This document shows, in pieces, positions 1 to 64,000 of a stretch of 64,000 nt of DNA. The notes beneath the pieces were generated by a model. That model had not been told where the DNA came from. It was given only the letters and a program-made list of their open reading frames with translations, and did not search any database. The number at the start of each line of letters is the position of its first letter. Within the stretch, counting starts at the first letter, position 1. The position numbers were made by a program, and so were the translations under genes. This DNA is from Parcubacteria group bacterium (GTDB lineage Bacteria > Patescibacteriota > Minisyncoccia > UBA10092): assembly GCA_016186325.1 (NCBI GenBank), contig JACPLW010000002.1, positions 1,485 to 65,484 on the forward strand. The letters are read 5' to 3'.

Positions 1-261
1 GTTCGAGGCCCTGATGGGCCCTCAGGCCCTAGAAGGGAGCTTGTCGAGGGGTCGCCGACATTTTTTATTTCCGGATAGCGCGCAATTAAAGCATTGGCGA
101 TTGTTCTGCTTGGCTCGTTTATGGAAGGATGGACCGAGATTCCCGCTTGTTTGTTCAAAACCACAACATCGTTGTCTTCATAAACAATAATAAGCGGAAT
201 ATTAAAATCCGGTTTTAATTTTAGTTGACTAGTCATAACGTTTAAACCAAACCGTCTCAAT

Positions 262-900
262 TTAGTCGGGCTTGTATTGTTTAATATATTTATTTTCTTC
301 AATCTGTTCATATCCCATTTTTTTAGCTAATGTCGTGGTCAAACCTTCGTATTGTCTATCTGAATTTTGACTCCTGGAGTTATCAACAATTTCGCTTCGT
401 AAACCACTGGCAGAAATTTTATCAGAATATTTTTTCATAATATTTTTAATAATTCCCCCTCTCATTAATAGCATTGCGCTTCCATACCCCAATCCTTCGT
501 AATCTTTATTGGTTTCGAATTCTCCCTTTACAGTGTTTTTTTCGAAATTGAACATTAATCTTGTCATAGAAATTTCACCTTCGTTGAATAGGCTTGTATT
601 TCCGATATTTGCTGGTGGAACTTCTTGGAATAAACCGACCCTAATCCATATATTTCCGGATTTTCTTGGATAAATTTCATACAATAAAGTAAATATTTTT
701 CCATCAATTTCCAGCGATTCTTCGAAGCGTAGCTGTTCCTGTAATGTAGATTGTAAAAGTCTATATGCGTGCTCCAATATTTTTCTGGTTGATTCTTTAG
801 AAATTTCTCCCTCTATCTCGAAATAACTTAAAATAAGTTTTAATTCTTCAGAATCTATAGTTTCTAATTTATGTAAACTATTCTTTGGCTCTTGCTCCAT
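262..900 (-). CDS. GNAT-family N-acetyltransferase-like protein
   Basis: 212-aa ORF; GLGYGSAMLL resembles the GNAT acetyl-CoA motif (Q/RxxGxG/A); otherwise unassigned. Confidence 0.4.
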   Translation of the reverse strand: MEQEPKNSLHKLETIDSEELKLILSYFEIEGEISKESTRKILEHAYRLLQSTLQEQLRFEESLEIDGKIFTLLYEIYPRKSGNIWIRVGLFQEVPPANIGNTSLFNEGEISMTRLMFNFEKNTVKGEFETNKDYEGLGYGSAMLLMRGGIIKNIMKKYSDKISASGLRSEIVDNSRSQNSDRQYEGLTTTLAKKMGYEQIEENKYIKQYKPD

Positions 901-932
901 AATATATGTTAAAATATTTATTTTCTAAAATG

Positions 933-1004
933 TGGGCGCAGAAGGGATCGAACCTTCGATCTTTACAATGTCAATGTAACGCTTTACCACTAAGCTATGC
1001 GCCC
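933..1004 (-). tRNA. tRNA-Val (anticodon GAC)
   Basis: Reverse-complement folds as a cloverleaf: acceptor GGGCGCA/TGCGCCC, anticodon loop TTGACAT, T-loop TTCGATC. Confidence 0.8.
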
Positions 1005-1221
1005 TTATTAAATTATCAACTTAGTGGTGTTTTTTGATTGAAGTTCGAACATTTTTTGACGAAAATCCGAATTCCGAATTTTAAAATCCACTCGCTCGGG
1101 CGGGCAAAAAGGAAGAGGGTTGGGGGGGAAGGAATTTTTGCCCGCCCTCGCTTTCCGATTCCGATTTTCCCGCCGCCGAATTTCGTGCCAGTAAAACTGG
1201 CGCGCCGCTTACATTTAAAGA

Positions 1222-2400
1222 TTATAATTCTTTTCCCTCGGCTTCAACTTCTTTCTTAAATTTTACCTTATCCAAATTTTCCAGTTGCTTTTCCGTTAAT
1301 CTTACATCAACAATTTTTCCGATACCAACTTTTAGCCCGGTGGCATTTAATAATCTAATCAAGGCCAATTGGTTCATAAGCTGATTTCGCATTTTCTCGT
1401 CTTGATTCAAAAAATCTGGGTTTTCTTCCAGCGCACTCATAGCTTCTTCCATTACTTGTTTATTTTCACCCTTAACAACGCTACCGAGTTTAAATGTCCA
1501 TTTGCCGTCTTGTTGATGAAATAAAACATTTTCCTGACCAACTAAATCAATAAATTTGCCCGATGCTTCAAAATATTCCTTGAATCTCAATAAAAATTCT
1601 CTCGCACAATCTGCAAATTCTTTATCTTTATCCGCTAGCTCAAAAATTGGTTTCAGCTTTTCGTTAAATTTCAAAAAATCTTTTTCATCAAATTCACCAC
1701 CGCCTAAAAGTGCCCTATTCATTTTGTCATAGACTTCTCTATTTTCCTCAATAGATGGGTCTCGCTCGGTATAGCCAGCACTAAAATCTTTTTTATTCGG
1801 GTCTTTAAAAATATCACTCGCTTCCTGTATTGAAATTACACCCTCAATATTTTGCGAAATACCGTTCTGCTCAACACTTATTTTTTGCACCATTACTTTT
1901 TCACGCAAGCAATGTTCTTGTCCGAAATGTTTGTATAATTGTTCATTTTTACCATTTTCACCTTCTACGTATTCATCTGCCATTTTTCTTATTTCAGGGG
2001 GCAACTCAGCTTGTCCAATACTGCTCGCTTTTTCTAAAGCACTTCTATTTAACTTTATAACAAAAGCTGGATTTTGGGGATAAATAAAAACATCATGAGT
2101 GCCACCATGTCCGACTCTTTGCAACTGATTAAAATCAATAAATCCTTCTTTGTTTGGCAATTCACTTATAAAGGATTGAATTTTTATATCTTCACTTTCT
2201 ATGCCGAACTGCTCTCTAATCTCCTCAATCTTATTTTCGTCATCAATTTTTCTTTGGATAGCTTCTATTCGCTTGGTGTTATCAACGCCCTCTTCTTGTG
2301 GCGGTTGACTTGAAACTATTTCAGCTTGTGGTATTTCCGCGGCTTTCTTCTCTTCTTCCGGATTTTTTGGTTGCCTAAATTTTACTTCAAAATTTTCCAT
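1222..2400 (-). CDS. hypothetical protein with protein-kinase-like N-lobe signature
   Basis: 392 aa; glycine-rich loop VGHGGTHDVF followed by VIK lysine; later IDLVGQENVLF resembles a catalytic loop; acidic N-terminus; lies between duplicated tRNA-Val copies. Confidence 0.45.
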   Translation of the reverse strand: MENFEVKFRQPKNPEEEKKAAEIPQAEIVSSQPPQEEGVDNTKRIEAIQRKIDDENKIEEIREQFGIESEDIKIQSFISELPNKEGFIDFNQLQRVGHGGTHDVFIYPQNPAFVIKLNRSALEKASSIGQAELPPEIRKMADEYVEGENGKNEQLYKHFGQEHCLREKVMVQKISVEQNGISQNIEGVISIQEASDIFKDPNKKDFSAGYTERDPSIEENREVYDKMNRALLGGGEFDEKDFLKFNEKLKPIFELADKDKEFADCAREFLLRFKEYFEASGKFIDLVGQENVLFHQQDGKWTFKLGSVVKGENKQVMEEAMSALEENPDFLNQDEKMRNQLMNQLALIRLLNATGLKVGIGKIVDVRLTEKQLENLDKVKFKKEVEAEGKEL

Positions 2401-2470
2401 AAAATTATTTCATTAAATCATCAATTGAAACACCTAGCCCTTTAGCAATTTTCGCCATAGTTTCAATTTG

Positions 2471-2545
2471 TGGGCGCATCTGGATTTGAACCAGAGACCT
2501 TCTCAATGTCAATGAGACGCTCTAACCGGGCTGAGCTATGCGCCC
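2471..2545 (-). tRNA. tRNA-Val (anticodon GAC), second diverged copy
   Basis: Cloverleaf on minus strand; anticodon loop TTGACAT; shares 5' 12 nt and 23-nt upstream flank with the copy at 933-1004. Confidence 0.8.
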
Positions 2546-2565
2546 TTATTAAATTATCAACTTAG

Positions 2566-2637
2566 TGGGCGCACTAGGATTCGAACCTAGAACCGGTCGT
2601 GTATAAGACGACTGCTCTGCCATTGAGCTATACGCCC
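2566..2637 (-). tRNA. tRNA-Ile (anticodon UAU)
   Basis: Minus-strand cloverleaf GGGCGTA...TGCGCCC; anticodon stem GTCGT/ACGAC; loop CTTATAC gives anticodon TAT. Confidence 0.65.
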
Positions 2638-2662
2638 GTTCAATCTATCATAATTTACAACA

Positions 2663-2690
2663 AAAATCCCGCTTTGGCAACGGGATTTTT
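2663..2690 (-). terminator. intrinsic terminator hairpin (bidirectional) downstream of ftsH
   Basis: AAAAATCCCG-CTTTGGCAA-CGGGATTTTT with flanking T/A runs. Confidence 0.6.
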
Positions 2691-2737
2691 GTTATTCCGA
2701 TTTTTAAATAAAAAATGATAAATAAATTATTTTCCGA

Positions 2738-2802
2738 AGCTTATGAAAGCGTTTTAGCATGGTTTCACCCCGCAGTTGCGGGGTGAATAAAACGCTTTCA
2801 TC
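2738..2802. repeat. nested palindrome containing a family-A hairpin (CACCCCGCAGTTGCGGGGTG)
   Basis: Outer arms ATGAAAGCGTTTTA / TAAAACGCTTTCAT enclose the inner CCCCGCAGTTGCGGGG palindrome. Confidence 0.6.
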
Positions 2803-2896
2803 GGACAGCGAGGTCGCCGCTGGGCGAATGAGCGCGCGAGAAAAATGATTTATTTATTATTTTAGCGCGCGAAGAAAAATGTGGCGAGAATTCCAA

Positions 2897-4738
2897 TTAC
2901 GCCCCAACCATAATCGCTTCAAACTCATCCCGTTCAATCGTTTCTTTTTCTATCAGCCGCATGGCAATTTCTTTAAGTTTTTTCCTTCTTTGGGAAATGA
3001 TTTTCTTTGCCGTGTCATAAGCAATAGAAAGAAAACTCGTAATTTCTCTGTCAATAAGCTGGGCTACCGATTCTGAATAGTTTTTTTCTGATCCGAGTCC
3101 TCTGCCTAGAAACACCATTTCGTTTTCTTCGCCCAAAGAAATTGGGCCTAGTTTTTCCGACATCCCAAATTCGGTAACCAACTTTCTCGCCAGGTCGGTT
3201 GCTTTTTTAAGATCACTCGCGGCACCGGTAGTAAGTTCTTTGAAAACAATTTTTTCGGCCGCATAGCCCCCCATCAAAACGGCAAGATCGGCCAAAAATT
3301 GGCCTTTGGAATGAAGATGGCGGTCTTCAATCGGGAGCTTTAAAGTATAGCCGGCGGCACTGCCACGGGAAACAATCGAAATTTTATGAACCGGGTCGGC
3401 ATTGGGCAAAACGCCGGCAACCAACGCATGGCCCGCTTCGTGATAAGAAGCAATTTCTTTTTCTTTTTCTGAAAGAATGTGGCTTTTGCGTTCCGGCCCT
3501 AAAAGAACTTTTTCAATGGCATAGTAAAAAGTTTCTTGCTCAACGATTTTTTTGTTCTGGCGGGCGGTTAAAATCGCCGCCTCGTTTATGACGTTAGCCA
3601 AATCGGCGCCGGAAAAACCCGGAGTTCTTTCGGCAACCCTTCTCAAGTTAACTTCCGGAGCCATGGGCTTATCAAGCGCGTGGATTTTTAAAATCGCCTC
3701 GCGATCGTTTATATCCGGAATATCAATCATGATTCGGCGGTCAAACCGTCCGGGGCGAAGCAACGCTGGATCCAAAATGTCGGGACGGTTTGTAGCCGCC
3801 ACAATAATAACGTTGGTCTCACGGTCAAACCCGTCCATTTCAACTAGAATTTGATTGAGCGTTTGCTCTCTTTCATCATGACCGCCGCCAAGGCCCGCGC
3901 CTCTTTGCCTGCCAACCGCGTCAATTTCGTCAATAAAAATGATAGAAGGTGCGAATTTTTTTGCCATATTGAATAAATCTCTAACTCTTGAAGCGCCAAC
4001 CCCGACAAACATTTCCACAAACTCGGAACCGGAAATGTAGAAAAAAGGCACGTTGGCTTCGCCGGCAACAGCTCGAGCTAAGAGGGTTTTGCCGGTGCCC
4101 GGCGCGCCTACAAGAAGAGCGCCTCTTGGAATTCTGGCGCCAATATCTAAAAATTTTTTTGGATTTTTCAAAAAATCAACAATTTCAACGAGTTCTTCCT
4201 TGGCTTCGTTCGCTCCGGCAACATCGGAAAACATAACTTTTTTGCGTCCATCAAACGGCCCGGAAAGTTTGGCTTGCGATTTGCCAAATGAAAATGCACC
4301 CATATTGGCGCGACCGGCCTGCCGCATCATGTACCATATTAAAAATCCGACGAAGATAAACGGCAAAATAATGGGAAGAACCGTGCCGGCCCAAAAACTA
4401 AAACCAACGCTTTGTTCAACTTGAATATTTACATTTTTTAACTTAGCGCCGTCAACGCCATAGTTTTTCAGGGTTTCGGAGAGCGAACTTTCAATTTCTT
4501 TTTTGGCAAAAAATTTATCGTTGTTTTTAGAAGTTATTTCCAAATCATCGTTTTTAACGACAATTTTCGAGATTTCTTCGTTATTTATTTTACTAACCAG
4601 CTCGGAAAGAGCAATCACGTTCGGCTTTTCAAAAGCCGAATTAAGATAAGCAAAAATAAACGCGATCAAAAATAACGCGCCCAAGACAATAAGAATCTGA
4701 TTGATAAACTTTTTATAATTGAATTTAATTATTTTCAT
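2897..4738 (-). CDS. ftsH: ATP-dependent zinc metalloprotease FtsH
   Basis: 613 aa; N-terminal TM segments; Walker A GAPGTGKT; Walker B IIFIDEID; zinc motif HEAGHA. Confidence 0.95.
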
Positions 4739-4789
4739 AATCGGTTTTTGGTTATATTATCATAAAATTCAGAAATAGGCAATTTAATA

Positions 4790-4857
4790 CCCCGTCCCGC
4801 AGCCCCGACGTTGTAGTCGGGGCTCCGACCATAATGCGTCGGAGCTGCGGGACGGGG
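4790..4857. repeat. composite multi-hairpin element (family A outer stem plus two inner hairpins)
   Basis: CCCCGTCCCGCAGC [CCCGAC..GTCGGG] [CTCCGAC..GTCGGAG] CTGCGGGACGGGG; second copy of the same architecture at 54098-54155. Confidence 0.6.
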
Positions 4858-4870
4858 TTATCCTAGAATC

Positions 4871-6208
4871 TTACAAATCTCTAATTTCTTGGCCATTATA
4901 ACCGCCTAAAACTCGAATACATTGGTTATGATCTCTAATTTTCCTCATCAGCCCTTGAAAAGCTGAAAGAGTGGCATGGGTAACAATTACCTGCCACGGA
5001 TTTATCTTGTATACCCATTCAGACAGCTCTTTTCCGGAAGCATGCGACGAGAGATGAAATCTCTCCACATCGCAATGTCTGGGAATTTGCTGACGGTTTA
5101 CTTGGAACTGATGGCCGCGCTCAAGCTCTAAGAGCCGCCGGCCGCCGGTGCCCTCTACTTGATAACCCGGCAAAAGCACCGCGCTTTTATGGTCTGTCAG
5201 AATGTGGGGCAGATAAAACATCGCGAGTCCGCCCTCAAGCATTCCATGGGAAGAAACGATTACCGCCGGACCGCTTTTAAGAAGTTCTTGGCGGTAAGCG
5301 TAGGCCTCTTCCTGCTCTTCGGGAACGGCAATCAAATTTCTGGGAAAAGCTAAGCCATTATCATTAGGACTCCATTCATTAGAGTCGTTGATGATACCGG
5401 CCGCCGTTCTAATCATCCCATCAATATGAACCGGAACATCAATTCCGGCCTTGGCTAAGCCATTGGCCAAAATAATGCCTATGTTCGGTCCAGTGATGGA
5501 AAAAGACGGGACCAAAACCTTTCCACCCCGGCCTAGAATCCCGATAACCCGATTAACAAACCGTTGTTCCTCATGTTCACGGTCCGGCAAATTCCGGTCG
5601 CCGTAAGTTCCCTCCGTGATTAAAACCTCCGGAGAAAAAATATCATTGATAACTTCAGCCCCCTTAATGGTCGGCTGGTCGTGAAAACTAATGTCTCCCG
5701 AATGAGTTATCCTAAAACCGCTTGGGGAAACGATATCGATGCTCGCCGCTCCATTAATGTGGCCGGATGACCGAAATCTCATTTTCCAGCCCGGCCAAGG
5801 CGAAAACCATTCCGGCTTATGGACTAACTTAAATCTTTTGGGACTCACCGCCTTACTTATATCGGAAGCGGAGAAATATATATCAACTTTTTCTCCTCTA
5901 TCCAGTTTACGAGTTACGACTTTGTAAGAATCCCACAAAAGCATGCGGGTAAAGCGCCAAGTAACTTTGGTGCTGTAAACAGGCGTATCGGGATGCGCGT
6001 TCGTAAAAAGAGGCAGCATTCCGATGTGGTCAAGATGGCCGTGAGTTAAAAGCAACGCATCAACATGGCCTTCCACTATCGGCGGAGGCAAAATCTTTCC
6101 GCCTCTTTGCACTGCTCCGCAGTCAATAACAATCCTTTTGTTGTCAAGTTCAATTAAGTAATGAGACCCCGAGATGGGGACTCCGCCACTGAGCGCAGTA
6201 AACCTCAC
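4871..6208 (-). CDS. MBL-fold beta-CASP ribonuclease (RNase J / CPSF-like)
   Basis: 445 aa; metallo-beta-lactamase motif HGHLDHIG; beta-CASP-like C-terminal region. Confidence 0.65.
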   Translation of the reverse strand: MRFTALSGGVPISGSHYLIELDNKRIVIDCGAVQRGGKILPPPIVEGHVDALLLTHGHLDHIGMLPLFTNAHPDTPVYSTKVTWRFTRMLLWDSYKVVTRKLDRGEKVDIYFSASDISKAVSPKRFKLVHKPEWFSPWPGWKMRFRSSGHINGAASIDIVSPSGFRITHSGDISFHDQPTIKGAEVINDIFSPEVLITEGTYGDRNLPDREHEEQRFVNRVIGILGRGGKVLVPSFSITGPNIGIILANGLAKAGIDVPVHIDGMIRTAAGIINDSNEWSPNDNGLAFPRNLIAVPEEQEEAYAYRQELLKSGPAVIVSSHGMLEGGLAMFYLPHILTDHKSAVLLPGYQVEGTGGRRLLELERGHQFQVNRQQIPRHCDVERFHLSSHASGKELSEWVYKINPWQVIVTHATLSAFQGLMRKIRDHNQCIRVLGGYNGQEIRDL

Positions 6209-6394
6209 CTTTCCCTCCTTTTGGGCTTTTCTTAAGTTTTTTATTTATTTTAAAACTGATATAAAAGAGCTGATAAATATCATTTATCCCAGGAATGTTG
6301 GAAACCGAGCTTCCAACATGATAGATAACATTTATCAGGTCTTTTTAAAAATTTTCCCGCCTTTGGCGGGATCAGCCTCGGGCTGAAAAAATTT

Positions 6395-6425
6395 GGGGCG
6401 GCGAGACCGAGTGTCTCGCCGCCCC
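6395..6425 (-). terminator. intrinsic terminator of GC-rich gene 6453-7508
   Basis: GGGGCGGCGAGAC-CGAGT-GTCTCGCCGCCCC followed on the minus strand by CCAAATTTTTTC. Confidence 0.6.
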
Positions 6426-6452
6426 GCCGCCCCCGCCAATTGCGAAGGGTTA

Positions 6453-7508
6453 TTACTTCTTGCCGCGAGCGCGGTCGCGCTTCCAGTCGGAACTCTTATG
6501 AGTTCCGAACTCAGCGCCGAAGGTGCGCCGGTTCGCGGCGCCGCCTTCCAGCGAGCGCGCCTGGCTGACGCGCCCGGCGCTCTCCGCCTCACGCTTGACC
6601 ACGAGGCGAAGCCCCGCGACCGTATAGAACGTGAGAACTGCCCGCCGCTCCACCCAGTCAGGGTGGTCTTGCGGCAGATCCTTGCGGGCCCGGAAGTCCT
6701 CGAGGGCCTCCGAGCGGCACGTGCCGCAGCAGCGAATGCCGTAGGCGAGCGTCTTGCCCGCCTCCTCGATCTTGACCACTCCCGGAGGGATTTCTCCCGG
6801 AGGGATTTCCCACGGGAAGTTCTCCGCGTCGGCGCGGAGAAGCTCGCCGGCGACGATGTCGCCGCCGTCGCCCTTGCCGTGCTGACGGCGGTGAAGCTTG
6901 CCATCGTCTCCCCGCTCGAGGAGGAAACGCTGGGTCAGCTCCACCGGCTCGTTGTAACCGCGATGCCGCGGAGTGGCGCACGGCATCTTCTTGCCGGCCA
7001 CGAGCGGATCGGGATCCGGCTGCTCGGCGACCAGCTCCGCGATCGCCGCCTTCTCCGCGGCCAGCTCGGAAAGATAGTGCCTGAACATGGACCGGGTGAT
7101 CTCCACCCCGTCCTTGGCCTCGGCAGCAAACCGCTGCCGAATCCCACGGACCGTCGCCTGGCCCTTGTAGAGCCCGGCGTCCCAGTCCGCCTGCATCTCG
7201 CTGTCGAAGAGCAGCCGGTCGTCGTTGGCCGGCCTGCTGCTGCCGTCCTTCTCGGCCTTCTCGCGCTTGCCGCGCGAGATGATCTCGGCCGTCGCAGCCT
7301 CGATCTCAGCCACGGTCACGTCGGCCGGCATCCGCGGCTTGACCACCTCCGAGGCGGCCCACACCGCGAAACCGAGCGACCACCCCTGCTTCTCGGCGAT
7401 ACGCTTGAGCGCCTCGATGACGCCCTGCTGGCTGAACCGCTTCTTGTCATCCGCTGCTACAACTATCTTCCTGGGCTTGGCCATGATTGGCCTCCGTTGT
7501 CCCGCCAA
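6453..7508 (-). CDS. hypothetical protein (GC-rich island gene, no recognisable family)
   Basis: 351-aa ORF; SD ACGGAGG 7 nt before ATG; strongly GC-rich unlike its flanks; tandem 15-bp duplication encodes PGEIPPGEIP; own consensus promoter and terminator. Confidence 0.5.
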   Translation of the reverse strand: MAGQRRPIMAKPRKIVVAADDKKRFSQQGVIEALKRIAEKQGWSLGFAVWAASEVVKPRMPADVTVAEIEAATAEIISRGKREKAEKDGSSRPANDDRLLFDSEMQADWDAGLYKGQATVRGIRQRFAAEAKDGVEITRSMFRHYLSELAAEKAAIAELVAEQPDPDPLVAGKKMPCATPRHRGYNEPVELTQRFLLERGDDGKLHRRQHGKGDGGDIVAGELLRADAENFPWEIPPGEIPPGVVKIEEAGKTLAYGIRCCGTCRSEALEDFRARKDLPQDHPDWVERRAVLTFYTVAGLRLVVKREAESAGRVSQARSLEGGAANRRTFGAEFGTHKSSDWKRDRARGKK

Positions 7509-7594
7509 AGGCAGGGACTTTTGTATTGGTTGTCGCTCTTGAGGGCCGTTATTGGCCTCTTGAGCTTAAACCCTGTTTAGGAACTATTAACCAC

Positions 7595-7622
7595 ATTATA
7601 TCAAATATACAGAATATGTCAA
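7595..7622 (-). promoter_or_regulatory. consensus sigma70 promoter (TTGACA-16-TATAAT) driving GC-rich gene 6453-7508
   Basis: Minus strand reads TTGACAtattctgtatatttgaTATAAT. Confidence 0.6.
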
Positions 7623-7648
7623 GTACCTACTTATGCCGGCAGGTAGGC

Positions 7649-7677
7649 TTGACAATATAGCTAAAAAGGCGTACTAT
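7649..7677 (+). promoter_or_regulatory. sigma70-like promoter (TTGACA-17-TACTAT) for the NUDIX gene, divergent from the previous promoter
   Basis: TTGACAatatagctaaaaaggcgTACTAT; the two divergent -35 boxes sit in an inverted repeat TGTCAAGTACCTAC / GTAGGCTTGACA. Confidence 0.5.
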
Positions 7678-7799
7678 AAAAACAATCCGAGCACCTGCTT
7701 TCGCTCGTCGTCGGCGGATCGTGTTTCGCCGAAGCCGAGCTTCAGCGAGGCGAAGGCGGGGAAGATTCTTTGACAACAATAATAAACAAGGAAGAGGCG

Positions 7800-8531
7800 A
7801 TGGAAACACTGCCTAAAACGATGTCTTGTTTCGGAGTGATTATAGAACATAATCAAAGCCCGCCAAGAATTTATCTGGTCCATAATACCGCAGACCCTTT
7901 GGGGCCGAATGGCGAGGAAGGCAAGCCGACTGGCTGGGGACTTCCCGGCGGCGGCAGTTTGGATGGCGAAAGCCCTGATGAAACTGTTCGCCGAGAAGTG
8001 CTTGGCGAAGCCGGATTGGTTACCGAAATTGCGACACGAGGAAAAAATTCCGAATTCGGCGAAATCCTTTTTGAAGATAAACCGCTCATCAATAACAAAG
8101 TTTACATTTTTCATCTTAAAAGGATTGGCGAGGGATTTAGAAATATTGAGGAAACCGGCGAAACCGGAAGGGTTATGCTGGCAGATTTGGGAAGCATTCT
8201 AAAAATGCCCTTGGCTATTAAGAACATCCGTCATGAAGACGGAACAACGGAACAAATCAAAAACCCGGAAGGGATTTATTTTTCCGTCAGAGAAAGAATT
8301 TTCGGGGTACTGGATTATCTGGGTTATGATTTTTATAATCTCATTCCCGATCTTGATAAACTAATCAGTGAAATCAGCCGAAAGGAAGTCGGTAATTACA
8401 TTTACAACTTGCTTGCCGAGGTGATTGCAAAAAAGAATGAACTTTACGAGCGCCGGGCGCGGCGTCTGCGACCTGACGACGACGAGCTTTTGGAAAGATA
8501 CAGCGAGTGGGCCGTAAGGCAGGAGGGATGA
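7800..8531 (+). CDS. NUDIX hydrolase
   Basis: Nudix box GWGLPGGGSLDGESPDETVRREVLGEAGL; SD AAGGAAGAGG precedes ATG 7800 (the ORF track starts at TTG 7770). Confidence 0.8.
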   Translation: METLPKTMSCFGVIIEHNQSPPRIYLVHNTADPLGPNGEEGKPTGWGLPGGGSLDGESPDETVRREVLGEAGLVTEIATRGKNSEFGEILFEDKPLINNKVYIFHLKRIGEGFRNIEETGETGRVMLADLGSILKMPLAIKNIRHEDGTTEQIKNPEGIYFSVRERIFGVLDYLGYDFYNLIPDLDKLISEISRKEVGNYIYNLLAEVIAKKNELYERRARRLRPDDDELLERYSEWAVRQEG

Positions 8532-8533
8532 CA

Positions 8534-9142
8534 ATGGGAGAGCAAAAGTTCGTCAGAATGTTTGGCCGACCCGAAATCCACATTACCGCCTGCGCTGTTA
8601 CCAGAGATCGGGATTTCAACAATGTTATTAGCGACATTATTATTGAGACCAACCAGTTTTGGGACAGATATCCTCCTCATCATGAAAGAGCGTTGCTTAA
8701 AATGTATCAACAGAACCCGGGAAAGAACCTGATTTGTAACGATAGTACTCAAACCCTAAGAATCCCGATGTTGTTTTTGGGCAATAATTCCAACGATGGC
8801 TGGGGAGAATTGCAATTCCTTATTAAAGCGCCGAGATTGGTGAGACTAGCCCGTCACCGCTGTTTTGATACCAGGGTCAATCAATGGGTTCCAGAAACTA
8901 AACTGATCCAGCCAAAAACCAATATGGAAACCCACGCTTATCTGGCCCTGCGGTTTTACCACAATAGTTATCTGCCGCCGAAGATGCCGAAAACGCGGCG
9001 ATGGTACTTTGAGCCGGTATATGTGTCAATAAGAAATTCGGATTTTTACAAAATTGATGTTTTGTGGGAAAAGGAAAAAATCAAGATTACGGTAACCGTA
9101 TTAGACAAAAATTCGCCCGAAATTCCGAAACATTTGAGGTAA
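8534..9142 (+). CDS. hypothetical protein
   Basis: SD AGGAGGG 4 nt before ATG 8534; about 203 aa; no recognisable motif. Confidence 0.55.
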   Translation: MGEQKFVRMFGRPEIHITACAVTRDRDFNNVISDIIIETNQFWDRYPPHHERALLKMYQQNPGKNLICNDSTQTLRIPMLFLGNNSNDGWGELQFLIKAPRLVRLARHRCFDTRVNQWVPETKLIQPKTNMETHAYLALRFYHNSYLPPKMPKTRRWYFEPVYVSIRNSDFYKIDVLWEKEKIKITVTVLDKNSPEIPKHLR

Positions 9143-9152
9143 ATAAATTCGC

Positions 9153-9178
9153 CCCGTCTGCAATTTGCAGGACGGGGT
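9153..9178. terminator. bidirectional terminator hairpin (family A variant CCCCGTCTGCAA..TTGCAGGACGGGG)
   Basis: GC stem followed by TATTTTT on plus and TTTATTT on minus. Confidence 0.6.
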
Positions 9179-9182
9179 ATTT

Positions 9183-10418
9183 TTAAACTTTTTCTTCTTT
9201 CCCGCCCGTCATTGCCTGCGCCTGCCCGCCAGTCGCTGATGCTCCAGGCATCTGCAGGCGGGGCTCAGACTGCTCACGGACAGGCAAAAGACCCAAACTC
9301 ATCCGGTGTTCATCGGGAATAAAAGTTAAAACTTGAAATTTATATTTTTTGCCCGCTTCAAGCGCGGCTTTCATTTTATCGCCTGTGCCAAACTCCGAAA
9401 TATGACAAAGTCCTTGCAAAGATTCGTTATCCGGACAAACCACCTCAACAAAAGCGCCAAATGGATTAAACTTTTTAACCAGACCTTCAACTGTTTTGCC
9501 TTTTTCAAAATGAGGAATGGCCACTTTCCAAGGATCGGGCTTTAACCGCTTTAAAGACAGAGAAATCCTGTCATTGGTGATGTCAATAATCTGGGCAGAA
9601 ACATCATCACCGACTTTCACAAAATCAGCCGGATTTTCTATTAATTGCCAATCAAGTTCGGAAATGTGAATTAGCCCTTCGAGCTTGTCTTCACCAGCGG
9701 GCTTGCCCTCCGTAACCACGCTTTGCGGGGTGAAGGAGGACCATTTTATAAACGCGCCCCAATCAACAATGCCGGAAATCTCACCTTTGACAATATCGCC
9801 TATTTGATAATGGCCGATGGCCTCTTTAAAGTTTTCTTCTTCGGCCGCTTTTTCCGAAACAATCAGTTTGCCTTCTTTAGAATCAAAGTCTAAAACGCGC
9901 ACCTTAAAGTCACAGCCTATGAATTTTAACAGCTCTTCTAATATCTTTGTTTTGTCTCCGCCCTCAACCCGCGGGTAATGTTCGTTTGAGAGCTGACTAA
10001 CCGGAAGAAATCCGGCAACGCCGCTGATTTCAATCATCAGTCCGCCGCGATTGGCGTTAATTATTTTTGTGACAACTGCTTTATTTGTCTTTTTCAGTTC
10101 ACGAATCAAATCCCATGATTTCTGACTTTGAGCTTCCGCGAGAGACAACTCTCTTAAACCGGCCTCATTTTCGACTTCCACAATTTTGGCAAAAACACTA
10201 TCGCCGATTTTCAGGTTCTTTATTATGTTTTGGGCATTGGCAAATTCTATGCCGTAAACAATGCCAATACCGAAAATGCCAAGATCAATATATAAATTCT
10301 TGGCGGTTTTATTTAGCACTCTTCCTTCAATTACCTCGCCGGCCTTGGGCATGTTAAATGCTTTTGGCAGTTTGGCCAGAAGATTTTGCATATTTAAAAT
10401 TCCTATTTGAGCTTCCAT
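9183..10418 (-). CDS. rpsA: 30S ribosomal protein S1 (four S1 domains)
   Basis: 411 aa with repeated S1 OB-fold signatures (GxV.G.V..I...GaFV); GC-rich C-terminal tail. Confidence 0.8.
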   Translation of the reverse strand: MEAQIGILNMQNLLAKLPKAFNMPKAGEVIEGRVLNKTAKNLYIDLGIFGIGIVYGIEFANAQNIIKNLKIGDSVFAKIVEVENEAGLRELSLAEAQSQKSWDLIRELKKTNKAVVTKIINANRGGLMIEISGVAGFLPVSQLSNEHYPRVEGGDKTKILEELLKFIGCDFKVRVLDFDSKEGKLIVSEKAAEEENFKEAIGHYQIGDIVKGEISGIVDWGAFIKWSSFTPQSVVTEGKPAGEDKLEGLIHISELDWQLIENPADFVKVGDDVSAQIIDITNDRISLSLKRLKPDPWKVAIPHFEKGKTVEGLVKKFNPFGAFVEVVCPDNESLQGLCHISEFGTGDKMKAALEAGKKYKFQVLTFIPDEHRMSLGLLPVREQSEPRLQMPGASATGGQAQAMTGGKEEKV

Positions 10419-10485
10419 ACCTCACCAAGGTTATCATAAAATATCTTCTTGTCAACTGTCATAAAATCTGATAACATTTTCTCAT

Positions 10486-11208
10486 ATGACAATTTCTTGG
10501 TATGGAGAGGCCTGCTTTTTACTTGAAAGCGGGGGCATAAGAATCTTAATCGAACCGCCGCAAAAAGAATCCGGAATTAATCCACCTCGCTTAAAAAGCG
10601 ATGTTTTGGTTTATTCCCGCCCCAAAGGGGCGCCGCCGGAGGCGAGCCTCGCCAAGGGCGGGAGGCTCGCCTCATCAAATGAGGCGGCGAAACCTCGCGC
10701 CGAGAGAGTGGCTTTTTCCGACCCAGAATCAGGAGCGTTTATAATCGAATCGCCGGGCGAATACGAAGTTAAGGGCGCCAATATCCTAGGGATTGCCGAC
10801 CCCGCAGCTGCGGGGCAAGCAAATATTATATATAGCATTGAAATGGACGAAATAAAAATCGCCCATCTCGGTTTTGCGAATAAAAAATTTAATAGTGAAA
10901 AATTAGCAGAGCTTGACGATCCGGACATTGTTCTCGCGCCTGTTGGCGGAGGCGACATTTTGGACGCCGAAGGAGCAATGAACGTTATAAACCAGCTGGA
11001 ACCGAGCATTGCCATTCCAATGCTCTATGATATAAAGGGATTGAAAACCAAAAAAGCCCCTCTTTCCATGTTTCTTAAAGAAAGCGAGGCGAAAGAATCT
11101 CCCCAGCCAAAATTAATAATTAAGAAAAAGGACTTGGTCGAGGAAGAAACAAAAATTATAATTTTATCCCCCTACGGGGGATCTCCCGCAGGGAGAGAAC
11201 AATCATAA
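10486..11208 (+). CDS. MBL-fold metal-dependent hydrolase-like protein (UPF0173-like) with GC-rich in-frame insertion
   Basis: N-terminus MTISWYGEACFLLE and C-terminal DIVLAPVGGGDILDAEGAMNVINQL..IPMLYD fit the family; central ~45 aa (GAPPEASLAKGGRLASSNEAAKPRAERVA) is encoded by GC-rich palindromic DNA. Confidence 0.55.
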   Translation: MTISWYGEACFLLESGGIRILIEPPQKESGINPPRLKSDVLVYSRPKGAPPEASLAKGGRLASSNEAAKPRAERVAFSDPESGAFIIESPGEYEVKGANILGIADPAAAGQANIIYSIEMDEIKIAHLGFANKKFNSEKLAELDDPDIVLAPVGGGDILDAEGAMNVINQLEPSIAIPMLYDIKGLKTKKAPLSMFLKESEAKESPQPKLIIKKKDLVEEETKIIILSPYGGSPAGREQS

Positions 11209-11456
11209 TGAAACGAATACTGGAAAACATCCAAACCAAACCTGGCGCCGTAAAACACGTAGTAATGTGGGTCGGAATTTTTTTAATAATGACCGCGATT
11301 TTTAGCTTTTGGCTTATGACTTTTTCCTGGCAAGTATCTCAAACTGCGGAAAATAACTCCGCTTCAGAACTTGAAAAAGAGCTGCCATCGGTTTTTAACA
11401 GTTTAAAATCACAGACCGGCCTTCTTTTTGAAACTATGAAAAACTTAGGCAAATAA
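11208..11456 (+). CDS. small membrane protein (hypothetical)
   Basis: 82 aa with one hydrophobic helix; start overlaps upstream stop (ATGA). Confidence 0.4.
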   Translation: MKRILENIQTKPGAVKHVVMWVGIFLIMTAIFSFWLMTFSWQVSQTAENNSASELEKELPSVFNSLKSQTGLLFETMKNLGK

Positions 11457-11506
11457 AATGGTCCCCCCACCCTTTGCGGATTTTGCTCTAAGTTTAAAAA
11501 TGGATA

Positions 11507-14044
11507 ATGACTAAAAAAATAATCACAAACTCTAAAGAAACCCCTAAAAACGAAAGAGATTCGCAAAACTTAAACTTATCCGCAAAGGGTGGGGGAGAAA
11601 CGGGCTACGTAAAACCGCGGGAAATCGTCCGCGAGATGGAAGATTCGTATCTTGAGTACGCGATGTCGGTTATTATTTCCCGCGCTCTTCCCGATGTCAG
11701 AGACGGACTAAAGCCGGTTCACCGCCGGATTCTTTATGCCATGCACGATCTGGGCCTGACCCATCAGGCAAAATTCCGCAAATCGGCTCTTGTTGTCGGC
11801 GAGGTTTTGGGTAAATATCATCCGCACGGCGATATTTCGGTTTACGACGCCTTAACCCGGTTGGCGCAGGACTTTTCTTTGCGTTACCCGCTGGTAAACG
11901 GACAAGGTAATTTCGGAAGCATTGACGCCGACGCGCCGGCGGCGATGCGTTACACGGAGGCGCGGCTTACTTCGCTCGCCGAGGAAATGCTAAAAGACAT
12001 AGATAAAAACACTGTAGATTTTATTGATAATTATGACGCCACCCGCAAAGAGCCAAAAGTTCTTCCGGCCGCTGTTCCCCAGCTTCTTTTAAACGGCACC
12101 GTGGGTATAGCCGTAGGTATGGCTACAAATATTCCGCCCCATAATCTTGGGGAGATAATTGACGCTACTTGCCAACTTATTAAACATCCTAAAAGTTCGG
12201 TTGAAGACCTTTTGGAATTCGTAAAGGGTCCCGACTTTCCGACCGGCGGCATTATTTATTCCAAAAAAGATATTGCCGCCGCTTACGCCACCGGTAGGGG
12301 GCCTATTATCGCCCGCGGCGTAGCCGAAGCGGTTGAGGATAAAAAAGGCCGCGCTCAAATAATAATTACCGAAATTCCGTATCAGGTAAATAAATCAACC
12401 CTTCTTGAAAAAATTGCCGAGCTTGTCAGCGAGAAAAAAATTGACGGTATCCGCGACTTACGCGACGAATCGGACAGGGAGGGCATGAGAATTGTCATTG
12501 AGCTCAAAAGCGACGCCGCGCCGCAAAAGATTTTGAATAACCTCTACAAGCACACCGATCTTCAAAAAACTTTCCACTTAAACATGCTGGCTTTAGTTGA
12601 CGAAATCCAACCGCAAGTTCTTTCGCTTAAGGCCGTTTTGGAATATTACCTAAAACACCGAGAAGAAGTGGTGGTGCGTCGCGTAAAATACGATTTGGTA
12701 AAAGCGCAAGAGCGAGCGCATATATTAGAGGGCTTAAAAAAAGCGCTTGATTCAATTGATGAAGTAATTAAGGTTATAAAGAAATCGCAAGACAGGAGCG
12801 AGGCCTTAAAAAATCTTATAAACAGGTTCAAACTCACGGAAATTCAGGGGAGCGCTATTTTGGAAATGAAACTTGCCACTCTAGCCAATCTTGAAAGAAA
12901 AAAGATTGAAGATGAACTTATTGAAAAGGTAAAATTGATTAAAGAATTGACCCTTATTTTAAAAAGCCGCGAAAAAATACTGGAAATAATTTATCAAGAG
13001 CTTCAGGCAATAAAAGAAAAATATAACGACCAGAGAAAAACGAAAGTTATGGCCTCGTCTCTGGGCGAATTCAGAGAAGAAGATTTGGTACCGCTTGAAG
13101 AAGCTGTCGTAGTCTTAACCGAATCCGGATACATTAAAAGAATGAATCCCTCTCTAGTCCGCTCACAGCATCGCGGCGGCAAGGGCATGACCGGAATGTC
13201 TACAAAAGAAGAGGACGCTGTCACCCACTTTGTTTCAGCAAAAACCCACGATAACGTTTTGTTCTTCACCAACACCGGCCGCGTTTTCCAAACTAAGGTC
13301 TGGGAAATTCCGGAGGCCAGCCGGCAATCGCGCGGCAAAGCCGCAGTAAACTTTTTGGCCTTGAGCGGCGATGAAAGAGTTAACGCGATTCTGACATACA
13401 ACGAAAAACAGCTAAAGGAGAAGGGCACTGAAAAGTTCTTGGTGATGGCAACCAAGAGCGGACTAGTCAAAAAAACACCGATCGCCGACTTCGGTTCGGT
13501 TCGTCATTCCGGCCTCATTGCCATAAAACTTAAGAAGGGCGACTCTCTCAAGTGGGTAAAAGGCTCTTCGGGCGAAGACCAAATAATTTTTGTAACTATG
13601 CTCGGGCAAGCGATAAGATTTTCGGAAAAAGACGCGCGGCCATTGGGGCGGGCGACAGCCGGAATGCATGGCATCCGCCTGCATCAGGGCGACGAAGTTG
13701 TCAGCATGGATGTAATAACCGCCTCGGCCGCAAAAGACCAAAACACCAAATTCTTGGTGATTATGGAAAACGGTTTCGGCAAAAAAACATTCATTAAATT
13801 TTACAAAAAACAAAACCGGGGCGGTTCCGGCGTTAAAACCGCTAAAGTTACCCCTAAGACCGGAAAAATCGTTTCGGCGTTCATTATAGGACCAGACACT
13901 AAGGAAATGATTGCCATTTCAAAAAAAGGCGTAGTAATCCGCCTTGATCTTGAGTCAATTTCAACCGTTTCACGTGTAACCCAAGGCGTCCGTATAATGA
14001 GAGTTGAAGCGGGAGATAAAGTAGTTTCAGCAACGTTGTTGTAG
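11507..14044 (+). CDS. gyrA: DNA gyrase subunit A
   Basis: 845 aa; [37 protein letters not shown]; full-length GyrA with C-terminal beta-pinwheel repeats. Confidence 0.95.
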
Positions 14045-14185
14045 CGACTTTACCATAGGAACTATTCTGCAGTGATCATATAGTGTATTTCAAAAGTTAC
14101 AACTTAAGAACCGATCGGAAATTAAGTTGTTAAAAATTTAAATTATGTCAAAACCTATAAAAGTTAAAAAGACATTAAAATAATT

Positions 14186-14213
14186 GAGGGCCCTCGCATT
14201 GCGCGGGGGCCCT
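14186..14213. terminator. bidirectional terminator (GGGCCC stem) after gyrA and after GC-rich gene 14224-14715
   Basis: AGGGCCCTCGCATTGCGCGGGGGCCCT followed by T-rich tracts on both strands. Confidence 0.55.
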
Positions 14214-14223
14214 TATATTTATT

Positions 14224-14715
14224 TCACCTGAGTCGCTTCTGGCAGCAACCCAGATCCCCCATCCATCCGCACGACGTGCGGAGATGGGCGATCCTACTGC
14301 TGCTCGTCACCCTGGGAGGAGACTCCATGGTGATGAACGGCACCGGCTCGACTGCCGCCGGCTTCCGTGGAGGAAGAGCGACGAGCTTGACGCTCACCAG
14401 CCGGCGCGGCCTCTCCTTCCTGGGCAGTGCCCAAGAATGGTGGCCGTTCGAAACTGCGTCCGCGGCCACACCAGCGAAGGTTGCGCCGTGCGCAACCTCC
14501 TCGAGGATTTCGCGGCGCTCCTTGCCCTGACGGTTGTAACCGCAGAGCAACTTGAACGGATCGGAACTATCGAGATTAAGGATAGACCCACGACGCGTGA
14601 TGCCGCGTGAGGCCTTACTCCCGATGAGTTTCGCATCTCCTCGCCGCCGCCGTCTCGTGTCCAGGCGGCGGTTGTTGCCGTCGTCGTAGGTGTTCCTGAA
14701 CCGCCCAAATTGCAT
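14224..14715 (-). CDS. hypothetical protein (GC-rich island gene)
   Basis: 163 aa; strong SD GAAGGAGGAGG 5 nt before ATG; Arg-rich; no recognisable family. Confidence 0.45.
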   Translation of the reverse strand: MQFGRFRNTYDDGNNRRLDTRRRRRGDAKLIGSKASRGITRRGSILNLDSSDPFKLLCGYNRQGKERREILEEVAHGATFAGVAADAVSNGHHSWALPRKERPRRLVSVKLVALPPRKPAAVEPVPFITMESPPRVTSSSRIAHLRTSCGWMGDLGCCQKRLR

Positions 14716-14750
14716 CTTCGCCTCCTCCTTCTTCTTTATTTAAAAAAACA

Positions 14751-14773
14751 GGGGGGGGTCGAACCGCCCCCCT
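14751..14773 (-). terminator. intrinsic terminator between the two GC-rich genes
   Basis: Minus strand GGGGGGCGGTTCGACCCCCCCC followed by TGTTTTTTT. Confidence 0.6.
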
Positions 14774-14779
14774 CGGATC

Positions 14780-15034
14780 CTAGACGACGACGCGCTTCGC
14801 GCTCGACGCGTGGAGCTCGTCGAGCGCCGCCTGGGTGAGGTTCTTGCGGACCCACATGTGGGCTCCGCAGAAGAGCGGCCGCACGCCCGGACGGCGCGCC
14901 TTCGTCGCGCGCTCGCCGCCGTTGCCCCGCTTCTGACGGCGGGGGTTGTCGCAATCGGCGACGCGGCACGACGCCTTGAAATGCGCGAGCCACTCTTCGC
15001 GAGGTGGAATGACGGCCACGATTTCGTAGCCCAT
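14780..15034 (-). CDS. hypothetical protein (GC-rich island gene)
   Basis: 84 aa; SD AAAGGAGAGAGG before ATG; Cys/His-containing. Confidence 0.45.
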   Translation of the reverse strand: MGYEIVAVIPPREEWLAHFKASCRVADCDNPRRQKRGNGGERATKARRPGVRPLFCGAHMWVRKNLTQAALDELHASSAKRVVV

Positions 15035-15109
15035 GGTCCTCTCTCCTTTTGCCCCGCAACTGCAGGGCTTGTAAGAGTTTCGTGAAAGAACGGTTAACTA
15101 TGCTTAATT

Positions 15110-15138
15110 ATTATAATCTATATTCAACAATTTGTCAA
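15110..15138 (-). promoter_or_regulatory. perfect consensus sigma70 promoter (TTGACA-17-TATAAT) for GC-rich genes 15034-14224
   Basis: Minus strand reads TTGACAaattgttgaatatagatTATAAT; the ~70-nt leader contains the family-A motif CCCTGCAGTTGCGGGG. Confidence 0.65.
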
Positions 15139-15172
15139 TACCGCGCCCAATGTGCTAAAATAGGCAACATAT

Positions 15173-16633
15173 ATGACTAAAGAAAGTTTAAATATCCCAA
15201 AAGAAGTTAGAGAAACAATAAAGGCGCTAAATGACGCGGGGTTTGAGGCGTATGCCGTTGGCGGGTGCGTGCGCGATTTTATTTTGGGCCGGGAACCGAA
15301 CGATTGGGATATAACCACCAACGCTAAACCGGATGAAATCCAGAAAATATTTAAAAACAGCGTTTACGAAAATGATTTTGGCACGGTAGCGATAAACACA
15401 GAAAGCCAAAACGAACGGCTTAAAATAATAGAAATTACCACTTACCGGATAGAAGAAAAATACACCGACAAAAGACACCCCGATGCCGTTAAATTCACGA
15501 CAAAGCTTGAAGACGATTTGGCAAGGCGCGATTTTACCGTAAACGCCATCGCTTACGACGGAAAAAAATTTATTGATCCTTTCGGCGGACAAAAAGACAT
15601 CGCCTCTAAAATTATCAGAACCGTTGGCAACCCGAAAGAAAGATTTAATGAAGATGCCTTGCGCCTGATGCGCGCCATCCGCTTCGCCGTCCAGCTGAAT
15701 TTTAAAATTGATAAAAAAACCGTAGAAGGTATTGGGGAAAATTCCGGCGATATCGTGGCCATATCCAAAGAGCGCATCCGCGACGAAGTAATAAAAATCA
15801 TAAAAACAGAAAACGCCATGGCCGGCATTGAGATGTTAAGCGAATTCGGGCTTTTGAAACACATCATGCCAGAAATGGAAGAAGGGATTAATGTGGGTCA
15901 AAACAAACATCATATTTATACCGTCTGGGAACATAATTTAAGAGCTTTAGATTGGGCAGCAAAAAATGATTATAAAATGGAAGTTAGAATGGCTTCCCTG
16001 CTTCACGATGTCGGAAAGCCCAGAGCCAAACAGGGAGACGGGCCCGATTCCACTTTTTATAATCATGAAGTAGTCGGCGCTAAAATGACCGCTCAAATTT
16101 TGGAACGGTTAAAGTTCCCTAAAAAATTCGTTGAAAAAGTAACGCTTTTGGTACGCTATCACTTATTTTACTATAATGTTGAAGAAGTCAGCGAAAGCTC
16201 GGTGCGCCGGCTGGTAAAAAACGTCGGTCCGGAAAACATGGACGATCTTTTGGAAGTAAGAATGGCCGATAGAAAAGGTTCGGGCGTCCCCAAAGCCGAG
16301 CCATATAAGTTGCGCCACCTCCGCGCTATTATTGAAAAAGTATCGCGCGACCCGATTTCTGTAAAAATGCTTAAAATCAACGGAAATGATTTAATGAAAG
16401 AGTTGAAAATGGAACCGGGGCCGCGCTTGGGCTATATACTAAATATCCTTCTTGACGAAGTTTTAGACAACCCGAATAAAAACACAAAGGAGCATCTTTT
16501 AGAGAACGCTAAAAAATTAAATAAAGAACCGCTTGAAAAACTGGAAAAATTATTTAAAATGGCTCAAGCTAAAACACAGGAAGCGGCGGAAGAAGAATTT
16601 AAGGGAATTAAGGAGAAATATTACGTAAAATGA
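15173..16633 (+). CDS. cca: CCA-adding tRNA nucleotidyltransferase with HD domain
   Basis: GGCVRDFILGREPNDWDITT head domain; HD motif LLHDVGK. Confidence 0.85.
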   Translation: MTKESLNIPKEVRETIKALNDAGFEAYAVGGCVRDFILGREPNDWDITTNAKPDEIQKIFKNSVYENDFGTVAINTESQNERLKIIEITTYRIEEKYTDKRHPDAVKFTTKLEDDLARRDFTVNAIAYDGKKFIDPFGGQKDIASKIIRTVGNPKERFNEDALRLMRAIRFAVQLNFKIDKKTVEGIGENSGDIVAISKERIRDEVIKIIKTENAMAGIEMLSEFGLLKHIMPEMEEGINVGQNKHHIYTVWEHNLRALDWAAKNDYKMEVRMASLLHDVGKPRAKQGDGPDSTFYNHEVVGAKMTAQILERLKFPKKFVEKVTLLVRYHLFYYNVEEVSESSVRRLVKNVGPENMDDLLEVRMADRKGSGVPKAEPYKLRHLRAIIEKVSRDPISVKMLKINGNDLMKELKMEPGPRLGYILNILLDEVLDNPNKNTKEHLLENAKKLNKEPLEKLEKLFKMAQAKTQEAAEEEFKGIKEKYYVK

Positions 16634-17496
16634 AACATCAAGAAAAATTAGGAAGGCCGGTCATTGAAGACCCGGAAAATGGGAAGGATAAAGAATTGGG
16701 CCAGCCGGTAATTGAAGAGGAATTTGAAAAGGAGTCGGTTGAAGCAACACTTGCCGTGGTTAGAGAAGCGCTTGAGGAATTTTACAGCCGCCGGTCAAGT
16801 CGCGAAGATCAAACTGCTCTCTTTTTGCAAACCATGCGTGATCCGACGGAGCCCCTTACGATATCTGTGGAAGAAATAAAAAAAGAAGATGGCGACGTAA
16901 CTATTCCGCTTGCCATATTAGAAGCGGTAAGAGGCGAGATACAGTACGAATACGATGCCTTGAACTCGTTTGAGCTTGACGCGGAAAACCGGAGCGAAAA
17001 TGAAAAAATTGAAACGCTGCGCCGAGATGACTTTGAAAAAGAACTGCATTATCAGGAAGCCAGCGACGTTCTTTTTTCACATGCCGATTATGAAAGGCCG
17101 ACCCACGACGATCTTTTGAAATACCTTAGCAAAATAAAAGGATATATTAGGAAACTTGCAAAAGAAGAAGAGGAAAAATATAAAGGCGCGGGAGAGAGCG
17201 AGAGCAAGAACAGGATTCTTCGTTCACGGCTTTTAACCGATGTCCCGGCAATCGAGAGGTATGAAACCGGACGGCATACAACCCGCGACTATCGGGAAAT
17301 TATGGATGCAATCGATGCTAATCTTTTGGGTTATCGGGACCAAATAGGCGCCGCACTTCTTCAGTATGCGAACGATCCGCAAGAAATGTTTGTAAGCTAT
17401 ATAAAACAGAGTCTTAAAGAAACCAGAAGGCTAGAACTTATTCTTTCACAGCTTGAAGGCGAGCGAAACGAACGTGTCGCCAAAAAACAGCCATAA
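16630..17496 (+). CDS. hypothetical acidic protein
   Basis: 288-aa ORF overlapping the cca stop (ATGA); no motif recognised. Confidence 0.55.
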   Translation: MKHQEKLGRPVIEDPENGKDKELGQPVIEEEFEKESVEATLAVVREALEEFYSRRSSREDQTALFLQTMRDPTEPLTISVEEIKKEDGDVTIPLAILEAVRGEIQYEYDALNSFELDAENRSENEKIETLRRDDFEKELHYQEASDVLFSHADYERPTHDDLLKYLSKIKGYIRKLAKEEEEKYKGAGESESKNRILRSRLLTDVPAIERYETGRHTTRDYREIMDAIDANLLGYRDQIGAALLQYANDPQEMFVSYIKQSLKETRRLELILSQLEGERNERVAKKQP

Positions 17497-17653
17497 TTTT
17501 ATCGGGGCATAGTATACCGGCAGTACGCAGAAGAAAAATTTTATTATTTCTATAATCGGGCAATTAAAATCTAAAACAGGGTGTGGTCTAGCAGCTATGA
17601 CGCCGGCTTCGGGAGTCGGAAATCGAGGGTGCAAGCCCCTCCACCCTGACAGG

Positions 17654-18550
17654 TCAAGCAGTAAGAAACTTTTTAAACTTATTTTTCAGGTTCTTCTCTG
17701 AAAATTCCTTAGGGTAAATGTCTTTAGAATAAATCGCTATTAAAGCAATTTTATTTTTATAACAAAGTTTCTTTTTTTCTTTTATGGCCCGGTCATATCT
17801 GGGGCTATCGTTTGCTAACCCAAAATATTCTACAAAAGTTTCTTTATTTTTAGCGAATACTTTCCAATCCGTTTTATGGTGTGTTTTTGGATAACACGCA
17901 TCTCTTTCGTGTAATATATTATTTTTATAAAGCCAGTTATCAATCAAAAGCTCCGAAACGGAATCGCATAAATGACCATCTATAGCCGTAGCATTAATAC
18001 GCCTATACATCCGATTGTCGTGTGAGCGATTGGGGATAAACCCTGCCGCCTGAATAGTATTATTCCAAGAACCAAAAATTTTTATACACGACTTAGTAAT
18101 TCTTTCCATCTCTCGCCTCGCGGGTACTCTTTCAAATTTCTGCGTAAACTGTTTTATGATATCTATAAGTTGTTCAGAGGTATGGCTCCTTGTTTCTATC
18201 CGGCACTTCATAGAGCAATATTTTAGATTTCCATTACCCTTTTTGAAATGCTCTTTGCAATTTATGCAAGTTTTTAATTGCGCCTTTCTCTTCGGACTTT
18301 TTTTATTATTTACTATTGCGGCACAAGACCGAGAACAATAACTATGTGGAGAGATTTCGTTGGGTGTTCGTTTGAAAATCTTGCCGCAATTTTCACATAT
18401 CAATTTTTGTTTTTTCGTTTTATAGTAGTATTCGCACTTTCTTGAACAATAAAAATTCCACTTAAATTTTAAATTTTCATTAAATCGACCGACACTTCGA
18501 TAAACTGGCTTTTTACAATTTTTACAAAAAACTTTTTTAAGATTGGTCAT
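17654..18550 (-). CDS. multi zinc-ribbon protein with possible nuclease-like C-terminal domain
   Basis: 298 aa; at least five CxxC pairs in the N-terminal half; C-terminal IDGHLCDSVSELLIDNWL...HERD weakly resembles endonuclease folds. Confidence 0.5.
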   Translation of the reverse strand: MTNLKKVFCKNCKKPVYRSVGRFNENLKFKWNFYCSRKCEYYYKTKKQKLICENCGKIFKRTPNEISPHSYCSRSCAAIVNNKKSPKRKAQLKTCINCKEHFKKGNGNLKYCSMKCRIETRSHTSEQLIDIIKQFTQKFERVPARREMERITKSCIKIFGSWNNTIQAAGFIPNRSHDNRMYRRINATAIDGHLCDSVSELLIDNWLYKNNILHERDACYPKTHHKTDWKVFAKNKETFVEYFGLANDSPRYDRAIKEKKKLCYKNKIALIAIYSKDIYPKEFSEKNLKNKFKKFLTA

Positions 18551-18746
18551 GGGTATTATTTACTATTTTGTGTTTTATAAATTAATGTTAAATTAAAAGA
18601 GCTTAGTCTTTATTGATTATACCATAAATGGGAGGATTTAGCACTGGTTCGATTCCCAATGCCCCGACCAGTTGAAATAAAACTATTTCGCTTTTGCAAT
18701 AGTTTAAAGTATGGTAGAGTTGTTGAATTAAGATGCGCAACAATAA

Positions 18747-19352
18747 ATGAACTTCCTTGAAGAATCCGTAAAAGAAGACCTAAGTCAGCCAAAGGATGAG
18801 GAAATTTTGATTTTATCGCTTGATAAGCCGGCGCTTTTTAAAATTTTAATTGACCGTTACGAAGCGGCTTTTTTAAGAAAAGCGTTTGATATCCTGAAAC
18901 AACATGAAGAGGCCGAGGATATAGTTCAGGAAACATTCGTAAAAATTTATTTTAACGCCAAAAAATTCAAAAAAATGGCGGGGATTGAGTTTAAGAGCTG
19001 GGCTTACAAGATCCTCGTAAATACCGCCATCAGCCGATATCGGAAAACGAGCAAAAAATGGCAGGCCGAATCTACCAATCCGCTTGATTTGGAGCTAGCA
19101 AGCGAGCGAAACTTATCAACCGAAGATATCGTTTTAGAAAGCGAGACAAAAAGCTTGGCGTCTGAATTATTGTCGCGCCTTCCCGAACAACTCGGCCGCT
19201 TGCTTTCAAAATACTATATTGAAGACAAGCCGTATAAGGATATAGCAAAAGAAGAGTCAATAACTGTTCCGGCCTTAAAAATGAAGTTATTTCGAGCCAA
19301 AAAAATTCTAAAAAATCTTACCAAAAACGATGAAAACGGACATAAAATATAA
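18747..19352 (+). CDS. RNA polymerase sigma-70 family (ECF-type) sigma factor
   Basis: Region 2 EDIVQETFVKIY...WAYKILVN; region 4 helix-turn-helix YKDIAKEESITVPALKMKLFRAKKIL. Confidence 0.75.
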   Translation: MNFLEESVKEDLSQPKDEEILILSLDKPALFKILIDRYEAAFLRKAFDILKQHEEAEDIVQETFVKIYFNAKKFKKMAGIEFKSWAYKILVNTAISRYRKTSKKWQAESTNPLDLELASERNLSTEDIVLESETKSLASELLSRLPEQLGRLLSKYYIEDKPYKDIAKEESITVPALKMKLFRAKKILKNLTKNDENGHKI

Positions 19353-19710
19353 AAATCAGTTAAGTGACCGCGTAATGAGGCGAGTTTATTTCATATGGTT
19401 TTCAAGGCGCGTTTTGCCTTATCTTGCGGCAGAAGCCATGTTGTTCTCGGCATTCCTTTATCTGATCGGCCAACAGGTTTACGTGGCCAAAGTTTTGGAA
19501 TATGCGACATCGGTATTGGCCTCAAATATAGCCCATCCGGCGACTTTTGCGTCTTTTGCTATAGACCTATTTATCAGAACCGGCATTGGCGTACAAATTT
19601 CAGTAATAGGCTCTTTAGCCATGGTTTTCTTTCTCTTTAGAAACTTAATCAGCTCCACGTTCCAACTAATGGCGGCAAAAGAAACCAAATTGAATAATCA
19701 GATGTTATAG
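19330..19710 (+). CDS. membrane protein, putative anti-sigma factor
   Basis: 126 aa; three hydrophobic helices; immediately follows and overlaps the sigma factor gene. Confidence 0.4.
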   Translation: MKTDIKYKNQLSDRVMRRVYFIWFSRRVLPYLAAEAMLFSAFLYLIGQQVYVAKVLEYATSVLASNIAHPATFASFAIDLFIRTGIGVQISVIGSLAMVFFLFRNLISSTFQLMAAKETKLNNQML

Positions 19711-19740
19711 AGTAGTAAAGGTCGTTTTTACAAAAATATT

Positions 19741-19780
19741 AAACAAACCAGTCCCGCATATGCGGGACTGGTTTGTTTTT
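19741..19780. terminator. perfect 19-bp-arm palindrome, bidirectional terminator
   Basis: AAACAAACCAGTCCCGCATATGCGGGACTGGTTTGTTT followed by TTTTT. Confidence 0.65.
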
Positions 19781-19795
19781 TCACTATAAATTTTA

Positions 19796-19866
19796 AGCGG
19801 GTAGGGGGAATCGAACCCCCGTCATTAGCTTGGAAAGCTAAGGTAATTCCATTATACGATACCCGC
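19796..19866 (-). tRNA. tRNA-Gly (anticodon UCC)
   Basis: Minus-strand cloverleaf; acceptor GCGGGTA/TACCCGC; anticodon loop TTTCCAA; T-arm GGGGG TTCGATT CCCCC. Confidence 0.75.
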
Positions 19867-19921
19867 CTTCGTCCCGCCTCGGCGGGACTTCGGCGGGGCA
19901 AGCCCGCCAAAACTAAAGCCA

Positions 19922-20194
19922 TTATCTTACCGCTTCTTTTAAGTTTTTTCCGGCGCGGAACTTTGGAACTTTTACCGCCGCAATCTGAATTTTTTCTCCG
20001 GTGCGGGGATTAACTCCAACCCGGGCCTTTCTTGATGAAACGCTAAAAGCGCCGAAACCGGTTAAAGAAACTTCTTCGCCTCTAGAAAGCGAGGATGTAA
20101 TTTCATCCAATGTAGCGTCTATAGCTCTTTCGGCTTCAGCTTTAGTAGAGCCGAGTTTTGCCGCTACCATATCAACTAATTTATCTTTGTTCAT
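19922..20194 (-). CDS. hup: DNA-binding protein HU
   Basis: 90 aa; GFGAF..RKAR.GRNP.TGE beta-arm signature. Confidence 0.9.
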   Translation of the reverse strand: MNKDKLVDMVAAKLGSTKAEAERAIDATLDEITSSLSRGEEVSLTGFGAFSVSSRKARVGVNPRTGEKIQIAAVKVPKFRAGKNLKEAVR

Positions 20195-20233
20195 ATGATT
20201 CTTTTAATAATACTATTTTAGATTTTATAATTT

Positions 20234-21757
20234 TTACCGAGCATACTCAATAGCTCTCGTTTCTCTAATAACGTTAACTTTAATTTCGCCCGGGTATTTC
20301 AGTTCGCTTTCAATTCTTTTGGCAATTTCCTTCGCCAATTGAAGCGCTTTCAAATCATCAATAGTCTGCGGAGCAACGAAAACCCTGATTTCCCGGCCGG
20401 CAGAAATGGCGTATGATTTTTCAACGCCTTCAAAAGAGTTAACAATACCCTCGAGTTCGGTAAGCCGCTTGACATAGTTTTCAATCGTATCGCGCCGCGC
20501 GCCGGGCCGGCCTCCGGAAATGCCGTCGGCGGCAGTTACGATATACGATTCAAGAGTAGAAAAAGGATAATCCTCATGATGCGACTCCATTCCTCTAATA
20601 ACGGCCTCATCAACGCCGTATTTTTTAAGAATTTTTCTTCCCAATTCAACATGGGTACCCTCAATTTCATGGTCAACCGCCTTGCCGATATCGTGGAGCA
20701 AGGCCGCTTTTTTAGAAATCTCAACATTGGCGCCGAGCTCCTTTGCCATCATTCCGGAGATATGAGCCATTTCAATTGAGTGAATAAGAACATTTTGACC
20801 GTAGCTGGTGCGAAACGCCAAACGGCCTAAAAGTACAACAATTTCTTTCGGCAAGCCTAAAATGCCGACCTCGTAAGCCGCGGCCTCACCTGCTTCCACC
20901 AATTTTTTGTTTACCTCTTTTTTTGCTTCTTCAACTTTTTCTTCAATTCTGGCCGGTTGAATCCGTCCGTCGCTCATCAGCTTTATTAAAGCGGTTTTAG
21001 CAATCTCCCGCCTTAACGGATCAAATGAAGAAAGAGTTATAGCTCCGGGCGTTTCATCAACTATTACTTCCACGCCGGTTAATCTTTCAAGCGTGCGGAT
21101 ATTGCGGCCTTCTTTTCCGATAATCCGACCCTTTAAATCGTCTGACGGAAGGTTAACAGTAGAAGTAGTAATTTCGCTAACGTGAGAGCGGGCGTATCTT
21201 TGAACCGCCACAGTCATAATTTCCCGCGCCCTTTTTTCCAACTCTTCAATTCGGTTTTTTTCCATTTTGGAAATAGCCGCAACAAGATCGGTTTTAGAAT
21301 CTTCTTCTACTTTTTTAAATAAACTGTTCTTCGCTTCTTCGCCCGACATTCCGGCAACATGTTCAAGCATTTCTTCGCTTTTTGCTTTGAAAACCTCGGC
21401 TTCTTGCTTGATGGTTTTAACCGCGTTAACCTGGCCTTCAATGTCCGCCTTCAAGTTTTCGAGCTCGCTTTCTTTCTGATCAATTTTTCTAATTTGAGAG
21501 TTTAATCGCTCTTCTTGGCGCGTTAAAACCGCGAGTTTTTCCCGCTCTTGATTTTTCGCGTCTTCAAAAATTTTTACTGCCTGGTCTTTTGCTTGAAGCA
21601 AAAGTTCTTTGCTTTTGGTTTTTGCTTCTTCAAGCTGGTTCTTGATCTTAGTTTCTGCCGAATTTAAACTTCTTGTAGCAAAAATCTGGCGAGTAAGATA
21701 GCCCAAAGCCGCACCCAATGCCAAGGCCAGGGCGCCGATTATAAAATAGAAGGTCAT
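20234..21757 (-). CDS. rny: ribonuclease Y
   Basis: 507 aa; N-terminal TM; coiled coil; KH domain (IIGKEGRNIR); HD domain (LLHDIGK...HH). Confidence 0.9.
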   Translation of the reverse strand: MTFYFIIGALALALGAALGYLTRQIFATRSLNSAETKIKNQLEEAKTKSKELLLQAKDQAVKIFEDAKNQEREKLAVLTRQEERLNSQIRKIDQKESELENLKADIEGQVNAVKTIKQEAEVFKAKSEEMLEHVAGMSGEEAKNSLFKKVEEDSKTDLVAAISKMEKNRIEELEKRAREIMTVAVQRYARSHVSEITTSTVNLPSDDLKGRIIGKEGRNIRTLERLTGVEVIVDETPGAITLSSFDPLRREIAKTALIKLMSDGRIQPARIEEKVEEAKKEVNKKLVEAGEAAAYEVGILGLPKEIVVLLGRLAFRTSYGQNVLIHSIEMAHISGMMAKELGANVEISKKAALLHDIGKAVDHEIEGTHVELGRKILKKYGVDEAVIRGMESHHEDYPFSTLESYIVTAADGISGGRPGARRDTIENYVKRLTELEGIVNSFEGVEKSYAISAGREIRVFVAPQTIDDLKALQLAKEIAKRIESELKYPGEIKVNVIRETRAIEYAR

Positions 21758-21960
21758 ATTGATATTTTCCTAAAATCTTTAAAGTCATTTTAGTACTTGT
21801 ACATGATAACAAAAATAAATATTTTTGTCAAAGGTGTTTATTTATGAAAAATTTGATTTAAAAAAAACCGCTTAATGACCAAGCGGAACTATTTTTATAA
21901 TTAGTTTTTTCTTTCTTTTAACGTTCTGCCGATTTTATATTCCGTCCCTATCTTTCTCTT

Positions 21961-22245
21961 TCATGCGCTGTCTCCTGTACGAAACAAATGACGAAATGGT
22001 TCAAGATATTTCTTAGAAATCTTCTTATCCCTGACTAGGGTCATAAGATCTCGGTTTTCCTTTGGATCTTTGTGATGAGCGGTAATAGTTGCGCCTTGTG
22101 TCTGTTCAAATAGTATCCACATATAGGTGCGGAGGGCATCGCTTATAACTTCAACGTTCTTTCGTCTTGTAATCTTAGTAAATTCTCTAATTGCATCAAC
22201 GGCTTTACCTGTAACTTCAATAGTTAATTTCTTTTTCTTTGCCAT
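21961..22245 (-). CDS. hypothetical protein (possible RHH/antitoxin-like)
   Basis: 94 aa from ATG 22245 (MAKKKKLTIEV); SD GGAGACAGAA; preceded by ~150-bp repeat copy 1. Confidence 0.45.
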   Translation of the reverse strand: MAKKKKLTIEVTGKAVDAIREFTKITRRKNVEVISDALRTYMWILFEQTQGATITAHHKDPKENRDLMTLVRDKKISKKYLEPFRHLFRTGDSA

Positions 22246-22295
22246 TTCTGTCTCCATTATCATTTGATTTAGTTTTTAAATAACAAACTTCGTTT

Positions 22296-22443
22296 AAAAC
22301 AAAAATAGCACCTGGTGCTATTTTTGTAAAGTGAGCGGGCCGCCTCGTCCGCCAACAAGGTTGGCGAGACGAGCGAGACATTGCACGCCCCTCCTTCGCC
22401 CCGCTTTGCGGGGCTTCGGACGGGCAAGCGTTAGAACTTGTTT
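22296..22443 (-). repeat. ~150-bp promoter-bearing repeat, copy 1 (family G)
   Basis: About 95 percent identical to 24361-24509; contains terminator-like hairpin AAAAATAGCACCWGGTGCTATTTTT, -35-like TTTACA and the GTGCAATGTC motif. Confidence 0.7.
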
Positions 22444-22506
22444 GGCGGGTGTAGTAAATGATTGGTTTGTGCCAAGTTTCAAATAAAAAATAGCCGCAGA
22501 GCGGCT

Positions 22507-22983
22507 TTATTTCTGATACCTCACAATATCTATACCCAAATCGATTGGGCCGAAAGCAAGGGGCAGAAGTTCCCTAATAGTAGTGAGAACAATTAACTCT
22601 TTCTTGGTGGTTGAAAGAACAATCTGTAAATCACAACCGGATATTTGGGATATTTCGTAAAGCACTTGTCTGCAACTTCCACAGGGTCCTGTAACCTCGG
22701 TCGTATCAAAGTTCTCACCACGAGCAATGACGGCAATGCCTATGAATTTTCGTATTCCCATTGCATTCGCCCTAAGTACCGCCGAGCGTTCTGCACAAAT
22801 TGTTGAACCATAAGCGGCGTTTTCAAAATTCGTTCCTGATATTAATTGTCCATCTTGTGCAATGAGCGTTGCCCCAACATAGAAGTGAGAATAAGGATTA
22901 TATGAATTTTTGAGAACTTCCAATGCTGAATTTAATGCTTCTCGTTGTAGTTGACTCAACAATTCATATTTTACTGTCTGCAT
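22507..22983 (-). CDS. cdd: cytidine deaminase
   Basis: Zinc motifs CAERSAV and PCGSCRQ; SD GTGGAGG before ATG 22983 (the ORF track starts at an upstream GTG). Confidence 0.8.
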   Translation of the reverse strand: MQTVKYELLSQLQREALNSALEVLKNSYNPYSHFYVGATLIAQDGQLISGTNFENAAYGSTICAERSAVLRANAMGIRKFIGIAVIARGENFDTTEVTGPCGSCRQVLYEISQISGCDLQIVLSTTKKELIVLTTIRELLPLAFGPIDLGIDIVRYQK

Positions 22984-23086
22984 TTTTGCCTCCACTATTA
23001 CTGCAGCATGAATGTGTCAACTGTAAATTGTATAACATATTTATTTTTTTGCAAGCAGTTTAAAATTTCCTTTCATCACTCGTAAC

Positions 23087-23118
23087 CGCAACAAAAACAA
23101 CCGCGCAATTGCGCGGTT
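23087..23118. terminator. perfect 32-bp palindrome, terminator-like
   Basis: AAAAACAACCGCGCAATTGCGCGGTTGTTTTT. Confidence 0.55.
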
Positions 23119-23174
23119 GTTTTTATAACAAGCAGGACATTGCACGCTTGCCCACATTGTTTATTTTTGTGAAA

Positions 23175-23205
23175 TGAGAAAACCGCATGGCGTACCATGC
23201 GGCTT
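23175..23205 (-). terminator. intrinsic terminator, second of a tandem pair after gene 23246-23830
   Basis: Minus strand GCCGCATGGTACGCCATGCGG followed by TTTTCTC. Confidence 0.55.
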
Positions 23206-23230
23206 CTCGGTGAACGTTGTTACCGAGTTG

Positions 23231-23252
23231 TTTCTACTGCGACGGCTAGTTA
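23231..23252 (-). terminator. hairpin at the stop codon of gene 23246-23830
   Basis: GCGACGGCTAGTTAGCCGTCG, 10-bp stem. Confidence 0.45.
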
Positions 23253-23830
23253 GCCGTCGATATCTTCATCCGTACCGTAGGTCGGTGGATGAAAAGAAGG
23301 TACATCATCATGGTGTTGCCAGTCAGGAATCCGACCGGCTGGATCAAGTGCTCCCAGTTAAGCGTTGGGATTGCGAGCATCGCGGGGATACAAGAAGCCC
23401 AGAAGAAGCACCAGCCTGCACGAGACTCATCCTGTGGCCTGTACCATATATTCACGAAAGTCGGGATTGTTCCGACCAATCCCGTGACTTGCGCCGCCAA
23501 CATTCCAAGAATGGGGCTGTCAAAAATCCCCCAGAGCGCGATGCCGACCAGCGCGCCTACGAGCGACCACGTGTCCACTCGCGTCCATCCTGACTTGCCG
23601 TACTTGAGCGACAGTAGGAAGACGAGACACGCTCCGGTGATCGCTCCGACAATTTGTCCATTCACTGCATCCTTCACATACATCCCCGCGAAGGTGATAC
23701 CGTCTATGACCAACCAGATCAACCACGAGGCTTTCATTGGTTGGGTCTGCCGCTTGATTATTGCGGCAACGTAGGGCACGAACCCTAGTAAGAAGATGAC
23801 TCCAGAGAGCTGTGACAGAAACGTCCGCAT
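23246..23830 (-). CDS. polytopic membrane protein (GC-rich, hypothetical)
   Basis: 194 aa; 5-6 hydrophobic helices; SD GGAGGTG before ATG; visibly GC-richer than the flanks. Confidence 0.55.
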   Translation of the reverse strand: MRTFLSQLSGVIFLLGFVPYVAAIIKRQTQPMKASWLIWLVIDGITFAGMYVKDAVNGQIVGAITGACLVFLLSLKYGKSGWTRVDTWSLVGALVGIALWGIFDSPILGMLAAQVTGLVGTIPTFVNIWYRPQDESRAGWCFFWASCIPAMLAIPTLNWEHLIQPVGFLTGNTMMMYLLFIHRPTVRMKISTAN

Positions 23831-23964
23831 TGCGCACCTCCATTTTGTCTGTGAGTGTTTGGGGATTTAATAAGTATGATCTCTGCGACACAATAAAGCT
23901 CAGGATTTCTTCAGCTCAATTGTGTCGCAGGGATGAATTTAAAGATCCAATATTGATACATGCA

Positions 23965-23994
23965 ATTATACCATATAAACTTGATGCTTGTCAA
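23965..23994 (-). promoter_or_regulatory. consensus sigma70 promoter (TTGACA-18-TATAAT) for membrane protein gene
   Basis: Minus strand reads TTGACAagcatcaagtttatatggTATAAT, immediately preceded by CGTGCAATGTCCCGCTCA; the leader holds a 12-bp inverted repeat CTGCGACACAAT/ATTGTGTCGCAG. Confidence 0.6.
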
Positions 23995-24101
23995 ATGAGC
24001 GGGACATTGCACGACGTTAGAACCTGTTTTGAGCAAAATAAAACTGCCCTGGTCTATGCCTTGTCGACAGTTGTTATGATAAAGTGATGGACAGAGTAGT
24101 A

Positions 24102-24320
24102 TTATCGATAATCTCGATTACCGGGTGGTTCTAAAATTAAGACACTGTTCTCGGAAATGTTTAATTCTTTAAGCTTTGGTTTCAAGCCACCGTAGTTGTC
24201 TTTTTCGTATTGCTCATCTAGAAGCCTTTTTGCTTCCAGCTCATCATTAGCAGTTATCAAGAGCACTTGAGGTGTGCTGTAGAAGTCTCTTTCACAGTAA
24301 AATACGCACTTGTTGGCCAT
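24102..24320 (-). CDS. hypothetical small protein
   Basis: 72-aa ORF; ~150-bp repeat copy 2 lies upstream. Confidence 0.4.
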   Translation of the reverse strand: MANKCVFYCERDFYSTPQVLLITANDELEAKRLLDEQYEKDNYGGLKPKLKELNISENSVLILEPPGNRDYR

Positions 24321-24360
24321 TTTTCTTCCCCTTGTCTCTTAACTTTTAAGATTAAAGAAC

Positions 24361-24509
24361 AAAACAAAAATAGCACCAGGTGCTATTTTTGTAAAGTGAG
24401 CGGGCCGCCTCGTCCGCCAACAAGGTTGGCGAGACGAGCGAGACACTGCACAACCCTCCTTCGCCCCGCTTTGCGGGGCTTCGGACGGACAAGCGTTAGA
24501 ACCTGTTTT
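24361..24509 (-). repeat. ~150-bp promoter-bearing repeat, copy 2 (family G)
   Basis: See copy 1; a partial copy lacking two internal hairpin modules lies at 23996-24045. Confidence 0.7.
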
Positions 24510-24616
24510 GAATAAAAGATTCAAAATACTTGGCATTCGCTACAGCGATTTAGTTACCCTATCGTGTATTGCACTATTTTTTTCGCCGTGATACAAAATA
24601 CCGTCAGGAGGCGAAA

Positions 24617-24946
24617 ATGGCCAAGGCGCATCTAAGTTCAATCTCTGTAACTATGCCAGACGGCGACATCCTAGTTTGTAGTATTAACTGCGGCGAACTC
24701 GTAGACGGGTTGAAGCTCATGTCCTCTCCGTCCGTGCGAGAAGTCCGCTTCAGCATAGTGGACGAAGAAGGAAGAGACGGAACTCTTCTTTTCGTTAAGG
24801 ATAGTCAACGAGCAATAGCGGTCTACGCGATTCCTATGGCTTTGCAAGATCCGAAGGTCTATTACGACAACCTTGCGACCCGAGCTAAAGCCGCTGCGAT
24901 GGGAGGAGTGATGGGCTGTCTCGAAGAGTTACGTGGAGATGATTGA
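24617..24946 (+). CDS. hypothetical protein
   Basis: 109 aa from ATG 24617 with SD CAGGAGGCG (the ORF track starts further upstream). Confidence 0.45.
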   Translation: MAKAHLSSISVTMPDGDILVCSINCGELVDGLKLMSSPSVREVRFSIVDEEGRDGTLLFVKDSQRAIAVYAIPMALQDPKVYYDNLATRAKAAAMGGVMGCLEELRGDD

Positions 24947-25056
24947 CGCATACGACGACCAAAGAGTATCTCGGCCGTCTTTTTACTTAGCGGTTAGATT
25001 TCTACCTACTTTTAATTCAGAACACCATATTATGTGCAGCACTCTGACGGCAAGCG

Positions 25057-25092
25057 GGTGAGCAGAATCGAACTGCCGTTAATCTTTTTAAG
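25057..25092 (-). other. tRNA 3'-end-like fragment (T-arm plus acceptor, resembles tRNA-Gly 3' end)
   Basis: Reverse complement GGCAG TTCGATT CTGCT CACCCGC T; no matching 5' half nearby. Confidence 0.4.
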
Positions 25093-25162
25093 ATAACGGG
25101 CTATCCACAAGACAAAACCGAACCATTGTGATATTATTTATAGGTGGTAACAACACGTCATT

Positions 25163-25834
25163 ATGCGTAATGATAAGCATATTGCTATAAAATTAAGAAA
25201 GCAAGGGAAAAGTTACAGTAAGATAAGCAAAGAGTTGAACGTGCCTAAAAGCACGTTGTCTGCTTGGCTTTCGGATATAAATTGGTCTAGGTTTATAAAA
25301 ATTGGTCTTACGAGAAGAGCTAATTATATTGCTAGAAAACGATTACGATCATACAATAAAAAACAGAAAATATTTTGGGAAGCGTGGCGAGCACAGGCAA
25401 GACAACAAGCTCGCAGTAGCTTTCCGAAACTTAAGTCAAATCCTCTCTTTATATCAGGAATAATGATTTATTGGGGCGAAGGTGATAGTAAAATAGAAAA
25501 TTCCAACGTCAGGATATCAAACACTAATCCAGATATGATCAGGGTTTTTAATTTATTTTTGCGGATAATTTGTAAGGTCCCAAAAGAAAAAATAAAAATG
25601 GCAATGATTTTATACCCTGATCTCAATGAAATCAAATGTAAAAATTTTTGGAGTAAGACTTCTGGTGTGCCTAAGGGTCAATTTATAAAAACTCAATTTA
25701 TCAGGGGTAAACATCCTACCAAAAGATTGACTCACGGAATTGCTTTAGTATACTACCCTAGTAGAGAACTAAAAGAAAAAATATTCGTCTGGATTGAGCT
25801 TTTCCACAAACAATTTCCGCTCATGCGGGTGTAG
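25163..25834 (+). CDS. HTH-domain protein, possible LAGLIDADG-like nuclease; paralog of 31894-32562
   Basis: N-terminal HTH LRKQGKSYSKISKELNVPKSTLSAWL; central IMIYWGEGDSK resembles a LAGLIDADG-type motif; 3' end overlaps tRNA-Gly. Confidence 0.5.
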   Translation: MRNDKHIAIKLRKQGKSYSKISKELNVPKSTLSAWLSDINWSRFIKIGLTRRANYIARKRLRSYNKKQKIFWEAWRAQARQQARSSFPKLKSNPLFISGIMIYWGEGDSKIENSNVRISNTNPDMIRVFNLFLRIICKVPKEKIKMAMILYPDLNEIKCKNFWSKTSGVPKGQFIKTQFIRGKHPTKRLTHGIALVYYPSRELKEKIFVWIELFHKQFPLMRV

Positions 25835-25898
25835 CACAATGGTAGTGCGCTTGGTTGCCAATCAAGATACGTGGGTTCGATTCCCATCACCCGCTCCA
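25825..25898 (+). tRNA. tRNA-Gly (anticodon GCC)
   Basis: Acceptor GCGGGTG/CACCCGC; anticodon loop TTGCCAA; T-loop TTCGATT; CCA encoded. Confidence 0.8.
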
Positions 25899-25905
25899 TA
25901 ACACA

Positions 25906-25930
25906 AAAAGCCCTGTAAATGGGCTTTTTG
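25906..25930 (+). terminator. intrinsic terminator
   Basis: AAAAAGCCCTGTAAATGGGCTTTTT. Confidence 0.65.
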
Positions 25931-26025
25931 TGTTGACCCACTTACCCATTGCCAAAAGATATTTTTTGCGTTATTATGATAGCACATAACGATAGTGGAT
26001 AAGTTGTTATTAATTTTACCTAATT

Positions 26026-26808
26026 ATGCGCACAAAAATAAGAAAAATCACTCAAATTTTGGCTTTATCGGGCCTTTTTGCCGTATTTAGCTTTATCGGT
26101 TTAAAGTTCGCCGTGGCCCAAGAATTGCCGATGACAACCGCCGCCGACAAAGTTCCGTCTCTTAAAATTTTGCCGGCCGGCTTTTATCAATTTAACAATT
26201 TAAACATTTTAAAAGGACCCACTTTGGATGAGCCGCCGGCGACCATAGAAGCCATTCAAAAAAATGAAGATTCCTGCGTCGTTTATGAAAACGGTAAAAC
26301 CGACCGTCCTTTACCATGTGTCTTTAATAGCGAAGCGAGCAATAACTTTATAATTCAGATAGATGAAAGAACGACACTTCTTGGCAGTAATCAAGAGCCG
26401 GCGCTTTTAAGCGATTTTGCGGCCGGCGATCATGTTAATGTTTTGGGTTGGCTATTGGCTGATTCAAAAACCATCCGGGCGGCTGTTTTAAGAAGTTTAG
26501 AACAGAATAAAGATTTTCATCAGTCATTTTCGGGAACTATAAAAAAAGTTGACGCCAACGGCTTTATAATAACTCTTGATAATGGCGATGAAATTTCGGT
26601 ACAAACCCCGATTGTTGAAGGAGCGCAAGTTACAGTAAAGGGCGTTTTTGATAAAGTTAATATGGCAGTAAGCAATGTTTTATCGATGGCTTTCAGGTCG
26701 AATATAGTATTGGAAGCTCCCGCGGAAAAACCGGGGGTAGAAAAACCGGCGCCGGCCGCCAAGCCCTCTATTTTGTTTAAGAATTTCCTCAAAGTTTTCG
26801 GATTGTAA
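26026..26808 (+). CDS. secreted hypothetical protein
   Basis: 260 aa; N-terminal signal peptide (LALSGLFAVFSFIGLKFAVA). Confidence 0.55.
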   Translation: MRTKIRKITQILALSGLFAVFSFIGLKFAVAQELPMTTAADKVPSLKILPAGFYQFNNLNILKGPTLDEPPATIEAIQKNEDSCVVYENGKTDRPLPCVFNSEASNNFIIQIDERTTLLGSNQEPALLSDFAAGDHVNVLGWLLADSKTIRAAVLRSLEQNKDFHQSFSGTIKKVDANGFIITLDNGDEISVQTPIVEGAQVTVKGVFDKVNMAVSNVLSMAFRSNIVLEAPAEKPGVEKPAPAAKPSILFKNFLKVFGL

Positions 26809-26834
26809 ATTACAATTAAACCAATTAAAAAAAT

Positions 26835-27056
26835 ATGAAAAAAGAAAAACTTATAAAAACTTACGATGGTAAAGATTATTGTTTTGGAGGCCTTGGATGC
26901 CCAATTGTTGAGTTTTCGCCGGGTAAAAAAATTGTTAAGTTAAGCGACCCGGAAAAACCGCAAAACGGGCAATTTACTATGGGGGCGGTAGAGTACAACT
27001 TATTAATTAAAAACGCCAAAAAAGTTAAGGAAAAGACAGTCAAAATTTTGAAGTAA
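26835..27056 (+). CDS. small hypothetical protein
   Basis: 73-aa ORF; SD-like AAAAATATG context. Confidence 0.4.
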   Translation: MKKEKLIKTYDGKDYCFGGLGCPIVEFSPGKKIVKLSDPEKPQNGQFTMGAVEYNLLIKNAKKVKEKTVKILK

Positions 27057-27057
27057 C

Positions 27058-27087
27058 AACCCCGCTCCGCAGTTGCGGGGCGGGGTT
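27058..27087 (+). terminator. intrinsic terminator (family A, 13-bp stem)
   Basis: AACCCCGCTCCGC-AGTT-GCGGGGCGGGGTT followed by GTTTTA. Confidence 0.7.
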
Positions 27088-27128
27088 GTTTTAAAGTTTA
27101 CACTGAGCGAGTAAAACGAGTCGAAGTG

Positions 27129-27199
27129 TGCCGCGGGGCAGAATCGAACTGCCTTCAGATGCTCTTCAGGCACCTGCTTTACCATTAAGCTACCGCGGC
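27129..27199 (-). tRNA. tRNA-Phe (anticodon GAA)
   Basis: Minus-strand cloverleaf; acceptor GCCGCGG/CCGCGGC; anticodon loop CTGAAGA; T-arm GGCAG TTCGATT CTGCC. Confidence 0.75.
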
Positions 27200-27246
27200 C
27201 TATTTTGGTTATTTTATCGTGTTTTCTATTCAAAAACAAGGCGTTT

Positions 27247-27732
27247 TTAGAGATCTCGTTTCAGCTTAGGATTCCACAGCGTCAATTCGATTTTTCTTTT
27301 CCCTCCGAATGTAAAGTGATGCCGGGCAGGGTAACCTGATTTAGACGTGTTACTTATTGCCTTATTACCACCTATATAGAAACCGATATGTTTATGCGCA
27401 TTACCATTTCTAAAATCTGTTTTTTCCCATACTATTACACTTCCGATTTCGGGTTTTTTTATTTCTTTCCATCCGGATTTTTTTAAATCCTTAACGGTAG
27501 AATCAACGGTCGCGTGCCCTTCTTTAATAAACCTAAACAACAGTAAAATTGACGAAACATAAAACGCGCATGAAAGTTCGCCGTTTCTCGTAATATCGGT
27601 TTTTTTGCCATTTACTTTTGCGTATAAATTACGAAACAGCTTAGAACCGACACTGTTTTTAATAACAGCAATATACGTGTCGAAAATAATTAGAATTACT
27701 TTTTGTTTTTTTGCTGAAGTCGCCGAATTCAT
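27247..27732 (-). CDS. putative papain-like (NlpC/P60 or CHAP-like) cysteine amidase
   Basis: 161 aa; candidate Cys (GELSCAFYVSS) and His (HIGFYIG) catalytic residues. Confidence 0.35.
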   Translation of the reverse strand: MNSATSAKKQKVILIIFDTYIAVIKNSVGSKLFRNLYAKVNGKKTDITRNGELSCAFYVSSILLLFRFIKEGHATVDSTVKDLKKSGWKEIKKPEIGSVIVWEKTDFRNGNAHKHIGFYIGGNKAISNTSKSGYPARHHFTFGGKRKIELTLWNPKLKRDL

Positions 27733-28319
27733 CGCTTCTCGTATTCTTTGTGCACTTTGCCGGATTTTTTAATTGACGGCGTGAGCGCTATTTTATCTTC
27801 GTCCCATTTGGCGGGGCAAACTTTTCCCGGATTTTTAGAAACGAACTCAAGCGCCTTGAGCTTGCGGAGCGTTTCAACAGCGCTTCGCCCGATCGAATCG
27901 GAAACAATGTCAACGGCGCGCAGTATGCCCCCTGGGTCAATAATAAAAGTTGCCCGCTCTGCCATGCCATTTTCTTCGCTATAAATGCCTAATTCTTTAG
28001 AAAAATTTCCATTATGGTCTGACGCGAGCGGATATTTAATTCCGGACAGCAGTTTTTCAATTTCCAGCCAAGCCTTGTGGGTATAAACCGTGTCGGTGCT
28101 CACTGCCACGATTTCAGCTTTGAGCTTTTTAAATTCGGGGTAAAGATGATTTAAATCGGCAAGTTCGGTCGGGCAAACAAAAGTAAAGTCCGCCGGATAG
28201 AACAAAATAACCGTCCATTTGCCGGCAAGGTCTTTTGAAGCGAGCCGCCCGACTTCGTCTTTAAGAGGCCAATAAACCTCCAAAGAGAAGTGGGGAAATT
28301 TTTTATCAATTTGAAACAT
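27729..28319 (-). CDS. peroxiredoxin (AhpC/TSA family)
   Basis: FTFVCPTE peroxidatic Cys motif; likely start at MFQIDKK (28319) rather than the ORF-track start, which would overlap the upstream gene. Confidence 0.85.
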   Translation of the reverse strand: MFQIDKKFPHFSLEVYWPLKDEVGRLASKDLAGKWTVILFYPADFTFVCPTELADLNHLYPEFKKLKAEIVAVSTDTVYTHKAWLEIEKLLSGIKYPLASDHNGNFSKELGIYSEENGMAERATFIIDPGGILRAVDIVSDSIGRSAVETLRKLKALEFVSKNPGKVCPAKWDEDKIALTPSIKKSGKVHKEYEKR

Positions 28320-28365
28320 AATTTTATATATTTTAATTTTACCAGAAAATCGTTGAAATGAAATA

Positions 28366-28397
28366 GGGACAGGCGGTGCTGAAACACTGCCTGTCCC
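28366..28397 (-). terminator. terminator hairpin after the sigma54-activator gene
   Basis: GGGACAGGC-N14-GCCTGTCCC. Confidence 0.5.
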
Positions 28398-28419
28398 CCC
28401 TGAATCTGACCGGCCGGCA

Positions 28420-29502
28420 TCAAACCTTGCCTTTCGAAATTTTCGTATCATTTCTCCAGCATCCCCGAGTACTACCCAATCCATACCTATGCAACTTACT
28501 GTACAAAGTTTTTAGGGCTATTCCAAGGCTTATAGCGGTTAGTTTTTTATCACCGCCCGAATTTTTTAGCGCCGCCGAAATCATCTCAGCCTCGAGACTG
28601 GCCATGGCCTCTGAGAGAGATCTGCCCCTCTCTGGATGAGAAACTGCGCTATTGACTTGATTGATTTGGGCAGATTCGCCAACCGCCACCTCGGTGTCCA
28701 TCTTACCAAGCGCGGTTCGCACTGCCTCAACGGTCAAAACCCCAATGTCTTTATTTGAAAACAACTTTGAATGTTTGATAACATTTTTCAGCTCGCGGAC
28801 ATTGCCCGGCCAGCGGTGCTGGCACAAAAGCGCGAGCACGCCTTCCTCAATCTCTTCCTCTTCAGATTCAGATATCTGAAGGAAATGGCGCGTAAGAAGC
28901 CCGAGATCGCCATCACGTTCCCGAAGCGGCACAATTGGCACGGGGAATTCGTAGAGCCGATAGAAGAGATCGCTGCGAAACTTGCCATTCTTAACCATTG
29001 CGTAAAGATTTGCGCCCGTCGCAACAATCAATCGAACATCCACCGGCCTGTACTTCGTCTCGCCGATTCTGCGAACCTCATGATTCTCGGTAGCCCGAAG
29101 AAACCGAGCCTGAAGATGCGGCGGCATATCCTCGACCTGATCAATAAAGAGTGTCCCGCCATTCGCGGCCTCAATAAGGCCTATTGCTGGATGATGTGCG
29201 CTTGTGAATGCGCCTCGATCATGGCCAAAGAGCTCGTTCTCCATAAGTTCCATTGCTAGCGAGGCACAATCAACTATAATGAACGGCTCATTCGCGCGAT
29301 TACTCATCGCGTGAATCTCATGCGCGGCCACTTCTTTGCCGACGCCGGTCTCGCCCTGGAGGACAATGGTTTCCTCCGTCGGCGCGAGCTGCTCAAGCGT
29401 CCTCTTCATCTTCTGTATTCCGGCGCTTTCTCCTATAAATCTGGACCATCTTACTTGAGTCTCTGTTCGCAATCCAATGCCTTGCATCCCAATCCTATTC
29501 AT
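28420..29502 (-). CDS. sigma-54-dependent transcriptional activator (AAA+ plus Fis-type HTH, no receiver domain)
   Basis: Walker A GETGVGKE; GAFTSA; ESELFGH; C-terminal HTH; SD GAGGGGGA before ATG. Confidence 0.85.
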   Translation of the reverse strand: MNRIGMQGIGLRTETQVRWSRFIGESAGIQKMKRTLEQLAPTEETIVLQGETGVGKEVAAHEIHAMSNRANEPFIIVDCASLAMELMENELFGHDRGAFTSAHHPAIGLIEAANGGTLFIDQVEDMPPHLQARFLRATENHEVRRIGETKYRPVDVRLIVATGANLYAMVKNGKFRSDLFYRLYEFPVPIVPLRERDGDLGLLTRHFLQISESEEEEIEEGVLALLCQHRWPGNVRELKNVIKHSKLFSNKDIGVLTVEAVRTALGKMDTEVAVGESAQINQVNSAVSHPERGRSLSEAMASLEAEMISAALKNSGGDKKLTAISLGIALKTLYSKLHRYGLGSTRGCWRNDTKISKGKV

Positions 29503-29642
29503 TATTATCCCCCTCGGTGTTAAGGTTCAACTTCCTGTCACTACCGACAAAATACAATAAAAACATAGAAAAGTCAAATAATAAAACAACTCGTAATTTA
29601 CTCTTTGAATTAATAAGGACGCGGCGTATTCAGGTGAGCCAT

Positions 29643-30395
29643 TTAAAAAAGATCAATTTTGCTTTTCCAATCGTCCATAATATTTACCATTTTCTCGTTA
29701 TCAGAACGGCCGAGTTTTTTCAACTGCTTCTTGTCGTCTACCCATTCGCCCCCGTCCCAATATTCAACATTGTCAAATACTGTTTTGTATAATGCTTTTT
29801 CACCGTACACGGTACCTACATAAAAATAATTCCTGACGGCTTTTTGAGCATGCCTCACACCGTCTAACATCAACCACATACCGAGTGACTGGAAAACAAG
29901 AGAAAGATCATAAAAAGAATACCAAAAATGAGTCATATCTTTATCTGAAACCTCAAAGACATAAGCTAATGGCTTATTATTCATACTATATGAAACTATG
30001 TCGGTTATAAGGCCATGATTGAGTATCGTTTTCAAACGCTCTTCAGGCATCACCAAGGGTCCATGCCGTTTTGAAAAATAATCAGAACAAAAATTAATGA
30101 AACCTTTGTTGCTTATGTCAAAATTCTTAAGTGGCACCAATTCGCGAATCAGTTTACCGTCAAATTTTCTTGCAACTCGGCGATTTTCGCTTGAAAGTTT
30201 AAATGACCCCAACGGAACACGCGCGCTTCGAGCCATATAAAAAATATCCTTAACTCCAGGACTGCCAGAATACGGCAAATAGCCGGCAGTATAGATGTCA
30301 GAGAGTTTGTCTTTTTTGTTCCGAATACAATAATTCGCGTAACCAAAAGAATATGTTTTATAATTGTGTCCAAATTCACTTTGAAACTTTTTCAT
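29643..30395 (-). CDS. arginyl/leucyl-tRNA--protein transferase-like (ATE/Bpt family)
   Basis: C-terminal YFYVGTVYGEKALYKTVF..VEYW resembles the ATE_C signature (YLGY...KM.YK..F). Confidence 0.45.
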   Translation of the reverse strand: MKKFQSEFGHNYKTYSFGYANYCIRNKKDKLSDIYTAGYLPYSGSPGVKDIFYMARSARVPLGSFKLSSENRRVARKFDGKLIRELVPLKNFDISNKGFINFCSDYFSKRHGPLVMPEERLKTILNHGLITDIVSYSMNNKPLAYVFEVSDKDMTHFWYSFYDLSLVFQSLGMWLMLDGVRHAQKAVRNYFYVGTVYGEKALYKTVFDNVEYWDGGEWVDDKKQLKKLGRSDNEKMVNIMDDWKSKIDLF

Positions 30396-31804
30396 TTTTT
30401 ATAATTTTCTTCTAACCACTTTGTTACCAACCCTACAAACCCGTCAAATCCTCCCGAGGACATGGCAAGCACTACCGAGTCCTTATCAACGTTATTCTCC
30501 ATTAATACTATTCCCTTTTGTATACTGTCAAATCCCCTAACCGAATGCCCCGCTTCACTTACTCTGTTTACTATCTCTTTCAATGTTAACCCGCTATCAT
30601 TCGGGGGTTTATATATAAAAATTTGATAAGCGCCGTCAAAAACTCTGTCGTACCAATCAATCGCTTCGCGACTTCTCCAACTTAAAGAGTGTGGCTCGAA
30701 CAAAATTATAAGCTTCTTGCCGGGAAAATGAGCTCTAACTGCTTCTATCGCCGACTTTGCCTTAGGAAGAGACGAACCAAATCCTTCATAAAACGGAACT
30801 GATGTTTTGTCTGATTTTTTGTCCAACCGCCTGTTAATTGCCTTGAAGGAAGCGATGGCTTCAGAAAATTCGCTTGGAACAACCAGATTCAGCGACAGCA
30901 ACAAGACGCCTGCGCCAAGAATATTCTCAACATTATGAAGCCCAAGTAAATTCGTCTTTACATTAACTATAAAACTCTCTCCCTTAAAAATATCGAAACA
31001 GGTTATCTCTCCTAATTTAATATTTTCAATATGCCAGTCGGCATTGCTCTTTGTACTGTAAAAATTTGTTTGTTCCTCAAGGCCGCATTTTGAAATTGTT
31101 TCTTTTACTCCTTCACCGTCGGCACATGCAACAATTAATCCGCCCGGAGGGATTGAGGATAGTAATTCAATAAATGGAGCTTTGTAGTCGTTATGGGTCT
31201 TAAATACATTAACGTGGTCGTGAGCCAAAGACGTCAGTAAAACATGCTTTGGATGATAATGTAAAAATTTAGACGAGTCGTCCCAGTTTGATGTTGGATA
31301 CTCATCACCCTCAAGCACGAATATATTACCGTCTCCCTTCTTGGAACTTTCATCGGGAGTATTGGGTATTGCGCCAATGAAGTAGCTGGGATCCTTTCCG
31401 GCATATTCAAGACACCATGCAACAAGAGCCGCGCAAGTTGATTTACCATAACTGCCAACTGCCACAACATTTTCTTTGCCTATATTTAGCTCTCCCAGAA
31501 CTTCGGGAAATGACTTTACCGAAACACCCGAAGAAAAAGCAGCCTCAACTTCTTTATTCTCTTCCTTCGTTAAACCAGAATGTCTGCCAATTATAATTAA
31601 GCTGGTATCCTTAGGAATATTGCTTGGACTGTATCCTTTTTTAAAATTGATGTTGTGTCTTTTTATGTATTCCGAAACGGGCGGATAAAAGTTGTCGTCA
31701 GAACCGCTCACCTGCCAACCATAGTCAATAAGCAGTTTTGCAACCGCGCTCATCCCAGCACCGCAAATACCAATAAAGTGAGCTTTTTTGTTTTGAGAAG
31801 ACAT
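30392..31804 (-). CDS. Mur ligase family protein (MurC/Mpl-like)
   Basis: HFIGICGAGMS N-terminal Rossmann; GSYGKSTC P-loop of Mur ligase middle domain. Confidence 0.65.
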   Translation of the reverse strand: MSSQNKKAHFIGICGAGMSAVAKLLIDYGWQVSGSDDNFYPPVSEYIKRHNINFKKGYSPSNIPKDTSLIIIGRHSGLTKEENKEVEAAFSSGVSVKSFPEVLGELNIGKENVVAVGSYGKSTCAALVAWCLEYAGKDPSYFIGAIPNTPDESSKKGDGNIFVLEGDEYPTSNWDDSSKFLHYHPKHVLLTSLAHDHVNVFKTHNDYKAPFIELLSSIPPGGLIVACADGEGVKETISKCGLEEQTNFYSTKSNADWHIENIKLGEITCFDIFKGESFIVNVKTNLLGLHNVENILGAGVLLLSLNLVVPSEFSEAIASFKAINRRLDKKSDKTSVPFYEGFGSSLPKAKSAIEAVRAHFPGKKLIILFEPHSLSWRSREAIDWYDRVFDGAYQIFIYKPPNDSGLTLKEIVNRVSEAGHSVRGFDSIQKGIVLMENNVDKDSVVLAMSSGGFDGFVGLVTKWLEENYKK

Positions 31805-31810
31805 TTTTCG

Positions 31811-31881
31811 GTGGACCTACGGGGAATCGGACCCCGGATTTGATCATGCCATGATCACGTGTTACCACTATACCATAGGCC
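31811..31881 (-). tRNA. tRNA-Ala (anticodon GGC)
   Basis: Acceptor GGGCCTA/TAGGTCC with G3.U70; anticodon loop ATGGCAT; unusual T-loop TCCGATT. Confidence 0.65.
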
Positions 31882-31893
31882 CCTATTGTAAAA

Positions 31894-32562
31894 TTAAATT
31901 ATTTCTGCAATTTTCATTAACTCATTAAATATATCTGCAGAAAAATAATCAATTCTGCAAACACCCTTATAATCCAATTTTTTGGATGGCCTCCCTAATG
32001 TTCTTGGATCTATTTGTGCTTTATAAAATTTTTTAAGAGGAATTCCTGTTGTTTTAGACCAAAATTTTTCTAGAGTTTTTATATCTTGGTCGGCTCTACA
32101 TTGTAAGGTGCATCGAAATTTATTTTCATCAATATTATAACAGCGTCGTAATAATCGTAAAAATAAGCTAATTACTTTTGGATCAGAGTTCCCGAAAACT
32201 ACGGAACAATTCGATTTTTTTCCTTCGCCCATATATAGCATTGCGACAACGATTTTAGCAATATTTTTATCTTCAATAAGTTTTTTAAGATGCCAAACGC
32301 GATCAGATACTAATTTTAAGTACTGTTCTCGTTTTTTTCTGTTTGTCGCCAAAGCCAATTTTCGACTTCTATTAACATTATCTATGACCCGATTTTTTAA
32401 TACTTGTTTTTGATCTTCAGACAATACAATATTTTTAAACCAAACTGATAACGTACTCTTGGAAATTGGATGATTTAATTTATTCTGAATTTCACCGTAT
32501 GTTTTTCCATTTTTTCGCAACAATACGGCTTTATTTTTTAAGTGGTAGTATCTTGATTTCAT
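31894..32562 (-). CDS. HTH-domain protein, possible LAGLIDADG-like nuclease; paralog of 25163-25834
   Basis: N-terminal HTH LRKNGKTYGEIQNKL..KSTLSVWF; AMLYMGEGKK; FWSKTTGIP shared with the paralog. Confidence 0.5.
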   Translation of the reverse strand: MKSRYYHLKNKAVLLRKNGKTYGEIQNKLNHPISKSTLSVWFKNIVLSEDQKQVLKNRVIDNVNRSRKLALATNRKKREQYLKLVSDRVWHLKKLIEDKNIAKIVVAMLYMGEGKKSNCSVVFGNSDPKVISLFLRLLRRCYNIDENKFRCTLQCRADQDIKTLEKFWSKTTGIPLKKFYKAQIDPRTLGRPSKKLDYKGVCRIDYFSADIFNELMKIAEII

Positions 32563-32604
32563 AAGCAGATTGTAATTGTACTATAGAACTATACCATGTT
32601 CAAG

Positions 32605-32925
32605 TCAACTCTTCAATTTTTGGTCGTCAAATCTATGCTTGTCTCTCGTCATCGATTTTCTAAAACTTTTCTTTATCGCCCTATCTAAATCAAGATTATT
32701 GGAATTGGCAAAACAAATTAAAGTATAAAGAATATCGCCGATTTCTTCCTCCAGGTCTTGTTCCGCTTCGGTTTTCTTTTTTGATTTTTTACCGTAAAGA
32801 TGGTTTACAATACGCGCAAACTCTCCACATTCTTCAAAAAGGCAGGCCAAAATAACCAATGGCGGCCAATATGGCCACTTGTTTTCTTTAAAAAATTTAT
32901 CTAATTCTTTTTGATATTTTTTCAT
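32605..32925 (-). CDS. MazG-like nucleoside triphosphate pyrophosphohydrolase
   Basis: EECGEFA...EEIGDILYTL signature. Confidence 0.65.
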   Translation of the reverse strand: MKKYQKELDKFFKENKWPYWPPLVILACLFEECGEFARIVNHLYGKKSKKKTEAEQDLEEEIGDILYTLICFANSNNLDLDRAIKKSFRKSMTRDKHRFDDQKLKS

Positions 32926-32928
32926 AAC

Positions 32929-33195
32929 TTATTCCCCAAGAAGTTCTTCGCGCTCGGAAATCTCCTGACGCAATTCTTCTACCTCAATTCTAAGAGTTTC
33001 TATTTCTTGAGCATTTGCACTCGCGTCTTTCTCTAATTCTGAAAGTTTTACTTCTCGTTCTTGCAACATTTCTTTTAAAGCAGGGATCTGATCGATCATT
33101 TCGGCAAAATCTTCGGGAGACATTTCCGCAGCGCCTTCCGTTTCTTCAACACTTTTTACTTCTTCTGACTTGTTTTGTGGCATTTCTATACTCAT
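32929..33195 (-). CDS. hypothetical acidic coiled-coil protein
   Basis: 88-aa ORF. Confidence 0.45.
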   Translation of the reverse strand: MSIEMPQNKSEEVKSVEETEGAAEMSPEDFAEMIDQIPALKEMLQEREVKLSELEKDASANAQEIETLRIEVEELRQEISEREELLGE

Positions 33196-33234
33196 ATGTT
33201 ATTTATCTTTATTTAATAATAAACATTAGCCCTA

Positions 33235-33306
33235 TGCCCTCGAGAGGAATTGGACCCCTATCTTACCCTTAGGACGGGTCTGCTCTGTCCGTTGAGCTAC
33301 GAGGGC
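33235..33306 (-). tRNA. tRNA-Arg (anticodon CCU)
   Basis: Acceptor GCCCTCG/CGAGGGC; anticodon loop GTCCTAA; T-loop TCCAATT. Confidence 0.6.
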
Positions 33307-33393
33307 AACATGAATAAAAATTAATTTGCGTTAACTGCGTTATATATTATACTATATATAAACAAACAATATTAAACCTTAAATTTTAATAAT

Positions 33394-34446
33394 ATGCCAG
33401 AAAAATCTCCTATTATAAAATTAGTTAAAAAATGCGCGCCGGCAGTTGTTTCAATTGTTATTGCCAAAGATCTTCCGAAATTGGAAAATTTTCCGGATTT
33501 TTTCCCTTTTTTGCCTTTTAATCCCGCCGAATTATACAAACAAATCCCGCCGGAAATGTTTGACGAACACGGGCGGGTGAAAATTGGCGGCGGTTCGGGA
33601 TTTATAATTTCCGAAGACGGCTTTGTTCTGACAAACAAGCATGTAGTGGTTGACCCGAAGGCCGATTACACGGTTGTAACCAATAATGGCGCGAAACATC
33701 ATGCTAAAGTTGTGGCTCGTGATCCAATTAATGACGTTGCTGTTCTTAAATTTGAAGGAAAAAGCCAGCCGTACATTGAACTAGGCGATTCTACAAATCT
33801 TGAGCTGGGGCAAACAGCTATCGCTATTGGCAACGCTTTGGGACAATTCCAGAATACTATTTCATCCGGAATCGTTTCCGGCCTTTCGCGAAACATTTCG
33901 GCTCAAACTGAAGTAGGTGGTCAGAAACAGGAATTGCGAGGCGTAATTCAAACCGATGCCGCAATCAACCCGGGAAATTCCGGCGGCCCATTGGTTGACA
34001 TTAACGGCGAAGCTATTGGAATTAACTCCGCCGTTGTTTTCGGCGCTCAAAACATTGGTTTCGCTATTCCCATAAATGCCGCAAAGAAAGCACTGGCCGA
34101 TATTAAAAAATATGGCCGCATCCGCGCCCCATTTTTAGGTTTGCGATACATATTAATAGATCCGGTTTTGAAAATGAGGCACAATTTACCGGTAGATTAC
34201 GGCGCCCTGGTTGTCCCCGAAGCCACGCCGGGTGATTACGGCGTTCTTCACAACAGTCCGGCAGAAAAAGCCGGAATAGAAGAACATGATATTATTTTGG
34301 AAGTCGACAACAAAAAAGTAACCAAAGATCTACCTCTTTCGGATATTATTCAAGCTCATGAAGTCGGCGATAAATTGGGCCTAAAATTGTTAAGACGGGG
34401 CGGAAAAGAACTGGAAACAACGATAGTTCTTGAGGAAATGAAGTAA
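33394..34446 (+). CDS. htrA: HtrA/DegP-family serine protease with PDZ domain
   Basis: Catalytic triad context TNKHVV, D, GNSGGPLVD; C-terminal PDZ. Confidence 0.85.
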   Translation: MPEKSPIIKLVKKCAPAVVSIVIAKDLPKLENFPDFFPFLPFNPAELYKQIPPEMFDEHGRVKIGGGSGFIISEDGFVLTNKHVVVDPKADYTVVTNNGAKHHAKVVARDPINDVAVLKFEGKSQPYIELGDSTNLELGQTAIAIGNALGQFQNTISSGIVSGLSRNISAQTEVGGQKQELRGVIQTDAAINPGNSGGPLVDINGEAIGINSAVVFGAQNIGFAIPINAAKKALADIKKYGRIRAPFLGLRYILIDPVLKMRHNLPVDYGALVVPEATPGDYGVLHNSPAEKAGIEEHDIILEVDNKKVTKDLPLSDIIQAHEVGDKLGLKLLRRGGKELETTIVLEEMK

Positions 34447-34527
34447 ATTTTAAAGATTTGACTTTTTGTTTGAAATTTCTTAACTTTTAAAGAAAGTTCT
34501 TAAAATCAACCCAAAATTGGAGAAAGA

Positions 34528-34779
34528 ATGGGCGGATTAAGGGCTTTGGAACTTTGTTTAGAGTGTAGTAACGCAATTGAAGTGATTACCGTAGATTCTG
34601 TAATGACACCGGGCAGATGCTGTCCGCAAGAAGTAGAATGCGTTCATTTAAATAGACACTGGCCGGGTTGCAAGGTTGGAGAGGATATCTTTTCGAGAGA
34701 ACCAGTATGCAATCAATTAGCTACAGGTTCTCCCACCAAAATTTTTCCTCCATTTAGAATTATTGCACAGTCCCAATAA
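34528..34779 (+). CDS. hypothetical Cys-rich small protein
   Basis: 83-aa ORF; SD GGAGAAAGA; weak evidence. Confidence 0.3.
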   Translation: MGGLRALELCLECSNAIEVITVDSVMTPGRCCPQEVECVHLNRHWPGCKVGEDIFSREPVCNQLATGSPTKIFPPFRIIAQSQ

Positions 34780-34800
34780 CCCCATAATTTCGGGGTTTAT

Positions 34801-34826
34801 CCCCACACCCATGCATGGGTGTGGGG
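34801..34826. terminator. perfect 13-bp-arm palindrome (CCCCACACCCATG/CATGGGTGTGGGG), bidirectional terminator
   Basis: Palindrome with no spacer between convergent genes. Confidence 0.55.
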
Positions 34827-34840
34827 ATTTACTTATTAAT

Positions 34841-35602
34841 TTATTCCGTTTTACCCTCAATTTTTTCAGGTCGGCATTTCCACAACATTTCAAATATTTG
34901 ACGCAAGGTTTTAGCCACATCCGGATTTTGCATAAAAACTCCTTGCATATGTCGAAGTGAAAATATCTGAATAAAATCATCACCGATTTCTATGGAAGAA
35001 TCGCTAAAATAATCTTTCGGATCCAGATATTTCATAGCCCATCCGAAATAACTCTCTCGCCCCTTATACCACGAAAGCGAAGGGTCATTCGGTGTCATGC
35101 CCCGAAGTTTAATGCCGGCTTTTTTGCAATCCTCATTCCATTGATGAAATATTTCCTGCATTTCAGGCGAAATATTTTCAGTTTCCCGCGCATAAAATCC
35201 GAGGATTTCCTGGCCGGCCATTCGTTTAACCGATTCGGTTATCATGTTTTTAATTCCTCGCTCGCCCTCATAATAGAGTGTTTTAAATTGCGGGCCGGTT
35301 TTATCTGCCATTGCCATAAGTTGAGGTAAAACACTTTTTGAAAGATTAAGGCGTTCTTCCGCTTCTGCAAAAAACTCATCAGGAGATTTTGCAATATATA
35401 GCTTTTTTCGTGTTCTGGGGATTTTTAACGCAAGACCCTTGTTTATAAGATTTTCAAGAATGACATATGTCGTGGGCCGCTTAACTTGCGCCTGATCAGC
35501 AATCATTTGAGCAGAACCGCGCCCAAATTGAACTAAAGCCATGTATACTTTAGCTTCTTTTTCATCAAGTCCTAAATTTTTTAACGCTTCTTCAATTTTC
35601 AT
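34841..35602 (-). CDS. TrmB-family transcriptional regulator
   Basis: N-terminal winged HTH LDEKEAKVYMALVQFGRGSAQMIADQAQVKRPTTYVILENL. Confidence 0.75.
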   Translation of the reverse strand: MKIEEALKNLGLDEKEAKVYMALVQFGRGSAQMIADQAQVKRPTTYVILENLINKGLALKIPRTRKKLYIAKSPDEFFAEAEERLNLSKSVLPQLMAMADKTGPQFKTLYYEGERGIKNMITESVKRMAGQEILGFYARETENISPEMQEIFHQWNEDCKKAGIKLRGMTPNDPSLSWYKGRESYFGWAMKYLDPKDYFSDSSIEIGDDFIQIFSLRHMQGVFMQNPDVAKTLRQIFEMLWKCRPEKIEGKTE

Positions 35603-35732
35603 AATAAGAACAGTATAGTCTATTTAAAAAAGTTTGTCAATAATTTTGACAAATAAATGTTGTAAAATGTAAAAATTGGCTTAAATTAAGGTAAAAGTTG
35701 AGCTTTTTTAGTTATAAATTCCGATATATTTA

Positions 35733-35761
35733 TTGACATAATCACAAATAAATGCTATACT
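35733..35761 (+). promoter_or_regulatory. consensus sigma70 promoter (TTGACA-17-TATACT) at the start of a GC-rich island
   Basis: TTGACAtaatcacaaataaatgcTATACT; ~120-nt GC-rich leader before the first SD. Confidence 0.65.
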
Positions 35762-35889
35762 ACAGGCAGAACATTAAGATTCATTAAACGTACTCCGAGC
35801 GCGAAAACTGATCTGGCACGCGAGAGGGCGCGGCGGATTGGCTAGTAGATAAGACTTGGGGGAATAACATCCATAAAGGAGGTGATTTC

Positions 35890-36180
35890 ATGGATAAACG
35901 GCACTGCTACCTTTCAGTAGCAGGCTGGCGCTACCCGCGTCATACCATCATTGATGGAAATGTCATCATGATGGAAGTGGCGATGGGAAGCTGCCAACAC
36001 TGTCCTACTTGCTCTCGGCGAGTAGAGATGGTGTCATCTCGGCTTCGGGGTACCAACTCCAAGTGGAGTTGGGAGGGGTTCGGTAACGGACTTTACCTCA
36101 AAGTCGAGATGCCCGATGACGCTGAACAAGTAGAACAATACTTGTCTCGGCTAATCGGAGTCTCTGTCTGGCTCAGATAG
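35890..36180 (+). CDS. hypothetical protein (GC-rich island ORF 1)
   Basis: 96 aa; SD AAGGAGGTGA 4 nt before ATG; CxxC..C motif. Confidence 0.45.
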   Translation: MDKRHCYLSVAGWRYPRHTIIDGNVIMMEVAMGSCQHCPTCSRRVEMVSSRLRGTNSKWSWEGFGNGLYLKVEMPDDAEQVEQYLSRLIGVSVWLR

Positions 36181-36352
36181 CTAGACAGAAAGCCAGTACC
36201 GGCGTCGGAGTGGAACCGACGTGACAACAGAAGGCTCGACTGACCCTCCACCAGTCGGACCAAACCAAGAGACGATTCCATATGCCGAGTCCGGTCGGCT
36301 TATCCCAGGAATCTCTCGGGGCGCGCGGCTGCCTTCAAAAGAAAACCGCAAT

Positions 36353-36418
36353 GGTCGAGCAAAAAACCGCTCGACCTCCCACCAAAGTTTTTGAAGCTTT
36401 CGAAAATTTTGGTGGGGG
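36353..36418 (+). repeat. family-B structured module, copy 1
   Basis: GGTCGAGC..GCTCGACC hairpin, then CCCACCAAAGTTT..AAATTTTGGTGGG arms with a G.U pair on the plus strand. Confidence 0.6.
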
Positions 36419-36474
36419 AATAATGAAAGTTCTTTAATCAAGAAATAAAAAAGAAGAGGGGGTGAGGCCTTATT

Positions 36475-36717
36475 GTGGTGAAATTCATCGTTACATGCGA
36501 TTGGATTGTCTTCGGAGATCGTCCTTTTGGCGGCGACATGCACACAGATGTCGCTCGCCGAAACGGCATCCCGAAAACATCCGTCCGGGGCGGTGGACTC
36601 TCCGATCTGACAGAGCGCCGGATATTTGGGACATCGTATGGTTTCGGATCATACGATCCCGAAGCAATCCGAGCGCTTCTGCCAGATTGGCAGATCGCCG
36701 AGCCCTCTGACTACTAG
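36475..36717 (+). CDS. hypothetical protein (GC-rich island ORF 2, GTG start)
   Basis: 80 aa; SD AAGAAGAGGGGGTGAGG 7 nt upstream of GTG. Confidence 0.4.
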   Translation: MVKFIVTCDWIVFGDRPFGGDMHTDVARRNGIPKTSVRGGGLSDLTERRIFGTSYGFGSYDPEAIRALLPDWQIAEPSDY

Positions 36718-36747
36718 AACAAATCCAAAATGGAAGGAGGTGAGTGC

Positions 36748-36882
36748 ATGGTAGAGGACATGGAGTTTTTCTTCGAGGAAGACGACATCGACATCTCCTT
36801 CGAGGAACTCGGACTCTGCCCCCACTGCGGAGCGGCAGATGACGAGGGATGTGAGGGTAGTTGCCCCAGCTTTCTGGAGTAA
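36748..36882 (+). CDS. small acidic Cys-rich peptide (44 aa)
   Basis: SD GGAGGTGA 5 nt before ATG; MVEDMEFFFEEDDIDISFEELGLCPHCGAADDEGCEGSCPSFLE. Confidence 0.4.
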   Translation: MVEDMEFFFEEDDIDISFEELGLCPHCGAADDEGCEGSCPSFLE

Positions 36883-37026
36883 CTGCCTCACTAACCCCAT
36901 CCATCGGGGATATAGGTGGAGTAGTCGGAGCCTGCGGTGTCCGACGAAAAACTCTGATGCAATGTTAGAGCGGCTAAAAAGCCGAATCAGGCTAGGAGAG
37001 TCCATAGAAACGGCAAAACTCTCCAC

Positions 37027-37107
37027 GGGTCGAGTGAAAAAAGAAATCTCGACCTCCTACCAAAGTTCTCAAAAAGTATTTTGAAAATTTTGGTAGTTTA
37101 TTTTTTT
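37027..37107 (+). terminator. family-B module copy 2 acting as intrinsic terminator
   Basis: GGGTCGAG..CTCGACC hairpin, then CTACCAAAG..TTTGGTAG stem followed by TTTATTTTTTT. Confidence 0.6.
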
Positions 37108-37242
37108 CTCTTTTTTAAGTGTTTGAAAAATTCGATTTGCCGCAATCGTTTTTTTGCTTCGGCAAGAGTTTTGTATGAACCGAAAGAACGGCCGGTAGTT
37201 TCTGATAAAACAACATACTTGCCTTTTATTTTTTTAATCATG

Positions 37243-37315
37243 GGGTGCCTAACGGGATTCGAACCCGTTCTTAGACTGCCACAGAGTCTAGTGCTGCCAT
37301 TACACCATAGGCACC
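37243..37315 (-). tRNA. tRNA-His (anticodon GUG)
   Basis: Acceptor GGTGCCT/AGGCACC; anticodon loop CTGTGGC; T-arm CGGGT TCGAATC CCGTT; no encoded G-1 seen. Confidence 0.6.
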
Positions 37316-37383
37316 ATACGCAAAGAAATATACGTTTTTAATTGACGCTTGTAAAATTTACCTGCCCAGAAACGAGGCATTAT

Positions 37384-37632
37384 TTATTCCTCTACCAAAA
37401 AAACTTCGAAGCCGTCGCCGATTTTTTCATCAACTTTTATTCCAACAATGTCGCCTTTTTTTGCCGAATCAATATCTTTATGTTCCATTTGCATTGAACT
37501 GACCGTTTGTTCAACTTCCTTGTCTCCGTGAACAAATTTAACTTTATCGCCAACAGCCAGCTTGCCTGAAAGCTCAATAATAGCAACACCTATGTTGCCG
37601 TAATAATGAGTAATTTTGCCGATTTTTTTCAT
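37384..37632 (-). CDS. small beta-barrel protein (EF-Tu domain-2-like, hypothetical)
   Basis: 82 aa; GDIVGIKV..GD beta-barrel-like signature. Confidence 0.4.
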   Translation of the reverse strand: MKKIGKITHYYGNIGVAIIELSGKLAVGDKVKFVHGDKEVEQTVSSMQMEHKDIDSAKKGDIVGIKVDEKIGDGFEVFLVEE

Positions 37633-37694
37633 AAAATGAATTTAATGCTAATTATAACTAATATATACCATAAAATTTCAATTATTACAATAAC

Positions 37695-37723
37695 TTGACA
37701 AGATTAGAGTTATTTGGTATAAT
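37695..37723 (+). promoter_or_regulatory. perfect consensus sigma70 promoter (TTGACA-17-TATAAT)
   Basis: TTGACAagattagagttatttggTATAAT; SD AGGAGAAG follows; drives 37762-37968. Confidence 0.7.
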
Positions 37724-37761
37724 TTAAATGCAGGATGTAAATTTCTCAGTAGGAGAAGAAA

Positions 37762-37968
37762 ATGCAGATCAGGAAGCAGTTGAGGCGGATGGCCAACGCG
37801 GCTAACGCGATCGCGGCGGGTCGCGAAAGGCCGATCACCCCGGAGCCAAACGGGTACGCCGGCGAGCATCACCGGATTCGCCACAAGTCCAACAAGGGAC
37901 CGCGGATGCGCGGTTCCGGGACCGCGCCGCGCCGCACGAAGAAGAAGGGTGGTGGCGCCGGCCAGTAG
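37762..37968 (+). CDS. small highly basic protein (GC-rich, hypothetical)
   Basis: 68 aa rich in R/K/G; perfect promoter, strong SD and strong terminator. Confidence 0.55.
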   Translation: MQIRKQLRRMANAANAIAAGRERPITPEPNGYAGEHHRIRHKSNKGPRMRGSGTAPRRTKKKGGGAGQ

Positions 37969-37987
37969 CCGGCGCCCCACACGCCTT

Positions 37988-38040
37988 GGAGCGATTCGTC
38001 CGTCAGTCGACGGACGGACTCGCTCCGGGGCGCTTTTTTT
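37988..38040 (+). terminator. intrinsic terminator
   Basis: GGAGCGATTCGTCCGTC..GACGGACGGACTCGCTCC hairpin then GGGGCGCTTTTTTT. Confidence 0.65.
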
Positions 38041-38431
38041 ATCCCCTCCTTACCACAGAAGCTTTGATGGTTTTGCAACCCCAATGTTGTTTTATAAGAC
38101 GAACGGTTTTTTTATCATCAAAATCCCGACAAGAATAGACGTCCATTGAAACGTAGCCTAACTCCGGCCAGGTATGAGCTGAAATGTGGCTTTCGTAAAT
38201 CATAACAAAACCAGAAAGTCCCCAATCGCCTTTTTTATCAGCTTCTTCGCAAAAAACCACGTAAGGAATCGTTAATTTTCGCATCCCGATTTTTTGGGGC
38301 AAATCGTTAAGAAAATCAAAAACTATTTTATGATTTTCGAGTTTTTTTCGCTCGATGCCGCGAGCGTCAATCATTAAATGTTTTCCGTAAACCTTATAGT
38401 TACTCTTCGATACGGTTTTTTTTCTGTTCAT
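38039..38431 (-). CDS. speH: S-adenosylmethionine decarboxylase proenzyme (SpeH type)
   Basis: Hallmark ESHISAHTWPE cleavage/active-site motif. Confidence 0.8.
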   Translation of the reverse strand: MNRKKTVSKSNYKVYGKHLMIDARGIERKKLENHKIVFDFLNDLPQKIGMRKLTIPYVVFCEEADKKGDWGLSGFVMIYESHISAHTWPELGYVSMDVYSCRDFDDKKTVRLIKQHWGCKTIKASVVRRG

Positions 38432-38567
38432 CGCATTTCAGTTTAAAAAATTTTTTGATATTAATGAACATTTTACAATACACTTTAAAAAGTGTAAACG
38501 TGTGGATAAATAAAATTAAGAAAAAACTTTACGGGAACAAGTTTTTCTTTGTTTACACCGAGCCTGC

Positions 38568-39137
38568 TTACTTTGTAAATTTGAAAGTGGAAAGTATTTG
38601 TTTAAGAATTTCTTTTGATTCAGATGTAACGGGTTGAAGGTTAAAGGTAACGACTCCTCCATTGGGATGAGAAATCCACGCGCTGGCACTGTCGTCAGCA
38701 CCCGTTCCCCAATCAATTGACGCGATAACTTTACCTATCTTAAACGATTCGCACCTCAAGGAATCATTGGGGTATGCGCTACAATAAGTTATTCCCATAA
38801 CACTAAGTTGGCTTTGGGAAATAAAGCCAAGAGTTATAACATACCCGTTATTATATTTCGCTCCTCCGTCACTTCCTTTTGGTAAATAACAAAGAGCGAG
38901 CGATGTATCCCCTAATTCTCTTTGCGATTCACAGGAGGTAGGCGGATATTGAAAAGAATAGTTCAAATTACTGTCGGTATATGTTTTCAAATTTACGGTT
39001 TTATCTGGCGTTGGTGACTGTTGCGCGACAGGTTCTGACTTCTTTACAAAAGCAAAGTATCCTACTGCGCCGGCAAGAGCGGCAACAATAAACAGAATCA
39101 AAATAATGTTTGCAAAATTTTTTCGGTTGATATTCAT
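38568..39137 (-). CDS. secreted hypothetical protein
   Basis: 189 aa with N-terminal signal/TM (ILILFIVAALAGAVGYFAFV). Confidence 0.5.
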   Translation of the reverse strand: MNINRKNFANIILILFIVAALAGAVGYFAFVKKSEPVAQQSPTPDKTVNLKTYTDSNLNYSFQYPPTSCESQRELGDTSLALCYLPKGSDGGAKYNNGYVITLGFISQSQLSVMGITYCSAYPNDSLRCESFKIGKVIASIDWGTGADDSASAWISHPNGGVVTFNLQPVTSESKEILKQILSTFKFTK

Positions 39138-39297
39138 ATGTTAGTTAACAATTTAATTTTTTGATTTTATGATTAAAAAACTTTCTCTTCCCTCTTTTTT
39201 ATATACTATCCGTAAAACACGGTCTCTGTCAAAATTTCAAATTTGTTTTCTGCGTGTTTAGTAAAAATTACCATAAAAATTAAATTTTTTACCGTTG

Positions 39298-39369
39298 CGC
39301 CCTCGAAGGGAATCGAACCCCTATCAACGCCTTAGAAGAGCGCTGCTCTGTCCATTGAGCTACGAGGGC
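39298..39369 (-). tRNA. tRNA-Arg (anticodon UCU)
   Basis: Acceptor GCCCTCG/CGAGGGC; anticodon loop CTTCTAA; T-loop TTCGATT. Confidence 0.75.
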
Positions 39370-39427
39370 AATAATTTAGAATAAACGTAAAATAACATAA
39401 AACGGGTTGAAATTCAACTAAAATTTT

Positions 39428-39498
39428 GCTATAATATTTAAAATATCGGGGTATAGTGTAATGGCAGCACGAGTCTTTTGGGAAGATTTAGTCTCGGT
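39428..39498 (+). tRNA. tRNA-Pro (anticodon UGG)
   Basis: Acceptor CGGGGTA/TACCCCG; anticodon loop TTTGGGA; T-arm CTCGG TTCGAAT CCGAG. Confidence 0.8.
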
Positions 39499-39527
39499 TC
39501 GAATCCGAGTACCCCGACAGAGAAAAA

Positions 39528-39559
39528 CTAAATTTTGGGCCTATAGTCTAGTGGTAGAA
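39528..39559 (+). tRNA. split tRNA-Ala, 5' half (acceptor, D-arm, 5' anticodon stem)
   Basis: GGGCCTA TA GTCT AGTGGTA GAAC A CGTCA TT...; pairs with the 3' half at 39973-40009. Confidence 0.55.
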
Positions 39560-39592
39560 CACGTCATTCGTCCCGATTTATTAAATTTTTAA

Positions 39593-39847
39593 ATGTTTTA
39601 TTGCTATATATTAAAATCGAGAATAAATGGTGCTTATTATGTAGGAAGTTGCCAAAGCATTGCTATAAGGCTTGACCAACATAATAAATTTTTAGTTCCT
39701 TCCACAAAAAGATATGTTCCATGGGATTTAGTCTATCAAGAAAAATTTGTTACATTAAAAGAAGCTAGAAACAAGGAACTAAAAATAAAGTCCTGGAAGA
39801 AAAGAAGTTCTATAGAAAAATTAGTTAAAACATTTCAAAATTTTTAA
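39593..39847 (+). CDS. GIY-YIG nuclease family protein
   Basis: FYCYILKS..NGAYYVGSC...R..QHN GIY-YIG motif; located inside the split tRNA-Ala gene. Confidence 0.8.
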   Translation: MFYCYILKSRINGAYYVGSCQSIAIRLDQHNKFLVPSTKRYVPWDLVYQEKFVTLKEARNKELKIKSWKKRSSIEKLVKTFQNF

Positions 39848-39883
39848 TAAATCGAGGATCCGCGATAACCTTGGTGGGCCCAG

Positions 39884-39957
39884 AGGGCCCATAGTTAAGT
39901 GGTATAACGGCGCATTCGCATTGCGTAAGCGGGAGTTCGATTCTCCCTGGGTCCACC
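39884..39957 (+). tRNA. tRNA-Ala (anticodon CGC), nested inside the split tRNA-Ala locus
   Basis: Acceptor GGGCCCA/TGGGTCC with G3.U70; anticodon loop TTCGCAT; CCA encoded; flanked by 15-bp inverted repeats CGATAACCTTGGTGG / CCACCAAGGTTATCG. Confidence 0.8.
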
Positions 39958-39972
39958 AAGGTTATCGGGACA

Positions 39973-40009
39973 TTGACGAAACGGCGGTCCGATTCCGCCT
40001 AGGTCCACC
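39973..40009 (+). tRNA. split tRNA-Ala, 3' half (3' anticodon stem, T-arm, acceptor, CCA)
   Basis: TGACG AAAC GGCGG TCCGATT CCGCC TAGGTCC A CCA; acceptor complements 39528-39534 including G3.U70. Confidence 0.55.
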
Positions 40010-40111
40010 AAACAGGAAATTGCAAGCAAGAGGGAGTCGCCTTGCCCGTCTCGCTCCCGCGCTCCGCGCGGAAAAATGGTGGCGCAATTCTTGAACAAGC
40101 CCTAAGAGGCT

Positions 40112-40136
40112 ATTTTGTTTTCTAAGAAAACAAAAT
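40112..40136 (+). terminator. hairpin terminator
   Basis: ATTTTGTTTTC-TAA-GAAAACAAAAT. Confidence 0.5.
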
Positions 40137-40145
40137 TCAAATAAT

Positions 40146-40212
40146 GACAAGGTTTTGGGCATAATTATTGAGGTTTTAGGCCATATTTTTGATTATGCCC
40201 AAAACCTTGACA
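40146..40212. promoter_or_regulatory. 21-bp inverted repeat overlapping the -35 box (candidate operator)
   Basis: TGACAAGGTTTTGGGCATAAT ..25 nt.. ATTATGCCCAAAACCTTGACA. Confidence 0.5.
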
Positions 40213-40235
40213 AACTGACGTAAATTTGCTATAAT
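40207..40235 (+). promoter_or_regulatory. perfect consensus sigma70 promoter (TTGACA-17-TATAAT)
   Basis: TTGACAaactgacgtaaatttgcTATAAT; ~215-nt leader to SD AAGGAGGAG. Confidence 0.7.
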
Positions 40236-40456
40236 AAAGATATAAAAATTGATGTAGTTTTAGATCAATTTTTGCTCTTGTTCTTTGCAAATTTGCGAGC
40301 GAATCTCCTTGAGATTTTGAAATGAGCAGCGCATTGAGTGGCTGAAACACCACTTGTTGCGCTAACAGATATTTAATGCACTGCTTATAACGAGTTAGAC
40401 CTCGTCGTGGTCGTGTAGGACACACGATTCAAAATCGCAAACCAAAGGAGGAGCCG

Positions 40457-41133
40457 ATGGAAGTAGGAGTGCTGTTCTCAAGCGACGGCATTCTGGCGCT
40501 AAACAAACCGCCCGGGATGTGCAGTCAGGGACCCAAGACTTCGGATATCCCGGAGTTGTGGGAACTGCTACGAACACACCACCCTGGCGGTCATGTCGCT
40601 CATCGGATCGATCAGTACACATCTGGTATCAATCTAGCTGGTGCTTCAAAACGGCAGATCAGTTATCTGATGCGTAACTGGCACCAGATCACGCGAAAGA
40701 ACTACCTGTCTGTCTCATCAACAACCCGACGTGGAGCGAGAAGGTTGTGGACACGCCCCTCAAGGGTAAGTCCGCAATCACTGCGTTCACGGTGCTTGAG
40801 CGTTCTGGATCGTTGGCGTTGATTCAATGCCAGCTAGTCCAAAACGGGCGGACTCATCAAATCCGGCGACACCTGAAGTCGATCGGTGCACCGATCGTCG
40901 GAGACCGAAAGTACAAGGGTCCGACAACCAGGGTGCGGTCTGGTCAACTGCTTCATGCGTGGCGCATGGAGGTCAGACTGCCGGACGATTCTGGTAAGCC
41001 CGGCCCTTGGATTACCATTCAGGCGCCGATCCCCAACGATTTCAAGCAGATCAACTTCGATTGGAGTCGCTGGGATGCCAACGCCAACACAACGCTGGAG
41101 ATCTGGGCAGTTCCCTCCGGTTGGCGACACTAA
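40457..41133 (+). pseudogene. RluA-family pseudouridine synthase, frameshifted (GC-rich)
   Basis: Frame 1 carries HRIDQYTSGINLAG (RluA catalytic Asp motif); frame 2 (40747-41133) carries the RluA C-terminal half (GRTHQIRRHL..GDRKY); frames overlap around 40747-40822. Confidence 0.65.
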
Positions 41134-41151
41134 CTCGCCCCTCTCAACTCA

Positions 41152-41194
41152 AAAGGCCCCCGTGGTAGCAACATCACCACGCGGGGCCTTTTTC
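41152..41194 (+). terminator. strong intrinsic terminator
   Basis: AAAGGCCCCCGTGGT..ACCACGCGGGGCCTTTTTC. Confidence 0.7.
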
Positions 41195-41213
41195 ATTTTT
41201 ACAAAGAACTTTT

Positions 41214-41242
41214 GATAGCAGAAAAATAATTTTTCTGCTATC
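41214..41242. terminator. second hairpin (perfect palindrome)
   Basis: GATAGCAGAAAAATAATTTTTCTGCTATC. Confidence 0.45.
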
Positions 41243-41301
41243 ATCTAAAAGAAAATTTTTCATAAGATTTGATACAACGAACAGCAGAAATGCTGATTTT
41301 T

Positions 41302-41334
41302 TGTTTCACGTGAAACATTGTTTGACGTGAAACA
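41302..41334. promoter_or_regulatory. tandem 16-bp operator-like palindromes TGTTTCACGTGAAACA / TGTTTGACGTGAAACA
   Basis: Two adjacent copies ~45 nt upstream of the HIT gene; the same motif pair recurs at 42963-43002. Confidence 0.6.
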
Positions 41335-41389
41335 ATGTAATTGTTAATCTTCAACTCAAAGAAATTGGACTTTAAAATTGGGGGAAAAC

Positions 41390-42001
41390 ATGAATAGCAA
41401 TTGTGTTTTCTGCGACCGAACCAAGATTGAGGAGCGTATTATTGCCGAAACGGAAGATTGGTACTTAATAGCTACCATTGGCCAAATAACAGAAGGCGGC
41501 TATGTTCTCATAATCCCCAAGCGGCATGTACCTTGCGCCGGAGCGATGAAAGAGCAAGAGATTGTTAAAATGGACGACATATCGCGCATTGCAAGCGATT
41601 ACACAGAGGTAGAGTACGGCGTAAGACCTATCATCTTTGAACATGGCATTGTGGGCCAGACGATTCAACATGCCCATCTTCATCTTTTACCCGCCCGGAT
41701 TCGCATGTGCGGCAGAATCTATCGGGATTTTCCCAACGCGCAGATCTGCTTCTTAGATTCGCTCAAACTGCTTCGATGGACTTATGATGCAATGGGAGGA
41801 AAAAAGTATCTCCTTTGGAGCACCCCGGAAAACCTGTTGAAGACCGTTATTGATCCGCCAGCGCCGTTGCAATATTTACGGCTAATTGCAGCCGAACTTG
41901 TTGGCCATCCGGAGCGCGCAAATTGGCGCGATTGTGATCCTGAAACCGACAAAAAACTGTGGCAGGAGACCGTTAGCCGCCTTAAGCCATATTTTTCATG
42001 A
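41390..42001 (+). CDS. HIT-family (histidine triad-like) hydrolase
   Basis: IIPKRHV and QHAHLHLLP histidine-triad-like motifs; SD TGGGGGAAAAC before ATG 41390. Confidence 0.55.
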   Translation: MNSNCVFCDRTKIEERIIAETEDWYLIATIGQITEGGYVLIIPKRHVPCAGAMKEQEIVKMDDISRIASDYTEVEYGVRPIIFEHGIVGQTIQHAHLHLLPARIRMCGRIYRDFPNAQICFLDSLKLLRWTYDAMGGKKYLLWSTPENLLKTVIDPPAPLQYLRLIAAELVGHPERANWRDCDPETDKKLWQETVSRLKPYFS

Positions 42002-42031
42002 ATTTTAAAAAAATAACCCGAATAGCAAGCG

Positions 42032-42850
42032 CTATTCTGGGTTTTTTAATTTTTTATTCCTTAATAACAGGCGTATTTTGTACATTTTATCTTCATATTC
42101 CGCTTGAAAAACCTCATGAAGATAAAATCCTAAAGAAACAAGTTGAATTATCAGAAGAATAATACCTGTATAAAGGTAAAAATTGTTTTTCCATATTATG
42201 CCGGCTAAATAGAAAATCATGCTGAAAGCGGTAAGACCGGTGTGAAACCGCGCCCCGATCGTCGTTACTAAGTCATTTAGCAGAAATTCTTGCATAAACT
42301 CAAAATACAGCTGATCCCGCCTTTCGCGACGCTTTTCTCGCTGATAAAGCCACGTACCCAGCAAAATCAAAAACATACATGTTGCAGTGACTAGTAGAAT
42401 CGTGTTCATAATAAATAATGCCGGCCATCCAAACGATTTTGTCGCGTAAATGCTTAAAAATATCATCCATAAGATAAGTAAAAAATCTCTGGTATGATCC
42501 AAGAGAGTCCCCAAAGCTGTAACTTCATTGTTATTTCTCGCGACTGGGCCGTCTAAAAGATCGGTAATCCACGCAAAAGCTAAAAGCCATACTTGACGCC
42601 CAACATCATCCCCAAAATAAAACAGATCAAAAATCGCCCAAATAAGAACAACGAATCCCACCACGGTTAAATGATTTGCTCTTATTCCTATGGCTGCAAA
42701 AATATCGGTTATTTTTGTCCGCTTAAAGAACCGGTCGCGCCACTTTTTCTCAAGCGGTGTCCAATATCCCTCCTTCGTTAAAGCTTCCGCTGACGCCAAG
42801 GCTTTGGCGGACAAGTCGGCGGGCAAGCTCTCTTTTTCCTCTTCGGCCAT
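42032..42850 (-). CDS. CDP-alcohol phosphatidyltransferase family membrane protein
   Basis: DLLDGPVARNNNEVTALGTLLDHTRDFLL matches D-G-x2-A-R-x8-G-x3-D-x3-D; multiple TM helices. Confidence 0.6.
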   Translation of the reverse strand: MAEEEKESLPADLSAKALASAEALTKEGYWTPLEKKWRDRFFKRTKITDIFAAIGIRANHLTVVGFVVLIWAIFDLFYFGDDVGRQVWLLAFAWITDLLDGPVARNNNEVTALGTLLDHTRDFLLILWMIFLSIYATKSFGWPALFIMNTILLVTATCMFLILLGTWLYQREKRRERRDQLYFEFMQEFLLNDLVTTIGARFHTGLTAFSMIFYLAGIIWKNNFYLYTGIILLIIQLVSLGFYLHEVFQAEYEDKMYKIRLLLRNKKLKNPE

Positions 42851-42962
42851 TATTGTCCCTCCAAGTTTTTAAGGGTCTGATTTTTAATAAAAGAGTAAAC
42901 GAAATGTGAAAAAAAATCAATCTGCCAGCTGGTAAATTGATTTTTTTTCACCACAAATGATA

Positions 42963-43002
42963 TGTTTCACGTGTAACATTTGATAATGTTACACGTGAAA
43001 CA
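42963..43002. promoter_or_regulatory. second pair of TGTTTCACGTGNAACA operator-like palindromes
   Basis: TGTTTCACGTGTAACA and TGTTACACGTGAAACA, mutually reverse-complementary, between divergent genes 42850(-) and 43003(+). Confidence 0.6.
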
Positions 43003-43407
43003 ATGACCACCGAGAAACAAAACATAGGAAGATTAGGTGAAGATATTGCCGTAAAATACCTTGAAAACAAAGGTTATAGCATTTTAACTCGCAATTATCG
43101 CAAGCCATGGGGCGAAATTGACGTAATCGCATCGGAAAACGTTGGTAAAAACCAGTTCTTGGCTCTAAAGAGCCAAGAACTGGTTTTTTTTGAAGTCAAA
43201 ACCCAAAACCAAAGATTTGAATGGCGGCCGGAAGAAAATATAACAAGACATAAAAAACACCAATTATCAAGAATTGTCGCAACTTACATGAAAGAACATG
43301 AAATTTCAGAAAGTCAAGATTGGAGAATTGACGTTTTGGCAATAAAACTAGACTTTGAAACAAAAAATGCTCAAATTGAGCACATCAAAAACATTGCTCT
43401 AAATTAA
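43003..43407 (+). CDS. YraN/UPF0102 family endonuclease
   Basis: GEDIAVKYLENKGYSILTRNYR..GEIDVIA..VFFEVKT. Confidence 0.8.
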   Translation: MTTEKQNIGRLGEDIAVKYLENKGYSILTRNYRKPWGEIDVIASENVGKNQFLALKSQELVFFEVKTQNQRFEWRPEENITRHKKHQLSRIVATYMKEHEISESQDWRIDVLAIKLDFETKNAQIEHIKNIALN

Positions 43408-43465
43408 ATCCACTTATCCCCAACTTACCCACCCCTCCGCCCAGAAATTGGGCGAGGCTTGCCCT

Positions 43466-43488
43466 GCAACTGCGGGATGGCAAAACTA
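43466..43488. repeat. family-D palindrome CTATTGATGTCGGACATCAATAG
   Basis: Perfect 11-bp arms; related copies at 59145-59166, 60407-60429, 63332-63352. Confidence 0.6.
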
Positions 43489-43590
43489 TTGATGTCGGAC
43501 ATCAATAGTGGGTGTTGACAGCAAAGTTTAAAGTTATATGCTATGAGCATAAACAGAACTTTAAAATTTTAAGAGAGAAGGGTCTCTGAA

Positions 43591-44826
43591 ATGGGAAAGA
43601 AAACGCAACGTTTAGTTGAATTAGCCCATAAGCACTTGCCCAGAAATTACGCTCCACCGGATGATCTTGTTTTAAGAAGAGGACATGGCTGTTATCTTGA
43701 AGACGTTAATGGTAATACCTACCTTGATATGCTTTCTTGCTATTCTGCCGCAAACTCCGGTTACGGCAATAAATCGGCAAATACGGCAATATTACGGCAA
43801 ATTGCCAAAGGTATTTTGTGCAACGCCAATTGTTTCTGGGAAGAGCAGAAAATTCTTTTTGCCCATGACTTGGCCAAATTCTGCAACGATTTTGGCTTAA
43901 ACGGACTTGATGTAGTTTTACCTATGAATAGCGGCGCCGAAGCGGTTGAAACGGCTATAAAAATAGCGCGTAAATGGCGTTACTGTTATTTAGCAAAAGG
44001 TATTGCCTATGACACAGCAGAAATTATTTGCTGCGAAAACAACTTTCATGGCAGAACTCTCGGCGCTATTAGCATGTCAACAGTAGATCAATATAAAAAA
44101 TACTTTGGTCCGCTAATCCCAGGCATAAAAATCGTTCCTTTCGGTAATGTAGACGCTTTAAAAAAGACAATTAATAACAATACAGCCGCATTTTTAGTTG
44201 AACCGATACAAGGCGAGGGCGGAGTTATTATCCCGCCCAATGACTACCTTTCCGAAGTAAGGAAAATTTGCGATGAACAAAATGTTTTATTTATTTTGGA
44301 TGAAATCCAGAGCGGTTTTGGCCGAACCGGTAGAATGTTTGCCTGCAACTACGATAATGTTGTTCCGGATATGATAATTTTGGGCAAGGCCTTGGGCGGC
44401 GGACTTCCGATTTCCGCGGTTGTCGGCAAAGAAGAGATAATGGATGTTCTTGATCCGGGAGATCACGGTTCTACATTTGGCGGCAATCCTTTGGCTTGCG
44501 CCGCGGCGCGGGCCTCGCTAAGTTTTATGCGGCGCCGTCGGCCGGATAGGCGAGCGGCTGAATTAGGGTTTTACTTTAAAAATAAGCTTAACAAGGTGGC
44601 GGCGCAAAGTCCGCACATTAAAGAAATAAGAGCACTTGGTCTTTGGATTGGCATTGAAGTTCACCATAGCGGCCCAACGGCTCATGAATTTTGCAAAGAG
44701 CTTTATAAAGAGAAAATACTCTGCAAAGAAACTAGAGAATATACCATTCGCATGAGCCCGCCCCTTACAATCACTAGAAAAGAGCTTGATTTTGCGCTTT
44801 CAAAAATCCAAAAAGTTTTTACATAA
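43591..44826 (+). CDS. class-III aminotransferase (ornithine/acetylornithine aminotransferase-like)
   Basis: ILDEIQSGFGRTGRMFA PLP-lysine region; GGGLPISAV. Confidence 0.85.
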   Translation: MGKKTQRLVELAHKHLPRNYAPPDDLVLRRGHGCYLEDVNGNTYLDMLSCYSAANSGYGNKSANTAILRQIAKGILCNANCFWEEQKILFAHDLAKFCNDFGLNGLDVVLPMNSGAEAVETAIKIARKWRYCYLAKGIAYDTAEIICCENNFHGRTLGAISMSTVDQYKKYFGPLIPGIKIVPFGNVDALKKTINNNTAAFLVEPIQGEGGVIIPPNDYLSEVRKICDEQNVLFILDEIQSGFGRTGRMFACNYDNVVPDMIILGKALGGGLPISAVVGKEEIMDVLDPGDHGSTFGGNPLACAAARASLSFMRRRRPDRRAAELGFYFKNKLNKVAAQSPHIKEIRALGLWIGIEVHHSGPTAHEFCKELYKEKILCKETREYTIRMSPPLTITRKELDFALSKIQKVFT

Positions 44827-44834
44827 TAAATTTT

Positions 44835-44860
44835 ACCTCCATTGCATTTGGAGGTTTTAT
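44835..44860 (+). terminator. intrinsic terminator
   Basis: ACCTCCATTGCATTTGGAGGT followed by TTTTATT. Confidence 0.65.
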
Positions 44861-44880
44861 TATGTAAATTTATAGCCATA

Positions 44881-44953
44881 GGGCGACTAGCTCAATCGGC
44901 AGAGCGTCTCGTTTACACCGAGAAGGCAATAGGTTCGAATCCTATGTCGCCCA
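44881..44953 (+). tRNA. tRNA-Val (anticodon UAC)
   Basis: Acceptor GGGCGAC/GTCGCCC; anticodon loop TTTACAC; T-arm ATAGG TTCGAAT CCTAT. Confidence 0.8.
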
Positions 44954-45123
44954 TAATTTAGCAAAGTGGGCCAAAGCCAAATGTTTGGCTTTGGCGGGAA
45001 TTTTAGTGAGCTTTAGCGAGCGTTAAAAAATTCCCCGGAAGAGCGACTCGTTTATTCCCGATTTGTCTAAAAATTCAAGTTCTTGTAGAATTTTTAGCAA
45101 CAAATCGCAATCCCGCTTAAAGT

Positions 45124-45197
45124 GGGCGCATAGCTCAGCTGGTTAGAGCGTCGCATTTACACTGCGAAGGCCCTCCGTTCGAATCGGAGTGCGCCCA
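45124..45197 (+). tRNA. tRNA-Val (anticodon UAC), second copy
   Basis: Acceptor GGGCGCA/TGCGCCC; anticodon loop TTTACAC; T-arm CTCCG TTCGAAT CGGAG. Confidence 0.8.
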
Positions 45198-45247
45198 CTT
45201 TGTGCGGGACACCGAGTAGGTCCGAGGTTCAATCCCTCGAACGCCCA
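45198..45247 (+). other. tRNA 3'-fragment (T-arm CGAGG TTCAATC CCTCG plus acceptor AACGCCC A) directly abutting tRNA-Val
   Basis: No matching 5' half; lies between tRNA-Val and a tyrosine recombinase gene. Confidence 0.4.
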
Positions 45248-45339
45248 TCAAAATTTGATATTTGACACAACAAAAATAAGAAGTTATAATAGAAAAATTA
45301 GATCCGATAGCTCTTTTCAAATGTAAATGAGGGAACTAA

Positions 45340-45642
45340 ATGGCGACATCTGTTGGTAAAGCGGCCTCTAGAAAATCTGACAACTCCGAGCTTGTAAAAG
45401 CTCAGAAGAAAATAAAAAAATTAGAGGGTCTTTTGGCGATAGAACTTGAAAGAGCCGCCGAACTTCTGAAAGAAAACACGGAGCTTGAATCAAAGTTAGA
45501 AGAAACTCGTAAACAGCGTGATTGCTGGCAAAAACTTTACAGAGAGATAAATCCGGACAAAAAGATTGACTGTAATCGGCAGAATGCCCTAATTGTGAGG
45601 GGTGAAATAGATATGAGCGAAGTATTGGGACAGGAAAAATAA
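45340..45642 (+). CDS. hypothetical coiled-coil protein
   Basis: 100-aa ORF; SD GAGGGA. Confidence 0.4.
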   Translation: MATSVGKAASRKSDNSELVKAQKKIKKLEGLLAIELERAAELLKENTELESKLEETRKQRDCWQKLYREINPDKKIDCNRQNALIVRGEIDMSEVLGQEK

Positions 45643-45699
45643 AAAGATTAAAAGTCCCAGTATTACACTCCGTGAGACAAGCGTTGTCTTATGGGGTTT

Positions 45700-46596
45700 T
45701 TATTTTCTCTGTTTTCCGTGAAAAGCGTTGTGGACTTCTCTTAATTTTTTATCGGTTATGTGGGTGTAAATTTGAGTCGTGGTTATATTTGAGTGTCCCA
45801 AAAGTTCCTGAACCGAGCGGATATCGGCGCCATTCATTAAAAGATCTGTGGCAAACGAGTGGCGCAAAGTATGGGGCGTGACTTTTTTTGAAAGCCCGGC
45901 TTTAGCCGCATAATGCTTCATCAACCGTTCAACACTTCGGCTTGTCAACCGCAGATTATCGGTCTTGGCCGGATTTTTTGTTTGCCTGATGAAAAGTGCC
46001 TCGTCAACGTCCTCTCGTCTTTCCAAATAGTTTTTTAGCGCTTCTTTGGCGGTATCGGAGATGAAAACCAGGCGGACTTTATCTCCTTTGCCGCGCACCG
46101 AAAACTCGCCGGATTTAAGGTTGACCGAATCGCGGTTTAAATTGCAAAGTTCAGAAACCCGCAGTCCGGTGGAAAATAATAGTTCCAAGATAGCTTTATC
46201 ACGAGCGTTGGTTGGAGATGTTAGTAGGCGCTCAATTTCGTTCCCTTCAAGGAAAGATACCTGCCTCTCCGATTGTTTCCCCAGCTCAATTTTGTCGGCC
46301 GGCATAACCTTGAAATCCCGCCGTGCCAGATATTTTAAAAAATTCCTAAGCCCTATTAAATAATAATTCTGGGTGATCTTTTTAAGCCCTCTTCCGTCCT
46401 GATTTGCCTGCCGGTTCAGCCAAAGACGGTATTGCCTGACCATTTCCGGTGTGATTTGTTCCGGTTTTAAAACCTTAGAAAACTCAAAGAATTTTTTTAA
46501 ATACCGTTCGTAATTCACCCGCGTTTTAATTGACCGGTTTTTTTCTATTTCCAGATAATCCAAATAGTCTTTTAGCAATTCGCCTATGTTTGTCAT
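45700..46596 (-). CDS. tyrosine site-specific recombinase (XerC/XerD-like)
   Basis: RHSFATDLLMNGADIRSVQELLGHSNITTTQIYTHI with catalytic R..H..Y. Confidence 0.85.
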   Translation of the reverse strand: MTNIGELLKDYLDYLEIEKNRSIKTRVNYERYLKKFFEFSKVLKPEQITPEMVRQYRLWLNRQANQDGRGLKKITQNYYLIGLRNFLKYLARRDFKVMPADKIELGKQSERQVSFLEGNEIERLLTSPTNARDKAILELLFSTGLRVSELCNLNRDSVNLKSGEFSVRGKGDKVRLVFISDTAKEALKNYLERREDVDEALFIRQTKNPAKTDNLRLTSRSVERLMKHYAAKAGLSKKVTPHTLRHSFATDLLMNGADIRSVQELLGHSNITTTQIYTHITDKKLREVHNAFHGKQRK

Positions 46597-46640
46597 TATT
46601 TTGATAATAAAATATTTTCCGACATTCTACAACGACAGAA

Positions 46641-46680
46641 AAATGTAGCTCCTCCGGCGATCGCCGGAGGAGCTACATTT
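46641..46680. repeat. perfect 40-bp palindrome between divergent xer-like and rpsO genes
   Basis: AAATGTAGCTCCTCCGGCGATCGCCGGAGGAGCTACATTT. Confidence 0.6.
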
Positions 46681-46726
46681 TTATAATCTTTACTAGACTA
46701 GAATTATATGATATTATCTTCATACG

Positions 46727-46993
46727 ATGCTAAAAACCAAGGAAAAGTCAAAAATTATTGAGAAACATAAGATTCATCCGACCGATACCGGTTCGACTGA
46801 TGTCCAGATTGCCATTTTAAGCGAAGAAATCGAAAGATTGGCAAAACACCTCAAAAAACACGCCAAAGACAACCACTCGCGGCGCGGGCTTTTGGGAATG
46901 GTTTCCCAAAGAAAACAGCTTTTGAGCTACCTGCAGAAAACCAACGAAAAAAGATATAACACTTTGGTTAAAAAGGTGGGATTAAAAAAGTAA
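46727..46993 (+). CDS. rpsO: 30S ribosomal protein S15
   Basis: 88 aa; TGSTDVQIAILSEEI...HSRRGLL signature. Confidence 0.9.
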   Translation: MLKTKEKSKIIEKHKIHPTDTGSTDVQIAILSEEIERLAKHLKKHAKDNHSRRGLLGMVSQRKQLLSYLQKTNEKRYNTLVKKVGLKK

Positions 46994-47533
46994 ATGCCAA
47001 TAATAAAACATAAAGACCAGCGTGTCGCGATTTTAATAGATGTCCAAAACCTTTACCACTCGGCAAAAAACATTTACAATGGCCGGGTAAATTTTTCCAA
47101 AGTTCTGGAAGCAGCTTTGGCGGGCCGAAAGTTGGTTCGCGCCTTGGCTTACGTGATAAAAACCGAAACTGGGGAAGAATCGGCGTTTTTTGAAGCATTA
47201 ACCAAAATGGGGATTGAAACAAAGATAAAAGATCTTCAAATTTTCCCCGGCGGCATGAAAAAAGGCGACTGGGATGTGGGAATGGCGGTAGACGCGATTC
47301 GACTTAGCGAATTCACGATAGATTCAATAGTACTTGGTACCGGCGATGGCGACTTTGTCCCGCTGGTTGACTATCTAAGAGGAAGGGGCCGTCAAGTGGA
47401 GGTTATTGCTTTTGGCAGATCTACTTCGGCAAAGCTAAGAGAGGCGGCGGATGATTTTATCGACATGTCGGCCGACCCAAGAAAGTTCACAATCCCAATA
47501 AAGAAATCCAAACGGAAACCAATGAAAAAATAA
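46994..47533 (+). CDS. NYN-domain (LabA-like) protein
   Basis: VAILIDVQNLY...GTGDGDFVPLV. Confidence 0.65.
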   Translation: MPIIKHKDQRVAILIDVQNLYHSAKNIYNGRVNFSKVLEAALAGRKLVRALAYVIKTETGEESAFFEALTKMGIETKIKDLQIFPGGMKKGDWDVGMAVDAIRLSEFTIDSIVLGTGDGDFVPLVDYLRGRGRQVEVIAFGRSTSAKLREAADDFIDMSADPRKFTIPIKKSKRKPMKK

Positions 47534-47637
47534 TTAAAAAAATTAAATAAAATAATAATTAATGGTTCGTCTGTGGATAGGTAGTTCAGGACCTTTAGGT
47601 GCTGACCTAAAATCTATAGACGGACCTGCAAAAAATA

Positions 47638-49748
47638 TGCAGGAAGTAAAAAAATATTCTCTGGATTTTGCCCCGCCATCAGCGGGACGAGCCGGCCAGA
47701 CGCTAAAAATTGAAATAGGCAAACTGGCAAGTCAAGCTAATGGCGCCGTAACCGCACAACTCGGTGATACGGTAGTTTTGGCAACGTGCGTAATGTCAAA
47801 AAATCAGAAAATCGGAGTGAATTATATGCCGCTCACGGTTGATTATGAAGAAAAGTTTTATGCCCGCGGCAAAATTTTGGGCTCAAGATTTATGAGGCGG
47901 GAAGGCCGGCCTTCGGATGAAGCCATTCTAAACGGCCGTTTGATTGACCGGGCCCTGCGTCCGCTTTTTGATACAAGTATTCGCAATGAAATTCAAATTG
48001 TCACCACGGTTCTTTCGGTAGACGATAAAAATGACCCGGATATCGTTGCCATGATCGCTTCCTCGATAGCTCTTGCGATTTCTGACATCCCGTGGAACGG
48101 GCCTATCGCGGCTGTAAGAATTGGTCGCGCCGATTCAAAATGGATCTTGAATCCGAGTTTTGAAGAACGCCGATCGGGCATTACCGATTTAGTTGTTTCG
48201 GTCTCTCCGGACTTAAAAATAAATATGATCGAGGCCGGCGGATCTGAAATAAAAGAAGAAGAACTTTTGGAAGGATTCAAATTCGCCGAAGAAACTCTTA
48301 AAAATATCGTTGAGTTTATCAAAAAGATCGCCGGTGATTTTAATACACCAAAAGCGACGGCTGTTCTTGAGGCTACCGATAGCGAACTAGAAGAAAAAGC
48401 AAATGAATTTTTAAATGAAGACAACGCTCTTGAGAGCGCTCTTAACGAAAAGAAAAAAACGCAGTTGTGGATGAATTTAGACGTTTTAAAAGAAAAATTG
48501 ACGGCTTATATCAATACCATTGATGAATCAAAAGTAAAAATGGCAGAAAACTTTTTTGAAAAGGCAGTTGATAAAATGGTTCATAAAAATATTTTGGAAA
48601 AAGAATTGAGGCCAGACGGGAGATCTCTCGACGAATTGAGAGATTTAAGTTCTGAAATATCGTTTCTTCCCCGCACCCACGGTAGCGGCCTATTTCAGAG
48701 AGGCGAAACCCAAGTTTTGTCGGTTTTGACTTTGGGCGCTCCTTCCGATGAACTTATTATTGAGGGAATGGTAATAAGCACTAAAAAACACTTTGTCCAC
48801 CAATATAACTTTCCGCCTTTTTCGGTCGGAGAAATTGGCCGGATGGGCGGGCCGAAAAGAAGAGATATAGGCCATGGCGCTTTAGCCGAAAAAGCGCTTC
48901 AAATGATGGTGCCTGAAAAAGAAGAATTTCCTTATGCCATAAGAATCGTCTCCGAAGTTTTATCGTCCAACGGTTCTTCATCTATGGCATCAACTTGCGC
49001 CTCAACATTGGCGCTTATGGATGCCGGCGTGCCTCTTAAAAAACCGGTGGCCGGCATCGCCATGGGTTTGATGAGCGACGGGAAAAACGTTCATAAAATT
49101 TTAACCGACATTCAAGGCCCGGAAGACCACTATGGCGACATGGATTTTAAAGTGGCCGGCACGCGCGACGGTGTTACCGCCCTGCAAATGGATGTAAAAA
49201 TTGATGGAGTGGATATAGAAACACTCGAAAAAGCCCTGGCGCAGGCAAAAAAAGCGCGGCTCCAAATTTTGGATCATATGGCAAAAACCATCGCCGAGCC
49301 AAAAAAAGAATTATCGCCACTCGCGCCAAGAATTATTACCATGCAAGTTCATGTTGACAAAATTAGAGAGGTTATCGGCCCGGGCGGCAAAGTGATTAAC
49401 GATATCATCGCCAAAACCGGCGCCACGGTTGACATTGAAGATTCCGGCTTAATTTTCATAACCGCCGAAAATGAAGAAAGCGGGCTCAAAGCCAAACAAA
49501 TGGTTGAAGATATCGTTAAAGAGTACAAAATCGGCGATATCGTCACCGGTAAAGTAATTCAAATTCTTGATTTTGGCGCCATTGTTGAAATTGGCCGCGG
49601 AAAAGACGGAATGATACACATTTCGGAGCTCGCTCCGCGCCGAGTAGAAAAAGTCACCGACATCGTAAACATCGGCGACGAAGTAACAGTGAAAATAAAG
49701 AGGGTTGAAGGCGGAAAAATCAGTTTGTCGTTAAAAGACGTGAGTTAA
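47638..49748 (+). CDS. pnp: polynucleotide phosphorylase
   Basis: RNase PH domains, KH and S1; start taken at MQEVKKYSLDF (family-typical N-terminus); the ORF track extends to ATG 47562 across a stem-loop leader. Confidence 0.9.
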
Positions 49749-49760
49749 GAAATATAAAAT

Positions 49761-50135
49761 ATGAACGAGAATTTGCCAAAATCTGAAACTAACGAAGAAA
49801 GTGAGAAACATCTATTAAGTGACGCAAAACGTGTAATAAATTCTATGTGGAAAAAAGCGATGGACGCGGGCGATCTTCCATTGAGCGTAGATCCGAGTTA
49901 TCAGGTTTGGCTAGAAGATTTGGAAAAGCGTAAAAGCGAATTCGCAAGAGTTTTGTTTAACAAAGCTAGAGAATCGGTTGGAGAGGATAAACTTCGTTCA
50001 GCGCAGACACTTAAACATCTTATGGAGCTTCTCAATAACTCGGAGCGGCACGAATTGTTAAAAGAACTCATGACAACAGATGAAGCGATACAAAAATTGA
50101 TTGCGGATGCGGAGCAGCAGGTGAGATCAAAATAA
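49761..50135 (+). CDS. hypothetical protein
   Basis: 124-aa ORF within the inserted segment after pnp. Confidence 0.45.
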   Translation: MNENLPKSETNEESEKHLLSDAKRVINSMWKKAMDAGDLPLSVDPSYQVWLEDLEKRKSEFARVLFNKARESVGEDKLRSAQTLKHLMELLNNSERHELLKELMTTDEAIQKLIADAEQQVRSK

Positions 50136-50151
50136 ATACTTCTCAATCAAA

Positions 50152-50190
50152 TTACGGATTTTCAACCGATCGGAATAATGTCCGTAATTT
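50152..50190. repeat. 39-bp direct repeat copy 1 (ATTACGGATTTTCAACCGATCGGAATAATGTCCGTAATT)
   Basis: 38/39 identical to 50855-50893; internally an imperfect inverted repeat ATTACGGA..TCCGTAAT. Confidence 0.7.
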
Positions 50191-50233
50191 GAAGTAAGTG
50201 CAAAAATAAATAAAGTTCTTTTTATAAAAATTT

Positions 50234-50782
50234 TTATAGACGAAATCTCTCTTTAAGATCTAACTCAATATCAACATCTTTAATTCTTAAAAATCTTACG
50301 TAGGGAGCGAGGTTAAACATTTCTACAATAAAATCTATTTCATTTTTACATTCATATGGATGAATAAATACACTTTTCTGCATTGGGTAAAAGCCAAGCT
50401 CTTTTAACTTAGCTGCCAGGGCTTTTCTCCCAACATTTTTATCTTCGGGTATATCAAAAATTACTAAACGCCATAATTTGTCCCATTGCGTTGGTTTTTT
50501 AATTTCTATTTTATCCAAATCATATTTTAAAATTCTGCTTTTCCCTTTTGCGCTCAAAGTAAGCATAACCGTTCCGTCTTTATCTTCTTTATAGTCAACA
50601 AGCTTTGATCGGTACAATCTTTTTATTGCTTCTCTTAAATACCGCTCATTTATTTTTCCCCATTCTTTAGAAACTTTCTTTAGAATACGAAAATAATGAT
50701 CTGGCCGACGTGTTAAAGATAAAGCAAATCCAGCTTCTAAGAGAAGTAAAACTTTTTTACTTGCCGGTCCTAAATGTTTCAT
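50234..50782 (-). CDS. hypothetical protein with wHTH-like N-terminal and Cas2/VapD-like C-terminal signature
   Basis: 182 aa; C-terminal WRLVIFDIPEDKNVGRKALAAKLKELGFYPMQKSVFIHP resembles the Cas2-fold core; no cas genes or CRISPR nearby. Confidence 0.45.
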   Translation of the reverse strand: MKHLGPASKKVLLLLEAGFALSLTRRPDHYFRILKKVSKEWGKINERYLREAIKRLYRSKLVDYKEDKDGTVMLTLSAKGKSRILKYDLDKIEIKKPTQWDKLWRLVIFDIPEDKNVGRKALAAKLKELGFYPMQKSVFIHPYECKNEIDFIVEMFNLAPYVRFLRIKDVDIELDLKERFRL

Positions 50783-50854
50783 GTATTTCCTTTACTTTAT
50801 TATTTTTGATAATTTAATTTTTTTTATTATTTAAATTTAAATAATATCACAAAG

Positions 50855-50893
50855 ATTACGGATTTTCAACCGATCGGAATAATATCCGTAATT
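50855..50893. repeat. 39-bp direct repeat copy 2
   Basis: See copy 1. Confidence 0.7.
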
Positions 50894-51004
50894 GGCAATA
50901 GACACAAAAATAGAAAAATCAGTTTGTCGCTGAAGGATGCCGCAGATAGAAAATAGAAACAAAAAAAAGCCGTTGGAATTATATCCCACCGGCAAGAAGT
51001 TATT

Positions 51005-51181
51005 TTATCTTCTAACTTTAGCTCCGCAATCCCAGCAACGCTTATCGTCACTTGTCCAAGTATCGTGATCACAAGCAAATTTACCAACATCTTCAACAGG
51101 AATTATTTTCTCAAAGCCCCTTGAACGAATCCGGAGTACAAGATATTTACCTTGCGCATCACGCCGATACTCTGTTTTCAT
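51005..51181 (-). CDS. small zinc-ribbon protein (58 aa)
   Basis: SD AAGGAGG 4 nt before ATG; CDHD...CWDCG. Confidence 0.45.
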   Translation of the reverse strand: MKTEYRRDAQGKYLVLRIRSRGFEKIIPVEDVGKFACDHDTWTSDDKRCWDCGAKVRR

Positions 51182-51218
51182 GTTGCCTCCTTGGAGTTGA
51201 AGAGTGCCCCCCAGGGGC

Positions 51219-51401
51219 TTATCTGAAAACATGGCACATATCGTAATCTTTTTTAACTCTTGTCGCGCTATAGCCAGAGATTAGGCGAGCTTCTCGATAC
51301 GCTTGAGGTAAAAATGTATCACATCTTGGCGAGCACCAATTTTTATGGTCTTTTATTTCTTTCTCAACGGCTTTTCGCAGTTCTTGGACAGTTTTTTTCA
51401 T
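51219..51401 (-). CDS. small hypothetical protein (60 aa)
   Basis: SD GAGGAGG before ATG; tandem with 51005-51181. Confidence 0.45.
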   Translation of the reverse strand: MKKTVQELRKAVEKEIKDHKNWCSPRCDTFLPQAYREARLISGYSATRVKKDYDMCHVFR

Positions 51402-51549
51402 AACGCCTCCTCGTTGTTAAAAAACAGAAAAAGTGCTGTGAACAGAGTCTATAACACAACAGTTTTAAACTCAAGTTTTATGTTGCTGTGGATAAACGAA
51501 CAACATTGTCCTGCAGCTGCGAGGTGGTTTTTATGTTATAATAAAAATA

Positions 51550-52650
51550 ATGGCAGACCCAACTACACAAAAAGACGAAAATATTGTTATTCGGACAATG
51601 AAAAGCGACCTGGAAGACTTGAACAATCCTCGTCCAAAAAAAGAGAAGGAACCGATTCCGGTAATGCCGGCGGGATCTATTTCTAAAGAGACGCAATACA
51701 AGGCACCTCAAATGCCAACGCTCCCGCCACTGCCAAAAATAGAAGAGAAAACTAAACCGCCTATTTTAATTGTTCCGCAAAAAATTATTCCTCCAAAGGA
51801 GATCACTGAAATCCCCGCGAGACCTATATATAAAGCTATGCCCGCGTTGATTAAGATTGGCGCCATCGGATTGGGCGTAATTTTAATCACGATTTTTGGA
51901 CTTTATGGCTATTGGAAAGTTTTTATTCAAACTGAACCGCCGGCGCCACCCGTTATTACGCCTAGCGCCACAACCACTGTTCCCGGATTTCCTATAACGC
52001 CATCCGCTACCACAACAGCACCCATAAAATTCTTCAATAAACTACCGAACAAAACGGTGACAATTGATTTGTCTTCAAAAACACCGGGCGCGCTAATTCA
52101 AGCATTACAATCTGAAGCGGCTGTAAGCGAGACACGCGCTTCGGTAAAACAAATTAAAGTAACCTACCTGGGGAAATCTATAACTGCTCAAGAATTCTTT
52201 GACTTGATGTCTATCTTCGCTCCACAGAATTTTCTGTCAAACTATGAAAATGAATTTGCTTTTACTTTTTTCTATCACTTATACCAGCAAAAAAACGAAG
52301 TGCGGCCAATTTTGATTTTAAAAACCAAAAACCGAGACTTGGCTCAAACCCAGCTGCAAGATTGGGAAAAAACCAGCTTAATAAGCGATATGTACCCTTT
52401 GTTTTTATTAGATTTTAAATTACCAACAATAAAATCTTTTAAATCTTACTTATTTATCAATCAACCTGTCCGATATCTAAACATTAATGTCCCGTACGCT
52501 TCATTAAGCTACACAATCTATAACGACTTTGTTATTTTATCGACTTCCAGTGCCGGAATGTTTGTAATTTTGCAAGACTTGACGGGACAAAGCATTTCCG
52601 CCGATTACTTAAAGCGTCTCGAGGCTTCACTCGGAAATTTAACCAGATAA
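51550..52650 (+). CDS. membrane-anchored Pro/Thr-rich hypothetical protein
   Basis: 366 aa; TM helix AIGLGVILITIFGLYGYW; PT-rich linker. Confidence 0.5.
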   Translation: MADPTTQKDENIVIRTMKSDLEDLNNPRPKKEKEPIPVMPAGSISKETQYKAPQMPTLPPLPKIEEKTKPPILIVPQKIIPPKEITEIPARPIYKAMPALIKIGAIGLGVILITIFGLYGYWKVFIQTEPPAPPVITPSATTTVPGFPITPSATTTAPIKFFNKLPNKTVTIDLSSKTPGALIQALQSEAAVSETRASVKQIKVTYLGKSITAQEFFDLMSIFAPQNFLSNYENEFAFTFFYHLYQQKNEVRPILILKTKNRDLAQTQLQDWEKTSLISDMYPLFLLDFKLPTIKSFKSYLFINQPVRYLNINVPYASLSYTIYNDFVILSTSSAGMFVILQDLTGQSISADYLKRLEASLGNLTR

Positions 52651-53787
52651 AAAACTCTTTAGCCTTAGAATTCTAAACAAGGATTCATCGATTCTCTTTT
52701 CCGTAATCTCCTTATTGAGCACGGCTTTTTTTAATTGGTTTAAAATTTTAACTTGTTTTTCCGGCGTGAAAGTACTGATAAGCATATCCGCGCCGGCATT
52801 AATAGAATCTACGGCAACTTGTTCGATTGAGCCTCCAACCGATGCCATTTCAAGATCATCGGTAATAATCACGCCCTCAAACTGAAGTTGTTTTCTCAAA
52901 ATACCACCAAGCATTTCTGAAGACAGCGTAGAGGGTTTTTGACTTATAAAAGGAATGGCAATGTGGGCAGTCATAATTGCAGGAACCCGGCTGTCAAGCA
53001 GTATTTTTTTAAATGGTACCAGGTTAATGTCAAATGTTTCCTTATTGATTCTTAGCAACGCTTTATTATTGTGAGGATCCGATAAAATGTCGCTATATCC
53101 CGGAAAATGTTTAACAACCGGCATTACGCCGCCCTTGATATAGCCGTTTACCATAGCTCCCCCTAATTTGCCGCTGTTTTCAGGAGTAGTCTCAAATGTC
53201 CGATGATAAAGATAAGAATTTTTATCCGAAACATAATCCAGAATCGGCGAAAAATTCATATTCACGCCTAATTCTTTCAGTTCTTGCGCTCTTTTAAAAG
53301 CGACGCTTTCTGCTTGAGCTATGCTGATAATTTTGTTTTGCGGCGTTAATTCGCTCAAAAATTTAAAACGCACCATAACCCCTCCTTCTTGATCGGTGGC
53401 AATCAAAAGCGGAATTTGAGAAATTGATTGTAAATCACTAATGAGTTTTCTGACTTGGTTTCGATTTTCTACATTACGGCCCAGTAAATTTATGCCGCCA
53501 ACATGATACTGCTTAATCATCTTTTCAACATGGCTATCGACATATTCATTTTCAAAGCCGATAATCATCATTTGCCCGATTTTTTCATCCAAAGACATTT
53601 TAGAAATTTTTAACTTAACAGGGTCATCTATTGGCGATTTTAAATTTGTTAATTGATTTGGTTCTTTTTCAGATTTTCCTTGCTCCGTACTACCAATAAA
53701 ATAAAATACTGTACTGCCTGCAACTGCGATAAACAACGCGATGATTAAAATATTCTTAAACATACAAACATAATATACCATGGCCAT
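52639..53787 (-). CDS. nagZ: beta-N-acetylhexosaminidase (GH3 family, NagZ-like)
   Basis: KIGQMMIIGFE; ATDQEGGVMVRF; KHFPGYS. Confidence 0.8.
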   Translation of the reverse strand: MAMVYYVCMFKNILIIALFIAVAGSTVFYFIGSTEQGKSEKEPNQLTNLKSPIDDPVKLKISKMSLDEKIGQMMIIGFENEYVDSHVEKMIKQYHVGGINLLGRNVENRNQVRKLISDLQSISQIPLLIATDQEGGVMVRFKFLSELTPQNKIISIAQAESVAFKRAQELKELGVNMNFSPILDYVSDKNSYLYHRTFETTPENSGKLGGAMVNGYIKGGVMPVVKHFPGYSDILSDPHNNKALLRINKETFDINLVPFKKILLDSRVPAIMTAHIAIPFISQKPSTLSSEMLGGILRKQLQFEGVIITDDLEMASVGGSIEQVAVDSINAGADMLISTFTPEKQVKILNQLKKAVLNKEITEKRIDESLFRILRLKSFLSG

Positions 53788-54057
53788 GTGGATAATTGGT
53801 TATTGACAAAACAACAACATGGTGCTAAGCTTATTATAAGTCCTCGTTTCTGATCTGTTAAAAGTTATCCTGGTATTCGTACTGGGAAAAGGCTATCTGC
53901 TAGCCAAAATTGATTAGCTCTTTTCAAAAATTTAGGTCTTGTACCGCAGAGCGGAACAAGGACATTAGGATAGAGAAAGCAGACTCTATCCATACAAGGG
54001 CGACCAACACCCATTTAAACAATAGTTTTACGGGTTCTAACGGCGCCCTTTTTCGTT

Positions 54058-54090
54058 GTTGTCAAAAATTTAATAATTTTTGGTATAACA
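54058..54090 (+). promoter_or_regulatory. sigma70-like promoter TTGTCA-18-TATAAC upstream of composite element and dksA-like gene
   Basis: TTGTCAaaaatttaataatttttggTATAAC. Confidence 0.45.
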
Positions 54091-54097
54091 AACAGAA

Positions 54098-54155
54098 CCC
54101 CGCAATCCCGATATTACAGTCGGGACTCCGACCCCAGAGGCGTCGGAGCTGCGGG
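54098..54155 (+). repeat. composite multi-hairpin element, copy 2 (in the dksA-like 5' UTR)
   Basis: CCCCGCAATCC [CCGA..TCGGG] [CTCCGAC..GTCGGAG] CTGCGGG; same architecture as 4790-4857. Confidence 0.6.
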
Positions 54156-54208
54156 ATTTATACGTTATTGTTGACCGCTTTTTAATTTTCGTATACTATC
54201 TAACCATT

Positions 54209-54607
54209 ATGTTAGACCAACAAACTTTAGAGGAATTAAAATCTGCGCTTGATAAAGAGCGTGAAATTCTAATTGGTGAATTAGAAACCATCGCTACGCC
54301 CGATCCTCACTTAAAGGACGACTGGAACGTCAAACATGAAGAATGGAGTGAAAATCAAATAACAAGCGAGGAAACGCTTGAAAGCGATGAGAGCGTCAAC
54401 GAATCAGACGAAGATATGAAAAATAAAGCTCTTTCCGACCATCTTGAATTAAGATTGAGAGATGTAAATAATGCTTTAAAACGCATGGAAGACGGAACCT
54501 ATGGGACTTGCGAAGTTTGCCAAGAACCAATCGCGCTTGAACGGCTAAAAGCCAACCCGGCAGCTTCAACCGATGTAGAACATGCTGTGAAAAATCATGG
54601 CATCTAA
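54209..54607 (+). CDS. DksA/TraR-family C4 zinc-finger protein
   Basis: C-terminal CEVCQEPIALERL; coiled-coil N-terminus. Confidence 0.7.
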   Translation: MLDQQTLEELKSALDKEREILIGELETIATPDPHLKDDWNVKHEEWSENQITSEETLESDESVNESDEDMKNKALSDHLELRLRDVNNALKRMEDGTYGTCEVCQEPIALERLKANPAASTDVEHAVKNHGI

Positions 54608-63912: not shown

Positions 63913-64000
63913 GCATATTTGCTGTGATATGGAATCTTTTCAAGATATTCCCGAAGATGCCCAACCTCGTGGTTTATACAGGGATAATCGCCCATCCGGA

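Follow-up and report, generated by a model that had tools for sequence, protein, structure and literature searches.

A probable decayed foreign cassette carrying a kinase-like gene at a tRNA-Val locus of Candidatus Azambacteria

Introduction

Mobile elements have been little described in the CPR/Patescibacteria, whose genomes are tiny. In a stretch of 64,000 nucleotides (the window) from a member of this group, Candidatus Azambacteria, two tRNA-Val(GAC) genes that differ in their bodies begin with the same 35 bp and enclose an open reading frame (ORF) for a kinase-like protein of 392 amino acids. An initial annotation, made from the letters of the sequence, took this arrangement for a signature of recombination or insertion. 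Here, we ask how two unlike tRNA genes came to share an exact 5' segment and what kind of gene stands between them. The evidence indicates that the islet at about positions 237 to 2565 is probably decayed foreign cassette DNA, consisting of two head-to-tail units that are joined at the 35-bp repeat and that have replaced the native tRNA-Val gene.

Results

Two unlike tRNA-Val genes share an exact 5' segment

The islet was flanked by the 3' end of tRNA-Ile(TAT) on one side and by the rluD start on the other, and it contained two tRNA genes, a fragment of a helix-turn-helix (HTH) gene, the kinase-like ORF, and ORF212, with no integrase gene (Table 1).

Table 1. Features of the islet and its host anchors (window coordinates)
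Feature	Position	Strand	Remarks
rluD start (pseudouridine synthase)	1..236	(-)	right-hand host anchor of the islet
ORF212	262..900	(-)	second low-GC cargo gene; orphan family, 5 members
tRNA-Val(GAC) #1	932-1004	(-)	ARAGORN and Rfam (75.4 bits); intact; non-native type
Repeat copy B	993..1027	.	first 12 nt of tRNA-Val#1 and 23-nt leader
Degenerate right terminal inverted repeat	1024..1221	(-)	outer-end motif 1026-1049; hairpin 1098-1147; CGGAAT repeats
Protein-kinase-like ORF, 392 aa	1222-2400	(-)	intact; cargo gene of cassette
XRE-type HTH gene, 3' remnant	2405..2468	(-)	residues ~50-70 and stop codon; last 61 nt
tRNA-Val(GAC) #2	2470-2545	(-)	ARAGORN and Rfam (70.1 bits); intact, generic bacterial type, non-native
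Repeat copy A	2534..2568	.	first 12 nt of tRNA-Val#2, whole tRNA-Ile/tRNA-Val spacer, and last 3 nt of tRNA-Ile
tRNA-Ile(TAT)	2565-2637	(-)	ARAGORN and Rfam (70.6 bits); left-hand host anchor
Promoter-like site TTGCCA-17-TAAATT	2652..2680	(-)	upstream of tRNA-Ile; predicted

A repeat search of the window returned a direct repeat of 38 nt with one mismatch (990-1027 and 2531-2568), the exact part of which comprised 35 bp (993-1027 and 2534-2568). ARAGORN, Rfam, and this search agreed with the first description of two tRNA-Val(GAC) genes that differ in body and have an exact 35-bp 5' segment in common. The segment was composed of the 12 nt at the tRNA 5' end (GGGCGCATAGCT) and a 23-nt upstream leader, and the last 3 nt of copy A were the end of tRNA-Ile (CCA of ...GCGCCCA). 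The 12-nt tRNA part was uninformative alone, since it also starts the tRNA-Val(TAC) gene at 45124 and generic bacterial tRNA-Val genes. The 23-mer leader occurred exactly twice in the 64 kb, even when three mismatches were allowed, and shuffled sequences gave an expectation of 0.00. The two tRNA-Val(GAC) genes had a common anticodon and a common acceptor stem, and their bodies were ~73% identical to each other. In a separate search, a degenerate pattern for both bodies matched 28 loci; every one was a tRNA-Val gene of the generic bacterial kind, and the leaders were unrelated.

Close relatives carry a single, different tRNA-Val gene

The locus was compared with those of three relatives (L032, L033, and L034), whose FtsH proteins were 86 to 95% identical (95/94/86%) to that of the window; FtsH proteins of non-Azambacteria Patescibacteria were only ~65% identical. 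The gene order in the relatives was FtsH, tRNA-Ile, one tRNA-Val, rluD (the gene after tRNA-Val being a PseudoU_synth_2 gene), L19, and tRNA-Leu, and the kinase-like ORF was absent. DNA homology with L033, at 85% over positions 2696 to 2566, ended at position 2566 of the window, and homology with all three relatives restarted at position 238 and ran to position 52. Because the relatives carry a single, different tRNA-Val gene at this locus, the interval from about 237 to 2565 was recognized as a 2.3-kb low-GC foreign islet by which the native tRNA-Val gene has been displaced. The GC content at third codon positions (GC3) was 27 to 28% for the kinase-like gene and ORF212, versus 42 to 47% for host genes. 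A different insertion was found in L033 in the same gap between tRNA-Ile and tRNA-Val, and the sequence block containing the promoter-like site was also present upstream of tRNA-Ile in L032 and L033.

In an alignment, both window tRNA-Val(GAC) genes were unlike the tRNA-Val genes of the relatives in the acceptor stem and the T-loop. Neither is native to the lineage, and therefore at least one of them came with foreign DNA. With a single tRNA-Val gene and no kinase-like ORF in the relatives, and with none of them having the arrangement of the window, the synteny comparison bore out the recombination or insertion signature. As a refinement of the first description, the gene cannot have been inserted between two tRNA-Val copies that were both already in place, since neither is native.

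An old local duplication of tRNA-Val, in which the copies diverged, the 35 bp stayed identical owing to gene conversion or a constraint on the promoter, and insertion of the kinase-like gene came later and independently, would agree with the anticodon and acceptor stem that the two genes share and with the presence in the window of a pair of tRNA-Val(TAC) genes, implying that tRNA-Val duplication recurs. However, the AT-rich noncoding 23-mer showed 0% divergence, versus ~27% in the constrained tRNA body, which is the reverse of the expectation from such a history. In addition, neither copy resembled the tRNA-Val genes of the relatives, the leader was not kept in the relatives (whose tRNA-Ile/tRNA-Val spacers of 2, 54, and 776 nt were unrelated in sequence), and a cassette end abutted the repeat boundary, as described below. 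A duplication of this kind is highly improbable.

The kinase-like ORF belongs to a family confined to Patescibacteria among labelled contigs

The initial annotation had pointed to a glycine-rich loop and a VIK lysine in the ORF, had compared the product to a protein kinase, and had seen no obvious housekeeping role, and these points were sustained. The G-loop (G97-x-GGTHDV) and K116 (in VIKLN) were invariant in 31 homologs, and D285 and N291, spaced as D-x5-N, were also invariant in the family. Fold comparison revealed a bilobal kinase fold, for which the best matches were HopBF1, OspG, RIO, and PI4K2A, and not HipA; the closest were the minimal effector kinases HopBF1 and OspG. The DFG position, as assigned by sequence pattern and not by superposition, read LGSVVK, with no Asp. 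The family appears to lack the DFG aspartate, so that catalysis is not assured.

Searches with the ORF product gave nothing above threshold in Pfam, NCBIfam, and PADLOC, and PDB sequence searches, with either the single sequence or a profile, gave nothing usable; no homology to a housekeeping family was found. The family comprised 354 cluster representatives. Among taxon-labelled long contigs, it was found in Patescibacteria only, including Taylorbacteria (83% amino acid identity), UBA2558 (87%), and Uhrbacteria (72%), and it was absent from the viral contigs, GenBank phages, and PLSDB plasmids that were searched. Its distribution was patchy, its neighbors changed, and its GC content was low (35.0% for the window gene, with a GC3 of 27.7%). 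The dN/dS values of 0.06 to 0.17 indicated purifying selection. We infer that the product is most likely a phosphotransferase that depends on ATP, belongs to the minimal "effector kinase" type, and serves in conflict or host interaction. Both the family and the type of cassette that carries it are apparently undescribed so far.

Intact cassettes in other Patescibacteria and their probable remnants in the window

Other Patescibacteria had the cassette in intact form. In both L009 and L012, the kinase gene was preceded by an intact HTH_3 gene (70 aa); in L015, the preceding HTH gene was a diverged one. In L009, L012, and L018, the HTH and kinase pair was bracketed by inverted repeats of 226 to 228 bp, with 95 to 99.6% identity between arms. 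The arms were 98 to 100% identical across these three loci, the outer flanks were all different, and no target-site duplication was found in the flanks. A large serine recombinase gene (CcrB/XisF-like) adjoined the cassette in L018 and L012, and L009 started with the recombinase-side repeat. The recombinase of L018 had its own 120-bp inverted repeat, which overlapped the last 6 nt (the 3' end) of tRNA-Ser. The kinase gene was also situated beside tRNA genes at further loci, including tRNA-Ser in L015, where the tRNA 3' half was part of a 149-bp direct repeat; tRNA-Pro in L013; and tRNA-His in L028 and L029.

The window retained remnants of such a cassette on either side of the kinase-like ORF. 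The XRE-HTH remnant, upstream of the ORF and next to tRNA-Val#2, was cut exactly at the 3' end of that tRNA gene; blastn homology to L009 began exactly at 2468, directly beside it, and the remnant was 92% identical (tblastn) to HTH residues 48 to 71. The junction between remnant and tRNA gene had a CCYACAA microhomology. On the other side, the outer ~50 to 75 nt of the degenerate right end aligned with the right inverted-repeat arm of L009, L012, and L018, and this end terminated in ...AACACCAC in the window versus ...AACACCGC in the three loci. The end motif occurred once in the window (1026-1049), versus 0.03 expected occurrences, and the stretch that matched the outermost part of the right arm (window 1026-1072) stopped at the boundary of the 35-bp repeat. 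This diverged right end, at 1026-1072, was the only terminal-repeat end in the window.

The hairpin that was previously described as having a 13-bp stem and lying among direct repeats was recovered within the same region. Its arms, GGGCGGGCAAAAA and TTTTTGCCCGCCC (1098-1110 and 1135-1147), formed a 100% complementary 13-bp stem with a 24-nt loop, and CCGAAT-type repeats were present beside it. The region was also considered as a structured RNA and rejected, as the 194-nt fold had a z score of -0.39 relative to shuffled sequences and Rfam gave only subthreshold noise.

A tblastn search with the L018 recombinase found no recombinase in the 64-kb window. As the islet lacks one, any mobility of the window copy is historical only.

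The second cargo gene, ORF212, may be GNAT-like; it gave no match in PADLOC or NCBIfam. An HTH_3 gene preceded its homologs, and L069 had a similar element-end motif; in the window, ORF212 stood without its HTH gene. Synteny of ORF212 with the gene downstream of the kinase gene in L001 or L033 was considered and rejected, no similarity being found.

The pairing of HTH and kinase genes could also be read as a HipBA-like type II toxin-antitoxin module, with the kinase as toxin and the HTH protein as antitoxin. This is rather unlikely, since neither HipA_N nor HipA_C was found in the kinase (Pfam and NCBIfam), the fold matches were those given above and not HipA, and the kinase gene was intact where the HTH gene was truncated (the window) or absent (L013/L024 and many other loci), which is hard to square with an essential antitoxin.

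Possible origin of the 35-bp joint

From the sequence, we infer that the 35-bp repeat is a recombination joint, and the way in which the joint arose may be outlined as follows. Each of the two proposed units begins with the same 35 bp, after which come a tRNA-Val body that differs between the units and an accessory gene of low GC content, and relatives of both accessory genes appear elsewhere as two-gene cassettes of an XRE-HTH regulator and an effector. The kinase unit consists of tRNA-Val#2, the 61-nt HTH remnant, the intact kinase-like gene, and the degenerate right terminal inverted repeat. The joint could have formed when circular DNA carrying "leader plus tRNA-Val" recombined with the chromosome inside the common stretch; equally fitting would be the integration of two related elements in succession at the 3' end of tRNA-Ile. 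Later losses would have removed the recombinase, the left repeat, two-thirds of the HTH gene, and also the native tRNA-Val gene, so that the cell would now rely on the imported copies. As the kinase-like gene would no longer have a promoter and repressor of its own, its transcription probably results from read-through that starts at the promoter of the tRNA operon, and the predicted promoter-like site upstream of tRNA-Ile is the likely driver of this read-through into the islet.

Direct repeats of 35 bp are not a normal product of serine recombinases. Homologous or tyrosine-type recombination may have contributed more to the joint than did the recombinase found with the related cassettes. The leader was absent from all fetched loci, where blastn-short matched only the generic 12-nt tRNA start, and the 32-nt leader plus tRNA start had no match in viral contigs. 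A gapped tRNA-Ile...tRNA-Val pattern for an empty site or sister allele had 0 matches in metagenome contigs. Searches of metagenome contigs, viral contigs, and fetched loci thus found neither an allele with a single unit nor an empty site with the same leader.

In known tRNA-targeting elements, it is the 3' part of the tRNA gene that is duplicated. A tRNA island made by a tyrosine integrase would treat the 35 bp as the attL/attR identity core, with the element bringing a near-complete tRNA-Val to restore its target and the integrase being lost later. Such islands are usually recognized by a perfect direct repeat, tens of base pairs long, overlapping a tRNA gene (PMC4383910; tycheposons), and in L008 a phage-type tyrosine integrase gene adjoined a kinase homolog, with a 56-bp repeat marking an island at tRNA-His. 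Nevertheless, the islet has no integrase, its repeat is the tRNA 5' end plus upstream leader and not the 3' part, the tRNA gene at the distal copy is whole and of another sequence and not a displaced fragment, and the only recombinase physically linked to an intact cassette is of the serine type. An integrase island is accordingly unlikely as an explanation of this islet.

The junctions themselves are supported by one contig of a metagenome-assembled genome only. Logan contigs from SRR12113430 and SRR12113424 were 100% identical to the window and ended at 2427 and at 1128/1171; they were rejected as proof of the junctions because they stop short of both joints. An assembly artifact, in which a small circle or DNA of another strain with the same 35-mer was threaded into the chromosomal contig, would yield just such an order of chromosome, 35-mer, insert, 35-mer, and chromosome, and the independent contigs span neither joint. 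Against this, common metagenome assemblers use final k-mers longer than 35, so that reads normally suffice to resolve a 35-bp repeat; the locus is rearranged even without the insert, because the native tRNA-Val gene is missing beside rluD and ORF212 is foreign; and the kinase gene was present at 100% identity in both public runs. An artifact is very unlikely, and the two-unit cassette remains the preferred reading.

Discussion

The locus provides a recognizable type of cassette, with long conserved inverted repeats and a linked serine recombinase, in several lineages, and a kinase-fold family, so far unannotated, that is carried by it. The displacement of a native tRNA gene by imported copies would bind the host to foreign DNA. 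Current ideas are not overturned, as tRNA insertion hotspots and decayed islands are textbook, ordinary island biology; the locus is of value for annotation and as a candidate system in which to study how episymbiotic bacteria exchange genes and interact with their hosts. As a tentative extension, Patescibacteria could possess an undescribed family of very small cassettes with hairpin-rich terminal inverted repeats of ~226 bp, and a large serine recombinase, flanked by 120-bp inverted repeats of its own, would service them. Such cassettes might move XRE-regulated effectors (a HopBF1/OspG-like kinase family without a Pfam model and a possible GNAT) between distant CPR lineages, landing at tRNA 3' ends, and might be able to swap a resident tRNA gene for an imported one, which would make the islet impossible to lose.

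Among known systems, the islet resembles tRNA-gene islands, as described for Islander (PMC4383910), and arrays of tycheposons, some of which use large serine recombinases (Hackl et al., bioRxiv 10.1101/2020.12.28.424599). The likeness lies in compositionally deviant foreign DNA at a tRNA locus, a direct repeat that overlaps the tRNA gene, a hotspot with differing insertions in relatives, head-to-tail stacking of units, decay, and loss of the recombinase. Unlike in tRNA islands, the repeat is the tRNA 5' end with its leader, and there is no displaced 3' fragment; both copies of the repeat head complete, different tRNA genes, and the native gene is gone; and the islet is without an integrase and only 2.3 kb long.

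In mobile insertion cassettes, IS-type inverted repeats flank the passenger genes, and the interior lacks a transposase. The HTH and kinase genes of L009, L012, and L018 likewise have a long terminal inverted repeat on each side and no recombinase between the repeats, and different hosts share the repeat sequence but not the flanks. In contrast to mobile insertion cassettes, these repeats, at 226 to 228 bp with internal hairpins, are far longer than IS ends; there is no target-site duplication; the neighboring enzyme is a large serine recombinase and not a DDE transposase; and the window retains only one degenerate end.

The kinase-like product was compared with HopBF1, OspG, NleH, and RIO/Bud32, with identities of 10 to 17% and low TM-scores. 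It differs from these proteins in an extra N-terminal helix, helical insertions, the D-x5-N spacing, and the apparently missing DFG aspartate, and it is known here without any secretion context. A parallel to HipBA and HipBST is the XRE-HTH gene that immediately precedes a gene for a kinase fold on mobile DNA (L009, L012, and L015).

The segment between tRNA-Ile and rluD is specific to the window

The genes near this end of the window are all encoded on the minus strand (see the table). FtsH places the host in Candidatus Azambacteria, and FtsH relatives were found at 95, 94, and 86% identity. On the relatives' contigs the gene order was FtsH, tRNA-Ile(TAT), one tRNA-Val(GAC), rluD, L19, and tRNA-Leu, with tRNA-Val 8 to 10 nt upstream of rluD in each of the three. 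At the DNA level, the window and the 94% relative (locus L033) were homologous across FtsH, the promoter/terminator block, and tRNA-Ile; this homology ended at 2566 and picked up again at 238, the start of rluD, indicating that the intervening ~2.3 kb is window specific. The GC3 values of the kinase-like gene and ORF212 in this segment were 27.7 and 27.2%, respectively, and those of the adjoining host genes were 42.5 and 47.3%. The initial annotation had read the locus as a recombination or insertion signature to be checked by synteny, and the single tRNA-Val gene of the relatives agrees with that reading.

Features at the tRNA-Val locus and related sites, in window coordinates
Feature	Position	Strand	Remark
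ORF212	262-900	minus	
tRNA-Val(GAC) #1	932-1004	minus	ARAGORN and Rfam agree
35-bp repeat, copy B	993-1027		
Diverged right arm	1024-1221		hairpin and CCGAAT repeats
Arm end motif	1026-1049		
Hairpin, 13-bp stem	1098-1110/1135-1147		
392-aa kinase-like ORF	1222-2400	minus	
tRNA-Val(GAC) #2	2470-2545	minus	ARAGORN and Rfam agree
35-bp repeat, copy A	2534-2568		
tRNA-Ile(TAT)	2565-2637	minus	ARAGORN and Rfam agree
Promoter-like site	2680-2652		TTGCCA-17-TAAATT
Palindromic stretch	2697-2896		22-nt arms 2712-2733/2842-2863; 14-bp stem 2743-2756/2788-2801
FtsH	2897-4738	minus	
GC-rich hairpin	4789-4858		22-nt arms
tRNA-Val(TAC) pair	44881-44953; 45124-45198		
tRNA 3'-half-like sequence	~45205-45250		T-arm and acceptor end

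In the relatives' tRNA-Val genes, the acceptor stem reads GGGCAAT and the T-loop an unusual TCCGATT. Both window genes are unlike these, and tRNA-Val#2 resembles the generic bacterial type; the native tRNA-Val has therefore been displaced. Such replacement by imported copies appears to be undescribed, a nonexhaustive literature search having returned nothing. The tRNA-Ile/tRNA-Val spacers of the relatives (2, 54, and 776 nt) bore no relation to the corresponding window sequence. In L033 (3631-4406) this gap holds another insertion, whose 195-aa membrane-protein-like gene is encoded on the other strand, and in the relative L032 (8186-8239) it holds a 5' tRNA fragment (GGGCGGTTAGCTCAGTGGTAGAGCGG...); these different insertions mark the gap as an insertion hotspot in Azambacteria.

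Two further structures lie nearby. Separating the stop codon of FtsH from the promoter block of tRNA-Ile are ~200 bp that L033 and the relative L034 lack; this stretch contains nested palindromes with a perfect inner stem and may be a small MITE-like insertion. Between FtsH and a beta-CASP gene lies a hairpin whose arms are 95% complementary and for which Rfam returned only subthreshold noise.

Two diverged tRNA-Val genes share a 35-bp repeat

The three tRNA genes of the cluster each scored 70 to 75 bits. The bodies of the two tRNA-Val(GAC) genes were ~73% identical, and the identical 35-bp 5' segment reported initially was confirmed and placed at 993-1027 and 2534-2568 (38 nt if one mismatch is allowed). 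Its 12-nt tRNA portion, GGGCGCATAGCT, is uninformative because generic bacterial tRNA-Val genes, and the tRNA-Val(TAC) gene at 45124, open with it as well. The remaining 23 nt form an AT-rich leader, which in copy A makes up the entire tRNA-Ile/tRNA-Val spacer plus the final three tRNA-Ile bases. The leader occurred exactly twice in the window with up to three mismatches tolerated (expected, 0.00), and no further copy was found in metagenome, viral, or fetched comparison loci. That the pair arose by local tRNA-Val duplication and subsequent divergence is highly improbable, since the two copies of the noncoding leader match perfectly despite ~27% divergence of the constrained tRNA bodies, and neither gene is of the native type.

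The window also contains a second diverged tRNA-Val pair, both with anticodon TAC, implying that tRNA-Val duplication is recurrent in this genome. This pair is followed by a sequence resembling a tRNA 3' half.

The intervening gene belongs to a kinase-fold family

For the 392-aa ORF between the tRNA-Val genes, whose placement was confirmed, the sole Pfam match was a subthreshold N-lobe hit (residues 88 to 135; E, 0.011) to YrbL-PhoP_reg, which we take to be a member of the protein-kinase clan; NCBIfam, PADLOC, and PDB sequence searches gave no match. A homology search returned 57 close relatives at 43 to 100% identity, those with named sources carrying mostly CPR/Patescibacteria labels, and a profile run against 1.84 billion cluster representatives yielded 354 family members, 197 of them at E ≤1e-10. 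The distant members tested likewise had no Pfam domain across the homologous region; a few were fusions to esterase, beta-lactamase-like, or Zeta-toxin-like domains.

Residues invariant in a 31-sequence alignment were G97-x-G-G-T-H-x-V, K116 (VIKLN), D285 and N291 (IDLVGQEN), S307, V308, and K310; an aspartate at the expected place of the DFG motif was absent. The AlphaFold2 model built from this alignment was confident (pLDDT, 82.4; pTM, 0.81), and its top Foldseek match was HopBF1, a minimal effector kinase (E, 6e-4; prob, 0.99), with OspG and NleH next. At the level of the fold, the model supports the earlier kinase-like assignment from a glycine-rich loop and VIK lysine, with phosphotransfer activity predicted. 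The window gene is intact (dN/dS, 0.06 to 0.17 against seven relatives), and the modeled protein most likely functions as a minimal-type kinase, an ATP-dependent phosphotransferase encoded as accessory cargo. This kinase-fold family, which lacks a Pfam model, appears to be undescribed, as judged from a nonexhaustive literature search in which nothing was found.

The islet probably retains parts of an inverted-repeat cassette

L009 (90% amino acid identity) is the nearest kinase homologue for which flanking DNA was available; there, a 70-aa HTH_3/XRE gene stops 6 nt upstream of the kinase gene. Homology between the window and L009 starts exactly at 2468, one base off the 3' end of tRNA-Val#2, and the interval from this tRNA to the ORF corresponds to the last ~61 nt of the HTH gene (...IETMAKIAKGLGVSIDDLMK*; 92% identical). 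At the junction (GCGCCCACAAATTGAA in the window and AATCCTACAATTGAA in L009), a CCYACAA microhomology suggests an illegitimate deletion or fusion. This gene or a close homologue is present on four independent Logan contigs (L063, L064, L010, and L007), which all end at window positions 2427 to 2432, ≤5 nt apart inside the HTH remnant; this suggests an assembly-graph branch point, i.e., differing upstream contexts among the populations sampled.

In L009, L012, and L018, the HTH and kinase genes lie between inverted repeats of 226 to 228 bp (95 to 99.6% identity between arms). The arms are 98 to 100% identical across loci, the outer flanks differ in all, and no target-site duplication was visible at the repeat flanks of these three loci. 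Directly outside the left arm in L018 and L012 is a gene for a 508-aa CcrB/XisF-like large serine recombinase (93.5% identity across the two loci), arranged head to head with the cassette. The L018 recombinase (3810-5472) is flanked by perfect 120-bp inverted repeats, the outer copy overlapping the final 6 nt of tRNA-Ser(GCT); in L012 (1-1546), the contig covers just 55 bp of the outer copy, and the L009 contig starts within the same recombinase-side repeat. Both the HTH and kinase genes of L018 are frameshifted pseudogenes. In CPR, cassettes of this type, which combine long conserved inverted repeats with linkage to a large serine recombinase, appear to be undescribed (nonexhaustive literature search).

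Downstream of the window kinase gene lies a diverged right arm, whose outer ~50 nt align with the intact arms. The arm end motif occurred once in the window (expected, 0.03); the window arm ends ...AACACCAC and intact arms end ...AACACCGC, the end point being the exact start of repeat copy B. The 13-bp-stem hairpin was as first described, and its counterpart is the internal hairpin of the arm. Between window 1098-1147 and L009 1915-1955, the C/T-rich loop is kept on the same strand and the two stem arms, one G-rich and one C-rich, are swapped; this flip of all stem pairs suggests selection for the hairpin itself.

ORF212, a low-GC orphan with about 4 to 5 homologues, starts 31 nt past tRNA-Val#1. 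One homologue is preceded, on three contigs, by a 68-aa HTH_3 gene with its end 4 nt away, and the locus L069 has a left-end motif resembling the one in the kinase cassette. The protein has a GNAT-like EGLGYGSA motif; its structure model was weak (pLDDT, 64), with mixed fold matches.

Expression and role

The promoter-like site upstream of tRNA-Ile is conserved in the relatives, and a minus-strand scan from tRNA-Val#2 to the ORF found no terminator-like site. The cassette's own promoter and HTH regulator would have been lost, and read-through from the tRNA operon is the simplest expectation for transcription of the kinase gene. A HipBA-like toxin-antitoxin role for the HTH-kinase pair is unlikely, as HipA domains are absent from the kinase and the kinase gene is intact without the HTH gene in several genomes.

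Origin of the arrangement and comparison with other elements

The islet reads tRNA-Ile; leader, tRNA-Val#2, HTH remnant, kinase gene, and right arm; leader, tRNA-Val#1, and ORF212; and rluD. Recombination of a circular molecule with the chromosome within a shared stretch would give a perfect direct repeat with differing inner and outer sequences, as would successive integration of two related elements at one site. A serine recombinase alone would not leave a 35-bp repeat; the joint could have been made by homologous recombination or a tyrosine integrase, although the classical tyrosine-integrase variant is rather improbable. An assembly artefact is very unlikely, although independent Logan contigs 100% identical to the window stop at 2427 and 1128/1171, so that neither joint is crossed; that the native tRNA-Val is gone and ORF212 is present shows the locus to be rearranged in any case. 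Both the observation and the interpretation of the initial annotation, a recombination or insertion signature, hold.

The kinase gene was found on long contigs labeled Taylorbacteria, UBA2558, Nomurabacteria, Uhrbacteria, and Falkowbacteria at identities of up to 83 to 87%, whereas FtsH of non-Azambacteria Patescibacteria is only ~65% identical to that of the window, which indicates horizontal transfer. Homologues adjoin tRNA-His in L028 and L029 and a tyrosine integrase in L008; in L013, tRNA-Pro precedes an HTH gene truncated at its 5' end. In L015, where the homologue adjoins tRNA-Ser(GCT), a 149-bp direct repeat (370-557 and 2240-2388; 96% identical) flanks the HTH and kinase genes; its second copy precedes the host rpsO gene. 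The repeat is made up of the 3' half of tRNA-Ser(GCT), a further tRNA 3' fragment, and a terminator hairpin; L015 parallels the window arrangement but duplicates the 3' side of the tRNA. The islet is an object of an ordinary kind, one of the decayed mobile-element islets that occur at tRNA hotspots. Stacking of successively integrated elements, followed by decay, has been described for tycheposons at tRNA genes (bioRxiv 10.1101/2020.12.28.424599).

Follow-up and report, generated by a model that had tools for sequence, protein, structure and literature searches.

Rickettsia palindromic elements (RPEs), reportedly described by Ogata et al. in Science in 2000, are short palindromes without a gene of their own that sit in frame in conserved protein genes and also in intergenic and RNA-gene regions; the host open reading frame (ORF) stays open, and a surface peptide is gained. 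They measure about 100 to 150 bp, are AT-rich like their host, and occur in Rickettsia only. REP sequences, together with BIMEs and REPINs, are dispersed, nonautonomous, imperfect palindromes of about 20 nt whose inverted doublets can form either a single long hairpin or a pair of hairpins. They are extragenic, have a GTAG head, and come with a cognate RAYT (Y1 HUH) gene per family, and in some cases the repeats stand on both sides of a nuclease gene. Hairpin elements of fungal mitochondria are found near homing-endonuclease cassettes. In the AT-rich, compact mitochondrial genomes of fungi and sponges, double-hairpin elements and GC clusters are GC-rich or compositionally distinct and insert in a nested or tandem manner, and the fungal ones are not removed from transcripts (PMC2800124). 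Among the free-standing GIY-YIG homing-endonuclease cassettes in tRNA regions, that of phage T4 SegB consists of a small GIY-YIG ORF beside a tRNA, with duplicated or co-converted flanking segments (PMC2330249).

We analyzed a 64-kb stretch of DNA (here called the window) in which an earlier note had pointed out two three-hairpin structures, at positions 4790 to 4857 and 54098 to 54155. Direct reading of the sequence confirmed both, and the inner stems described for them, one of the CCCGAC/GTCGGG type and one CTCCGAC/GTCGGAG, were found in each copy. The two inner hairpins, H1 and H2, form a core that we call DH. Each of the two loci is, in our judgment, likely to be one copy of a DH repeat that is selfish, prone to insertion, and dispersed through the Patescibacteria (CPR). 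The parts of the two copies are given below, with the basis of each assignment in parentheses.

4790 to 4802, no strand assigned: 5' arm of the copy 1 outer hairpin, CCCCGTCCCGCAG, belonging to a separate family of CCCCGCARYTGCGGGG-type hairpins (sequence and folding)
4803 to 4822, plus strand: hairpin H1 of the copy 1 DH core, CCCCGAC-GTTGTA-GTCGGGG (sequence and covariance model R1)
4823 to 4844, plus strand: hairpin H2 of the copy 1 DH core, CTCCGAC-CATAATGC-GTCGGAG (sequence, pattern count, and covariance model R1)
4845 to 4857, no strand assigned: 3' arm of the copy 1 outer hairpin, CTGCGGGACGGGG (sequence and folding)
54098 to 54105, no strand assigned: 5' arm of the copy 2 outer hairpin, CCCCGCAA (sequence and folding)
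54106 to 54125, plus strand: hairpin H1 of the copy 2 DH core, TCCCGAT-ATTACA-GTCGGGA, with one T.G pair (sequence and covariance model R1)
54126 to 54148, plus strand: hairpin H2 of the copy 2 DH core, CTCCGAC-CCCAGAGGC-GTCGGAG (sequence, pattern count, and covariance model R1)
54149 to 54155, no strand assigned: 3' arm of the copy 2 outer hairpin, CTGCGGG (sequence and folding)

The pattern CTCCGAC-N3-15-GTCGGAG occurs twice in the window, versus 0.00 times expected from shuffles, and folding z-scores against shuffled sequence ranged from -4.8 to -10.2 for both copies on both strands. The hairpins are highly stable (-34 to -61 kcal/mol). In copy 1 the inner stems are near-identical inverted copies and can pair with each other, so that the minimum-energy fold is a long rod and not a three-way junction. 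The two copies are about 79% identical, far above chance, and differ mostly by transitions, with one compensatory change from C-G to T-A; they are therefore homologous, beyond a mere likeness of shape. The loops had been described as not conserved, and they do differ, although those of H1 differ by transitions only. Covariance model R1 scored copy 1 (4803 to 4844) at 57.1 bits on the plus strand and 49.0 bits on the minus strand and copy 2 (54106 to 54148) at 50.3 and 29.9 bits, respectively. With filters off, the same model found only these two copies of DH in the whole window.

An outer stem had been claimed for both copies. Copy 1 indeed has one of 13 bp (CCCCGTCCCGCAG/CTGCGGGACGGGG), but that of copy 2 comes to 6 bp (54099 to 54104 paired with 54150 to 54155) with one A.C mismatch. 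Instead of the single composite unit proposed earlier, we found two nested repeat families, the DH core and the outer hairpin. Five uninterrupted copies of the outer-stem motif CCGCARYTGCGG are present in the window (at 2770, 10802, 27067, 60299, and 61383), versus 0.03 expected, and variants of the hairpin occur at 15054 and 43464. The hairpin at 27057 to 27088, CCCCGCTCCGCAG-TTGCGGGGCGGGG, looks like the outer stem of copy 1 minus DH. From these uninterrupted hairpins it follows that the three-hairpin composite consists of a DH placed in the apex (CAR^YTG) of a second small hairpin, CCCCGCARYTGCGGGG. The outer stem is no general feature of DH, the flanks of DH copies pairing no better than a shifted control, and beyond the window only one of the loci (L116) carries the CCCCGCAG/CTGCGGGG stem. 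A search of metagenome contigs with the composite pattern gave no matches, and composites with the CCCGCAG stem are therefore rare. A looser pattern covering the 3' half gave 35 loci in metagenome contigs, all of which were high-GC chance matches without H1.

The DH core, on the other hand, is a dispersed repeat of the CPR. We scanned one genome per GTDB species with the exact pattern GTCGGRRCTCCGAC-N3-15-GTCGGAG and obtained at least 120 loci, nearly all of them in Patescibacteria of many classes. The hosts among the matches listed include Saccharibacteria, Doudna-, Taylor-, Wolfe-, Kaiser-, Berkel-, Kuenen-, and Nomurabacteria, and Paceibacteria. Real copies were also found in a few Omnitrophota and Planctomycetales metagenome-assembled genomes, while the hits in some high-GC genomes were chance matches without the first hairpin. 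Both the copy numbers and the taxonomic range are lower bounds. More than 100 CPR genomes carry the core in unrelated contexts, namely, in intergenic regions, in frame in housekeeping ORFs, in the loops of other copies, and in the D-loops of tRNA fragments. The search for further copies that the earlier note had proposed thus turned up the core in more than 100 other genomes, and the note's alternative guess of a REP-type element was essentially right, in the sense of a dispersed, palindromic, multicopy repeat.

In our alignment (A1), the unit reads YCCCGAC-G-loop-GTCGGGR followed by CTCCGAC-loop-C-GTCGGAG, a GC-rich tandem double hairpin of about 40 nt. H2 is approximately the reverse complement of H1, so that DH makes up a nested palindrome and gives scores on either strand. 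One Taylorbacteria genome holds at least 17 near-identical copies, and model R1 detected further, more divergent copies within the same loci. Additional CCGAC hairpins are nested within DH loops in several loci (L094, L027, L007, L046, and others). In the stems, 99% of the cells pair, with compensatory pairs at three places (CG:45/UA:29, CG:35/UA:24/AU:4, and CG:57/UA:13), and the covariation score of the alignment was reached by 0 of 500 shuffles. The signal is strong at positions left free in the search pattern; since that pattern prescribed the H2 stem as well as part of H1, the family-wide invariance of the stems is overstated to that extent. Real stem conservation would be odd for purely selfish DNA and could mean that DH has a host function. 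The core pattern had no matches in the IMG/VR viral contigs, which gives no sign of phage carriage. We found no prior description of DH in CPR in the literature covered, which was open-access text; within that coverage, DH is a new dispersed hairpin-forming repeat of a known general kind, and it may have been described before.

The presence of DH differs between close relatives. At the dksA locus, five syntenic relatives, with DksA proteins 76 to 87% identical, are without the element, and all five keep the candidate noncoding RNA (ncRNA) gene upstream. Compared to these relatives, the window contains one extra block:

54061 to 54169, plus strand: extra block of about 101 to 109 nt, made up of the composite hairpin and AT-rich flanks and bounded by CGTTGTTG/CGTTATTG (alignment with the five syntenic relatives; boundaries approximate)

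Likewise, no DH was found upstream of ftsH in five relatives with FtsH proteins 82 to 95% identical, where the upstream gene is a different one. A clean empty site for copy 1 was sought in the relative with 95% identity; the gene upstream of its ftsH is not homologous, and the comparison shows the absence of the element but not its boundaries. None of the fetched ftsH or dksA loci from a different organism gave a covariance-model match. For the dksA-side locus, which was the one fetched in this comparison, the same organism is represented by contigs of three sequencing runs, and these carry an identical copy. The alignments around the window copies are colinear, and flank duplication was not significant (p about 0.12 for the dksA-side block and about 0.09 for the other copy).

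A large share of DH copies lies inside protein genes: 53 of 122 (about 40%) are in open frames of at least 150 amino acids. In frames of at least 200 amino acids, the length of the copy was divisible by 3 in 36 of 44 cases (p = 5e-11), versus 23 of the 78 remaining copies, which show no bias. Copies are read in all six phases, and none of the six frames of the consensus contains a stop codon. The host ORFs are housekeeping genes, among them those for UvrB (same site filled in L063, L040, and L095), ClpB (L052), and ValRS (same site in L026 and L107). Relative to the solved structures of UvrB, ClpB, and ValRS (PDB chains), the DH-encoded peptide, for example, LRRQGVGAPTEASG in UvrB, is an insertion that adds 13 to 17 residues. 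A DH-sized insertion was seen in 0 of the approximately 94 listed closest UvrB homologues with locatable flanking motifs, 81 of which have a short spacing of 14 residues. Among the UvrB sequences retrieved, many are incomplete proteins. Comparison of an empty uvrB allele (L172) with the three filled ones gave the arrangement (A)(V/C)EQ-DH-I(V/I)EQ, i.e., a target duplication of about 12 nt. The filled alleles have a diverged left repeat in common, which points to one old inherited insertion and not to a recurrent hot spot. If the insertion is that old, selection or gene conversion would be required to keep the stems perfect.

Across the family, 10 of 99 copies stand between direct repeats of 9 nt or more (9 to 19 nt), versus 1.6 expected. 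The duplications are variable, about 8 to 19 nt long, and short filler is sometimes present on one side. CA occurs at positions -3/-2 in 28% of the copies and TG at +2/+3 in 24%, compared to a background of 5.7% (about five-fold each). There is also an association with tRNA genes, 17 of 117 copies lying within 300 nt of a tRNA, versus 5.7 expected (about three-fold). In L012, L105, L010 (three copies), L039, L094, L083, and L008, DH sits in the D-loop of a shortened, duplicated 5' fragment of a tRNA, with junctions such as ...AGCTCAG^TTGG.... We considered whether DH might be a D-loop intron of an intact tRNA and rejected this; the tRNA-like sequences on its flanks are not complete genes but shortened 5' fragments with an intact tRNA downstream. 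Some of the duplications, as in these tRNA cases, may be older than DH and would hence not be classical target-site duplications.

Between the 5' fragment and the intact tRNA there is often a small GIY-YIG ORF (Pfam). Of the 12 GIY-YIG ORFs that the loci contain, eight have a DH no more than about 150 nt away; the chance expectation in loci of up to 8 kb is a few per cent. For the 92 ORFs beside intergenic copies, GIY-YIG was the sole recurrent mobile-type domain in the top 25 of 66 Pfam families, the rest being housekeeping families, and no transposase, Y1_Tnp included, was among those 25. The window also contains a GIY-YIG gene, at 39593 to 39844 between tRNA-Pro and tRNA-Ala, with a 5'-half tRNA fragment ahead of it and no DH beside it.

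By the similarity of its FtsH and DksA, the window belongs to a CPR bacterium of the Parcubacteria/Azambacteria type. Turning to the setting of the two window copies, copy 1 begins 13 nt past the stop codon of a gene for a beta-CASP metallo-beta-lactamase RNase (4871 to 6208; Pfam), on the minus-strand gene line, and ends 51 nt ahead of the ftsH ATG at 4738. Copy 2 lies 53 nt ahead of the dksA-like ATG, and is preceded by the conserved candidate ncRNA gene, which has a terminator of its own. With model R1 the plus strand gives the higher score for both copies, while ftsH is on the minus strand and dksA on the plus strand; the copies therefore have opposite orientations relative to the genes. 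Two promoter-like sites stand between the elements and the start codons:

4754 to 4782, minus strand: putative ftsH promoter, TTGCCT (4782 to 4777), 17 nt, and TGaTAATAT (extended -10 at 4759 to 4754) (sequence read by eye)
54171 to 54199, plus strand: dksA promoter-like site downstream of copy 2, TTGACC-17-TACTAT (equivalently TATACT) (promoter scan and alignment)

The ftsH site falls below the 9-of-12 rule of the scanner and is not listed by it. The closest syntenic relative (L130) has the same TTGACC and TATACT hexamers at dksA, TATACT being identical in the alignment. The elements had been placed between a promoter-like region and the gene start, that is, in the 5' untranslated regions (UTRs) of the two genes. 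The first statement holds only loosely, and for copy 2, which has a weak TTGTCA/TATAAC upstream, but other promoter-like hexamers sit between element and start codon, and the location in 5' UTRs is doubtful for the same reason. Judging from these hexamers, ftsH and dksA would be transcribed from promoters downstream of the two copies. The copies would at most supply upstream transcripts with a stable hairpin at the end and would play no part in the regulation of ftsH or dksA.

Hairpins in such places could be of use to the host, as terminators, insulators, or 3'-end stabilizers of upstream transcripts, like some REP elements. We think this improbable, even though the placement agrees with it: copy 1 follows the RNase stop codon and precedes the ftsH promoter-like site, copy 2 comes after the candidate ncRNA gene and before the dksA promoter-like site, and the composite in L116 abuts a stop codon and is followed by TTATTTTTT and then by a promoter-like site of rny. 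The stability of the hairpins would also suit this role. However, the scanner found no terminator-like site at either window copy, and there is no T-tract, the tails being TATTAAATT/TTATCCTAG for copy 1 and ATTTATACG for copy 2; nor are the flanks of the family T-rich in general. Furthermore, about 40% of the copies lie within essential ORFs, where termination would be harmful, and close relatives have no elements at the same loci.

A study on the manipulation of Saccharibacteria reportedly relied on natural competence. This bears on whether DH could be a DNA recognition site for a conserved CPR protein, serving as an uptake signal, in nucleoid organization or segregation, or in single-strand initiation, with the CCGAC/GTCGG half-sites as a binding array. 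That cultivated Saccharibacteria have been genetically manipulated (PMC10633639) speaks for this, as do the four alternating half-sites per element and an arm sequence that is the same across distant CPR classes, an invariance that is partly imposed by the search pattern. Nevertheless, apart from the two elements the window shows no excess of the arm words (5 CTCCGAC versus 3.8 expected; 4 CCCCGAC versus 4.6 expected), the density is low, at 2 per 64 kb, and the positions are not conserved between relatives, all of which makes a recognition site very unlikely.

Finally, a cis-regulatory RNA in the ftsH and dksA-like 5' UTRs, i.e., a shared riboregulator or protein-binding leader as the earlier note had proposed, is already largely refuted and has very little probability left. 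In its favor, both copies lie 51 to 53 nt upstream of a start codon, a weak promoter-like TTGTCA-19-TGgTATAAC upstream of copy 2 could place a transcription start at the base of the element, and the differences between the copies include one G.U-compatible and one compensatory change. Against it, orthologous ftsH and dksA genes do not have the element upstream, its two copies are oppositely oriented relative to these genes, better promoter-like hexamers are located downstream of it (at dksA common to L130), and the core is also found within ORFs and next to genes of other kinds. Rfam gave no match at the gathering score, its E-value mode returning only subthreshold generic long-hairpin (miRNA-type) matches.

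Returning to DH as a selfish repeat, its anatomy suggests how it may move. It would spread at the DNA level, inserting into hairpin loops and CAR/YTG-like sites and often leaving a short, variable flanking duplication. Having no gene of its own, DH would depend on a factor acting in trans. In the scheme that we prefer, which is unproven and drawn from the anatomy of the copies, a DNA break, possibly made by a GIY-YIG nuclease or arising at hairpin apices, would be repaired by copying from another DH copy. We favor GIY-YIG as the break-maker because it is the only recurrent nuclease neighbor, and break repair over a transposase with a fixed stagger because variable duplications, filler, and self-nesting fit it better. 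Besides the shared old uvrB insertion and the stem conservation mentioned above, several observations go against the selfish reading: the window GIY-YIG gene is without DH, there are only two copies in 64 kb, the duplications are variable, copy 1 has no clean empty site, and no movement was observed.

It is a bolder proposition, and one we consider doubtful, that DH represents an undescribed, superphylum-wide class of mobile DNA, a 40-nt nested palindrome that would enter hairpin loops, tRNA D-loop DNA, and, in frame, essential coding sequences and would be propagated in trans by the small GIY-YIG nucleases whose cassettes target tRNA genes in the CPR. If true, this would be a partnership of nuclease and hairpin analogous to that of RAYT and REPIN, with another enzyme, and a bacterial counterpart of the mitochondrial double-hairpin and GC-cluster elements. 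Should the GIY-YIG link hold, DH would also offer a tractable model for the spread of short palindromes, an open question for RPEs and mitochondrial GC clusters. CPR genomes are small, of the order of 1 Mb, and are not expected to tolerate junk, yet a hairpin repeat persists across the radiation. In practice, DH can mislead gene callers and can pass for a riboregulator or a terminator, as it did here, and it is a marker for recent genome change in unculturable organisms.

How, then, does DH compare with the systems outlined at the beginning? Like RPEs, it is short and palindromic, has no gene of its own, and occurs in frame in conserved protein genes as well as in intergenic and RNA-gene regions. 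The in-frame insertion of a palindrome with the ORF kept open, which defines the functional class of RPEs, is found in DH (36 of 44 copies; UvrB, ClpB, and ValRS), and there too a surface peptide is gained. Unlike RPEs, DH is about 40 nt long, GC-rich in AT-rich genomes, built of two inverted hairpin modules, self-nesting, and superphylum-wide in CPR hosts. DH is thus too short for an RPE, and its host is not the right one; no sequence relationship to RPEs was apparent, and the length argues against membership.

With REP sequences and REPINs, DH shares dispersed short imperfect palindromes in inverted doublets (at least 120 loci), the nonautonomous state, and the occasional nuclease gene close by. 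Unlike REPs, it is not restricted to extragenic sites (53 of 122 copies in frames of at least 150 amino acids). The GTAG head is absent from alignment A1, where the heads of DH are YCCCGACG/CTCCGACC, and no RAYT or Y1 transposase was among the top 25 of 66 families for the 92 ORFs beside intergenic copies. As for MITEs, DH is itself a palindrome, its flanking repeats of 8 to 19 nt have no fixed length, and the listed families include no parent insertion sequence or transposase.

The CPR tRNA loci resemble the T4 SegB cassettes in their arrangement of a tRNA 5' fragment, an ORF, which would encode a candidate nuclease, and an intact tRNA. The T4 system is not known to include a double-hairpin repeat. 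The mitochondrial double-hairpin elements and GC clusters, in turn, are organellar, whereas DH is found in free-living or episymbiotic bacteria and has other stem sequences. Their traits, however, all recur in DH: two adjacent GC-rich hairpins, dispersed, present in genes, and nesting within one another.

A candidate ncRNA gene of ~213 nt, conserved in relatives, lies upstream of the dksA-like gene and of the second window copy of DH, the ~40-nt GC-rich tandem double-hairpin repeat.

53841-54053, + strand: candidate ncRNA gene

The promoter-like TTGACA at 53803 belongs to this candidate, which also has its own terminator, GGCGCCCTTTTT. It was found in every relative examined, L133 among them, although there dksA is not its neighbor. 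Analysis with RNAalifold predicted a fold of 58 pairs, 16 of which show compensatory changes. Searching Rfam with the candidate, E-value mode included, returned no match.

As for DH itself, the genome of Candidatus Taylorbacteria RIFCSPLOWO2_12_FULL_43_20 harbors at least 17 near-identical copies (loci L018, L034, L042, L044, L059, L062, L074, L076, L082, L100, and L115), set within a longer repeat, GGGATGGGGTG...ATTCGTATTCAT-DH-TCGTATATTCGTAT... It appears that a DH subfamily specific to this lineage has recently expanded in a burst.

The window holds further repeats and regions of unusual composition:

19862-19901, 61142-61181, 22387-22427, 24452-24492, 9706-9730: GC-rich repeat of nested hairpins framed by TTCG...CTTCGG
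22296-22443, 24361-24508: 148-nt direct repeat
2770, 10802, 27067, 60299, 61383: short hairpin repeat CCCCGC-ARYT-GCGGGG, exact 12-mer core
15054, 43464: variants of this short hairpin
6354-7440, 14329-14991: GC-rich islands

The TTCG-type repeat (for example, CCCGCCTTCGTCCCGCCTCGGCGGGACTTCGGCGGG) is a family distinct from DH; between its members at 19862 and 61142, complementarity is 93%. One such hairpin, together with a perfect 29-nt palindrome, is contained within the 148-nt direct repeat, the two copies of which are 96% identical and spaced 2 kb apart. The 12-mer core of the CCCCGC-ARYT-GCGGGG hairpin occurs in five exact copies in the window versus 0.03 expected; T-rich tails follow some copies (27067, 60299) and are missing from others. 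The two islands have a GC content of ~58%, compared to 43% for the window, and each strand carries long ORFs that overlap and are rich in Arg and Ala. These islands may represent foreign or non-coding GC-rich DNA.

tRNA genes are involved in two more observations.

932-1027, 2470-2568, - strand: two tRNA-Val(GAC) genes
39593-39844 (flanks ~39535-39960), + strand: small GIY-YIG nuclease ORF (Pfam PF01541)
L010:2048-2425, L039:2745-3160, L094:4930-5350, L083, L110, L008: GIY-YIG/tRNA cassettes at other CPR loci

A stretch of 38 nt (990-1027 and 2531-2568), covering the 5' end of each tRNA-Val(GAC) gene and ~23 nt of upstream flank, is 97% identical between the two, suggesting a recent local duplication. 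The GIY-YIG ORF is bracketed by tRNA-Pro and tRNA-Ala and is preceded by a truncated copy of a tRNA 5' half. The same order, a tRNA 5' fragment followed by the GIY-YIG ORF and an intact tRNA, is repeated in several CPR genomes, where the ORF at times runs into the tRNA gene. From this arrangement, the cassettes look like a family of homing cassettes aimed at tRNA genes.

What the first reader, a model, noticed from the sequence alone, without database searches (positions are those of the whole stretch)
10620..10815. MBL-fold hydrolase gene interrupted in-frame by ~130 bp of GC-rich palindromes, with a family-A hairpin inside the CDS
The N-terminal WYGEACFLLE and the C-terminal UPF0173-like region are intact. 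The expected HxHxDH zinc-binding segment is replaced by low-complexity sequence (GAPPEASLAKGGRLASSNEAAKPRAERVA) encoded by GGCGAGCCTCGCC / GAGGCTCGCCTC / CCTCATCAAATGAGG palindromes. CCCCGCAGCTGCGGGG follows at 10800-10815. The gene may be inactivated or remodelled by a repeat insertion.
Basis: partly seen in the sequence, partly recalled or inferred. Interest (0 to 1): 0.55.

Follow-up and report, generated by a model that had tools for sequence, protein, structure and literature searches.

The report
Tiny palindromic repeats inserted in-frame
A Parcubacteria gene for a degenerate metallo-beta-lactamase-fold protein carries three in-frame insertions of very short GC-rich hairpin repeats, and the same repeat families sit inside many other genes of related uncultured bacteria, so the gene was colonised by selfish-looking repeats and not broken.

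Summary
The gene at 10486-11208 (240 aa, Pfam Lactamase_B_3) contains a 72-nt segment of 75% GC (10616-10687) made of nested palindromes, and a perfect palindrome at 10800-10815. Both are in frame.

The 42-nt element has an invariant handle, CCCGCCCCRAAGGGGCGAGGCTCG, followed by a second hairpin of variable sequence. Its handle occurs in at least 120 metagenome contigs of 31-56% GC, in both orientations and all six frames. Verified hosts include rpoC, uvrA, recG, mfd, a class-I tRNA synthetase and PEP synthase.

None of 120 homologs has HxHxDH, with or without inserts, so ligand loss is a family trait. The gene is not inactivated: the ORF is intact and dN/dS is 0.12-0.20. The inserts fall in segments that AlphaFold2 models with low confidence or in a turn.

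The closest analogues are Rickettsia palindromic elements and mitochondrial GC clusters or double-hairpin elements. I found no description for Patescibacteria. How the elements move is unknown.

The parts
10486..11208 (+). Host gene: 240-aa MBL-fold (Lactamase_B_3) protein of a Parcubacteria MAG. It lies in the conserved gene order S1(-) | MBL(+) | 82-aa ORF(+) | gyrA(+). The whole family lacks the metal-ligand motifs.
10616..10687 (+). 72-nt in-frame composite insert of 75% GC, encoding (S)RPKGAPPEASLAKGGRLASSNEAA. It sits between TTTATT and CGAAACC of the empty site seen in L012. It is a 42-nt double-hairpin element ('X') carrying a nested 30-nt module.
   Evidence: AlphaFold2 gives pLDDT below 50 for residues 44-82.
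10616..10632 (+). Hairpin 1 of the conserved handle: CCCGCCCCAAAGGGGCG, with stem CGCCCC/GGGGCG and loop AAA.
   Evidence: Identical or differing by one base in orthologs L014, L016 and L011 despite saturated dS.
10632..10661 (+). Nested 30-nt module GCCGCCGGAGGCGAGCCTCGCCAAGGGCGG (PPEASLAKGG), inserted between GGGGCG and AGGCTCG of the handle. It contains the palindrome GGCGAG-C-CTCGCC. It is absent from the 42-nt orthologous copies and present, 28/30 identical, in L011.
   Evidence: Other 30-nt modules lie at the same internal point in L043 and L118.
10662..10687 (+). Rest of the handle (GAGGCTCG) plus variable hairpin 2, CGCCTCAT-CAA-ATGAGGCG, then GG. The loop is the reverse complement (TTG) in L014 and L016.
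10800..10815 (+). Perfect palindrome CCCCGCAGCTGCGGGG (PAAAG). It lies at the insertion hot-spot after GIAD, where 48 of 120 homologs carry an insert, most often PSTSSG (CCTTCGACAAGCTCAGGG). The net insert against L012 is about 15 nt. In the model it sits in a turn between strands 98-105 and 113-120.
11167..11196 (+). 30-nt tandem double hairpin TCCCCCTACGGGGGA + TCTCCCGCAGGGAGA (SPYGGSPAGR), inserted 3 codons before the stop. It is 30/30 identical to the copy in the L001 ortholog. The same element occurs in S1 and gyrA genes of other genomes.
9201..9284 (-). Same phenomenon in the neighbouring gene: an 84-nt insert of 70% GC, in frame, near the C-terminus of the S1-domain gene. It is absent from all four orthologous loci.
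9699..9737 (-). Same phenomenon: a 39-nt GC-rich in-frame insert in the S1-domain gene, at a site where other genomes carry other palindromic elements, including the X handle in L003.
11461..11597 (+). Related but different element: about 137 nt, AT-rich, with perfect 18-nt terminal inverted repeats (11464-11481 and 11578-11595). It is inserted just after the ancestral gyrA start codon. gyrA now starts at an ATG inside the element (11507).

Best explanation
**What it is.** The GC-rich palindromes are copies of very short, non-coding, dispersed hairpin repeats of Patescibacteria (CPR bacteria). They have become fixed inside the coding sequence of a still-functional gene.

**Anatomy.** The 72-nt block is a 42-nt double-hairpin element. 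It has an invariant handle, CCCGCCCCRAAGGGGCGAGGCTCG, then a second hairpin that is variable in sequence but always self-complementary, then GGC. A further 30-nt palindromic module is nested at a recurrent internal point of the handle. Two other small palindromic elements sit at 10800-10815 and 11167-11196.

**Why the gene survives (inferred).**
- The elements are GC-rich, so they are mostly free of stop codons.
- Copies whose length is a multiple of three and whose reading frame gives a tolerable Pro/Gly/Ala/Ser/Arg-rich peptide survive in surface loops, turns and termini.
- In this protein family the loop that once held HxHxDH had already lost its catalytic role, so it became a hot-spot for such insertions.
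- The insert therefore adds a disordered loop. It neither removes the metal site nor kills the gene.

**Shown here:** the insertions are discrete; the elements are dispersed; the reading frame and frame usage are filtered; the host gene is under purifying selection; ligand loss is family-wide.

**Inferred:** the elements are mobile, selfish DNA. The lack of target-site duplication and the hairpin ends suggest spread by a hairpin-recognising, single-strand-DNA type mechanism or by gene conversion, with preference for T-rich TTC^AA-like sites. The machinery is unidentified.
For: **Discrete insertions.** Syntenic orthologs give exact empty and filled sites of 72, 42, 30 and about 15 nt, all in frame. 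In the 5-kb syntenic block, every window-specific indel of at least 9 nt that lies within the three protein genes is GC-rich (0.63-0.85). The closest relative, L012, has no reciprocal insert inside the genes.

**Dispersal of the handle.**
The contigs that carry the uninterrupted handle have GC 0.31-0.56, median 0.38.
- 89 of 121 copies lie inside ORFs of at least 120 aa, in both orientations and all six frames.
- Verified hosts include Mfd, RpoC, UvrA, RecG, a class-I aaRS and PEP synthase.
- The same elements occur in S1 and gyrA genes of sister genomes.

**Selection filters on copies.**
- Length is a multiple of three in 48 of 62 copies inside ORFs, against 6 of 19 outside.
- Two of the six frames account for 46 of 62 in-ORF copies, against 12 of 32 elsewhere.

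**Hairpin maintenance.** A perfect second stem of at least 7 bp is present in 54 of 88 copies, against 0.36 expected. There are 70 distinct sequences among 81 copies.

**Patchy distribution.** Near-identical proteins differ in which inserts they carry, for example P0005 vs P0009 and P0035 vs P0016 vs P0098.

**Elements are more conserved than the host gene.** Identity is 30/30 and 28/30 nt, against about 50% identity at third codon positions of the gene.

**The gene is alive.** dN/dS is 0.12-0.20. The inserts map to pLDDT<50 segments or a turn.

**HxHxDH is absent in 120 of 120 homologs**.
Against: - No transposase candidate was found among the roughly 47 window ORFs scanned. The ORFs between 47562 and 63912 were not scanned.
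- There is no target-site duplication.
- The handle occurs only once in this 64-kb window, so activity in this genome is unproven.
- The extreme conservation of the handle, and of elements at orthologous sites, could reflect a host function at the DNA or RNA level and not recent mobility.
- Ancestral presence followed by repeated precise loss cannot be separated from repeated gain with the NJ tree used.
- The AlphaFold2 model is of modest quality, with mean pLDDT 62.
- Whether the insert is translated has not been shown.
Confidence: 0.78

Rival explanations
1. One reading: the repeat insertion destroyed the HxHxDH zinc site, so the gene is an inactivated or decaying MBL hydrolase.
For: The insert lies exactly where the SHQHFDH of TM0207 aligns, and the inserted peptide is low-complexity and modelled as disordered.
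Against: None of 120 homologs has HxHxDH, including the many without any insert. Other ligand positions are also replaced across the family: HLGF for HLGD and PMLY for PMHY. The ORF is intact, dN/dS is 0.12-0.20 and synteny is conserved.
Confidence: 0.03
2. The hairpins are host-selected functional signals and not selfish DNA. Candidates are mRNA stabilisers or RNase barriers, translational pause sites, or protein or DNA-structure binding sites. On this view they are kept in coding regions because the hairpin itself is useful.
For: - The second hairpin keeps complementarity while its sequence varies.
- The handle and whole elements are much better conserved than synonymous sites of the host gene.
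- The same sites are occupied in several orthologs.
- Predicted folding is strong.
Against: - Presence is patchy even between near-identical orthologs.
- Positions within genes are arbitrary, and host genes are unrelated.
- Copies occur in both orientations and all frames.
- There is no Rfam match.
- Palindromes can preserve their own symmetry through hairpin-templated repair without any selection.
Confidence: 0.1
3. The palindromes were generated locally, by template switching, slippage or inverted duplication during replication. They were not inserted from elsewhere.
For: The nested 30-nt module contains an inverted copy of the adjacent 12 nt (GAGGCGAGCCTC / GAGGCTCGCCTC). The loop of hairpin 2 is inverted between orthologs, CAA against TTG. 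The palindrome at 10800 looks like a symmetrised version of the PSTSSG element found in orthologs.
Against: The identical 23-nt handle in at least 120 unrelated contigs and genes, and the identical 30-nt C-terminal element in other genes and genomes, cannot arise locally. Local remodelling probably acts on the elements after they have inserted.
Confidence: 0.07
4. Assembly or binning artefact: a chimeric join or a mis-assembled repeat created the GC-rich block.
For: The window contains several unexplained high-GC blocks, and the protein is known from a single MAG contig.
Against: The insert is in frame, with exact junctions to conserved codons. The same composite, 94.6% identical over 56 nt, is at the same codon in an independent groundwater assembly (L011), and 42-nt versions occur in three other independent assemblies.
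Confidence: 0.02

Closest known systems
Rickettsia palindromic elements (RPEs; Ogata et al. 2000, as summarised in PMC10969869)
   Same: Dispersed palindromic repeats that insert in frame into unrelated housekeeping genes of a reduced, AT-rich genome. They add a peptide segment without killing the gene and tend to lie at structurally tolerant positions.
   Different: RPEs are about 100-150 bp, belong to ten Rickettsia-specific families, and each encodes a conserved peptide in one frame. The elements here are 15-45 nt (up to 72 nt when nested) and GC-rich. They have an invariant handle plus a hypervariable hairpin and are read in all six frames. They show no sequence relationship to RPEs and occur across many Patescibacteria lineages.
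Mitochondrial GC clusters, double-hairpin elements and repetitive hairpin-forming elements (yeast var1, Allomyces, sponges; PMC8811140, PMC2800124)
   Same: Short GC-rich palindromic clusters in AT-rich compact genomes. They are often tandem double hairpins, variable mainly in the loops, and merge or nest into composites. They are found in variable regions of protein and rRNA genes, with in-frame insertions that cause protein length polymorphism (var1). The Allomyces elements also lack target duplications.
   Different: Those elements are organellar and these are bacterial. Yeast clusters have AG/TAG terminal repeats read as target duplications, and none is seen here. In Magnusiomyces the elements are bypassed during translation, whereas here frame and length are compatible with ordinary translation, although this was not tested.
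REP/BIME elements and their RAYT (IS200/IS605-like Y1) transposases
   Same: Imperfect palindromes of 20-40 nt, often paired, with no target-site duplication. Hairpin recognition is a plausible route of mobilisation.
   Different: REPs are by definition extragenic, whereas 74% of handle copies here lie inside long ORFs. No RAYT or Y1 transposase was seen in the part of the window scanned, and there is no conserved GTAG-type 5' tetranucleotide.
TM0207 (PDB 1vjn) / Pfam Lactamase_B_3 MBL-fold hydrolases (the host protein)
   Same: Best sequence match (profile E=2e-29) and best fold match (Foldseek E=1e-9). The strand and helix order is the same.
   Different: The Patescibacteria family lacks HxHxDH, the Asp of HLGD and the His of PMHY. 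Of the metal-ligand positions compared with TM0207 only one His (H127) is kept, so a canonical di-metal hydrolase site is unlikely.

Membership tests
Pfam PF13483 Lactamase_B_3 / MBL fold (host protein) | Sequence match above the curated threshold | tested here: met
   102.1 bits against a cut-off of 24, E=4e-29, covering profile positions 1-159 of 160. A profile of the family hits 1vjn at E=2e-29.
Pfam PF13483 Lactamase_B_3 / MBL fold (host protein) | MBL-type fold | tested here: met
   The AlphaFold2 model has core pLDDT 70-88 and mean 62. The top Foldseek PDB hits are all MBL-fold proteins, led by 1vjn at E=1e-9.
Metallo-hydrolase of the MBL superfamily (catalytic membership) | HxHxDH motif plus downstream His/Asp/His metal ligands | tested here: not met
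   None of 120 homologs has H.H.[DE]H or even H.H. HLGF replaces HLGD and PMLY replaces PMHY. This holds whether or not an insert is present.
   Only the C-terminal half matches TM_1162, at E=1.7e-5. TM0207 is a far better match.
In-frame intragenic palindromic repeats (RPE-like kind) | Discrete insertion relative to orthologs, with the reading frame preserved | tested here: met
   Inserts of 72, about 15 and 30 nt against L012, with exact junctions.
In-frame intragenic palindromic repeats (RPE-like kind) | The same repeat dispersed in unrelated genes | tested here: met
   The handle is in at least 120 contigs. Hosts include RpoC, UvrA, RecG, Mfd, an aaRS and PpsA. The other two elements occur in S1, gyrA and other genes.
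In-frame intragenic palindromic repeats (RPE-like kind) | Sequence homology or size class of Rickettsia RPE families (about 100-150 bp) | tested here: not met
   Elements are 15-45 nt, or 72 nt when nested. Absence of homology to RPE consensus sequences is my own judgement. No RPE sequences were available to align.
MITE | Terminal inverted repeats plus target-site duplication | tested here: not met
   Only 5-6-nt complementary ends (CCGCC...GGCGG) and no TSD. Host 7-nt repeats continue uninterrupted across the element. The separate 137-nt element at 11461-11597 does have 18-nt TIRs.
REP / RAYT system | Extragenic location | tested here: not met
   89 of 121 copies lie inside ORFs of at least 120 aa.
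REP / RAYT system | Cognate Y1 (RAYT) transposase in the genome | not testable with these tools
   None was seen among the roughly 47 window ORFs scanned with Pfam. ORFs between 47562 and 63912 were not scanned, and the rest of the genome is not available.
Mitochondrial GC cluster / double-hairpin element kind | GC-rich tandem hairpins in an AT-rich genome, with variable loops and nesting or merging | tested here: met
   Inserts are 0.75 GC against 0.42 for the rest of the gene. Double-hairpin architecture, 70 variable parts among 81 copies, and nested 30-nt modules.
Mitochondrial GC cluster / double-hairpin element kind | Short terminal direct repeats (AG/TAG) as target duplication (yeast type) | tested here: not met
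   No flanking direct repeat. There is only a preference for T-T-C before the element and A-A after it.

The most novel reading that the evidence does not exclude
Patescibacteria harbour a previously undescribed, phylum-wide family of ultra-short (about 42-nt) double-hairpin mobile elements. Each has an invariant recognition handle and a hypervariable self-complementary module. They insert without target duplication, nest into one another at a fixed internal point, and repeatedly enter the same codon of orthologous genes in different species. That pattern would imply a dedicated, still unknown machinery that recognises structure. It would also make these elements a major and overlooked source of the odd low-complexity loops (RPxGARLA, ASLAPSGRE, PSTSSGQA, SPYGGSPAGR) in CPR proteins, including RNA polymerase and DNA-repair enzymes.
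Probability: 0.3. Interest if true: 0.75.

Novelty: new variant of a known kind. Interest (0 to 1): 0.58.

Why it matters
**For annotation.** The GC-rich low-complexity stretches in CPR proteins are repeat insertions. They are not domains, not frameshifts and not signs of pseudogenes. They distort protein clustering, alignments and structure prediction.

**For genome evolution.** Streamlined genomes with almost no intergenic space appear to accommodate selfish DNA inside essential genes. The filters visible here are length in multiples of three, a preferred reading frame, and loop location.

**For mobile-element biology.** The architecture of an invariant handle, a hypervariable hairpin and a fixed nesting point, together with elements far more conserved than their host genes, points to an insertion or conversion mechanism not yet described in these bacteria.

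**Separate point.** The host protein family is an MBL fold that has lost its metal site yet is conserved next to gyrA. That raises a functional question of its own.

Tried and rejected
- **Rfam scan of 9000-12000 at E<=1.** It returned only two far sub-threshold chance hits, so no known RNA family fits.
- **Transposase search.** Pfam scans of about 47 window ORFs found no Y1/IS200-type enzyme. They found only an HTH_23/transposase-HTH ORF (25163-25834), a XerC/D-like integrase and an HNH_repeat protein. ORFs between 47562 and 63912 were not scanned.
- **Viral contigs.** The handle is absent from 2.9 million viral contigs, so there is no hint of a phage vector.
- **Target-site duplication.** None was found. 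At most one base (C) is ambiguous at the junction.
- **Variable hairpin copied from the flanking target.** Inspection of about 60 copies shows no such relation.
- **Intrinsic 3n length of the element.** Rejected. Copies outside ORFs are 3n only at the chance rate, 6 of 19.
- **Literature.** Ten full-text searches found no description of such elements in CPR, Patescibacteria or Parcubacteria, nor any of the peptide signatures. Subscription-only papers are not covered.
- **Formal covariation test on the 42-nt class.** Dropped as circular, because that set had been selected for pairing. I used the unselected stem statistic with a shuffle control instead.
Full report
**1. The observation**

The region lies in ORF 10486-11208 (+), 240 aa, with no stop. 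It matches Pfam PF13483 Lactamase_B_3 at E=4e-29 over profile positions 1-159 of 160. An identical protein is deposited as 'MBL fold metallo-hydrolase [Parcubacteria group bacterium]'.

GC reaches 0.75 at 10630-10689, against 0.427 for the window. The three inserts together are 0.75 GC, and the rest of the gene is 0.42.

- CGCCCCAAAGGGGCG at 10618-10632.
- A perfect 12-nt inverted repeat at 10639-10650 and 10662-10673.
- CGCCTCATCAAATGAGGCG at 10668-10686.
- CCCCGCAGCTGCGGGG at 10800-10815.

The stretch folds better than dinucleotide shuffles, with z=-3.6 as RNA and -3.8 as DNA. GC-rich perfect hairpins are about fivefold enriched in the window: 107 calls against 15-27 in shuffles, counted the same way, with one hairpin sometimes listed under several loop sizes.

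**2. Is it an insertion?**

Homologs are mostly about 200 aa. Four close orthologs were fetched with their flanks. All share the gene order S1(-) | MBL(+) | small ORF (79-89 aa where called)(+) | gyrA(+), so the loci are orthologous.

DNA and codon alignments show three discrete, in-frame insertions relative to the closest ortholog L012 (P0003, 201 aa):

- **(a) 72 nt at 10616-10687.** The insert lies between TTTATT and CGAAACC. The following 'KPRAERVAFSDPES' is ancestral; P0003 has KPRIEKMAFSDPES.
  - L014, L015 and L016 carry a 42-nt version at the same codon. It lacks the inner 30 nt GCCGCCGGAGGCGAGCCTCGCCAAGGGCGG.
  - L011 carries the full composite.
- **(b) About 15 nt at 10800-10815.** Here 48 of 120 homologs have an insert, most often PSTSSG, encoded by CCTTCGACAAGCTCAGGG.
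- **(c) 30 nt at 11167-11196.** This is two 15-nt hairpins encoding SPYGGSPAGR, three codons before the stop.

Over the whole 5-kb syntenic block, every window-specific indel of at least 9 nt that lies within the three protein genes is GC-rich (0.63-0.85). These include 84-nt and 39-nt inserts in the S1 gene. L012 has no reciprocal insert inside the genes.

**3. Was the zinc site replaced?**

No. A profile of the family aligned to TM0207 (1vjn, E=2e-29) places its SHQHFDH opposite a short variable loop in all members. It also shows GEA for GHA, HLGF for HLGD and PMLY for PMHY.

None of 120 homologs contains H.H.[DE]H or even H.H. The median is one histidine per protein. The loss of ligands is therefore a family trait that predates the inserts and is independent of them. 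The loop that replaced the motif is simply the family's main insertion hot-spot.

The fold assignment holds. The AlphaFold2 core has pLDDT 70-88, and the top Foldseek PDB hits are all MBL-fold proteins, led by 1vjn.

The gene is not decaying. dN/dS against five orthologs is 0.12-0.20.

Residues 44-82 (insert a) and 219-240 (which include insert c) are modelled with pLDDT below 50. Insert b lies in the turn between strands 98-105 and 113-120.

**4. What are the inserted sequences?**

They are members of dispersed repeat families.

*First evidence of dispersal.* BLAST of the inserts against the fetched loci found the same motifs in other genes:
- The handle CCCGCCCCAAAGGGGCGAGGCTCG in the S1 gene of L003, and a variant in gyrA of L011.
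- The 30-nt element in gyrA of L005 and in the S1 genes of L016 and L002.

The contigs that carry the uninterrupted handle have GC 0.31-0.56, median 0.38.
- Of 121 copies, 89 lie inside ORFs of at least 120 aa.
- They occur in both orientations and all six frames, giving the peptides RPxGARLA, PAPKGRGSP, PPQRGEARP, ASLAPSGRE, RASPLRGG and GEPRPFGAG.
- Pfam confirmed six hosts as Mfd/TRCF, RpoC, UvrA, RecG, a class-I aminoacyl-tRNA synthetase and PEP synthase/PPDK.

*The other two elements.* The site-2 element CTTCGACAAGCTCAGGGCAAG occurs 18 times in about 1 Mb of fetched DNA, read as PSTSSGQ, LRQAQGK or PELVEG. One MBL homolog reads it as GFDKLTTG.

**5. Anatomy of the 42-nt element**

- **Layout.** C-CGCCCC-RAA-GGGGCG-AGGCT-CG[variable stem-loop-stem]CG-GC.
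- **Handle.** The first roughly 24 nt are invariant. In the metagenome copies this is by design of the search. It also holds in the orthologous copies found through protein homology.
- **Second hairpin.**
  - There are 70 different sequences among 81 copies.
  - A perfect stem of at least 7 bp is present in 54 of 88 copies, against 0.36 expected after shuffling.
  - The modal stem is 8 bp and the modal loop 3 nt.
- **Length.** The modes are 42 and 45 nt.
- **Flanks.** They are AT-rich, with T-T-C before and A-A after the element. No target duplication is present. In several copies a host 7-nt tandem repeat continues uninterrupted across the element.
- **Nesting.** Different 30-nt modules occupy the same internal point (GGGGCG^AGGCTCG) in the window, L011, L043 and L118.
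- **Loop inversion.** At the orthologous MBL site, the loop of hairpin 2 is CAA in the window and its reverse complement TTG in L014 and L016. This suggests stem-mediated loop inversion. That reading is an inference.

**6. Signs of selection and of mobility**

- Length is a multiple of three in 48 of 62 in-ORF copies, against 6 of 19 outside ORFs.
- Two frames (RPxGARL and SLAPxGR) account for 46 of 62 copies in long ORFs, against 12 of 32 elsewhere. Insertion thus appears little constrained, and survivors are filtered at the protein level.
- Insert states are patchy even between near-identical proteins.
- The elements are far better conserved than their host:
  - The C-terminal element is 30/30 identical between the window and L001, where third codon positions of the gene are 89/181 identical.
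  - The nested module is 28/30 identical to L011, with 9/10 third positions against 91/181 in the gene.
  - This fits recurrent acquisition or conversion from a shared pool, or constraint at the DNA level. The data cannot decide between these.

**7. Mechanism**

Shown: discrete in-frame insertions of dispersed palindromic repeats into tolerant parts of a gene under purifying selection.

Inferred: the repeats are non-autonomous, selfish elements. Because they are GC-rich in an AT-rich genome, they rarely contain stop codons. The 72-nt insert is open in four of six frames, so one insertion in three can be tolerated in a loop.

The hairpin ends and the lack of target duplication resemble IS200/IS605- or RAYT-type single-strand transposition, or RNA-mediated or conversion-based spread. 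No enzyme was identified:
- Pfam scans of about 47 window ORFs found none. ORFs between 47562 and 63912 were not scanned.
- The handle is absent from viral contigs.
- No Rfam family matches.

**8. Comparison with known systems**

The closest functional analogues are:
- Rickettsia palindromic elements, which make in-frame insertions into many genes (PMC10969869).
- Mitochondrial GC clusters, double-hairpin elements and repetitive hairpin-forming elements, including the in-frame GC-cluster polymorphism of yeast var1 (PMC8811140, PMC2800124).

The elements here are much shorter than RPEs. They are bacterial and not organellar. They are not extragenic like REPs. They lack the TIR and TSD signature of MITEs.

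Ten full-text searches found no description for CPR, Patescibacteria or Parcubacteria, nor any of the peptide signatures.

**9. Verdict**

It is partly wrong: the insertion neither caused the loss of the metal site nor inactivated the gene.

The specific gene event is ordinary once the repeat families are recognised. The wider interest lies in the families themselves, which are apparently undescribed and which colonise essential genes across Patescibacteria.

Noticed in passing
window 11458-11597: An AT-rich element of about 137 nt with perfect 18-nt terminal inverted repeats (11464-11481 and 11578-11595; RNA fold z=-4.2) sits directly after the ancestral gyrA start codon (11458-11460, in the same TAAAATGG context as L012). 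That frame now stops after 17 codons. The gyrA ORF begins at an ATG inside the element (11507), which gives GyrA a new N-terminus of about 30 aa.
   Followed up: partly
window 58757-58818: A second pair of related inverted repeats, TCCCCCACCCTTGGGGAAT ... ATTCCCCAAGGGTGGGGGA, lies inside ORF 57224-59143. It may be a shorter member of the same TIR family as the gyrA element.
   Followed up: no
window 9201-9284 and 9699-9737 (S1-domain gene, minus strand): Two further GC-rich in-frame inserts (84 nt and 39 nt) are absent from orthologs. At the second site other genomes carry other palindromic elements, so this gene has its own insertion hot-spot.
   Followed up: partly
window 10486-11208 and homologs P0001-P0120: The whole Patescibacteria MBL-fold family lacks HxHxDH and most other metal ligands (GEA, HLGF, PMLY), yet it is conserved under purifying selection next to gyrA. 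It is probably a non-catalytic or differently catalytic MBL fold of unknown function.
   Followed up: partly
window 6335-7580, 14224-15000, 37779-38037, 61126-61590: Blocks with GC above 0.7, in which stretches of 200-310 nt stay above that level, lie in a window of 0.43 GC. The long ORFs there (6453-7508 minus strand, 14224-14715 minus strand) have no Pfam hit. They may be foreign DNA or mis-assembled segments.
   Followed up: partly
window 22331-22433 and 24396-24496; ORF 25163-25834: Two nearly identical GC-rich direct repeats of about 100 nt, each holding two hairpins, bracket about 2 kb that includes a cytidine/dCMP deaminase-family gene. Next to them is an ORF with an HTH_23 / Sleeping-Beauty-type transposase HTH domain.
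   Followed up: no
window 40457-41133: A pseudouridine synthase (PF00849) is split into two overlapping ORFs, 40457-40822 and 40747-41133. This is a frameshift, a pseudogene or a sequencing error. GC-rich palindromes lie at 40880-40897 and 40954-40968.
   Followed up: no
window 4787-4859: A 73-nt nested palindrome lies in the spacer between the FtsH and beta-CASP RNase genes. Its outer arms are CCCCGTCCCGCAGC / GCTGCGGGACGGGG and enclose two inner hairpins. A partial copy is at 54115-54159.
   Followed up: no
loci L049, L070, L102, L123 and others; MBL homologs P0028, P0035, P0049: The 42-nt element is often embedded in runs of 7-nt tandem repeats (caaatgt, aacagtc, aaatctc), which translate as QMSNV- or KSKIK-like peptides. 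The same QMSDVKGQ repeats occupy the site-1 loop of some MBL homologs. This is a second kind of insert associated with the hairpin elements.
   Followed up: no

Follow-up and report, generated by a model that had tools for sequence, protein, structure and literature searches.

A GC-rich palindromic element probably remodeled the 5′ end of gyrA in an Azambacteria-like Parcubacteria genome

The DNA analyzed in this study is a 64-kb stretch, referred to below as the window, from an Azambacteria-like metagenome-assembled genome (MAG) of the Parcubacteria (CPR). It contains a gyrA gene whose product is identical to the NCBI entry 'DNA gyrase subunit A [Parcubacteria group bacterium]', and the 5′ end of this gene carries an inverted repeat, one arm of which lies in the leader and the other in the coding sequence. 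The following features are found at this locus:

11208..11456, plus strand: upstream ORF of 82 aa with no Pfam match, ending in a TAA stop at 11454-11456.
11458..11514, plus strand: ancestral gyrA start (ATG 11458-11460) and uORF; GGCAAATAAAATGGT is identical to relative L001 at 15 of 15 positions.
11464..11533, plus strand: left-hand insertion of about 70 nt in comparison with relatives L001 and L003, comprising the left arm and an AT-rich part that supplies the new start codon.
11464..11481, plus strand: left arm, CCCCCACCCTTTGCGGAT, composed of the core CCCCCACCCTT and a variable inner 7 nt, located in the leader/uORF and outside the gyrA frame.
11482..11577, plus strand: AU-rich spacer (loop) of 96 nt, holding a secondary helix (11489-11497 with 11570-11578), the new ATG, and GyrA codons 2-23.
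11507..14044, plus strand: gyrA as now read, 845 aa, with PF00521 and PF03989; ATG 11507 is the first start codon past the in-frame stop.
11534..11551, plus strand: AAAGAAACCCCTAAAAAC (KETPKN), identical at 13 of 18 positions to the N-terminal codons of the nearest relatives, AAAGAAACTGAAAAACCC (KETEKP).
11561..11596, plus strand: right-hand segment of 36 nt, comprising TCGCAAAACTTAAACTT, the right arm, and an A; it is translated and is common to L002/P0004 at the same codon position.
11578..11595, plus strand: right arm, ATCCGCAAAGGGTGGGGG, corresponding to gyrA codons 24-30 (L-SAKGGG-E).

A first-pass annotation of this region had reported a perfect 18-nt inverted repeat, and this is confirmed: the two arms are complementary at 18 of 18 positions across a 96-nt gap, far above chance, since four matches to the 18-mer with up to three mismatches occur in the window, compared with 0.01 expected, and none of 100 shuffles equaled that number. 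The arms have a GC content of 63-67%, compared with 42.7% for the window. Beyond an 8-nt bulge, the stem continues imperfectly, with AAGTTTAA (11490-11497) pairing with TTAAACTT (11570-11577). Folding of positions 11450-11610 yielded a structure of -44.8 kcal/mol (z = -5.0 in comparison with shuffles), in which the arms are paired with a probability above 0.98 (unpaired probability of 0.02 or less in the partition function). The right arm was also correctly described as encoding SAKGGGE. As for the assertion that the repeat brackets the ribosome-binding site, the start codon, and the first codons of gyrA, the start codon and the first 23 codons are indeed enclosed, but no Shine-Dalgarno (SD) motif is visible. 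An SD-like motif was found in only 12 of the 66 genes of related loci, and the gyrA leaders of relatives are likewise devoid of it. A promoter/terminator scan found nothing convincing within the gyrA insert.

The bounds of the left-hand insertion derive from manual comparison with the DNA of relatives. Its length is not a multiple of three, and a stop shortly before 11498 closes the gyrA reading frame, in which the left arm does not lie. The earlier suggestion of a palindromic element inserted in frame is thus sustained with regard to the inserted element, but not with regard to the frame, because the left-hand 70 nt or so shift it and carry stops. The stop codon of the upstream ORF is followed by a single A and then by the ancestral gyrA ATG (TAAAATG), and the same junction is present in L001 and L003. 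In the window, the ancestral ATG 11458 opens an out-of-frame uORF of 18 codons, which runs through the left arm to a TAA at 11512-11514, its 3′ end overlapping the new gyrA ATG. Since the insert shifts the frame and brings stops, gyrA must start at ATG 11507 within the insert. As judged from the nucleotide comparison, the insertion put the ancestral ATG 11458 out of frame, and gyrA is now read from ATG 11507.

Expression of gyrA would be kept up by a relay of termination and reinitiation, in which ribosomes would finish the 82-aa ORF at the TAAAATG junction, translate the uORF and in doing so open the left arm, terminate at 11512-11514, and reinitiate at ATG 11507, with which the uORF overlaps. 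Initiation may instead take place directly on the AU-rich, unstructured loop, an SD-less start context of the kind usual in this clade. The TAAAATG junction and the overlap of the uORF stop with the gyrA ATG resemble known termination-reinitiation coupling; the gyrA arrangement differs in that it was made accidentally by an insertion, is predicted, and is not conserved. Frameshifting or bypassing from the ancestral ATG was considered and rejected: a U UUA AAA heptamer is present at 11493-11499, but a -1 shift there meets a stop, gyrA lies in the +1 frame, and there are no matched take-off and landing codons. A reading of the right arm as an ancestral Shine-Dalgarno or 5′-UTR remnant was also discarded, nothing like GGGTGGGGG being found upstream of gyrA in relatives.

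The protein has an N-terminal extension of +20 to +28 aa, in agreement with the roughly 25 aa without counterpart in orthologs that had been proposed. The conserved YLEYAMS motif starts at residue 48 here, 28 aa later than in the clade's common 817-aa form (residue 20) and 20 aa later than in the nearest relative, P0003 (residue 28). Among 120 GyrA homologs, the full extension is present only in P0001, the protein of this genome. The nearest relatives, P0002 and P0003 (core identity of 92.5 and 92.1%, respectively), read M[VL]KETEKPKM[ED]xGYVK and have no arm in their DNA; comparison of DNA also found the palindrome absent from L001, L003, L004, L005, L006, and L140. Alignment with orthologs, a check advised at the outset, therefore returned the extension and the palindrome as lineage-specific, both being absent in P0002, P0003, and more than 100 other GyrAs. 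At the level of these alignments, the gyrA insertion is specific to one lineage, and the tail is now 20-28 aa longer. Solved GyrA structures align only from query residue 35, which corresponds to their residue 8, and the N-terminal tail consequently precedes the structured part of GyrA. The tails of relatives differ by 0-21 extra aa, and, on this comparison, the insertion site is a tolerant, variable N-terminal tail. When the first 64 aa were searched against proteins, the only matches were six fragments, all short and uninformative.

The locus L002 (protein P0004), whose lineage is not sister to that of the window, carries only the right-arm half, SQTLNLSLKGGG, at the same codon position. This solo arm differs from the right arm of the window at four of the seven inner positions, and no left arm was found within 8.5 kb. 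The right half was also recovered independently in two JGI samples (L131, L134), and a metagenome scan for the right-arm/gyrA junction found L002-type contigs only and no further two-armed locus. In the window, AAAGAAACCCCTAAAAAC might possibly hint at residual host sequence between the two halves of the insert, or it might be a chance match in A-rich sequence.

The gyrA repeat is not unique in the window. The second member of the family is the following:

58756..58817, plus strand: TCCCCCACCCTTGGGGAAT, a 24-nt loop, and ATTCCCCAAGGGTGGGGGA, with arms complementary at 19 of 19 positions.

This copy lies in frame within a UvrD/PcrA-like helicase ORF (57224-59143; NPPPLGNALRASEKNIPQGWGS). It is lineage-specific, adding 15 aa relative to an 88%-identical homolog (P0122), and its insertion goes with the loss of about 12 nt of host sequence. 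The helicase and gyrA arms share 15 of 18 positions, including the 11-nt core CCCCCACCCTT...AAGGGTGGGGG; the inner 7 nt differ and are still complementary. Among the matches listed, Azambacteria RIFCSPLOWO2_01_FULL_44_84 (L088) has a 67-nt copy in frame in a GT4 glycosyltransferase gene, whose arms are complementary at 19 of 19 positions and show one compensated change from the helicase copy, and Saccharibacteria comEC (L110) has an in-frame hairpin with the same core. The reading frame runs open through the copies in the helicase, GT4, and comEC genes. The element measures 132 nt at gyrA, 62 nt in the helicase gene, and 67 nt in L088, and the spacer is 96 nt at gyrA compared with 24-29 nt in the other copies. 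The dinucleotide AG directly follows the right arm in all four CPR copies (gyrA, helicase, L002, L088) and is not duplicated on the left. No target-site duplication was found at the gyrA, helicase, or L088 copy, and there is no direct repeat in their flanks (gyrA ATGGT(C)...AGAAAC; helicase GAAAAT...AGTGAA; L088 ACCGGT...AGGAGA).

The search for the 18-mer elsewhere, also recommended by the first-pass annotation, thus located related copies in the helicase gene at 58756-58817 and in the Azambacteria glycosyltransferase gene. Two outcomes had been named beforehand as speaking against the annotation, namely conservation in distant gyrA genes and a motif with no second copy anywhere; neither was found, since the extension and palindrome are lineage-specific and related copies occur elsewhere. 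The 64-kb window holds two copies, and no further copy was detected in the 6.5 kb beyond its end or in about 70 kb of related loci. There is no further CCCCCACCCTT motif in the window, and hence no IS/transposase with such ends in these 64 kb. In other lineages, the same helicase loop carries different GC-rich palindromic inserts, and in the adjacent Lactamase_B_3 gene, nested GC palindromes encode several G/P/A-rich inserts that are lineage-specific. In the window as a whole, 59 GC-rich stems of at least 8 bp were counted, compared with 14-22 in Markov shuffles.

We consider it probable, though far from certain, that the gyrA inverted repeat represents the ends of an RPE/MITE-like GC-rich palindromic element that remodeled the 5′ end of the gene. 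Such elements would form a low-copy family in which the outer core, CCCCCACCCTT...AAGGGTGGGGG, is conserved and the inner stem varies while remaining self-complementary. The family would be distributed in Azambacteria-like CPR genomes, its members usually being translated within tolerant loops or tails of protein-coding genes. At gyrA, the element would have landed in the variable N-terminal tail directly behind the ancestral start, and the stem would be a by-product of the element and no dedicated regulator; mobilization is assumed to occur in trans. The gyrA repeat looks like selfish or neutral DNA, not like a conserved regulatory switch. Speaking against this explanation are the low number of copies observed, the lack of a target-site duplication at gyrA, the helicase gene, and L088, and the lack of a transposase or autonomous partner with such ends in the 64 kb. 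Owing to the 96-nt spacer, the possible host codons inside it, and the presence of the right half only in L002, a single clean transposition is not the whole explanation. Given the divergence of the L002 arm, the perfect 18/18 pairing at gyrA could reflect selection for pairing rather than recency.

In another explanation, the left arm was made locally: starting from an ancestor with a solo right segment (36 nt, as in L002), a template-switch/fold-back or repair error would have copied about 26 nt in inverted orientation, together with AT-rich filler, behind the start codon. The solo arm of L002 occupies the same codon position and has no left arm nearby, the left arm of the window pairs perfectly with the right arm next to it even at the four inner positions that differ in L002, complementarity extends into the adjacent AAGTTTAA/TTAAACTT, and the spacer may keep host N-terminal codons between the halves. 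However, fold-back copying normally gives adjacent arms, not arms 96 nt apart, and the compact two-armed hairpin is the norm of the family (helicase, L088), so that a two-armed ancestor whose left arm was lost in L002 is just as simple an account; the window and L002, not being sister lineages, give no direction of change. A local origin appears unlikely, although it is the rival to which we give the most weight.

A different kind of explanation assigns a function to the stem-loop, as a cis-regulatory mRNA element acting on gyrA translation or stability in the manner of a thermosensor, an RNase III target, or a uORF-dependent switch. In favor of such a role, folding predicts high stability (-44.8 kcal/mol, z = -5), the start codon and first 23 codons lie between the arms, the left arm and the gyrA start are both overlapped by the uORF, the arms of the window are perfect despite the diverged inner part of the L002 solo arm, and local structure should count for initiation in an SD-poor clade. 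Against it, the start codon is located in the loop and for the most part free of pairing, the structure is missing in every relative examined, including those at 92% identity, the two-armed form is confined to one genome, and comparable palindromes are found within the coding regions of unrelated genes, to which such a role does not apply. The in-silico folding that had been suggested as a check did return a strong stem, but one that leaves the start codon in an AU-rich loop and mostly unpaired. Occlusion of the start codon or ribosome-binding site by pairing was not borne out, the region from -20 to +15 around ATG 11507 having a mean unpaired probability of 0.59 in the partition function. No conserved structure was found in the orthologous leaders of L001, L003, L004, L005, L006, and L140, and L002 has one arm only. 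Rfam scans of the whole window (gathering threshold), of positions 11300-11800 (E ≤ 10), and of ten motif-bearing loci gave no family match at the repeat, the only matches being tRNAs, rRNAs, and sub-threshold generic miRNA-hairpin matches. The proposal that the stem sequesters the translation start, a position within the 96-nt loop, thus found no support in the folding, in the relatives, or in Rfam, and a regulatory role of the gyrA stem is unsupported; we regard the cis-regulatory reading as quite improbable. A broader version, which we hold to be very doubtful, combines two proposals: that micro-elements with the core CCCCCACCCTT...AAGGGTGGGGG, GC-rich and palindromic, form an as yet undescribed class in CPR/Patescibacteria genomes and colonize essential genes in frame (gyrA, uvrD/pcrA, glycosyltransferase, comEC), and that the gyrA copy has been co-opted, its stem of 18-27 bp gating gyrase synthesis unless melted by translation of the uORF. 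If it were true, an SD-poor organism would possess translation-coupled, possibly temperature- or RNase III-sensitive control of its DNA supercoiling capacity.

Perfect 18-bp inverted repeats around a short segment with a start codon also have the geometry of known invertons, and the repeat might flank an invertible segment that toggles gyrA or recodes its N-terminus. Inversion of the 96-nt spacer in silico, however, leaves no ATG, GTG, or TTG in the gyrA frame past the stop and does not bring the ancestral ATG into frame, an OFF state is implausible for an essential gene, and the other copies of the family, with loops of 24-29 nt, are too compact for switches. Because the inversion strips gyrA of its start codon, this reading was dropped as highly improbable. 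The metagenomic source, and the occurrence of the two-armed form on one contig only, might raise the suspicion of an artefact of assembly or amplification, for example a chimeric inverted duplication in the MAG. However, the arms are just 18 nt long, the sequence around them is unique and has a long ORF that is intact, the right half is independently present in two JGI samples, related copies exist in other assemblies, and an independent Logan contig (L147) agrees with the window end at all 1,015 bases that allow comparison; we regard an artefact as extremely improbable.

The palindromic element favored here can be compared with several known repeat systems. Rickettsia palindromic elements (RPEs) are palindromic repeats located in frame in housekeeping genes and translated at tolerated positions (PMC10969869). 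The copies described here likewise are short palindromes that recur in frame in housekeeping genes unrelated to one another, in a bacterium that is small, AT-rich, and host-dependent, with translated extra segments in the helicase (+15 aa), GT4 (L088), and comEC (L110) genes and, at gyrA, in the right half only. They differ from RPEs in their host, which is a CPR bacterium and not Rickettsia, and show no sequence relationship; membership by descent is not expected in Parcubacteria/Azambacteria-like hosts. Moreover, the copies are typically 62-67 nt long (132 nt at gyrA), compared with about 100-150 bp for RPEs, their arms are GC-rich, and the copy number seen is low. The gyrA copy is only half translated and has replaced the start codon instead of forming an in-frame fusion.

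Bacterial MITEs (e.g., Correia/CREE, ERIC) share with these elements terminal inverted repeats, which are complementary at 18/18 positions at gyrA and 19/19 in both the helicase and L088 copies, as well as small size, the lack of own coding capacity, AT-rich interiors, and the ability to alter the expression of neighboring genes or to fuse in frame. In contrast to MITEs, the gyrA, helicase, and L088 copies have no visible target-site duplication, and their outer 11 nt are conserved next to an inner stem that is hypervariable and still pairs with itself. This combination of a conserved core and a variable paired stem looks more like selection on the hairpin than on a transposase-binding terminal inverted repeat.

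GC clusters of yeast mitochondria, which include in-frame coding insertions, show fast loop evolution and undergo merging and shuffling (PMC8811140), are also short GC-rich palindromes scattered in an AT-rich genome and sometimes in frame (var1; 'byp'). The likeness is an analogy only, since the host here is bacterial and the sequence unrelated. An AG follows the right arm with none on the left, in contrast to the AG/TAG target duplication of GC clusters, and, unlike for 'byp' elements, there is no evidence of translational bypassing, the helicase, GT4, and comEC copies being open in frame.

The best-known examples so far of small palindromic repeats colonizing housekeeping genes in frame are the RPEs of Rickettsia and the GC clusters of fungal mitochondria. 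The present data would indicate that this process also operates in reduced CPR genomes, and our literature search returned no description of in-frame palindromic-repeat colonization in CPR bacteria. The gyrA case would provide a concrete route by which an insertion replaces the start codon of an essential gene without killing the gene; taken alone, it reveals no new regulatory mechanism. For the annotation of CPR proteomes, this means that unusual P/G-rich inserts and N-terminal extensions may stem from repeats, and that start calls near such repeats need care.

REP sequences are extragenic, measure 20-40 nt, and are marked by a GTAG or CGTC tag (PMC3733652). Like REPs and BIMEs, the copies found here are dispersed palindromic hairpins; they differ in lying within ORFs or at a gene start and in that no GTAG/CGTC adjoins the stems. 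A core-palindrome scan of genome contigs returned at least 120 DNA stretches from many phyla. In viral contigs, the real core motif gave two matches and permuted controls one, three, and none; because permuted controls were equally frequent there, most of the core-motif matches outside CPR are probably background and unrelated REP families. Among the matches listed, an abundant alphaproteobacterial REP-like family happens to have the same outer 11 bp.

The 18-nt inverted repeat noticed at the start of gyrA is perfect: the left arm, CCCCCACCCTTTGCGGAT, occupies 11464-11481 and its exact reverse complement 11578-11595, at a spacing of 96 nt. Inward of the arms, pairing continues imperfectly past an 8-nt bulge, AAGTTTAA (11490-11497) with TTAAACTT (11570-11577), and the repeat region folds at -44.8 kcal/mol (z = -5.0). 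With up to three mismatches allowed, the 18-mer has four matches in the 64 kb (GC content 42.7%) against 0.01 expected, a number reached by 0 of 100 shuffles. The gyrA ORF (11507-14044) encodes an 845-aa protein with PF00521 and PF03989, which is 100% identical to an NCBI protein of a 'Parcubacteria group bacterium' MAG and has its nearest named relatives in Candidatus Azambacteria. As the first-pass annotation had read it, the right arm encodes part of an N-terminal extension, namely codons 24-30 (L-SAKGGG-E).

The proposed lineage specificity of this extension was borne out by 120 GyrA homologs, among which the full extension is unique to the window genome. The usual N-terminus of the clade belongs to an 817-aa form, and K/E-rich short extensions of at most 21 extra residues occur in several sublineages. 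Solved GyrA structures align only from query residue 35 (their residue 8), so that approximately 27 extra residues precede the structured protein. In the two closest relatives, P0002 and P0003 (92.5% and 92.1% core identity), neither arm is traceable in the gyrA 5' DNA; the start reads TAAAATGGTAAAAGAAACTGAAAAACCCAAGATGGAGACAGGCTAC, with an equivalent in the related contig L003, and encodes M[VL]KETEKPKM[ED]xGY. In L001 and L003, gyrA starts directly after the stop of an upstream 82-aa ORF. More distant relatives (L004, L005, L006, L140) also lack the element at gyrA, and since nothing like GGGTGGGGG lies upstream of the gene in them, the idea that the right arm was recruited from what used to be a 5'-UTR or Shine-Dalgarno sequence was rejected. 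Some close GyrA relatives (P0033, P0037, P0078; 1128-1214 aa) carry the intein domain PF14890, which the window GyrA does not.

The ancestral junction GGCAAATAAAATGGT is kept in the window (15/15 identical to L001), which places the ancestral gyrA ATG at 11458. It is followed by these segments:

11464-11533, left-hand insertion of ~70 nt: left arm plus AT-rich sequence
11534-11551, AAAGAAACCCCTAAAAAC: 13/18 like the KETEKP codons of the relatives, weak evidence in A-rich sequence
11561-11596, right-hand segment of 36 nt, ending in the right arm

The conserved GAA-ACG-GGC-TAC (ETGY) resumes after the right-hand segment. The length of the left-hand insertion (70) is not divisible by three; the frame from ATG 11458 stops at 11512-11514, and the gyrA frame, interrupted by a stop immediately ahead of 11498, has its first start codon, ATG 11507, inside the insert. 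The ancestral start now opens an 18-codon uORF running across the left arm, whose stop overlaps the new gyrA start (AAUGACUAA). A palindrome of a repeat family has been inserted at the GyrA N-terminal tail, where it put the ancestral start out of frame and contains the new one, and the extra residues fall in a part of the protein that is unstructured and varies naturally. The first-pass proposal of a palindromic element inserted in frame at the 5' end of gyrA was essentially right about the element but not about the frame: because the left-hand insertion is not a multiple of three in length and the start has moved to 11507, this is not a clean in-frame insertion, the start codon having been replaced in a history of two parts.

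A search for the 18-mer elsewhere in the window gave further near-matches at one place only, 58756-58817, where they form another perfect inverted repeat (TCCCCCACCCTTGGGGAAT, a 24-nt loop, ATTCCCCAAGGGTGGGGGA). This repeat is in frame within a UvrD/PcrA-like helicase gene (57224-59143; translated ...LMTENPPPLGNALRASEKNIPQGWGSEKLNLMTLHSAKGLEF) and adds 15 aa at a site where an 88% identical homolog (P0122, on L137) has the 9-residue linker QEERKNESG; most other helicase homologs listed also have a 9-residue linker there. A scan of species-representative genomes yielded a 67-nt copy in L088 (Candidatus Azambacteria RIFCSPLOWO2_01_FULL_44_84), where a bona fide GT4 glycosyltransferase contains it in frame (...ATGPPPLENKSPISTRETRFSKGGGGELL...). 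Relative to the helicase copy, the arms of this copy, TCCCCCACCCTTGGAGAAT, show one change, compensated in the opposite arm, and its interior has the same layout of mini GC-hairpin and AGAAA in opposite orientation. A hairpin with the same core is open in frame in a Saccharibacteria comEC. No target-site duplication was found at the gyrA, helicase or L088 sites, and no partner transposase with the same ends within the 64-kb window. These copies establish a small family in which the outer ends are conserved and the inner stem is hypervariable yet self-complementary; its members are translated as parts of the genes that contain them. A same-core hairpin also occurs on a Saccharibacteria contig (L065, 7302-7344), 13 nt upstream of the 23S rRNA gene start.

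Half of the gyrA insertion recurs in a non-sister lineage. The gyrA start of P0004 (L002; L131 and L134, contigs of two JGI samples, are identical to it) reads MASKEKEKSQTLNLSLKGGGEAGY and holds TCGCAAACTTTAAATTTATCATTGAAGGGTGGGGGAGAA at the same codon position as the right arm of the window; a left arm was not found within 8.5 kb, allowing up to three mismatches. P0004 groups by GyrA core identity with P0005 (91.9%) and P0010 (90.0%), not with the window (88.2%), and therefore the right half is present in two non-sister lineages; P0005 and P0010 lack the right-hand segment (L140). This distribution may reflect an old insertion followed by losses, recombination between co-occurring populations, or repeated insertion. 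L001-type and L002-type contigs come from one sample. The window and L002 agree fully in the outer 11-nt core and in the AG behind it, and the inner 7 nt of the right arm differ at four positions; the left arm of the window nonetheless matches its own right arm perfectly.

The first-pass annotation had alternatively suggested an mRNA stem sequestering the translation start. A partition-function fold of 11380-11720 did give a strong stem (arms paired with p>0.98), but left the start codon in an AU-rich loop (mean unpaired probability 0.59 over -20..+15). The two-armed structure is known from one genome only, so that conservation and covariation tests of the stem fail or are impossible, and no Rfam family matches the region; sequestration is therefore unsupported. 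A side-effect on regulation is conceivable, whether through the uORF, the strong stem or a possible RNase III substrate, but it has no support in the evidence. An inverton was argued against, as in-silico inversion of the spacer leaves gyrA without a start, and promoter and terminator scans gave nothing convincing inside the insert. A Shine-Dalgarno motif is absent before both ATGs (11458, 11507) and likewise from the gyrA leaders of the relatives; such motifs precede only 12/66 called genes in related loci (L001-L005, L137, L139, L147), and a start of this kind is normal in the clade. Leaders in this clade are typically AU-rich and of this type, and its stop-start junctions typically overlap or abut. 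Translation of gyrA could begin by Shine-Dalgarno-independent initiation directly on the loop, which is unstructured. Alternatively, a relay could operate: ribosomes would end translation of the upstream ORF at its stop (TAAAATG, a junction shared with the relatives), restart at 11458, open the left arm as they read through the uORF, and restart once more at 11507. The perfection of the arms would reflect recency or hairpin-templated correction, not function.

The core palindrome pattern was found in at least 120 DNA stretches of species-representative genomes from many phyla. Among the matches listed, an alphaproteobacterial REP-like family (CCCCCACCCTTCCCTCCCCCGC..GCGGGGGAGGGAAGGGTGGGGG) dominates. 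One universal element across phyla was rejected, as permuted GC-rich palindromic controls were as frequent in viral contigs (1, 3 and 0 matches) as the real motif (2); for this reason, non-CPR matches are regarded as a hairpin-pool background plus unrelated REP families, which suggests that the common outer 11 bp outside CPR reflect coincidence and GC-rich hairpin background. Also among the matches listed (L007-L126), an alphaproteobacterial REP-like hairpin, CCCCCACCCTTCCCTCCCCCGCNNGCGGGGGAGGGAAGGGTGGGGG, is very abundant, with occurrences in Xanthobacteraceae, Azospirillum, Devosia and others, and Erythrobacteraceae, Pirellula and Magnetococcus have distinct multi-copy families with the same outer 11 bp.

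Functionally, two known systems come closest. Rickettsia palindromic elements likewise colonise housekeeping genes in frame (PMC10969869), and the GC clusters of yeast mitochondria are GC-rich palindromes of an AT-rich genome that occur in frame in var1 (PMC8811140). The element has the terminal inverted repeats and size of MITEs but no target-site duplication, and it departs from REPs (PMC3733652) in lacking an extragenic location and the GTAG/CGTC tag. No account of such elements in CPR/Patescibacteria emerged from literature searches. The gyrA case represents repeat-driven remodelling of the start of an essential gene in a CPR genome and is useful as an annotation warning; it does not amount to a new mechanism.

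Other GC-rich palindromes are frequent in this lineage, with 59 perfect GC-rich stems of at least 8 bp in the window, some tRNA stems included, against 14-22 in ten first-order Markov shuffles. The same helicase loop, which precedes the LNLMTLHSAKGLEF motif, holds different GC-rich palindromic inserts in other Azambacteria lineages, independent and unrelated in sequence:

L138 ~4680-4750 (helicase P0132): repeated CCGAC/GTCGG units
L139 ~7520-7580 (helicase P0158): CCAGC/GCTGG and CCCGCC/GGCGGG

Such recurrence points to a hotspot or to a site that is strongly tolerant. Adjoining gyrA, a Lactamase_B_3-like ORF (10486-11208) has three lineage-specific G/P/A-rich inserts (PPEASLAKGG, PRAERVAF and C-terminal SPYGGSPAGR), none of them in orthologs, encoded by nested GC palindromes at 10614-10700 and 11168-11200 (e.g., TCCCGCCC...GGGCGGGA, GAGGCGAGCCTC...GAGGCTCGCCTC, CCCCCTACGGGGG, TCTCCCGCAGGGAGA); the L002 and L004 orthologs have other inserts at other loops. 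In L004, a relative without the element, the 52-nt spacer from the 82-aa ORF to gyrA contains a 7-bp hairpin, ATCCGCC(14 nt)GGCGGAT, followed by a T-rich run (~2955-2985); it shares ATCCGC/GCGGAT hexamers, in reversed order, with the inner part of the window arms, probably by coincidence. Between two minus-strand ORFs, 4789-4858 forms a GC-rich inverted repeat with 22-nt arms (ACCCCGTCCCGCAGCCCCGACG...), internal sub-hairpins and CCGAC/GTCGG units like those of the L138 insert. Finally, inverted repeats of 20-21 nt at 45111-45209 and 39863-39967 prolong the acceptor stems of two tRNAs (45124-45197 and 39885-39955) well past their mature ends. They may be long processing stems or tRNA-flanking palindromes, the latter being reported for Neurospora mitochondria.
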